DNA of 32,000 bases from Bacillus subtilis subsp. subtilis str. 168 (GTDB taxonomy: Bacteria > Bacillota > Bacilli > Bacillales > Bacillaceae). The DNA lies in the NCBI RefSeq assembly GCF_000009045.1, contig NC_000964.3:2040001-2072000 (forward strand). The letters are read 5' to 3'. The notes under the pieces were generated by a model. That model saw only the letters and a program-made list of their open reading frames with translations, was not told where the DNA came from and made no database searches. How positions within the stretch are numbered: the first letter of the stretch is position 1; each line of letters opens with the position of its first letter. The position numbers and the translations under genes were made by a program. Below, piece by piece: positions 1 through 32,000 of the stretch.

Positions 1-365
1 TAGGGCAGTTTTTTCTTGCCTGCGATATGGATAATGCCATCCATGCCGCACGCTTTCGCATCTGCTATACATTTGTCCAACAATCGTTTCGCATGACCGT
101 TATTTTTATATCTGCCAGACACCCACAGACAATTAATGTACATAAAATTAGGCGCATTGATAGGCACCCATGCCTCATTCGCAGGTAGGTATTCAATAAA
201 GACTTTTGCCCGTTCATGTAAGCGATAGAACACCAATCCTTCATCCATTCGAGCTTTGAGCCATCTCTTCTTTTCATTAACTGCATGCTCATATTGTTTC
301 GTGCTTAATGCACAGCAAATATGATTGTCTTCAATATTGTCCTTTGTGATTTCAATGTAGCACAT
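1..365 (-). CDS. yoaP: GNAT-family N-acetyltransferase, N-terminal 121 codons; the gene runs off the left edge
   Basis: Open - strand frame absent from the ORF track because it has no stop inside the window. ATG at 363-365 is preceded by AAAGGGGGGAAAGAGGAG. It translates MCYIEITKDNIEDNHICCALSTKQYEHAVNEKKRWLKARMDEGLVFYRLHERAKVFIEYLPANEAWVPINAPNFMYINCLWVSGRYKNNGHAKRLLDKCIADAKACGMDGIIHIAGKKKLP. The GRYKNNGHAKRLL stretch resembles GNAT acetyl-CoA motif A. Symbol from memory of B. subtilis 168. Confidence 0.8.
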   Translation of the reverse strand, partial: MCYIEITKDNIEDNHICCALSTKQYEHAVNEKKRWLKARMDEGLVFYRLHERAKVFIEYLPANEAWVPINAPNFMYINCLWVSGRYKNNGHAKRLLDKCIADAKACGMDGIIHIAGKKKLP

Positions 366-672
366 CTCCTCTTTCCCCCCTTTAACATAATTACATGGAA
401 TTCAACTTCACACTTTACATGCCTAATAGAATAAATACCCGTTCCAACTTAAATACTTTTTCTTTTCCATTTTGCCAATTAACTGTAAAACCCTTCTTTT
501 ATTCAGATATTATCTTGATTCCTATATCACCCATTTCAAATCCAAAGTGTGTTCATCTTTGAGGATTAGATGCACTGCTTATGCTATAAATACAGTACAC
601 GAAGTTTTTTATTTGAAGTAATATTTGTTACGGGACAGCAATAGTAAATAAGTGATAAAAGGGGAATTAAAC

Positions 673-1029
673 TTGGTGGAAAAATGTTATTCTTGTTTAA
701 TTTGCGGATACAAAGGATTAATTCAAAATCCTTTGTATAAAGGCGAGTATCAAAAAACGTTTGACATTTGTCCATGTTGCGGTTTTGAATTTGGCTACAG
801 TGAGGATCATGATGTGAGGTTAGGTTTTATTGTAACTCCTGATCATTTAATTGAGGCTGCATTTCAATTGTATCGCAAACAATGGCTTGAGAGCGGGATG
901 GTAATTGCTCATCCGGAAGATATTCCAGAAGAATTGAAAAATGGCAATTGCTTAAAATTTGAAGTTTTGTTGAAACAATTGAAAAAACTAAATCTTGACA
1001 TAGAAAATTTTGAAATTAGCGGTTTTTAA
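673..1029 (+). CDS. yoaQ: Small cysteine-rich CPCC-type zinc-ribbon protein (118 aa)
   Basis: Track ORF 652-1029. The best start is TTG at 673, with AAAGGGGA 7 nt upstream. Cysteine pattern CLICGY...DICPCCGFEFGY. Close paralog at 17214-17579. Confidence 0.8.
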   Translation: MVEKCYSCLICGYKGLIQNPLYKGEYQKTFDICPCCGFEFGYSEDHDVRLGFIVTPDHLIEAAFQLYRKQWLESGMVIAHPEDIPEELKNGNCLKFEVLLKQLKKLNLDIENFEISGF

Positions 1030-1329
1030 TGATGAAACAGGTTGCACTTGTTTAGGTTTCACTGTCATTATCAGTAAAATGTTAAGTTGAAATGCGCAAT
1101 CAGTCACAAAGTCTCTATTCGTATTCAATAAAGACTTTGTGATCATCGACAAACATTTCACTCCCATCGGATAAAGTATCCAAAAGGCCTCCTCTGGTTC
1201 TTCTCTATAGTCATTAATCACAGTCACTTTGACATTTGACTCAGCTATGATTGGTTTTCCAACAATTTTTCGTTTTTTCCTCAGGCAAAGTAAGAGATCG
1301 AATCATCAAAGCCATTCCATCTTTACTGT

Positions 1330-1827
1330 CTAATTAACGCCATCTTCAGTGAATTTAAAGGTCTGTTTTAAATTGCGTCCTTCTTGCCCCTTCTGTGTCC
1401 AAATTATAACAACCTCTAATTCAGAGGCCTTATCTGCCAGCATAAAATGATTGAACTTCAGCGGTGAGCCATCATTTAAACTTTCAGCTAACATTTTAGA
1501 ATCTTCTTTTGGTTTGACACAATTTTCATCGGGACATCCAAAAAGCGAAAACCTTGTGATTGAATTAGGGTCATTTCTATACAATTGCACATCCACTGTA
1601 GCTGCTTTTTCCCCTATATTTTTGACTTCCAAGGAATATACTTGATATTCTCCTTTATGAGGTCTCGTAAATTCCTTTACATTTTTTGCTTCACTTACTT
1701 TTACTGACCACTGGTCTGTTTTTTGTGTAATAGGCAACACCGTAAAAGTCAGGGCATGCGCTTTTGATTGGCAAAACGTAAATCCAACTGCTGTAAAAAC
1801 AATTACAGAAAATAATACCCTTTTCAC
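1330..1827 (-). CDS. yozF: Secreted protein of unknown function (165 aa)
   Basis: GTG start at 1825-1827, 9 nt after GGAGGG. N-terminal signal peptide MKRVLFSVIVFTAVGFTFCQSKAHA/LT with an AXA-type cleavage site. Confidence 0.8.
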   Translation of the reverse strand: MKRVLFSVIVFTAVGFTFCQSKAHALTFTVLPITQKTDQWSVKVSEAKNVKEFTRPHKGEYQVYSLEVKNIGEKAATVDVQLYRNDPNSITRFSLFGCPDENCVKPKEDSKMLAESLNDGSPLKFNHFMLADKASELEVVIIWTQKGQEGRNLKQTFKFTEDGVN

Positions 1828-1927
1828 TTCATTTATCCCTCCTTCCTTTCACTGGCCGCTCCTTAAAGAATTGATTTTGAGCAATCTACAAGCTCTCTTA
1901 ACCAAAACCTTACCTGAGGTTTTGTCT

Positions 1928-2839
1928 TTACTGCTCTGCATTTATTTCTTTCGGTATCCGAGAAGGAGCTTTGGGGATTTTTCTCAATCTGCTGTTAATC
2001 ACATCAGAAGAGTATAGCGTAATAATCATACTTCCCCCATACCTTTTTGCCCGAATTAAGATTGGTTGGTTATATTGGTTTTGAAAGCGAAAGTCAGGAC
2101 CTCCCCAGCTTACCGTCGCATCCCGTCCGGGCGGTACATATGGTACACTTCTAGTATGAGAATAGCGCTGAACGATCTGCAGTCCTGCACGATCTACTGC
2201 ATTAAATAGAGTTGAGGACACCTGACAAATTCCTCCTCCTACACCTTCAGACAACTCCCCTTTTACAATAATGGGTGCACTTTTATATCCTTTGTTCCGA
2301 GTTCTCATTCCCACAACTTGGTTAAACGAAAACGTCTCATTAGGGAAAACAACGTGATTGTCGATTGCTTTTGCAGAAAGAGAAATATTGTGTGAACGGC
2401 TTTTATTGCTTGAGTTAAAATACGTCACGTACTGACCAAGCTGCTGCGTACTGATGTGAGCTAGCAGCTCGCTGTCAACTTTCGGATAAATGTTCATTTC
2501 CGGCACTTCTATCTTGGAGGGACCTTGCCCATAAAAATACGCATAAAACTTTTCCATAAACGCCTGTTGATACAGTTTGTAGCCAACCCTGCCCGGGACG
2601 ATGCTTCCATGATCGTTAAGGACAGCATTTATCGGCTCACGGTACACTTTCTGATCAAGCTGTTTGATGAATTTACTGTATTTTTCATAGTCAACCATTG
2701 GAGTGCCGGGAAGAGGCATTGTAAAGTCTTCACGGTTAACAGTGGCAATCGTCCGTCCTTGCTGTGTGACCGTTAAACTGTCCTGCGGCTCACTCGGCTG
2801 AGCCAATAAAAAAAGACCAGTGATCAAAATTTGTATCAT
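1928..2839 (-). CDS. yoaR: VanW-domain protein (303 aa)
   Basis: ATG preceded by GGGAGGT. N-terminal hydrophobic anchor. C-terminal FSFNQVVGMRTRNKGYKSAPII...GGGICQVSSTLFNA is the VanW-family core as I remember it. Confidence 0.85.
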   Translation of the reverse strand: MIQILITGLFLLAQPSEPQDSLTVTQQGRTIATVNREDFTMPLPGTPMVDYEKYSKFIKQLDQKVYREPINAVLNDHGSIVPGRVGYKLYQQAFMEKFYAYFYGQGPSKIEVPEMNIYPKVDSELLAHISTQQLGQYVTYFNSSNKSRSHNISLSAKAIDNHVVFPNETFSFNQVVGMRTRNKGYKSAPIIVKGELSEGVGGGICQVSSTLFNAVDRAGLQIVQRYSHTRSVPYVPPGRDATVSWGGPDFRFQNQYNQPILIRAKRYGGSMIITLYSSDVINSRLRKIPKAPSRIPKEINAEQ

Positions 2840-3185
2840 AAGTCGGTTTACCTCCCAATCATTAGTATGAACAGCCGCTTATCCTTTGATGTATTTCTTC
2901 CCATCGTTTGTTTGAATCTTTAGACGTTGATAAAAACCTTCATAAAAGAGCTTAGCTTTATGTTCACACCGATCCCTGAGCTCACTGAGGCACACGGTTC
3001 ATTCAGTCGGCAAGTTTGAAGTAGTTCAGCATCTCCCAGTGATGAGGGATGCTTTTTTGTCTTGTCAAAAATGAAAAGGGTCTCCTATAACAACAAAAAA
3101 TCAATCCATTTCAATATTTTTTTATTGAGAAACGATAAATTTTTTGTTACATTCAATTAGACAACAAATAAATGAGGTGCTTGTT

Positions 3186-3668
3186 ATGAATCGAATGTCG
3201 ACAATTTTTTTAAAGATAGCTTTGGTTCTTATTGGAATTCCAATTCTTGCTTTATGCATTTTTTTAGTGCCTAAGGTAGCCAACTATTCAGCAGAATTAT
3301 TTCCAAATATCGCTTATATAAAATATCTCGTTTTCATCTATTTGTATGTAACGGCGATACCTTTTTACTTTGCTCTTTATCAAGCGTTCAAACTTTTAAG
3401 CTATATTGACAAAAACAAAGCTTTCTCGGGTTTGTCTGTAAGAGCTTTGAAGAATATAAAATATTGCGCAGTCACTATCAGTATCTTTTACGCAGCAGGC
3501 ATGCCTGTCTTTTATCTGATGGCCGAGATAGACGACGCCCCGGGTATCATTGTGATCGGATTGGTTATTATTTTTGCTTCAATGGTGATTGCGGTCTTTG
3601 CTGCTGTTCTTCAAAAACTGTTAAAAGAAGCGATTGATATAAAATCAGAAAATGACTTAACGGTCTGA
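3186..3668 (+). CDS. yoaS: Polytopic membrane protein, DUF2975-like (160 aa)
   Basis: Track ORF 3144-3668. The ATG at 3186 follows GAGGTG. Four hydrophobic segments. Tightly followed by the small HTH gene, which is the usual DUF2975 + HTH pairing. Confidence 0.8.
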   Translation: MNRMSTIFLKIALVLIGIPILALCIFLVPKVANYSAELFPNIAYIKYLVFIYLYVTAIPFYFALYQAFKLLSYIDKNKAFSGLSVRALKNIKYCAVTISIFYAAGMPVFYLMAEIDDAPGIIVIGLVIIFASMVIAVFAAVLQKLLKEAIDIKSENDLTV

Positions 3669-3677
3669 GGTGATGAC

Positions 3678-3932
3678 ATGGCGATTATTATCAACATTGA
3701 TGTGATGCTTGCTAAGAGGAAAATGAGCGTAACAGAGCTTTCAGAGAGAGTTGGCATCACCATGGCTAATCTTTCGATATTAAAAAACGGAAAAGCAAAG
3801 GCTATTCGATTATCAACTTTAGAAGCGATTTGCAAGGCTTTAGAATGTCAGCCCGGGGATATATTGGAATACCGAAGTGATGAAGACACAGGATTCGTAA
3901 AGAAAAAATATGAAGGATCAACAGAAAAATAA
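3678..3932 (+). CDS. yozG: Small XRE/Cro-type HTH transcriptional regulator (84 aa)
   Basis: GAGGTGA RBS, start 10 nt after the yoaS stop. HTH core MSVTELSERVGITMANLSILKNGKAKAIRLSTLEAICKAL. Confidence 0.85.
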   Translation: MAIIINIDVMLAKRKMSVTELSERVGITMANLSILKNGKAKAIRLSTLEAICKALECQPGDILEYRSDEDTGFVKKKYEGSTEK

Positions 3933-4037
3933 AGTGATTGGCGGTGAGCTTATGGACATAAACTTATATCCATCTAGCTGCTATACTAAGCGTCCCTTTC
4001 ATACACGAAGAACACAACTATGGAGGAGGCATACATC

Positions 4038-4832
4038 ATGAGAGCCATAAAACAAATCGTCCATTTTGGCTGGGAACAAGCCCTTTCATGTTTGTTTCCT
4101 GCCGTTATTTTTGCCTCTTTGGCTATTACGCAAATCATCCCACTGCCCTTCTTGCCGCGGTATGACTGGCTGCTCATTATCTGCGTTCTCATGCAATTGT
4201 GGATGGTGCGTTCCGGTCTTGAGACACGGGATGAATTAAAAGTGATCACATTATTCCACCTTATTGGGCTTGCTCTGGAACTTTTTAAAGTCCATATGGG
4301 CTCCTGGTCTTATCCAGAAGAAGGATACTCCAAAATATTTGGAGTACCTTTGTATAGCGGCTTTATGTACGCAAGTGTAGCCAGTTATTTGTGCCAGGCA
4401 TGGAGAAGGCTTAAGGTTGAACTGGTTAAGTGGCCGTCTTTTTTTGCAGTTGTTCCGCTTGCCGCAGCGATTTATTTGAATTTTTTCACCCACCATTTTT
4501 CTATAGACATTCGATGGTGGTTATCAGGGCTTGTCATCATTGTCTTTTGGCAAACATGGGTTACATACGAGGTGAATGGAGCTCGTTACCGTATGCCGCT
4601 CGCACTTTCTTTTATACTCATCGGATTTTTTATATGGATAGCGGAAAATATCGCTACGTTTTTTGGAGCTTGGAAATATCCAAACCAAATCGATACATGG
4701 AGTCTCGTACACCTTGGAAAGGTAAGTTCATGGCTCTTGCTAGTGATTGTTAGCTTTCTTATAGTAGCATCATTAAAACAAGTTAAGGAGCAGAGTCCCA
4801 CAAAGGCAGAGATGGATGAATCTTTTTCTTAG
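4038..4832 (+). CDS. yoaT: Integral membrane protein, DUF817-like (264 aa)
   Basis: Track ORF 4020-4832. The ATG at 4038 follows GGAGGAGG. Multiple TM segments throughout. Confidence 0.8.
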   Translation: MRAIKQIVHFGWEQALSCLFPAVIFASLAITQIIPLPFLPRYDWLLIICVLMQLWMVRSGLETRDELKVITLFHLIGLALELFKVHMGSWSYPEEGYSKIFGVPLYSGFMYASVASYLCQAWRRLKVELVKWPSFFAVVPLAAAIYLNFFTHHFSIDIRWWLSGLVIIVFWQTWVTYEVNGARYRMPLALSFILIGFFIWIAENIATFFGAWKYPNQIDTWSLVHLGKVSSWLLLVIVSFLIVASLKQVKEQSPTKAEMDESFS

Positions 4833-4861
4833 CATACGCATACAAGCTCCCAAATAGAGTG

Positions 4862-4895
4862 AAAAGCAACGTTCAAATGGTTGCTTTTTTCTTTT
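4862..4895 (+). terminator. Rho-independent terminator after yoaT, probably bidirectional with yoaU
   Basis: aaaagcaac / gttgctttt 9-bp stem, 9-nt loop, T-run. The reverse strand also ends in TTTT. Confidence 0.7.
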
Positions 4896-4955
4896 ATGTA
4901 ACTCTGCCGGTGAGTATTCATCTTCTTCAAATTTCATCGCAACACGATAACTGAT

Positions 4956-5828
4956 TCAGATTACAACTGCTTTCAACACTTTGACAAACTCATGCGCCGC
5001 CGGCGTTATCTCTTCAAATGAATGTGCGATGACGCCAATATCGCGTGTGACCCTAGGAAAGATGTCCTTTTTAATCAATTGATGCGGGACGGATGAAAGT
5101 GTAAAGTTTGAAATGATGCCGATACCCAAGTTATTTTTGACCATATTAATCAAGGTTTCGGCATTTTGCACAGTTAAGTTTTCCTTTAATTCGATGTTGT
5201 ATTGCGAAAATGCGTTTGACATCGCGATTTCATGACCGCCTTTACAAAAAATGAGGTCATCTTGATATGTTTCAAGGTCGACATGCTTTTCAAGTTTTAA
5301 TTCGTCACGCTGCGGCGGGATGACGGCCACCATATAGTCGTTACACAATAGCTGATTTTCAAACGGTTCAAATGGAGATGCTGCGATCCCGATATCAACC
5401 GTCCGATCTTCAACCCATCCTTTTATTTGGTCAGAGGTTCCTTCGATCAATTCTATGCGGATCAGCGGGTAGTTTGATCTGAATGCCGCAATCGCCTGTG
5501 GCATGATATTTGTTGAAACTGCAGGAAATGAACCAATTTTCACCTTCCCGTTTAACAGCTTGTTTTCCCGGTTGGCTACTTGATATATTTTGCTTTCAAT
5601 TCCCTTCATTTGCCTCGCCAGCAGCAATATTTCTTTTCCGATGTCAGTCAGCATTAAACCATGATGTTTATCCCTGATCAATAATTTGAGCTGCAGTGAG
5701 CTCTCCAGGTTTTTTATCGCTTTACTTACCGCCGGCTGAGAGATGAACAATTCTTTTGCCGCTTCTGTAATATTTAATTTCTCCCCAACTTTTACAAATA
5801 TGTGAAGATGGTTCATGTTCATAACCAT
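4956..5828 (-). CDS. yoaU: LysR-family transcriptional regulator (290 aa)
   Basis: Track ORF 4956-5963. The likely start is MVMNMNHLHIF at 5828, after GGGGG. N-terminal LysR HTH: LNITEAAKELFISQPAVSKAIKNLE. Divergent from the EamA transporter gene. Confidence 0.85.
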   Translation of the reverse strand: MVMNMNHLHIFVKVGEKLNITEAAKELFISQPAVSKAIKNLESSLQLKLLIRDKHHGLMLTDIGKEILLLARQMKGIESKIYQVANRENKLLNGKVKIGSFPAVSTNIMPQAIAAFRSNYPLIRIELIEGTSDQIKGWVEDRTVDIGIAASPFEPFENQLLCNDYMVAVIPPQRDELKLEKHVDLETYQDDLIFCKGGHEIAMSNAFSQYNIELKENLTVQNAETLINMVKNNLGIGIISNFTLSSVPHQLIKKDIFPRVTRDIGVIAHSFEEITPAAHEFVKVLKAVVI

Positions 5829-5862
5829 TTGGTTATACCCCCAATAATAAAAATGTATTTCA

Positions 5863-5880
5863 GTTATACATAAATGTAAC
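5863..5880. promoter_or_regulatory. Candidate LysR-type (T-N11-A-like) imperfect dyad in the yoaU/yoaV divergent region
   Basis: GTTATACATAAATGTAAC has GTTA...TAAC arms and lies between the two start codons. Position and shape only; weak. Confidence 0.25.
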
Positions 5881-5928
5881 ATATGATAGAAACCAGCACG
5901 ATATTTTAACAAGAAAGGCGGCTTCATT

Positions 5929-6807
5929 ATGGTAAAAGTTATGCTGGGAATCATATCTGTCACACTTATTTGGGGTTATACTTGGGTTGCGATGAAAGTA
6001 GGAATTCATGACATCCCCCCGCTTTTATTTTCGGGTTTGCGCCTGTTCATCGGAGCAGTTCCTTTATTTCTCATTCTCTTCATCCAAAGAAAAAAGCTTT
6101 CAATTCAAAAAGAACATCTCAAAAGCTATATCATCATGAGCCTGTTGATGGGGCTGGGCTATATGGGGATTTTGACGTATGGAATGCAGTTTGTCGATTC
6201 AGGGAAAACCTCTGTTTTGGTATATACAATGCCTATATTTGTTACGGTGATCAGCCATTTTTCATTAAACGAGAAAATGAATGTGTATAAAACGATGGGA
6301 CTGGTCTGCGGCCTCTTCGGACTGTTATTTATATTTGGAAAGGAAATGCTCAATATCGATCAAAGCGCTTTATTTGGGGAGCTGTGCGTACTTGTGGCAG
6401 CGCTTAGCTGGGGAATCGCGAATGTGTTCAGCAAGCTACAATTCAAGCATATCGATATTATTCACATGAATGCCTGGCACCTTATGATGGGAGCCGTCAT
6501 GTTATTGGTGTTTTCCTTTATATTTGAGGCGGTCCCTTCAGCCGAGTGGACATATCAGGCGGTGTGGTCATTGCTGTTTAATGGCTTGCTTTCCACCGGC
6601 TTTACCTTTGTCGTATGGTTTTGGGTGCTCAATCAAATCCAAGCGTCAAAAGCATCCATGGCATTAATGTTTGTTCCCGTATTGGCCCTATTCTTTGGAT
6701 GGCTGCAATTGCACGAACAGATCACCATCAATATTATCCTCGGCGCACTGCTGATATGCTGCGGGATTTTTATGAATACATTTACATTTTCACGACGGAA
6801 AGTGTGA
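5929..6807 (+). CDS. yoaV: EamA/DMT-family transporter (292 aa)
   Basis: About ten hydrophobic segments in two similar halves. Divergent from the LysR gene, a classic regulator/exporter arrangement. Confidence 0.85.
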   Translation: MVKVMLGIISVTLIWGYTWVAMKVGIHDIPPLLFSGLRLFIGAVPLFLILFIQRKKLSIQKEHLKSYIIMSLLMGLGYMGILTYGMQFVDSGKTSVLVYTMPIFVTVISHFSLNEKMNVYKTMGLVCGLFGLLFIFGKEMLNIDQSALFGELCVLVAALSWGIANVFSKLQFKHIDIIHMNAWHLMMGAVMLLVFSFIFEAVPSAEWTYQAVWSLLFNGLLSTGFTFVVWFWVLNQIQASKASMALMFVPVLALFFGWLQLHEQITINIILGALLICCGIFMNTFTFSRRKV

Positions 6808-6904
6808 ATGATATACATTTCCCCTGTCATTTGGGCTTCATGTGACAGGAGAAGACTATTACGAGAAAGTCTTCTAGAATCCTGACGACAGCCTATTAAA
6901 CAAT

Positions 6905-6938
6905 GAAAAAAGCTAATGTCTGCATGTAGACATTAGCT
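6905..6938 (-). terminator. Rho-independent terminator of yoaW
   Basis: Perfect 11-bp stem agctaatgtct/agacattagct with a 6-nt loop. An A-run on + gives a T-run on -. Confidence 0.75.
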
Positions 6939-6979
6939 TGGCTGGCGTTTAGGCTGGTGAGAATCCAGATACTTTTTTA

Positions 6980-7411
6980 TTACCATTCTGGCTGATCAAA
7001 CTGAAAACCGTATAGACCTTTTACTTTAACATCTCCGCAATCTGGATCTTTTGTCAAAATCAAATAATGAGTCTTATAAGGCATCGTCTCAACTCGATCA
7101 GTTGCACTAAAATCAAAATGATCCCCCGAGAAGTTTTTTTCACTAACGGTTATTTCATATCCTGACAAAGTCATTCGCATGATTCTTGCGTTAATTGTAC
7201 ATCCTTCAGTATCGAAAATGGTGAATCTGTACCCAAAGTGAGATGTCCAATGGTTTGAATTTAGGTCATCAGACTTCATAAACCATTTTTCATTCTCTGT
7301 CATTGTAAAACTCACTTTCTCCTCATCTTTCACGATAACGGCCGAAGCTTCCCCTACATGGATAGTCAAAGCCAAAAGAAATGTAAAAGCTAACATCAAC
7401 ATCTTTTTCAA
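6980..7411 (-). CDS. yoaW: Secreted protein of unknown function (143 aa)
   Basis: TTG start 7 nt after GGAGG. Signal peptide MKKMLMLAFTFLLALTIHVGEASA/V. Confidence 0.8.
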   Translation of the reverse strand: MKKMLMLAFTFLLALTIHVGEASAVIVKDEEKVSFTMTENEKWFMKSDDLNSNHWTSHFGYRFTIFDTEGCTINARIMRMTLSGYEITVSEKNFSGDHFDFSATDRVETMPYKTHYLILTKDPDCGDVKVKGLYGFQFDQPEW

Positions 7412-7621
7412 AAGAGTTCCTCCCGATATCTTTTACTTCAATATATTGGAAGGGTCTTTTCTGATCAAGACAGTCTTCTCCAAATGAATCTTTAGCACCA
7501 TGAAATGAGCCTTAATAAGAACAGTTTTAACCCAAATCAACCTCTATTCGAAATAAGGCTTACCAATCTATATTCTTTTTAAAAGTTTCTGCATTTCTTT
7601 ATTTAGCTCCTAGACACATAT

Positions 7622-7649
7622 AAAAAATGCTCCTATAAGTTCAGGAGCA
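7622..7649 (-). terminator. Rho-independent terminator of yoaZ
   Basis: tgctcct/aggagca stem; the - strand reads stem then TTTTTT. Confidence 0.65.
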
Positions 7650-7674
7650 CTACAAAAAACTGCTAAAGTGTTTT

Positions 7675-8307
7675 CTATCGATTTATTGTATTCATTAGCT
7701 CAAAGAAATATTCAGGCTTTTGAGTCTTATTTAGCTTATACCATGAACGCAATGTATCTGGTGCAAATACATCTAATTTTTTCAATACTTCTACCGCAAA
7801 TTCCAGAGGAGCAATTCCTGATGCAGTAACCAAATTTTCATCAGATACTGCAGGCCCCTTTTCATAGAATGTTTCTCCTTTGTAATTAGGGCAGACCATA
7901 TTCATATAGTCGAGGTCATTGCTTGTGTGCTTTCTCGAATTTAAGTATCCTTCATTCGCGAGGCCCAAGGTTGCCCCACAAATTGCAGCAATAGTCGTGC
8001 CGAGCTTTAAAGCGTCGCCAACTTTTTTCAAGATCGGCTGATGAATATCTTCTCCCCAAGTGTTTCCTCCGGGTAAAATGATAAGATCTTGACTCCCAAG
8101 AGTACATTCGTCAAGAGAAATATCTGGTTTTATGCTTAATCCTCCCAACGTAGTTATCATTTCTTTATTAACCCCTACTGTAACTACTTTTAAAGATGCT
8201 GCATCTTGTTTAAAGTATCTCCCTGAGTTTAGTTCCGCAATTAAATATCCATATTCCCAGTCTGACATTGTGTGAAATACGTAGAGATAAACTTTTCTCG
8301 TTTGCAT
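7675..8307 (-). CDS. yoaZ: DJ-1/PfpI (class I glutamine amidotransferase-like) family protein (210 aa)
   Basis: Track ORF 7675-8322. The ATG at 8307 follows GGAGTG. IILPGG...AAICGATLGLA places the nucleophile-elbow Cys in the DJ-1/PfpI context. Confidence 0.8.
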   Translation of the reverse strand: MQTRKVYLYVFHTMSDWEYGYLIAELNSGRYFKQDAASLKVVTVGVNKEMITTLGGLSIKPDISLDECTLGSQDLIILPGGNTWGEDIHQPILKKVGDALKLGTTIAAICGATLGLANEGYLNSRKHTSNDLDYMNMVCPNYKGETFYEKGPAVSDENLVTASGIAPLEFAVEVLKKLDVFAPDTLRSWYKLNKTQKPEYFFELMNTINR

Positions 8308-8532
8308 CCAATAACACTCCAATCACAATTGATAAAGCTTTCTAATAGATGACTTTGCTGACAGTCATTGTCAGCTTTTTTGTTGATTCTATTCTTATGC
8401 CCTTGTTCTCCCAACTTATAAAAATATAAGATCAATTGATTCTATGTTTACTAGCGCAAAGGGGTTTGTTACACTAACTGTCATGGGAAACATTTCAAAG
8501 GTAATACAAAATCATTTGAATGAGGAGGCCTG

Positions 8533-9453
8533 ATGAAGTTGAAAACTAAAGCGTCAATAAAATTCGGAATATGTGTTGGGCTTTTATGTTTAAGCATTAC
8601 TGGTTTCACACCTTTTTTCAACTCAACACATGCCGAAGCAAAATCCATAGAAGACACAAACATGGCAAGCTGTATAACGAATAAAAAATTTGTTCAACTT
8701 GAGAAAAAATTTGATGCCAGGCTTGGTGTTTATGCAATTGATATAGGTTCAAACAAGACAATCGCCTATCGGCCGAATGAACGATTTGCTTACGCATCAA
8801 CCTATAAAGTTCTAGCCGCAGCTGCTGTCCTGAAGAAAAACTCAATTGAAAAACTTAATGAAGTCATCCACTACAGCAAGGACGATCTTGTTACATATTC
8901 TCCAATCACAGAGAAACACCTAGATACAGGCATGAGCCTAAAAGAAATCTCGGAAGCGGCTATCCGTTACAGCGATAATACCGCTGGGAACATCTTGTTG
9001 CAACAGCTTGGCGGCCCTAAAGGTTTTGAAAAGTCACTGAAACAGATTGGGGATCATGTAACGAAAGCTAAACGATTCGAGACGGATCTAAACTCTGCGA
9101 TTCCTGGTGATATTCGTGACACCAGCACCGCAAAAGCACTGGCAACCGATCTTAAAGCCTTCACTTTAGATAACACTCTCACGACTGACAAACGCATGAT
9201 CTTAACCGATTGGATGCGAGGCAATGCTACTGGTGACGAACTGATTCGGGCAGGCGCTCCAATAGGATGGGAAGTCGGCGATAAATCCGGAGCCGGAAGT
9301 TACGGGACACGAAACGACATTGCTATCGTTTGGCCGCCAAACAGAGCTCCTATTGTTGTGGCAATTCTGTCAAACCGCTTTACGAAAGATGCTAATTATG
9401 ATAATGCTCTTATCGCTGAGGCTGCAAAAGTCGTCCTTAACGATCTCAAATAA
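8533..9453 (+). CDS. penP: Class A beta-lactamase (306 aa)
   Basis: GAGGAGG RBS and a signal peptide. Class A motifs are readable: S-x-x-K (ASTYK), SDN (YSDNTAGN), E-x-x-x-N region (FETDLNSAIPGD) and KSG (DKSGAG). Confidence 0.95.
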   Translation: MKLKTKASIKFGICVGLLCLSITGFTPFFNSTHAEAKSIEDTNMASCITNKKFVQLEKKFDARLGVYAIDIGSNKTIAYRPNERFAYASTYKVLAAAAVLKKNSIEKLNEVIHYSKDDLVTYSPITEKHLDTGMSLKEISEAAIRYSDNTAGNILLQQLGGPKGFEKSLKQIGDHVTKAKRFETDLNSAIPGDIRDTSTAKALATDLKAFTLDNTLTTDKRMILTDWMRGNATGDELIRAGAPIGWEVGDKSGAGSYGTRNDIAIVWPPNRAPIVVAILSNRFTKDANYDNALIAEAAKVVLNDLK

Positions 9454-9503
9454 TATGTTTAGCCTTTTGCCACAAAGGAAAAGACATTACTTTTTTAACT
9501 TCT

Positions 9504-9533
9504 ACCGTTCATTTTTTGATGAACGGTTCTTTC
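9504..9533 (+). terminator. Rho-independent terminator of penP
   Basis: accgttcat/atgaacggt 9-bp stem followed by tcttt. Confidence 0.7.
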
Positions 9534-9949
9534 ATAAGACCTCTAGAATCATATATTTAAACACCACAAAATTAAACATTATTATAATTAACAGCAAGTT
9601 TTCATTTTATGGAACAAGTAAAGTTTGAATCTGACAAGAATTAAGACTAAGCACCCTAAAATCCGTTTTCTTTTCTTCCAAGAATATACTCCTTAGTGCA
9701 AGCCATTATAAAGATACAAGTGAACATACAATGCAGACAACTCTCTTAAGTCTCTTATTCTGTGACCAATTTGTAATACTCATGAATATCCGGACTCACT
9801 TCCAATATTTCGTCTCGTTCGAAGACACTAACATATCAAACCACTTGAATTAACATAACTGAACTTGATATTGGTCACTGGCAGTTTCAATGCAATAGAA
9901 CAACATTTGTTGTCTCAGAGGTTATCTATATGAGAATTCAACAATTTTT

Positions 9950-10312
9950 TTATAATAATTCATATTTTTGTATCGTTGCACTTGGTGGATTTGACTCTTT
10001 TCGTGTATGGAACCACACTTTTATTTTTTCACCTCTTTTGAGATCATCTGTGTTATCAATCTCACTTAATCCTACAATTACTATGTTATTTTTAAACTTG
10101 TTCATAAGTTGTCCTTCAGAAAGATTGTAATCTTCTTTTCCTGGAGCTTTTGTATCGGTAATGAGAATTGCCCTTTCATTGTCTTTAAGCACGACATAGC
10201 CTACTAGGCTCTGCATCTTTGTTTCGTCTCCGTTTTGTTCATTTTTATTGCAGCCTGCAAGGAAAATAATGAGCATAATGAGCACTATCAAGCTTACTCC
10301 GATTTTAGGCAT
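9950..10312 (-). CDS. yobA: Lipoprotein of unknown function (120 aa)
   Basis: GAGGAGGAAG RBS. Lipobox: MPKIGVSLIVLIMLIIFLAGC/NKN. Confidence 0.85.
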   Translation of the reverse strand: MPKIGVSLIVLIMLIIFLAGCNKNEQNGDETKMQSLVGYVVLKDNERAILITDTKAPGKEDYNLSEGQLMNKFKNNIVIVGLSEIDNTDDLKRGEKIKVWFHTRKESNPPSATIQKYELL

Positions 10313-10688
10313 CTTTCTTCCTCCTCTTTAAACTCATCTTTAAAATAAACAACAGGATATCACCCAACCCATCTACTTCTTTTTGCAATTCATAACAGCA
10401 GCATACTCATTCTCCAATTCCTCAACCTTCTTTTTATTCTTTCTCAAATATTTGCATGTGGTAGCCCTCGATATTATCCGCTTACTCATTTTTGCGCTTT
10501 CAAATATATTATTGAAGGCCGCTTCTTTCTGGATTCCAGCATAAATATACTTATCCTTACTGTCGTTTACTATCGCAACTTCCATTAAAATCGAGATTTT
10601 TACTTTTTTTATGATCCATTATTCACTTCCAAAATAACTTCCAATTACAACATAATATATGTATAAATTGTAAATGGAGTTGATGTAA

Positions 10689-10952
10689 TTGAAGATTAGG
10701 AAAATCTTATTGAGTTCTGCTTTATCCTTTGGCATGCTAATATCCGCGGTTCCCGCATTGGCTGCTGGCACTTCGTCTGAGGTTGCAGTAAAAAATGAAG
10801 AATATGATTATGACACTATATACCGCATTAGTCCTCTGCCAATGGACTTCCAGCCAACAATAGAATACAACGGTTATACTTATACGCTTACACGTCATTA
10901 TTTTGATTACTCAATCGGGTTTTACACGGCTATTTATACAAAAGTTGTTTAA
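10689..10952 (+). CDS. yobB: Small secreted Tyr-rich protein (87 aa precursor, ~62 aa mature)
   Basis: TTG start after GGAG. Signal peptide (M)KIRKILLSSALSFGMLISAVPALA/AGT. The mature part has 10 Tyr in 62 residues. Paralog at 20817-21077. Confidence 0.75.
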   Translation: MKIRKILLSSALSFGMLISAVPALAAGTSSEVAVKNEEYDYDTIYRISPLPMDFQPTIEYNGYTYTLTRHYFDYSIGFYTAIYTKVV

Positions 10953-10957
10953 ACTTA

Positions 10958-10986
10958 TAAAGGAGCTTTTTAGCTCCTTTTTCTCT
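10958..10986 (+). terminator. Rho-independent terminator of yobB
   Basis: aaaggagct/agctccttt stem followed by ttctc. Confidence 0.75.
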
Positions 10987-11328
10987 TGTTTTAAGCAAGG
11001 TATTTCTTTCTATGTGGTCCCCTATCAAATACAACATCAACATTCTCCAGTTCTCTTTGACACGAACAAAATCTAAAGTTTGGTTTTAAATGCTGGTAAT
11101 AAAAAATTCACTTTAAAGAAGTGCCGCCCGCAAAATACGGCTTTTGTACACTACGCCAATTTTATATTGAAAAGCCAGACCTCCTCAAAGAGGTTCCAGC
11201 TTTTCTTAATGTGCTATCGATCTTCGTTAGTTCAACGGGAACTTTATCATTCGGTACAAATGCAGCCTCCCAACTTCTAGTTAGGGCTGATGGCGGAATA
11301 TCTGACGGTTCTCTACACACATCAGACA

Positions 11329-13989
<2,661 letters not shown>

Positions 13990-14039
13990 TTATAAGATGG
14001 ATATCTATAACTTTTTAACTAGAAAGCGCACGTAGTGTG

Positions 14040-14068
14040 ATTATATCACCGTGTCTGTTTTTGTGCAA
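14040..14068 (-). promoter_or_regulatory. Probable sigma-A promoter of pps
   Basis: The - strand reads TTGCAC (14063-14068), 17 nt, TATAAT (14040-14045), about 100 nt upstream of the pps ATG and immediately downstream of the bidirectional terminator. Confidence 0.55.
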
Positions 14069-14071
14069 TAT

Positions 14072-14108
14072 AAAAAGAACCTGGGAAATTTCACCAGGTT
14101 CTTTTCTT
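14072..14108 (+). terminator. Bidirectional rho-independent terminator
   Basis: aagaacctgg/ccaggttctt 10-bp stem, 9-nt loop, flanked by aaaaa on the left and ttttctt on the right. Confidence 0.8.
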
Positions 14109-14598
14109 AATTTCCATAGCTAGTCGCATTAAAAAACTTGGTTTGAGCTGATTCAATCCTCTAAGGAAATCCTAAAGTTGGGTTCTTTTTGAACTTACTT
14201 GCTTTGTTCGTAGAGTCCCCATTCATAAATTGGACTTTTTGTTCTTAACAGTCCCACCTTTAACTAGTATAAAGTTATGAGGATCTGGTTAACTACTAGA
14301 TATTTTTATTTTGAATAAGGCTTATGTTTGATAAAGAAGGGTTATGTAAAGGTGTCTGTTGTGAGCAAGCGCTGACTACAAAAAATTGATAGCATTCTCA
14401 TTTAAATACCATTCTATTAACCTATAGGGAAAGTTTTAAAACCAGATGGAGAATACCCTACCTCCAGCAATTCCAAGGCCGTTCACCTAGTAGAAAACAA
14501 CCTTTAACCATTACTAACGATTTTAATAATCATTGATTATAAAACTTCTCAAGGAACGATCAGCAGCCCGTTAGCTACCCCTGATTAAGGATGATCTG

Positions 14599-15243
<645 letters not shown>

Positions 15244-15376
15244 TTACCTCCTATAATATTTTTTCCGACTTTGAGGTAGCACTCGTATACATTTAAAACA
15301 TTCTTAATTACTAACGCCAAAGCTTTTGATCGTCCCCTTCAGTATAATACCACGAATTCATGAGCAAATATTAAAA

Positions 15377-15401
15377 GTATTTGTAATTCAATTACAAATA
15401 C
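15377..15401. promoter_or_regulatory. Perfect 12-1-12 palindrome just upstream of the presumed xynA promoter
   Basis: gtatttgtaatt c aattacaaatac, 137-161 bp upstream of the xynA ATG. Operator-like; no binding factor known to me. Confidence 0.3.
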
Positions 15402-15867
15402 CTAGAAACACATTATAAGTGGTCTTCTTCCACCATATCCTGATCCTTTTTTCGCAGGATCACAATTCTTGTTTCTAATTCAGATGGAGTAATATCTGCA
15501 ATGAATTCCCATTGAACCATTTCAAATAAAGGAGATATACATTAGAGATTGTGAAATTATTGTAGCTGCCGCTTGTCTAATGAAGGGAAGCAAATTTATG
15601 AAGAATATGAAGAACTGAAGAAGAAAACAATTAAGGTTATACTAAGAAAGAACTGCTCAATTAAAATTATTGACCAAATTTGAGGATGATAGCTTAGATC
15701 AGTTTTACAAAGAAGTTGCAAGATTTTTATTTGAAAGGGCTCTGAAAAAGAAAAAAAAGAATTGACAATCAGGGTAACTGTGGGATGTAACCGAGCCTCC
15801 AATTCAAAATAAATATCTTTAACTTTCTTTTTTTATTTAAAGAGGGACTGTATATCCCTCTTTAAAA

Positions 15868-16107
15868 TTAAGCTTTAGATTGCTGCTGAAAGTAATAAAA
15901 ATTGTACTTTTGATCAAACCCTTCTTCGCTACCACAAAGAAAAATAATGAATTCAATAAATGCGATAATAGAGGGGATACCAGTCCAGCAAAACAAAATA
16001 TATAGAATACCTTGTCCTACTCTTCCCAAATAAAACTTATGTATTCCCAGACCCCCGAAGAAAAATGCTAATAATGCCGCTACAATTTTGTTCTTCTTGC
16101 TTACCAT
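15868..16107 (-). CDS. yozV: TM2-domain small membrane protein (79 aa)
   Basis: GGAGGAAG RBS. ALLAFFFGGLGIHKFYLGRVGQGILYILFCWTGIPSIIAFIEFI is a typical TM2 domain. The symbol is from memory and less certain than the others. Confidence 0.75.
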   Translation of the reverse strand: MVSKKNKIVAALLAFFFGGLGIHKFYLGRVGQGILYILFCWTGIPSIIAFIEFIIFLCGSEEGFDQKYNFYYFQQQSKA

Positions 16108-16277
16108 GACTTCCTCCTAGTTCATTGCTACCATTTTTAAAGTAATGCTTTCACATTATAATGCATTTTCCGCCAGAAATCGTGAAAATTTTGAAATTCT
16201 TTTGAGATTTTTTATTTTATTGAGAAATGAAAGCTCATATAATTGAACTAGATGGTTTTGGGAGGCATTTATTCAAA

Positions 16278-16616
16278 ATGTATTGCCAAAGATTACGGCA
16301 ATTACGAAAGGCACACAAATTAACAATGGAACAGTTAGCTGAGAAAATTGGAATTGCAAAATCAAGTTACGGCGGGTATGAAGCTGAAAGCAAAAAACCA
16401 CCATTGGACAAGTTGGTTATTTTAGCTAGACTATATGATGTTTCAGTTGATTACATACTTGGATTAACAGATGATCCTGATCCTAAAGTGGAAAGAAAAA
16501 ATCTAAAAGAGTTTTTAGAAAAACCAGATATTCACTGGGATGGATATAAACTTACCCCTGAGATATTAGATCCTATACGGAAAATTTTGAAGTTGGTTAC
16601 TGCAAACAACAATTAA
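16278..16616 (+). CDS. yobD: XRE-family HTH transcriptional regulator (112 aa)
   Basis: Track ORF 16227-16616. I prefer the ATG at 16278 (GGGAGG 12 nt upstream); 16227 has no spacing to any RBS. HTH: LTMEQLAEKIGIAKSSYGGYEAESKKPPLDKLVILARLYDVSVDYILG. Confidence 0.75.
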   Translation: MYCQRLRQLRKAHKLTMEQLAEKIGIAKSSYGGYEAESKKPPLDKLVILARLYDVSVDYILGLTDDPDPKVERKNLKEFLEKPDIHWDGYKLTPEILDPIRKILKLVTANNN

Positions 16617-16639
16617 AAAAGCCCTCATAAGGGCTTTTG
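16615..16639. terminator. Bidirectional terminator between convergent yobD and yozH
   Basis: aaaaaa gccct cata agggc tttt. Confidence 0.7.
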
Positions 16640-16649
16640 CATAAAACAA

Positions 16650-17114
16650 TTATTTCATTGAATTTTCTGGACTCATTTCAAGAAGTTTATTCATGATGAT
16701 AGCTAAACTTTCACCAGCTTTTTGTAGCTTCTCACCTGCTTTTATCAGAGTAATTAAAGCACTTAAAAAGTCCACTAAGCTATTTTGATTTATTGCAACT
16801 GTTTCTTTATAAGCTTTGTAAGCTTCTTCAAACTGATCAAATTGCACACCTTTCATAGCAACAACAGCTAATTTATCTGAAATATTTCCATATGACTCTG
16901 TTAAACTAAAAAATCTTTTGACATTGATTAGTAAGGCAATGCACTTTAAATAATCGTGCCCCAGACCAATATGTAAATTGCCTGCAGCAAACAGCAAATC
17001 GTTCAAAACTGTGTACGGTTCACCATTCCTTGCAACTGTCTCAATCCCTTTGTATAAGTATAATAAAAAGACAAATGAATTTTTATCTGTGGAACGCTCA
17101 GGTAATAAGGACAC
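16650..17114 (-). CDS. yozH: Hypothetical protein; start uncertain
   Basis: 154-codon ORF with a GTG start and no convincing RBS at any candidate start. Helical-looking C-terminal half. May be 5'-truncated. Confidence 0.45.
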   Translation of the reverse strand: MSLLPERSTDKNSFVFLLYLYKGIETVARNGEPYTVLNDLLFAAGNLHIGLGHDYLKCIALLINVKRFFSLTESYGNISDKLAVVAMKGVQFDQFEEAYKAYKETVAINQNSLVDFLSALITLIKAGEKLQKAGESLAIIMNKLLEMSPENSMK

Positions 17115-17213
17115 TATAATAACTTACTTTAAGCCAAAACATCCAAATAAAAAGGCTGGTTATAATTATTATAAAAATCAATAGGAACTATAAATATATA
17201 AAGAGGGATTGCT

Positions 17214-17579
17214 ATGCCAAAATTATATACATGTTTAATTTGCGGATATAAAGGATTAATTCAAAACCCATTAAACAATGATGGTGAGTATCAAAAAACA
17301 TTTGATATCTGCCCTTGCTGTGATTTTGAATACGGCTACAGTGAAGATCATGACGTAAGCTTAGGTTTTATTGTAACTCCAGATTATTTAATTGACGCTG
17401 CAATTCAGTTATACCGAAAACAGTGGATTGAGAATGGAATGAAAACTGCAAATCCTGAAGATATTCCAGAAGAATTAAGAAACGGTGACTGCTTAAAATT
17501 CGAGGTGTTGTTAAAGCAATTGAATAGCCTAAATCTCGATACTGAAAACTTTGAAATCAAGGGATTTAATGGTTATTAA
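17214..17579 (+). CDS. yozI: Small cysteine-rich CPCC-type zinc-ribbon protein (121 aa), paralog of yoaQ
   Basis: AGAGGGA RBS. CLICGYKGLIQNPL...YQKTFDICPCCDFEYGYSEDHDV...NPEDIPEEL..G.CLKFEVLLKQL. Roughly three-quarters identical to the 673-1029 product by eye. Confidence 0.85.
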   Translation: MPKLYTCLICGYKGLIQNPLNNDGEYQKTFDICPCCDFEYGYSEDHDVSLGFIVTPDYLIDAAIQLYRKQWIENGMKTANPEDIPEELRNGDCLKFEVLLKQLNSLNLDTENFEIKGFNGY

Positions 17580-17589
17580 GCAGATCCAA

Positions 17590-17612
17590 GCCCCCATATG
17601 GGGGCGTTCTTA
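17590..17612 (+). terminator. Rho-independent terminator of yozI
   Basis: gccccc atat gggggc followed by gttctt. Confidence 0.65.
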
Positions 17613-17800
17613 TTATTGTACAGTCTATCAGAACTATTTATAGAAAAACTATTTAATGTATTGTATAAATATCACTGACCTTTTCTTTCTCCATTCAACT
17701 TCCTTAACCCTCAACTGTTTGCTGCTGCATCACATTCCTCCTTTTTGATTTTTGTGTATCAAGCCTGTACAATATTCAAAAACCCTAAAGGATGATGAAC

Positions 17801-18460
17801 ATGTGTGGCAAGTTCACTTTATTTTCTGAGTTTGATGACATCATTGAGCAATTCAACATAGATCAATTCTTACCTGAAGGTGAATATCACCCTAGCTATA
17901 ATGTCGCTCCTTCACAAAACATCCTGACAATTATCAACGATGGATCTAATAACCGTCTGGGTAAACTTAGATGGGGTCTTATCCCTCCTTGTGCTAAAGA
18001 CGAAAAGATCGGTTATAAAATGATTAATGCTCGTGCTGAAACATTGGCCGAGAAACCCAGCTTTCGAAAGCCGCTCGGAAGCAAACGTTGTATCATACCG
18101 GCTGACAGTTTTTATGAATGGAAACGCCTTGATCCAAAGACTAAGATTCCTATGCGGATTAAACTTAAATCGTCGAATCTCTTTGCTTTTGCCGGCTTAT
18201 ATGAAAAGTGGAACACGCTAGAAGGCAATCTGTTGTACACTTGCACAATCATCACAATAAAGCCTAGTGAGCTTATGGAAGACATTCATGATCGGATGCC
18301 AGTTATCCTAACTGATGAGAACAAAAAGGAATGGCTAAATCCTAAAAATACTGATCCTGATTATCTACAAAGCTTGTTGCTGCCTTATGATGCTGATGAC
18401 ATGGAAGCATATCAGGTATCTTCATTAGTGAATTCACCTGAGCTCATTGAATCCCATTAA
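17801..18460 (+). CDS. yobE: SRAP (SOS-response-associated peptidase, YedK/HMCES) family protein (219 aa)
   Basis: Track ORF 17792-18460. The ATG at 17801 follows AAAGGATGA and gives MCGKF..., the invariant N-terminal Cys2 of SRAP proteins. Also YNVAPSQ, LRWGLIP, MINARAET, RCIIPADSFYEW and DRMPVIL. Confidence 0.85.
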   Translation: MCGKFTLFSEFDDIIEQFNIDQFLPEGEYHPSYNVAPSQNILTIINDGSNNRLGKLRWGLIPPCAKDEKIGYKMINARAETLAEKPSFRKPLGSKRCIIPADSFYEWKRLDPKTKIPMRIKLKSSNLFAFAGLYEKWNTLEGNLLYTCTIITIKPSELMEDIHDRMPVILTDENKKEWLNPKNTDPDYLQSLLLPYDADDMEAYQVSSLVNSPELIESH

Positions 18461-18483
18461 GTACCACTGCCATATCGCTTTAT

Positions 18484-18535
18484 ATACCACCTCCTCTTAG
18501 CTAATATGTTCTAAGTAGGAGGTGGTATTTTGTTT
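18484..18535 (+). terminator. Very strong rho-independent terminator after yobE
   Basis: 17-bp stem (ataccacctcctcttag / ctaagtaggaggtggtat), 10-nt loop, then ttttgttt. The 3' arm contains the AGGAGGTGG RBS of the ligase stub. Confidence 0.8.
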
Positions 18536-18628
18536 GTATCTCCAATGCTATTGCATTCAATAAAAGAGCCTTTTGATGACGAGAGCTATATCACTGAGCT
18601 TAAATTATCAAGACTAAAATTAAAATAA
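18530..18628 (+). pseudogene. 32-codon stub of an ATP-dependent DNA ligase (SPbeta yoqV/ligB-like)
   Basis: AGGAGGTGG then TTG: (M)FVSPMLLHSIKEPFDDESYITELKLSRLKLK*. PMLL...PF.D..Y..E.K is the N-terminus of phage/LigD-type ligases and breaks off exactly where motif I K-x-DG should be (ELK-LSR). Confidence 0.55.
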
Positions 18629-18714
18629 GGGCTCATACATAGTTGATATATATAATATGTATTGAGACCTTTATTGAACAAACGCCCCGTTTGTTAAAGT
18701 GGAAATCTCTATAA

Positions 18715-19638
18715 TTAATAGCCGACTTTTAAAAGTTCCAATCTAAAATTATCCTCTAAATCGGCTAGCTTCATTAACTTCTCCGATATACCTTTCCAAT
18801 CTTTATTTACAGACATAGAATGACATATCCCAAACACCTTAGCCTGTTCAGTCTTCAACACTGATAAATGTGAATGCCTATCTTTAAAATACATTGCATA
18901 ATCGTTGGCCCTTCTTGCACTTAATTGGAAAAGGAAGAATGTTGTATGCCTTATAGTATCAGCTGTAATAGGGGCATTTAATAATTGATCAGCATAAAAA
19001 CAAATTGCTTCCCTTCCAATTAACCCTATATCCACTTTTTCGAATTTCCGATAAGTTCTCTTAAAATAATCAATTGCTCTCTCGTATATTTCGTTATTGT
19101 CTAATGTGACAACCTTTTTTGCTGTAGACCAATATTTATTGATTCCTTTCCTATACGGAATCCTTTCCGCCATCCAAGCCTTCTTAAATTGGTCCAGTGA
19201 TAATGGAACAAATGGAAAGCCTGCTGGATCTTGCACATAAATATTTTCATTATCCATTTGGTACCCTAGAACATAATGGTCAGAACCATTTAAATTTTTA
19301 TGATTCGGATGGTATGTTAGCTCCCCCATATCTAAAGGGCCTAGAATGACAGGGTTTTGTTTGATTTGCTGTTTTAATAACGGAAATGGGTCATCTAAGT
19401 CACTAGCTTGCTGATGTTCTTCTGCAGTAAATCCAAGGATGTTTAAAGCATAATTGATACCATCATCAGGATCTCTCATACTAAAATAAAGGTTTTTTTC
19501 ATATTCTATCATGGCACCTAACCCAACACCAGTTAATATCTCTACAAGTTGAGGAGATACATTTTCTCCTATTGATGAAAGAAACATTGCAGTTGAATTT
19601 GAATAACAGTAATGGCCATTTCCTATATACACTAACAT
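18715..19638 (-). CDS. yobF: Hypothetical protein, possibly a BtrH-N/C39-like papain-fold domain protein (~305-307 aa)
   Basis: GGAGGTG overlaps the first in-frame GTG/ATG, so the GTG at 19632 (8 nt spacing) is also possible. GNGHYCYSNSTAMFLSSIGENVSPQLVEILTGVGLGA resembles the Cys-containing N-terminus of BtrH_N-type domains. This is a recollection, not a search. Confidence 0.7.
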   Translation of the reverse strand: MLVYIGNGHYCYSNSTAMFLSSIGENVSPQLVEILTGVGLGAMIEYEKNLYFSMRDPDDGINYALNILGFTAEEHQQASDLDDPFPLLKQQIKQNPVILGPLDMGELTYHPNHKNLNGSDHYVLGYQMDNENIYVQDPAGFPFVPLSLDQFKKAWMAERIPYRKGINKYWSTAKKVVTLDNNEIYERAIDYFKRTYRKFEKVDIGLIGREAICFYADQLLNAPITADTIRHTTFFLFQLSARRANDYAMYFKDRHSHLSVLKTEQAKVFGICHSMSVNKDWKGISEKLMKLADLEDNFRLELLKVGY

Positions 19639-19690
19639 CACCTCCGGGTAGATAAGTTAACCTTACAATTTTGAAAATTGAAAATCCATA

Positions 19691-19864
19691 TTAAATTGCT
19701 CCGTTCTCGTATTCATCATCTGGATCATTTTTATCAACAATAATGATCTTCTCGCCAATCTCCGTTTTACGATCGACCTCTACGTATTCGCGCTTGATGC
19801 TGCTAAGTGTTTCGTCAGCCAGTACGTGAATCATTACAGTTGAGTTCGCTTTAATTTCCGTCAT
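19691..19864 (-). CDS. Small hypothetical protein (57 aa), below the ORF-track cutoff
   Basis: ATG at 19862-19864, 6 nt after AAGGGTG. Translates MTEIKANSTVMIHVLADETLSSIKREYVEVDRKTEIGEKIIIVDKNDPDDEYENGAI*. Locally higher GC and coding-like composition. Confidence 0.5.
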   Translation of the reverse strand: MTEIKANSTVMIHVLADETLSSIKREYVEVDRKTEIGEKIIIVDKNDPDDEYENGAI

Positions 19865-20008
19865 TTACTGCACCCTTTATATTTTTTTTATGTTTTTTCA
19901 ATTCTTTTTAGATTTTCATATTGGATTTCACTCTTTTAATTATAGAGGCGTGTCATACACATGCCATCTAAGAGAGATAGGACAATTTTGTCTTGGAGGT
20001 GAAAGCTA

Positions 20009-20233
20009 ATGAATTTTCTTCTTGATCTTTTTACAAATTGGACTTTTGATAAAGTCCTGGATTATACACTAGCTGCTGTAATTTGGTCTGTATTTAAATC
20101 CAGATCAAAGCAGAATAAGTATCCAGGCTATTTCGAGAAAATACGCCGCTATAGAAATTTACATCCCCTTCTGCGATCGTTATCGATGCGTGTACTTTTA
20201 TCGATAACGATCCATCCTTATATGTTTAGTTAA
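20009..20233 (+). CDS. Small hypothetical protein (74 aa)
   Basis: Strong RBS GGAGGTGA 6 nt before the ATG. MNFLLDLFTNWTFDKVLDYTLAAVIWSVFKSR... has one hydrophobic segment. The 3' third runs through a perfect 13-bp inverted repeat (20173-20212), so the C-terminus may not be native. Confidence 0.4.
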   Translation: MNFLLDLFTNWTFDKVLDYTLAAVIWSVFKSRSKQNKYPGYFEKIRRYRNLHPLLRSLSMRVLLSITIHPYMFS

Positions 20234-20236
20234 AAA

Positions 20237-20692
20237 CTATCTTTTATTTAGACTTAATGGGATAAAATCTTCATTGTAAAACTCTTCCCACTCAGCAATT
20301 AAGTTTCTATAATAGTTTTGGTTAGAGTCGGTTGGCATAGATTCAATATTGTCAAAACCATTAATACCGACATCTAATTCTACTGTCACTAATCCTTGGT
20401 AAAACTTCTTATAATTCTTTTTAATTACTTTGAAAAATTCAACATCAAAGAAGTCTTCATATTCAGTTGCTCCACTCCAAGAATCATAAGAGGACTTAAC
20501 ACGATAATTAAAAAGAACCAAAACTAACTCATCTTTCACATCTTTTGATATTTGCTCCATTAATTGATTTAGTCCTTCACTGGCATTAAAATCTACAATG
20601 CTTAATCGGAAGTCAATCCAAGTAACAGCTTCATCTTTTAACCTTCCTTCTCCGTCTTCATTCACTTCAATTAATACATATCTGTCAGCCAT
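20237..20692 (-). CDS. yozJ: Hypothetical acidic protein (151 aa)
   Basis: AGGAGGG RBS. No motif I can name. Confidence 0.7.
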   Translation of the reverse strand: MADRYVLIEVNEDGEGRLKDEAVTWIDFRLSIVDFNASEGLNQLMEQISKDVKDELVLVLFNYRVKSSYDSWSGATEYEDFFDVEFFKVIKKNYKKFYQGLVTVELDVGINGFDNIESMPTDSNQNYYRNLIAEWEEFYNEDFIPLSLNKR

Positions 20693-20816
20693 AATTCCCT
20701 CCTAATTTATTTGTTTAAAATCACGATTTTAACTATTTATGATCCATTAGTCACTTCCAAAGCAACTTCCATTTAACTCATAATTAATATATAAAATGTA
20801 AATGGAGTTGATATAT

Positions 20817-21077
20817 TTGAACCTTCGAAAAATTTTATTGAGTTCTGCTTTATCATTAGGTATGCTGGTATCTGCTGCTCCTGTCTTGGCAACAAGTTCT
20901 TCGTCTGAAGTGATAGTAAAAAGTGATGAATATGATTATGACACCATATATCAGCTTAGCCCCCTACCAAACTTCAAGCCTTCTATTGAATACAATGGAT
21001 ATACTTATACTCTCACACGTTATTATTTCGATTACTCAATTCAGTTTTATACGGCTATTTATACAAAAGTTGTTTAA
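20817..21077 (+). CDS. Small secreted Tyr-rich protein, paralog of yobB (86 aa precursor, ~61 aa mature)
   Basis: Track ORF starts at 20802. The TTG at 20817 is homologous to the yobB start. (M)NLRKILLSSALSLGMLVSAAPVLA/TSSSSEV...IEYNGYTYTLTRYYFDYSIQFYTAIYTKVV, with 11 Tyr in 61 residues. Confidence 0.75.
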   Translation: MNLRKILLSSALSLGMLVSAAPVLATSSSSEVIVKSDEYDYDTIYQLSPLPNFKPSIEYNGYTYTLTRYYFDYSIQFYTAIYTKVV

Positions 21078-21083
21078 ACTTAT

Positions 21084-21108
21084 AGGGAGCTTTTTTAGCT
21101 CCTTTTTC
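21084..21108 (+). terminator. Rho-independent terminator of the yobB paralog
   Basis: gggagct/agctcc stem followed by tttttc. Confidence 0.7.
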
Positions 21109-21827
21109 ACCTTTTTAAGCAAGATATTTCTTTCTATGCGGTCTTTTATGTATGAAATCAAATGCTTTCCCTAATTCCTTCTCTTCTGTTACCGCTGAGT
21201 CCATATCTTATATTGCATCTAAGGTTTAGTCAGTCGAGATCATTGAATATATAGTACTTTACTCAGAACATTTTGCTTATTAAGGACATAATAAGTGTTC
21301 GTATTAATTTTTCCTGTTACGATAACGATCAAAAACAAAATAATTTATCTCATTTTAAGACAGAAGTTATTCTGCTTTTTCAAAAAAATATTCTTGATTT
21401 TCCCTTTTTTAGATGCATCCATAAAGCATTCGATCATAACCATTATATGTAACTGAAATGCAGGTATAAGAGTTATTATATAGGGATTACACTACCATTA
21501 TCTGGGGGTGTATTAACATCCAAATACTCAAAAGCAAGAACAAATGTACCCATAGCACTTCCATTTCCACACCCTATCCAAATTTTCATTTTCCTAATTC
21601 CACATCAAAATCACCCTTTTTCACATCGTAATCACTATCGTAAAAGCCTATAGTATCAACGTTTTTCCTTCTTAAAATTTTCTTTTTTTATAAATATCTT
21701 CCCAAAACAACCACTTTCCCCTACTCCCGCTTATGTTTTACGATCGTTTACCCCCTATTTACTAATTAAAGTATCAAAAATTCTTATGTTTACTGTCTTT
21801 TTAGCTCATTATAAATTTTTACGATAA

Positions 21828-21995
21828 GCAATTGCCTTTGCTTTTGGATATGACTTGACTGTATTTGGTGACGATTTAACAGAGAAATTTAATGCTCTTC
21901 TGACTTTTTTAACTGCATTGGGCATTATTGTTGATCCAACAACTCAAGGTATTTCTGATAGTGAACAAGCAATGGATTATGATTCACCGAGATAA
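21828..21995 (+). pseudogene. C-terminal ~55 codons of a phage holin (phi LC3-type)
   Basis: AIAFAFGYDLTVFGDDLTEKFNALLTFLTALGIIVDPTTQGISDSEQAMDYDSPR*. The LGI(I/V)VDPTT.G.SDS..A..Y..P tail is the signature C-terminus of that holin family as I remember it. An in-frame TAA at 21825-21827 separates it from MFTVFLAHYKFLR (from 21786). Confidence 0.55.
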
Positions 21996-22000
21996 ACCCC

Positions 22001-22036
22001 ATACCCTTCTCTTGATTGAGGAGGGTATTTTTTTCG
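22001..22036 (+). terminator. Rho-independent terminator after the holin stub
   Basis: atacccttctc/gaggagggtat stem with one mismatch, then T7. Confidence 0.7.
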
Positions 22037-22149
22037 TTTTTTCAAATGAAAAAATTGCAGAAAACTTTACATCCTTTTACAATTTTTTCAATGACTATGT
22101 TATGATTGTTTTCGAGAGATTTTTGAAATTTTCAGAAAGAGGGGTTTAA

Positions 22150-23265
22150 ATGAGTAAGATCGCTTCTGAAGTTGTCGCTACTACACTGAATGACTGGTAC
22201 ATTGCTATAAAAAAACAAAAGGTTGATGAATCAATAAAATATTATTCAGAGATAAAGAAACTTTTTGATGAAATGGAAGAAGATCAAGAAGTTCTTGCGT
22301 ATTATAGTCTATTAGAAGAAAGACATAAAATGTTGCTGCATTCTTCACGAGGAGAGCCTTTACAAAAGCACACCTATTTTACTGAAGACAATCAAAACTT
22401 CATAACAAAAACAAATGATAAATTAGAATACAACTTTTATTTATTTGAAGCAATGTACGAGGCATACAACAAAAACTATGATCGAGCAATTAACCTATAT
22501 GGATTAGCTGAGAAAAAGCTTGCAGAAATTCCAGATGAAATTGAAGCAGCTGAATTTTACTCTAAAGTCTCTTACTTATATACTCTTGTTAAACAAAGCA
22601 TTGTGGCACAACATTATATAAAAAATGCAATTTCAATATATAAGCGACACCCTGATTATAAATGCAAACTAGCTACATCAACAATGATTGCAGCTGCAAA
22701 CTATGCTGATATGAAACGATTTGAGGAAGCAGAACAATATTACTTAGAAGCAATTGATATTGCAAAAGAAACAAAAGATGAATTTTTAAAAGCTCAATTA
22801 TTTCACAATCTTAGTATCGTTTATTCTGATTGGAACAAACCTGATAAATGCATTGAATCTCTTGAAAAAGCAATAGGAAATGAATCTTGGTTACATTCGA
22901 TTTATTATATAAATTCTTTATTCATGATGATTAAAGAACTCTTTAAAATTGACGAAAAAATGAAAGCCATTAATTTTTACAATAAAGCACAGGAAAGACT
23001 CATATTAATGGAGAATAAAGTATACGAAGCCAAAATCAGCATCCTGTATAACCTTTATTGTGGGGAATTAAAAAATAATTTCAATAATTGTATTAGTAAT
23101 ATTGAGTTTTTAAAACAGCAAAATGAACTTGAAAGTGTAGATGAATTGTCCTACATAGCTGCAAAAAGGTTTGAATCAATAGGTGCTTTTGAAGAAGCAA
23201 CGAGCTTTTTCAATGCGAAAATTTGGGCTGAACAGAAAATGAATCAGGTGGAGGGAATCTTATGA
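22150..23265 (+). CDS. rapK: Rap-family response-regulator aspartate phosphatase / TPR quorum-sensing receptor (371 aa)
   Basis: AGAGGGG RBS. TPR-repeat-like sequence along its whole length. The stop overlaps the start of a phr gene (ATGA). Confidence 0.9.
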   Translation: MSKIASEVVATTLNDWYIAIKKQKVDESIKYYSEIKKLFDEMEEDQEVLAYYSLLEERHKMLLHSSRGEPLQKHTYFTEDNQNFITKTNDKLEYNFYLFEAMYEAYNKNYDRAINLYGLAEKKLAEIPDEIEAAEFYSKVSYLYTLVKQSIVAQHYIKNAISIYKRHPDYKCKLATSTMIAAANYADMKRFEEAEQYYLEAIDIAKETKDEFLKAQLFHNLSIVYSDWNKPDKCIESLEKAIGNESWLHSIYYINSLFMMIKELFKIDEKMKAINFYNKAQERLILMENKVYEAKISILYNLYCGELKNNFNNCISNIEFLKQQNELESVDELSYIAAKRFESIGAFEEATSFFNAKIWAEQKMNQVEGIL

Positions 23266-23384
23266 AAAAACTTGTGCTTTGCGTATCTATTTTAGCTGTG
23301 ATTTTAAGTGGAGTAGCTTTAACGCAATTGAGTACAGATTCACCATCTAACATCCAGGTAGCTGAAAGGCCAGTCGGAGGTTAA
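23262..23384 (+). CDS. phrK: Phr signalling peptide precursor (40 aa); mature pentapeptide ERPVG
   Basis: Not in the ORF track because it is under 60 aa. ATG overlaps the rapK TGA. MKKLVLCVSILAVILSGVALTQLSTDSPSNIQVAERPVGG* is a signal peptide plus a C-terminal ERPVG. Confidence 0.9.
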   Translation: MKKLVLCVSILAVILSGVALTQLSTDSPSNIQVAERPVGG

Positions 23385-23405
23385 AAAAGGTTGATTAATT
23401 AATTT

Positions 23406-23440
23406 AGCCCTACTCAAACATTTGAGTGGGCTTTTATTTT
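23406..23440 (+). terminator. Rho-independent terminator of rapK-phrK
   Basis: agccc(t)actcaaa/tttgagtgggct stem followed by tttatttt. Confidence 0.75.
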
Positions 23441-23509
23441 ATGATTTATGTCCACCGGTCAGCCCTGCTCTGTGGAGCGCAGTACCTGCAAACGTAACTG
23501 AGATACTTC

Positions 23510-24547
23510 TCACTGTTTTTTGCCCGAGTAAAACTTATTAAAGAACATCAAGCAACACTTATAAATATCCATCGTGATATTTGTGGGAAAATCAATTGTT
23601 TTGGATCGATGAAAACCACCGCCAAGCTCATCTTTACTGTATCCAATTCCTAGACTTATTGTTCGACCAACTTTATTATATGTACGTGCCCTTCTTGCGA
23701 CTTCCTCACAAATCTCCAAGAGCACAGCTTTAATCTCTTCTCTCTTTGTATAATCCCTAAACAAAATCTGACTCTTACCAAAACTAATCTGCCCCTGCAT
23801 CAATGGAGCTCCTATTTCAGATAAATCAATTCCGTGAGCATGATAGTACAACTGGTTTCCCATTATTCCGAACTTCTTTTCAAGCAGCTCTAAAGGAAAT
23901 TTAGCTAACTGACCTACAGTTGATATACCCATTCGATTCAGATTTCTTTCCATCCTCCCTCCTATCCCCCACATTTTAGACAAAGGTCGAACTTTCCAGA
24001 GTCTATTTGGCACATCTTCATATCTCCAACGTGCAATACCACTCTTTGTTTTCTTACTCTCCAGGTCAAGTGCAAGCTTACTAAGCAACATATTGTCACC
24101 AATTCCAACTGTGCACATCAAACCAAATTCTCTCCACATGCTGCTTTGGATTGCTTTGGCCATTTCTTCAGGATTCTCTTTTCCTGCATCTAAAAAAGAT
24201 TAATCAATTGAATACGTGTGGACACATTTTTCAGGAACAAATCTGTAAAACAGCTTTGTAATCTCAGTTGAAACTCTGATGAAAAGCTTCATTTGTGGAT
24301 TTACAATGTATATTCTTGGATCTTCAGGTATCTCAAATAGTCTCGATCCTGTTTTGATTCCAAAATCTTTTTTAAGTGCAGGAGATGCAGCTAACACTAC
24401 ACTTCCCTGTCTATCCGTATTCCCTACAACGGCAAGATAACATGTTAAAGGATTAAGCCCCATTGCTACAGCCGATACAGAAGCATAAAAGGATTTCATA
24501 TCGACACAGAGTATATTCTCACGTGGAAATTGTGAGTAATCAGTCAT
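23510..24547 (-). pseudogene. yozK/yobH: Y-family (UmuC/UvrX/PolY2-like) translesion DNA polymerase, split into two ORFs by an in-frame TAA and truncated at the 3' end
   Basis: The 24200-24547 product has CVDMKSFYASVS (motif I) and ends ...VHTYSID*. The same frame continues SFLDAGKENPEEMAKAIQ... into ORF 23510-24163. The TAA at 24200-24202 therefore occupies the Glu of the conserved SIDE.FLD motif. Total length is ~345 codons against ~415 for intact relatives. Confidence 0.85.
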
Positions 24548-24833
24548 TGTATATAACTCTTATGATGTTATTCATGTTGATATAAACTGTATTGTCGTTC
24601 TGGTCTTTTACGTGAAGCTTTTGTTGTTCAAAATTAATGTAATGTACTCTGCCGGTAACATTTTCAACAAATCCCTTGTTAAAGAGTTTGAATTTCAACT
24701 CTTTATTAAATTCCAATGCCTCAGAAACGAGAATATCCATCTCATCAATTTGTTTGTCATCTAAAGATGGCTTTTCAACTTTTGATCCATCAATCAAATC
24801 TTGTTTAAGCTGTATTAATTGTTCTAGCATCAT
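24540..24833 (-). CDS. yozL: YolD-like protein (97 aa as an ORF); probably lacks its ancestral N-terminus through a frameshift
   Basis: Overlaps the polymerase start (ATGACTGA), as in yolD-uvrX and yqjX-yqjW. There is no RBS in front of 24833. A good RBS (AAGGAGTGA) serves a 12-codon ORF, MFRDRGTINGHQ* (24830-24868), in another frame. Confidence 0.65.
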   Translation of the reverse strand: MMLEQLIQLKQDLIDGSKVEKPSLDDKQIDEMDILVSEALEFNKELKFKLFNKGFVENVTGRVHYINFEQQKLHVKDQNDNTVYINMNNIIRVIYND

Positions 24834-24901
24834 TGATGTCCATTGATAGTTCCTCGATCCCTAAACATATCGACTCACTCCTTGATTGATCTAATATCAA
24901 C

Positions 24902-24915
24902 AGAACAAACGTTCC
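24902..24915. promoter_or_regulatory. LexA (DinR) SOS box 1
   Basis: AGAACAAACGTTCC fits the Cheo box GAAC-N4-GTTC and the consensus CGAACRNRYGTTYC at 13 of 14 positions. Confidence 0.7.
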
Positions 24916-24931
24916 TTATTCAATATAGATC

Positions 24932-24945
24932 AGAACAAAAGTTCG
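24932..24945. promoter_or_regulatory. LexA (DinR) SOS box 2
   Basis: AGAACAAAAGTTCG (- strand CGAACTTTTGTTCT) is GAAC-N4-GTTC. It overlaps a - strand TTTACA-17-TCTATA promoter-like element. Confidence 0.65.
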
Positions 24946-25041
24946 ATGTAAATGTTGGTAATAAAATATAAAGGTCAATAATGATATCCGTAGTATTAAT
25001 AAAGGAGAGATTCTTTTCGACGAGGGAGAGTGTGATGGTGA

Positions 25042-25377
25042 ATGAAGAAGAGGTTAATTGGATTTTTGGTCTTAGTTCCTGCTTTGATTATGTGGGGTAT
25101 AACTTTAATCGAATCAAACAAAAAGACCCCTGTAGAAGTTTTAGAAAGTGCTTGGGATGAATTTGGGTTATTTAGTTTTGAAATTGGAATAACAGATCCG
25201 GCAATTACAATAGGCATGGATCAAACCAAAAGTGAAGCAAAACTCCGTGAATATTTAAAAGATAATCTGTCTAGAGAAGCCAAGGAAAAATATAAGATTT
25301 ATATATTCAAGGATGATACTGATAAGCTGGAGAAAGAGCATCAAGAATATTTGAAAGAAAATAATCTCAATAAGTAA
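25042..25377 (+). CDS. yozM: Membrane-anchored or secreted hypothetical protein (111 aa)
   Basis: GAGGGAGAG upstream. N-terminal hydrophobic segment MKKRLIGFLVLVPALIMWGITLI followed by a charged C-terminal part. Confidence 0.7.
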   Translation: MKKRLIGFLVLVPALIMWGITLIESNKKTPVEVLESAWDEFGLFSFEIGITDPAITIGMDQTKSEAKLREYLKDNLSREAKEKYKIYIFKDDTDKLEKEHQEYLKENNLNK

Positions 25378-25423
25378 AACGCCCAGCAATTAAAACTGGA
25401 CGTTAAAAAACATTAGTTATTCT

Positions 25424-28400
25424 TTATTTTTTTTTAGTATTCACACGTAATCTCTCTCTATCTTCTTTAAAAGAGGATATGTAGTTTTTAGACTCTAATG
25501 CAGTCACCAACGCTTTATTAGTTCTATTATTTGAGATCTTTATTCGTCTGCCTTTTTCAGCAATTTCAGAGTAAGGTTCCCCTATTTTAGTTAAAAATTC
25601 AGTAATTGATTCATTATCAATATGCTTTATTTGTCCAGCTAGCAACGATAACCTAGTATCCAATGTTGTAGGTGATTCAAGCAAAAAGGTTAGTAGTTCA
25701 TTGGTGATTTTCAGGTTATGCTCATTAATAAAATAAATTGTATCTTTAAGAATATCATTATTTCCATCTGTCAAACAGTTAGAATTTAAATGTTGTACAA
25801 ATATTTCTTTGTTAAATTGAGAGAGCTCGTTGCTATCTATGAGTTGCTTTATATCATTGGCATCAAGGGAAAAATCACCTTGTTTATCAATAAACTCGTC
25901 AGGGTTTCTCAAAGCGAGTTGGATATGAAGTGTATCAAAATTTAATTTTAACTCTTTAAAATTTTCCGGTGTTAGAGATAACAAATCATTATCAATCAAT
26001 AATTTTGCTCTTTTTTCACTAACATTTCCGAGCGGAAAGTAAATCCAACTTTGAATACTAGCAATTAACACTTCGAATGTTTCGTCTGTAATATCCCGAC
26101 TATTAATGATTTCTTCTGAGATATCTTCTAAAATCGCTTCGTCAAATTTATCATCAAACGCCTCTATATTATTTTTAGAGAGCTCTTTTCTATTAACAGG
26201 ATTGTTTAAGAAAGCTATTAAGAAATCAGGCATTTTTTTATTGTATTCTACATAAGAAGTAATAACGTTTGACCAGCATGCAACCATTTTATTTTCACGG
26301 ATCACAATTGGCCATAACTCTTTAATCAATTCACCAATATCCGAGATGGCAAAAGTTTTTTTCATGATCATTGCATGCTTTACTCTCTTATCTAAATCCT
26401 CCCGATTTAATAACTCCAGAAAACTTTCCTCTGGTTCCTCAATCTCCTCAGTAAGTAAAACTTTTTCAACAAATATATCAATATTGTCATTTACGTAATT
26501 GATAACAGCCTGCTGATCAGAGTTTTTAACTGCAGCATACGTTATATTGGGAGCATCATTTAAAATAACTGATAAAGTTTTGATATTAATTTCGTATAGA
26601 TTTCGTTGAACAACAAAGTCATATATTGTTTCAGAATTTAGCAAATGATCCAAACTTTTAAATTTAACTTGGAGTTTTAATAGTAGTTCTTTTATTTTCT
26701 CCTCATCAGATACTAAGCTGAGAAGATTTAAGTACTTGGATAATGTGAAAGACATGACCGACTCTTTATTCATTCGGATAATATCAGCTATATCAGCATA
26801 TGTAAGTATATCTGACAAGTATTCCTCTTTTTTCTGTTGTGTATAATTGGATCTAAGTTCAATAAAACTCCAAAAATCATCCCATTTACTAGATATCGAT
26901 TGGATAAAGGCAGCTTTATTTATTGCCCTTTCTTTAAAACCATCTATGAATGTAACAGATTCTTTACTTCCATTTGCAAGTCGCTCAATTATGCTATCAT
27001 AATAATTACGGTATTCAGAATGATCCATTATATAGTTTAAGAGATGAAAATTAAGTACCTCTATTTGCTTAAATTCAGCACCAACTAATTTGCTCATTAT
27101 TTTACCGATATTATCCAGCTCAAAGCTGTAAGGCAATGACTCGTGGTTTTTAATACTAAATACAAATTTAATATCGGAAAGACTTAAACTTTCTGGATAG
27201 AAGTAAGTGATGTAATGGTTATACATTTCATCAATATATCCATGACGTAGCAGGTAAACAAGTAATTTTTTCTCGTAAAGCTTATCAGAAAATACATCCT
27301 TTGAATTCATTTTTGTAATTAATACTTGTAAAGATTGCGCTCTTATTTCTTGCTTTTCTCTCTCTAATTCCAATAGTTCTTTCTTGAATTTTTGGATTTC
27401 ATTTTTCTCTATAGCCTTGATGGCATCTTCTCTTTCAAAGTAGTTCGGTTTCCGACCAAAAACAGTTGCAATTTCTTTAATTGTCGCTGGACCATTTCTA
27501 TTTCTTAAATAACAATAGATAGTATCCGCATTTTTTAACTTCTCAAAAAACCGATCTTTATTAGATGTATTGCCTCTAAATACCTCGCCATCTATATTAA
27601 TATCATAATTAGAATTCAAATTTGATATTTCTAATTCGCTCAAGTATATAAAATTTAATTCAGCAATTGATTTTAAAGACTCAACTTCTATATTCGCTAA
27701 TTTCCTCTCTAATTGTTGTATTTTAGCATTAATTAATTTTATTTGTTCCTCAATTATAAGTTGTTTTTTTTGAAAGATTTCATATACCAACCCTTTGTTA
27801 TATTGTAATTTAGAAAAATCCACAGGATAAATATTTTTGTAGATTATCATTGCTAACATTTTGTTAGGATCAAGATCAATTGCACTTAGTTTTTGTTGGT
27901 ATATAACAAATTCATTAAAAATATTCTTTAATACTCTCATGTCATCAATGTAAATTGTTACATCCTCTAAGAAATGAGTGTTTATCAAATCAGAATATGG
28001 TGAATGTTTTATTTTCTTTTTAAGTATGTCTCCTGAATTAGATGCATTAATAATTGGTATTACTGGGATAATAAAATCAAAAAATTTTGTGCGGTCTCTA
28101 GTTAACTTTTCAGTGTCTGCATCTCCAAAAATATCATCTTTTATCGCATATATAAAAACAACACGTCTATCTATTTGTTCTGAATTATTTATAAGTTCAT
28201 TTAATTCTCTTAATCTTTCAAAAATACCTATATTATTAAAGCGATCTAAGTCCTCAAATATTACAACATTATACTTGGAGGCTTCAAAAAAATATAATAT
28301 TTCATCTAAATATTTATCAAATATAGAAGAGTTTTCTTCCCCTGTATTTTTTTCTAACGTTGTATTAGCAATTGTAACCTTATTCAATTTTAAGTTGGCA

Positions 28401-29029
28401 CGGACAAAATGATAAATTCTTTTATATGCGAGTAGAGGATATACTATAAAGAACAGTGCTAATAATATAGTCAGTCGTATTTGTTGCTGATCTTCAGTAC
28501 CGAGACTCCTTGAAACTAACGTCTCAGCATATATTCCTTTAAGTGCATCAGGTTTAAAAAGGTAGATGCCAACTATAATAAATGCAAAAAAGAAAATCAA
28601 ATTTATAATTATGCTCTTAGTCCTTATATGCTTAATTCTTTTAAACCTAGAAAAGGGAATGGTTCTATCGTGTACCCGGTATATCATTTGTTGCAAGATG
28701 CTTTTCTCTAACTTATTCTCCATATCATCCGTATCTGTGTTGAATGTAGCTAAGGATATATTTAAGAAACTATATTCCCTGCTGTATTGTTTTTGAAAGG
28801 TATTTAATATGCTACTTTTTCCAGACCCGTAGGGACCAGTTAGGGCGATATTTTTCACTTTTTTATTTTCTAACCCCCAACTTAGTGCTTTAGAATATTT
28901 TCCATCAGTGTCGACATCATTGCTAGGAGAAAGATCTTCAAAAAGGCTTTCTTCCTTAACATTAGGTTCTTTTAGTCTAATCAGAAGTTTCTCTAACCAC
29001 TGCACAAATTTTTTTTTGATTTCCCCCAA
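25424..29029 (-). CDS. yobI: Large KAP-like P-loop NTPase with a TM hairpin inserted in the NTPase domain and a ~900-aa helical C-terminal region (1201 aa)
   Basis: Track ORF 25424-29038. The TTG at 29029 has better spacing (10 nt) from AAGGA. Walker A is LTGPYGSGKSS (28811-28837). Two hydrophobic helices, SIIINLIFFFAFIIVGIYLF and LTILLALFFIVYPLLAY, lie at about 28424-28615. Walker B-like NVVIFEDLDRF is at 28244-28267. Confidence 0.9.
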   Translation of the reverse strand: MGEIKKKFVQWLEKLLIRLKEPNVKEESLFEDLSPSNDVDTDGKYSKALSWGLENKKVKNIALTGPYGSGKSSILNTFQKQYSREYSFLNISLATFNTDTDDMENKLEKSILQQMIYRVHDRTIPFSRFKRIKHIRTKSIIINLIFFFAFIIVGIYLFKPDALKGIYAETLVSRSLGTEDQQQIRLTILLALFFIVYPLLAYKRIYHFVRANLKLNKVTIANTTLEKNTGEENSSIFDKYLDEILYFFEASKYNVVIFEDLDRFNNIGIFERLRELNELINNSEQIDRRVVFIYAIKDDIFGDADTEKLTRDRTKFFDFIIPVIPIINASNSGDILKKKIKHSPYSDLINTHFLEDVTIYIDDMRVLKNIFNEFVIYQQKLSAIDLDPNKMLAMIIYKNIYPVDFSKLQYNKGLVYEIFQKKQLIIEEQIKLINAKIQQLERKLANIEVESLKSIAELNFIYLSELEISNLNSNYDINIDGEVFRGNTSNKDRFFEKLKNADTIYCYLRNRNGPATIKEIATVFGRKPNYFEREDAIKAIEKNEIQKFKKELLELEREKQEIRAQSLQVLITKMNSKDVFSDKLYEKKLLVYLLRHGYIDEMYNHYITYFYPESLSLSDIKFVFSIKNHESLPYSFELDNIGKIMSKLVGAEFKQIEVLNFHLLNYIMDHSEYRNYYDSIIERLANGSKESVTFIDGFKERAINKAAFIQSISSKWDDFWSFIELRSNYTQQKKEEYLSDILTYADIADIIRMNKESVMSFTLSKYLNLLSLVSDEEKIKELLLKLQVKFKSLDHLLNSETIYDFVVQRNLYEINIKTLSVILNDAPNITYAAVKNSDQQAVINYVNDNIDIFVEKVLLTEEIEEPEESFLELLNREDLDKRVKHAMIMKKTFAISDIGELIKELWPIVIRENKMVACWSNVITSYVEYNKKMPDFLIAFLNNPVNRKELSKNNIEAFDDKFDEAILEDISEEIINSRDITDETFEVLIASIQSWIYFPLGNVSEKRAKLLIDNDLLSLTPENFKELKLNFDTLHIQLALRNPDEFIDKQGDFSLDANDIKQLIDSNELSQFNKEIFVQHLNSNCLTDGNNDILKDTIYFINEHNLKITNELLTFLLESPTTLDTRLSLLAGQIKHIDNESITEFLTKIGEPYSEIAEKGRRIKISNNRTNKALVTALESKNYISSFKEDRERLRVNTKKK

Positions 29030-29784
29030 AAAAAACAAATCCTTTCTAAACTTTCAGGTGTAATACGAATTAATAAAACTGGAGCAAAGAACTAAATAAA
29101 TGAGTATGTAGCAATGACAAATCATTTCTCTTCCATCTAATATAGTCCTTTATCGCCAGTTGAAATTCACTATTAATTGTAACATGAAAGGGCATTAAAA
29201 GTTTCTGAAAAAAAGATGATCAATAAACAACACAGCGCCCAATTACAGGACTGTTTCATATTTAAATTGAATTTTTATAAGCATTAATTGCTTCATTTCG
29301 CAGCAGCATATTATCTTTGTTAACCATGCCTAAGTTGTAAGCTTTTTTGATAATATCTAATACCTGAGAATCTAACGCCGAAAGATTACCGCCTGGATTA
29401 AATCTTGATTTCCAATAATCTAAAGAATTATTTAGGTCAAGTGAGCTTTTTTTGTTCTCGGGTTTAACTACTTCATTTTTCTCAAGTGTTTCACAGAATT
29501 CACTAAAACCAATGGATCTACTGGGAGCTGAGTTATTTCCCCCGTATCCTTCTGTAGCCAAGCTGCAAAATGCTAAGAATTTTGGATCATAAATAAGATC
29601 GCTTCAGTTTACATTTACCACTGATAATCACAATCCTCTCAAAGCTTTTTATAATTGTAGCACCTTTTCCATTTTTACACATATTAAATATCGACAATCA
29701 TTCAAATGATTTAATAATTGAATACAAAAAAGAACCTGCATTTTGCAAGTTCCTTTCACGTTGTCAATATATTGTGAATTTTTA

Positions 29785-29813
29785 ACGACAAGGGCATTTA
29801 TGTATAGTATGAT
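29785..29813 (+). promoter_or_regulatory. Probable bsrE promoter
   Basis: ACGACA, 17 nt, TATGAT. Positioned to give a ~255-265 nt transcript ending at the 30051-30086 terminator. Confidence 0.4.
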
Positions 29814-29882
29814 ATTTCCTGTACAGTAAGTTTTGCTCACTCGAGGGAGTCTTGCTCATCCCCTAATGAAAGGGGTGATGCT

Positions 29883-29975
29883 ATGTCAACATTCCAGGCA
29901 TTAATGCTAATGCTTGCAATCGGGTCGTTTATAATCGCCCTATTGACGTATATAGAAAAAATAGACCTCCCTTGA
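29883..29975 (+). CDS. bsrE: Type I toxin, 30-aa hydrophobic peptide
   Basis: Not in the ORF track. GGGGTGA RBS then ATG: MSTFQALMLMLAIGSFIIALLTYIEKIDLP*. The N-terminal MST..(S/A)LM.M motif is shared with the TxpA/BsrG type I toxins. A convergent antisense RNA unit overlaps its 3' end. Confidence 0.85.
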   Translation: MSTFQALMLMLAIGSFIIALLTYIEKIDLP

Positions 29976-30127
29976 GCCTCAGAACCTGAAGGGATAGGCC
30001 TACCTAGAACCACATCGAGCAAGCCCTTTGATGGGCAACTTTTTGTACAGAGCCGGGGTGTTGGTAGCACCTCGGTCTTTTTTATTTTATGCATTTCTCA
30101 TTAAAGAAATGCACTGTAATGTATTGT
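29956..30127 (-). ncRNA. sr5: Antitoxin antisense RNA SR5 (ends approximate)
   Basis: The - strand extended -10 TGTTATAAT (30134-30142) predicts a start near 30127. The - strand terminator is a hairpin at 29966-29998 followed by TCTATTTTTT (to ~29955). The predicted ~170-nt RNA is complementary to the 3' part of the bsrE mRNA, including the last codons. Confidence 0.7.
30051..30086 (+). terminator. Rho-independent terminator of bsrE
   Basis: agccggggtg/cacctcggtct stem with G-U pairs, then ttttttatttt. Confidence 0.7.
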
Positions 30128-30243
30128 AAAACTGATTATAACACATTTTCCGTGAAATGCATTACAATAAACCTCAAGAGACTTGGAAAGCTTTTTTATT
30201 GTTTCTTGTAACGTTATAATGATCTAAAATAGCGCACAAGCCT

Positions 30244-31086
30244 TTATACATCTTCATCATTTCTTACTCTTCTAGCTCGTCTTTCAACATTCCAATTCCC
30301 AATCTTTCCCCAGACATTCTTGTTAGTCCATTTCCCTAGCTTAGTTTTATCAAACCATTCCTGAAACAAAGATATTTCATCTTTCCTTTGCATTGTATCT
30401 TTTAAAAGGAAATAATGTATTATCCAAAAGATATAAAGAGCTGAACAAGAAAGTCCAAAAATAAGTTTATTTACCTCTAACCAATTTCCTAAAACTTGTT
30501 CGCCTAAATATTTATCATATAGAAGGGGTATAAAAGCAAATGCTGAAGCACCGACAAAAAAAGCTAGAGTTTCTTTAAACCATCTAACAAAAACAAAAAC
30601 AGCGCTTAAAATATAATTCGTTCTAAAAAGAACTTTATACCAATTATAATTCTTGTTTAGAGTAACAAATATACTTCTATATTCTTTATTAACTGCTTGA
30701 TCTAACATTCTCATTTTATAAAATAATTTTTTCCTATTCTCGCTGTTCTTGTTTAAAATATACTCTCTGAAACAATCTTCTGTATTCAAAATTTGATCTA
30801 TCAATAAGATGTTTCTAAGTTTTGATAGCTTCCCCTTTTTCCCACTATATTCTTCGAAAAATTTTTCTATAAGGACCATTTTATGGTTTTCATCTTCTTC
30901 ATTCTTTATTTCTTTTAGGGAATAATACATAGGCTCTAAAATTTTTTCTAATGTTTCACCTGATTGAGAGTAGAATCGTTCTATACTTTTTTGTCTTTGA
31001 TTGAATAGCAATGCAACTATACCCGTAATTACTGCAGTAAGAATACCATTTTGTTGTATCCAATTCCAAATATCTAATAACTCCAA
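30244..31086 (-). CDS. yobJ: Membrane protein of unknown function (280 aa)
   Basis: TTG start 7 nt after GGGGAGA. One N-terminal TM (ILTAVITGIVALLF), a ~130-aa soluble K/E-rich region, three C-terminal TM segments and a basic tail (ERRARRVRNDEDV). Confidence 0.8.
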   Translation of the reverse strand: MELLDIWNWIQQNGILTAVITGIVALLFNQRQKSIERFYSQSGETLEKILEPMYYSLKEIKNEEDENHKMVLIEKFFEEYSGKKGKLSKLRNILLIDQILNTEDCFREYILNKNSENRKKLFYKMRMLDQAVNKEYRSIFVTLNKNYNWYKVLFRTNYILSAVFVFVRWFKETLAFFVGASAFAFIPLLYDKYLGEQVLGNWLEVNKLIFGLSCSALYIFWIIHYFLLKDTMQRKDEISLFQEWFDKTKLGKWTNKNVWGKIGNWNVERRARRVRNDEDV

Positions 31087-31196
31087 TTAAGCTTCTCCCC
31101 TTCTCTCTGAATTTACTTTTAATACGGGCTAAAATAAAAAAGGTTTCATATAAAACGGGACTAGAAAACTTCTGTCACTTTAATTATTTAATCCAA

Positions 31197-31228
31197 TAAA
31201 ATAAGCTCTCATTGCGAGAGCTTATTTT
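31197..31228 (-). terminator. Rho-independent terminator after yobK (bidirectional shape)
   Basis: Perfect stem aataagctctc/gagagcttatt with a 5-nt loop, flanked by aaaa and tttt. Confidence 0.75.
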
Positions 31229-31285
31229 ATTTAGATTGAGGATGTGCAACTCAAGCCTTCTATTGCGCTATAGCAATACTTTTGC

Positions 31286-31744
31286 TTAATCGTCCCAGTC
31301 TTCATCCTCATCCCAGTCATCTTTCGCTTCCTGAATCTTATTATAAAAAAATTCAATAAAGCTGTCTGCAACAGTATCTTGATAACCAATTACCCTATCC
31401 CATTCAACTACAGGGCATTCTCCGTCTTTCATTTTATTTGTATCTAGACAGTAAGCAAAGTAATCAACATCTTCAATAACCACAAGTCCATCAGTAAGGC
31501 CATAGTGTTCTTTATATTCATTAGTTCTATTTACAACTGATGCATGATCAAAGTTGTAGCCTAAAACCAAAACGCCGAATAAACCACCAGCACCGTATTT
31601 TTCTAAAAACCATTTATAACTGTTGGGGAGATCGCATTGGAGGTTTTCTTCAATGCGACCAATGTTTTCATGACTTGCACCTTCTGTAAATATAGCATTT
31701 TGTTTATTTTCATTAATAAAGTTCTCAACCTTCGAATAAATCAT
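31286..31744 (-). CDS. yobK: SMI1/KNR4 (SUKH-1) family immunity protein (152 aa)
   Basis: GAGGTG RBS, starting 9 nt after the toxin gene stop. [25 protein letters not shown]... followed by an acidic tail ([11 protein letters not shown]), typical of SUKH immunity proteins paired with LXG toxins. Confidence 0.85.
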
Positions 31745-31753
31745 ATAAACACC

Positions 31754-32000
31754 TCAATTCTCATTTTCAAATTGTTTCGCTCTCCATTTCCAATATCTCT
31801 TTCTAAAGCTCTCGTATTGTGCTTTTAAAACCTTATCATTTCTAAAACTTTCACCATCAGACTTAAGCTGATGAATGACATCACTATATTTTGTATGTAA
31901 GCTGTTCGGGATTTCAAGCATTGGGCCAGGTTCTTCTTGAATCAAGTGATGTAAATTAATCTGTGTACCGTCTTTTGCATAAGGGGCATTCCCGTTTTTC
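31754..32000 (-). CDS. yobL: C-terminal 81 codons of an LXG-family polymorphic toxin (LHH / HNH-EndoVII-fold toxin domain); the gene runs off the right edge
   Basis: The frame is open to the window edge: ENGNAPYAKDGTQINLHHLIQEEPGPMLEIPNSLHTKYSDVIHQL... The M in the track ORF is an internal TTG. The N(L)HH motif and the immediately following SUKH immunity gene support the call. Confidence 0.8.
   Translation of the reverse strand, partial: KNGNAPYAKDGTQINLHHLIQEEPGPMLEIPNSLHTKYSDVIHQLKSDGESFRNDKVLKAQYESFRKRYWKWRAKQFENEN

Follow-up and report, generated by a model that had tools for sequence, protein, structure and literature searches.

YobI of Bacillus subtilis 168, a prophage-borne member of the YobI/Tmn family with a very probable role in phage defence

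Within a 32,000-nucleotide stretch of the Bacillus subtilis 168 chromosome (the window), the long gene yobI lies among prophage remnants, and we asked what kind of protein it encodes and what that protein might do there. The longest form of the reading frame in the open reading frame list runs over 25424..29038 on the minus strand, with 1204 aa from an upstream TTG. On sequence grounds the TTG at 29029 fits better as the start than the one at 29038, because it sits 10 nt downstream of a Shine-Dalgarno sequence (AAAGGA, 29045-29040), against a spacing of only 1 nt for its rival. The exact protein falls in one cluster with 'YobI [Bacillus subtilis subsp. subtilis 6051-HGW]', from which the gene name is taken, and it matches Pfam PF20693 (YobI-ATPase) at aa 45-416 with 429.5 bits (cut-off 27; E 2e-128) across the full profile (1-363 of 363), so that the 1201-aa frame described in an earlier note on this DNA is not a chance opening.

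25424..29029, minus strand: yobI coding sequence, 1201 aa plus stop, TTG start at 29029 (open reading frame list)
27782..28897, minus strand: YobI-type P-loop NTPase domain including the membrane hairpin, aa 45-416 (Pfam PF20693)
28814..28837, minus strand: Walker A GPYGSGKS, aa 65-72 (motif search)
28556..28615, minus strand: transmembrane helix 1, aa ~139-158 (Kyte-Doolittle maximum 2.84; AF2 helix 137-158)
28421..28477, minus strand: transmembrane helix 2, aa ~185-203 (Kyte-Doolittle maximum 2.12; AF2 helix 180-212)
28244..28267, minus strand: Walker B VVIFEDLD, aa 255-262, followed by R263 (motif search)
27401..27781, minus strand: proximal arm, a long coiled-coil helix at aa ~414-449 and a small alpha/beta module at aa ~476-514 (AF2)
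25562..27400, minus strand: distal arm of all-helical, solenoid-like repeats, aa ~544-1156, about 45 helices (AF2)
25427..25561, minus strand: C-terminal small alpha/beta module, aa ~1157-1201, with strands at ~1162-1166, 1186-1190 and 1193-1197 (AF2)

Motif search, hydropathy and the AF2 model together show a predicted P-loop NTPase core split by a two-helix membrane hairpin, confirming the order read earlier from the letters: Walker A, some 65 aa, two hydrophobic helices and then Walker B. The alpha/beta core strands of the model fall at aa ~60-64, 88-92, 255-259, 291-296 and 319-322, on either side of the hairpin, so both halves of the core would lie on the cytoplasmic side. Only two regions of the whole protein, ~134-163 and 182-206, exceed a mean Kyte-Doolittle value of 1.6 in 19-aa windows, and the same scan found no further hydrophobic segment. 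The surrounding charges obey the positive-inside rule, with seven K/R in the 20 aa before the first helix, a near-neutral 26-aa loop, and four to six K/R after the second, where the 20 aa that follow carry four K/R and zero acidic residues.

Beyond the core, the earlier note had seen about 900 aa of K/E/N/I-rich, presumably helical sequence with no nameable motif. The composition (with L also abundant) and the almost wholly helical prediction hold, but the length does not, as about 785 aa follow aa 416; nor is the tail any longer uncharacterised, since in Tmn it is built of two arms, a proximal coiled coil and a distal solenoid of ARM/HEAT type, which bind the phage trigger. The structure prediction and Foldseek search proposed in that note, now run, return an alpha-solenoid tail with weak matches to karyopherins, PP2A-A, importin-alpha and Avs4; we call the distal arm a solenoid from AF2 and Foldseek at the level of the whole arm. 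Model confidence is mostly 82-92 (pLDDT) in the distal arm and 82.9 overall, and the arm is homologous to E. coli Tmn as far as about aa 1040. At the C terminus, the consensus ...YISSFKE...IRVNTK is kept across the family alignment. The modelled order of parts (P-loop, transmembrane hairpin, coiled coil, alpha/beta module, solenoid) is that expected for Tmn.

Tmn (transmembrane NTPase), a system of E. coli and further Enterobacteria, was reportedly first described as an anti-phage defence gene by Gao et al. in 2020. According to a 2026 preprint by Wu et al., it is a 'YobI-family' protein that forms a decamer in the membrane and detects a phage protein with its solenoid arms, the decamer being known from an 11.6 Å map read through AF3 models; triggering leads to ATP turnover, Mg2+ export and plasmolysis, and the Tmn-25 mutations G66A/K67A and D276A/R279A abolish defence (PMC13001434). 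The Tmn variants tested so far are all Gram-negative, from E. coli, P. aeruginosa and K. pneumoniae, and our search of the accessible literature found no experiment on B. subtilis YobI itself. The earlier statement that no function has been demonstrated thus stands for B. subtilis YobI, as far as the searchable literature goes, but not for the family, in which Tmn has been shown to be a membrane-tethered sensor and effector of phage defence (PMC13001434).

By profile comparison, YobI is the eponym of PF20693 and the B. subtilis member of the YobI/Tmn family. PF20693 also matches E. coli Tmn (E 4.3e-104), and the PADLOC Tmn model PDLC02220 matches YobI with E 1.2e-81 over aa 10-1027 of 1201 (85%) and model positions 6-1089 of 1273; the same model gives 2060 bits against E. 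coli Tmn and 266-311 bits against seven diverse homologues. Aligning the YobI family profile to E. coli Tmn with hhalign gave a probability of 100% (E 1.7e-78) over 980 columns, and neither profile method aligned the last ~160 aa of YobI to Tmn. For residue mapping we took the list of Tmn-25 mutants from PMC13001434 and used as a Tmn-25 proxy the E. coli plasmid protein WP_045133346.1 ('anti-phage transmembrane ATPase'), in which all 15 probed residues stand at the Tmn-25 numbering. All 12 defence-essential residues are identical in YobI (G70, K71, Y246, D260, R263, N281, K315, F316, R365, F495, Y530 and R533) and vary little or not at all across 40 homologues. Among these residues, Walker A G70 and K71 (Tmn-25 G66 and K67) and D260 and R263 (Tmn-25 D276 and R279) are unchanged in 40/40 aligned sequences, and F495, Y530 and R533, in the proximal arm, correspond to Tmn-25 F506, Y541 and R544. 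Three probed positions of Tmn-25 are not conserved: L33 and K183, both dispensable, and L867, which is linked to specificity. Given this close, full-length homology, a role as defence sensor and effector is to be expected, and the earlier proposal of a nucleotide-driven, membrane-tethered protein acting in phage defence gains support from the PADLOC match, the hhalign columns and the 12 residues alike.

Conservation is uneven along the protein. Identity to Tmn-25 is 34.5% in the NTPase domain, 13-21% in the arms and 13-17% beyond aa ~650. Among Bacillus yobI alleles, variation is concentrated in the arms (46-58% identity, against 80-98% in the P-loop), with the proximal arm the most variable segment among some of them (50-51%). 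Alleles of the same length and 79-90% identity occur in B. spizizenii, B. atrophaeus, B. inaquosorum, B. halotolerans and B. mojavensis.

Comparison with related phages locates the gene as an insertion.

25392..29255: yobI-bearing segment of 3,864 bp (yobI plus 217 bp upstream), absent from SPbeta-family phages (blastn breakpoints)
25378..25404, minus strand: terminator-like hairpin immediately 3' of the yobI stop, 10 pairs, 5 of them G-C (scan)

The blastn breakpoints pair window positions 25391/29256 with 6241/6264 of phi3T and 7690/7713 of BUCT083, so that the flanking homology blocks lie about 22 bp apart in phages that lack the segment. This single-gene, 3.9-kb insertion sits in a remnant of an SPbeta-type prophage, at the terminator that separates a yolC-like from a yolB-like gene, and comparison of the junctions with phi3T and BUCT083 shows that the left arm of the yobI hairpin is common to the bidirectional yolC/yolB terminator. 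GC content is 0.296 in the segment against 0.33-0.34 in its flanks and 35.5% in the whole window, in keeping with the very AT-rich DNA noted before. These data show yobI to be cargo complete in itself, bringing along an upstream region and a terminator of its own; its description as a stand-alone unit is further borne out by neighbours that differ in all sampled loci. No conserved operon partner was found, YobJ being missing from all 90 fetched loci, and the neighbours of yobI in the window gave zero PADLOC matches.

The surroundings named in the earlier note were also recovered. The type I toxin-antitoxin is an Rfam BsrG-family locus at 29822-30075 (235.8 bits), the bsrE/SR5 of Irnov 2010; of the LXG toxin/immunity pair, the SUKH immunity gene and the LHH nuclease C terminus of the toxin are present, the LXG domain lying outside the window; and the decayed prophage is evident in a Y-family polymerase gene whose frame is broken (23510-24547), in genes resembling yolD and yolC, and in PHROG matches. 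Conflict cargo other than yobI lies nearby: Rap-Phr, bsrE/SR5, and the LXG/LHH toxin with its SUKH immunity gene.

Such a setting raises the question of who benefits. The same machine could be a prophage 'moron' serving the SPbeta-type element, in superinfection exclusion or in competition with phages and mobile elements, and be a leftover in 168, a reading that we regard as plausible though not the one we favour. It draws on the exact placement of the insertion at the yolC/yolB terminator, on the conflict cargo among the accessory genes around it, and on a 70%-identical allele in an SPbeta-like prophage of another B. subtilis strain, at the same yolC-side position, where adjoining holin, amidase and YomR/YomF-like genes suggest a fuller prophage than in 168. 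Against it, a YobI homologue is missing from all 50,697 deposited phage genomes, so that carriage by an active phage is undocumented, and most homologues elsewhere belong to chromosomal islands, are carried by transposons or lie on plasmids. These include sites in an nSTAND/GmrSD/UvrD island, in Tn7-like elements and directly after a type I restriction-modification system, and homologues on 640 plasmids, of which 480 are conjugative. The open reading frames closest to the gene in another 27 species include type I and type IIG restriction-modification, PglX, mad2 and OLD/AriA-like genes, in a survey whose distal frames were defence-rich as well and so gave no clean background control. Service to the prophage overlaps with Tmn-type defence, our best explanation, rather than excluding it.

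Whether the gene is still active in 168 bears on its upstream signals.

29176..29184, minus strand: candidate extended -10 promoter element TGTTACAAT for yobI, inferred from a pattern match

Were TGTTACAAT the -10 element of yobI, its transcript would start near 29169. This predicted start would coincide with the 5' end of the RNA peak ncr1855, reported just upstream of yobI (Irnov 2010), if the window begins near genome position 2,040,000, an offset taken from the bsrE/SR5 coordinates set against the Rfam match. An intact frame whose expression or function has been lost, like that of the adjoining broken polymerase gene, would suit the decayed region, a promoter scan that found no consensus sigma-A promoter upstream of yobI, and a searchable literature that reports no phenotype. 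We nevertheless think such a relic unlikely: a stop-free 3.6-kb frame in 30% GC DNA would hardly last without selection, every one of the essential residues is intact, the same-length alleles recur in five other Bacillus species, and a good Shine-Dalgarno sequence and the candidate -10 element accompany the reported RNA peak.

We therefore return to Tmn-type defence. YobI very probably acts in defence, a role that rests on homology and context and that the literature and defence databases already cover, in Pfam (YobI-ATPase), in PADLOC (Tmn) and in the 2026 work on the mechanism, in which YobI gives the family its name. We consider it likely that YobI is a single-gene, membrane-anchored anti-phage sensor-effector acting as its homology to E. 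coli Tmn-25 implies, and it is from that homolog (PMC13001434) that the following steps are drawn. YobI would oligomerise in the membrane, as Tmn-25 does in its decamer, and its cytosolic arms would bind an early phage protein; productive binding would raise ATP turnover, to which the export of ions (Mg2+) and a depletion of ATP would be coupled; and the cytoplasm would then collapse, stalling phage development without gross membrane leakage. Because its arms are only ~13-20% identical to those of Tmn-25, the trigger of YobI is probably not RIIB-like. Plasmolysis as described for Tmn may fail to transfer to a Gram-positive cell.

More tentatively, and as something possible rather than expected, YobI may represent a prophage-borne Gram-positive branch of Tmn with its own trigger, possibly a different output, and an exchangeable slot. 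Its divergent arms would then detect a Bacillus-phage protein unrelated to RIIB; without an outer membrane and periplasm, the output could, for example, involve a different ion, or be an arrest of growth with no plasmolysis of the classical kind; and SPbeta-type phages would have, in the cassette at the yolC/yolB terminator, a defence slot that is exchanged and diversifies, a reading prompted by alleles 70-90% identical whose proximal module falls to about 50% in some.

The earlier note had called the protein KAP-like, which holds as resemblance, given a transmembrane hairpin between Walker A and Walker B, but not as membership, which we rejected: Pfam KAP_NTPase (PF07693) had no match to YobI at E <= 1, nor to E. 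coli Tmn at the same threshold. Two of four directly scanned family members barely reach that profile (22.3 and 20.8 bits; cut-off 20), in alignments that run across the transmembrane insert, which indicates, at the level of sequence profiles, a remote relatedness of the two families. The 2026 preprint holds the YobI family to be phylogenetically distinct from KAP (PMC13001434), a paper of 2025 still counts Tmn among the KAP proteins, and usage in the field is not uniform. Membership among STAND/AVAST proteins was rejected as well, the Pfam scan giving no significant STAND or NB-ARC match and as its best STAND-type hit nSTAND_NTPase5, with E 0.094 in the P-loop region only. That YobI is an NTPase of KAP or STAND type working at the membrane outside defence, in scaffolding or disassembly of membrane complexes or as a housekeeping ion exporter, seems very improbable to us. 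The insert in the P-loop is KAP architecture, to judge by the title of Aravind et al. 2004, and the marginal KAP_NTPase scores and weak Foldseek similarity to Avs4 and to ORC/Cdc6-type ATPases point the same way; yet neither profile claims YobI itself, its distribution is patchy and tied to mobile elements, unlike that of a housekeeping gene, and its closest characterised homologue, Tmn, is a defence protein.

Taken as a native Tmn homologue, YobI resides in B. subtilis 168, the best Gram-positive genetic model, and could reveal whether the mechanism of ATP collapse, Mg2+ export and plasmolysis holds without an outer membrane. The precise insertion of one gene into an SPbeta-type backbone offers a natural isogenic comparison between cassette present and cassette absent.

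Set beside known systems, YobI resembles the KAP proteins (Kidins220/ARMS, PifA) in being a P-loop NTPase with membrane helices between Walker A and Walker B and in its large, variable non-catalytic regions, and the KAP member PifA acts in phage exclusion (summarised in PMC13001434). The insert is common to both families and so cannot separate them; Pfam, by contrast, holds a separate family for YobI. With STAND/Avs proteins it shares the plan of one large polypeptide in which a P-loop NTPase is joined to a long helical-repeat sensor that binds a phage protein, and Avs4 (8dgf) is among its top Foldseek matches (E 9.4e-4), but with a TM-score of 0.13. It differs from them in that no separate effector domain was detected in YobI, where an N-terminal one would stand, the membrane hairpin with the NTPase being the putative effector, and in that Tmn is a membrane decamer and not a soluble tetramer (PMC13001434). 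The likeness to Tmn extends to PF20693 and the PADLOC model, to the succession of parts, in which Walker A, the pair of transmembrane helices and Walker B are followed by a coiled coil, an alpha/beta module and a helical solenoid, to length (1201 aa against 1273 aa) and to a single-gene system on mobile DNA. YobI departs from Tmn in its Gram-positive host, in having no counterpart of the specificity-linked L867 of Tmn-25, and in being carried by an SPbeta-type prophage remnant rather than by an F- or I-type plasmid.

YobI belongs with near certainty to the YobI/Tmn family, Tmn being a transmembrane NTPase system of anti-phage defence. In clustering, the exact protein of the window groups with 'YobI [Bacillus subtilis subsp. 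subtilis 6051-HGW]', which confirms the gene name, and the sequence description in the earlier note proved accurate: the ORF list, together with motif and hydropathy scans, recovered the reading frame, a Walker A motif (GPYGSGKS, aa 65–72), two hydrophobic helices and a Walker B motif (VVIFEDLD, aa 255–262). The ORF is listed as 25424–29038 on the reverse strand, with the 1,201-aa reading beginning at a TTG at 29029; a Shine-Dalgarno sequence, AAAGGA (29045–29040), lies 10 nt upstream of that codon and 1 nt from a TTG at 29038. Across the whole protein only two 19-aa windows are strongly hydrophobic (~134–163 and 182–206; Kyte–Doolittle maxima 2.84 and 2.12), separated by a near-neutral loop of 26 aa and flanked by charges that obey the positive-inside rule (7 K/R before helix 1, 4–6 after helix 2), a pattern by which both halves of the NTPase should face the cytoplasm. 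The tail is rich in K, E, N, I and L, with a measured length of ~785 aa past the catalytic domain instead of the ~900 aa first proposed.

Profile searches place this architecture in a named family. The Pfam model YobI-ATPase (PF20693) matches aa 45–416 end to end (E = 2e-128), and PADLOC returned a single strong match, Tmn (PDLC02220; E = 1.2e-81), in which aa 10–1027 align with positions 6–1089 of a 1,273-position model. By the same model, a plasmid-encoded E. coli protein that carries the annotation 'anti-phage transmembrane ATPase' reaches 2,060 bits, and seven diverse YobI homologues reach 266–311 bits. Comparison of a profile of 76 homologues with the E. coli Tmn protein (hhalign) aligned 980 columns with a probability of 100% (E = 1.7e-78), so that the homology reaches far into the tail, beyond the NTPase. 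NCBIfam offered nothing meaningful for YobI (best, TIGR02928 Orc1/Cdc6, E = 2.8e-4, far under the cut-off) and PHROGs no match.

Residues probed by mutagenesis in the E. coli variant Tmn-25 were mapped onto YobI through a 40-sequence alignment, with the E. coli plasmid protein WP_045133346.1 serving as a proxy for Tmn-25 because all 15 probed residues are present in it at identical numbering. All 12 residues essential for Tmn-25 defence are identical in YobI (G70, K71, Y246, D260, R263, N281, K315, F316, R365, F495, Y530 and R533), and this alignment shows little or no variation at them across the family; the dispensable L33 and K183 and the specificity-linked L867 of Tmn-25 are not conserved. 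YobI shares 34.5% of its residues with E. coli Tmn across the NTPase domain, ~21% over aa 417–650 and 13–17% from there on.

An AF2 model built from the 76-sequence alignment (mean pLDDT 82.9; pTM 0.39, a value expected for so elongated a protein; model residues are numbered one lower than those of the protein) begins with a P-loop α/β core followed by two long helices that coincide with the hydrophobic segments. A helix of 35 residues (~414–449) then leads to a small α/β module (~476–514), some 45 helices over ~545–1157 and a small C-terminal α/β module. Wu et al. (2026; PMC13001434), reading an 11.6 Å cryo-EM map with AF3 models, describe Tmn as a membrane decamer with two cytosolic arms, the proximal one comprising a coiled coil and an α/β module and the distal one an ARM/HEAT-like solenoid; the predicted order of parts in YobI is this arrangement. 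Foldseek found no close structure in the PDB, only weak class-level matches: the N-terminus drew ORC/Cdc6, RdrA and HslU, the tail karyopherins, PP2A-A and importin-α, and the whole model Avs4 (TM-score 0.13). Searched by sequence profile, the PDB gave zero matches for YobI. For YobI, our analysis shows the order of domains, a membrane hairpin with cytoplasmic NTPase halves, and catalytic and structural residues that are intact.

We find that yobI occupies a precise position in phage-derived DNA. SPβ-family phages (phi3T, BUCT083 and SPbetaL1-8) match the window at 21826–25391 and 29256–30097 with 86–98% identity, and in these phages the two blocks lie ~22 bp apart, inside a bidirectional terminator that separates the convergent genes yolC and yolB. 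Between the breakpoints (window 25392–29255; phi3T locus L002, 6241–6264; BUCT083 locus L003, 7690–7713) the window carries 3,864 bp with a GC content of 29.6%, in which yobI is the sole gene, accompanied only by 217 bp of upstream DNA and a rebuilt terminator (25404–25378); the insertion point is exactly the terminator GCCCAGC-N13-GCTGGGC between the yolC- and yolB-like genes of SPβ-family phages. A tblastn search of 50,697 phage genomes found no YobI homologue. yobI is thus a self-contained cargo gene of an SPβ-type prophage remnant, with a single-gene organisation and a mobile context. As a target-site duplication, the junctions show only a 7-bp repeat at chance level and none longer. The surrounding features are as follows.

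Features of the window around yobI
13990–14109, forward: ncr1015 Bacillus sRNA (RF02449; Rfam 130 bits, E = 4.5e-21), unrelated to yobI
22150–23384, forward: RapK–PhrK quorum-sensing cassette, its DNA 98.4% identical to the phage BUCT083 copy
23510–24547, reverse: frame-broken Y-family polymerase gene, UvrX/YolE-type (ORFs 23510–24163 and 24200–24547)
24540–24833: YolD-like gene
25042–25377: yozM, a YolC-like gene
29262–29561: YolB-like ORF, 99 aa
29822–30075, forward: bsrE/SR5 type I toxin-antitoxin (Rfam BsrG family, 235.8 bits)
30244–31086, reverse: yobJ, 280-aa membrane protein with hydrophobic helices predicted near aa 10–28 and 205–228
beyond yobJ: yobK, a SUKH immunity gene
also neighbouring: yobL, its C-terminus an LHH nuclease

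As the identity of RapK–PhrK to BUCT083 illustrates, the whole block from 21826 onward is SPβ-type accessory DNA; this coordinate, in or just past the holin region, is where phage homology starts, so the leftward lysis and structural genes have been lost. The polymerase gene, broken into two ORFs (one the IMS N-terminal part, the other the IMS C-terminal part with HhH and IMS_C), is a pseudogene; its BUCT083 homologue is interrupted by a reverse transcriptase/maturase gene (L003 3769–5580), probably a group II intron. The position of bsrE/SR5 between yobI and yobJ was reported by Irnov et al. (2010), and at the equivalent place in B. subtilis GCA_008014635.1 (locus L004) lies a 38-aa gene of the Hol_Tox family. 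yobJ falls within a second stretch without phi3T homology (30098–31269), where BUCT083 carries a GNAT gene and two SUKH genes, and is another variable cargo gene; its product has no Pfam, PHROG or PADLOC match, and PADLOC matched no neighbour of yobI in the window.

Upstream of yobI, a scan for consensus sigma-A promoters gave sites no more numerous than in shuffled sequence. Pattern matching picked out a candidate extended −10, TGTTACAAT, at 29184–29176 (reverse strand), inside the inserted segment. Irnov et al. (2010) reported an RNA peak, ncr1855, upstream of yobI, which under an inferred coordinate offset falls at ~29076–29169 in the window; given that offset, TGTTACAAT would be a candidate for starting transcription near the 5′ end of ncr1855. 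The candidate leader (29076–29184, reverse strand) contains a second AAAGGA (29151–29146), followed by a 4-codon mini-ORF, ATGGAAGAGAAATGA.

Beyond B. subtilis the family is widespread: scoring covered more than 6,500 homologues, almost all of them full length, and at least 433 species-representative genomes carry one, ranging over Bacillota, Bacteroidota, Campylobacterota, Beta-, Gamma- and Deltaproteobacteria and Lentisphaeria. Plasmids are frequent carriers (640, of which 480 are conjugative), and two Tn7-like elements carry homologues. In a Virgibacillus island the homologue is accompanied by a Metallophos-nSTAND4 protein, Nmad3, a GmrSD fragment and a UvrD-like helicase; in Clostridium it directly follows a type I restriction-modification system; a Bacteroides locus has a less clear context. 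In 27 further species we compared the two ORFs closest on either side (108 proteins) with ORFs 7–10 kb off (74 proteins). The nearest ORFs matched type IIG and type I restriction-modification components, PglX, mad2 and an OLD/AriA-like ATPase, and those at 7–10 kb also matched IetA, ThsB, PtuA and several PADLOC candidate systems. With near and far ORFs both rich in defence genes, the homologues sit in extended defence islands; as the intended 7–10 kb control offers no clean background, we give these contexts as description and not as measured enrichment. Mean ORF size in this sample was ~448 aa for the nearest ORFs and ~317 aa at 7–10 kb. The sampled loci contained no conserved partner gene, and YobJ, considered as a partner, was rejected on its occurrence in 0 of 90 fetched loci. 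Beside and upstream of the homologue in Oceanobacillus jordanicus is a 640-aa OLD/AriA/GajA-like ATPase (L013 6447–8366), a notable neighbour given the reported synergy of Tmn with ATP-sensing Gabija-/Septu-type systems.

Allelic variation points to the arms. A 70%-identical allele occupies the same yolC-side position in B. subtilis GCA_008014635.1 (L004 10001–13615), adjoining holin, amidase and YomR/YomF-like genes and lacking the yolB-like ORF, possibly in a fuller SPβ-like prophage. Flank and gene form one continuous DNA alignment at 82% there, and we do not claim that the allele was replaced within conserved flanks. The P-loop region keeps 80–98% identity among Bacillus alleles; in the more distant ones, identity drops to 46–58% in the proximal module and distal solenoid, a divergence that fits specificity-determining arms. 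In two of the alleles, P0005 and P0006, identity in the proximal module (aa 417–543) is down to ~50% versus 74–93% in adjacent regions, which suggests mosaicism or diversifying selection.

Wu et al. credit the first report of Tmn to Gao et al. (2020). They find 5,915 genomes with Tmn by PADLOC, 24% of them Bacillota, arrange Tmn in a tree of 10 clades, and tested five variants, all from E. coli, P. aeruginosa or K. pneumoniae; a literature search returned no published test of B. subtilis YobI. In their account the two arms, proximal and distal, bind RIIB of phage T2; activation increases ATP turnover and drives selective Mg2+ export, and ATP depletion subsequently switches on Gabija and Septu. 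By homology to Tmn-25, YobI would form a membrane oligomer whose arms bind an early phage protein; binding would raise ATP turnover, leading to ion export and ATP depletion, and the ensuing cytoplasmic collapse would arrest the phage. The strong homology to Tmn (PADLOC, hhalign and the full set of essential residues) supports the phage-defence hypothesis of the earlier note, and on sequence grounds an anti-phage or anti-mobile-element role is very probable; that the Mg2+/plasmolysis mechanism transfers in full is an even call. For the family the defence link is already known: it is named after YobI, modelled in defence databases and mechanistically studied in E. coli. To this our analysis adds, modestly, that yobI is a single-gene insertion into the SPβ backbone and that its alleles at that site are diverse.

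Finally, YobI had been described as a KAP-like NTPase, a label that holds as resemblance and fails as membership. The Pfam search returned no KAP_NTPase for YobI even at E ≤ 1. When four family members were scanned directly against Pfam, two just cleared the KAP_NTPase gathering score of 20 bits (22.3 and 20.8 bits), with alignments crossing the membrane insert; neither YobI nor E. coli Tmn attained that score, and we do not count YobI as a Pfam KAP member. The two marginal scores spanning the insert make the YobI family and KAP look remotely related. Usage in the field is not uniform, one 2025 paper terming Tmn a KAP member and the 2026 preprint (PMC13001434) treating the YobI family as distinct. 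Judged by these profile scores, 'KAP-like' is a fair name for YobI and 'a KAP NTPase' is not, the feature common to the KAP and YobI families being their unusual membrane insertion.
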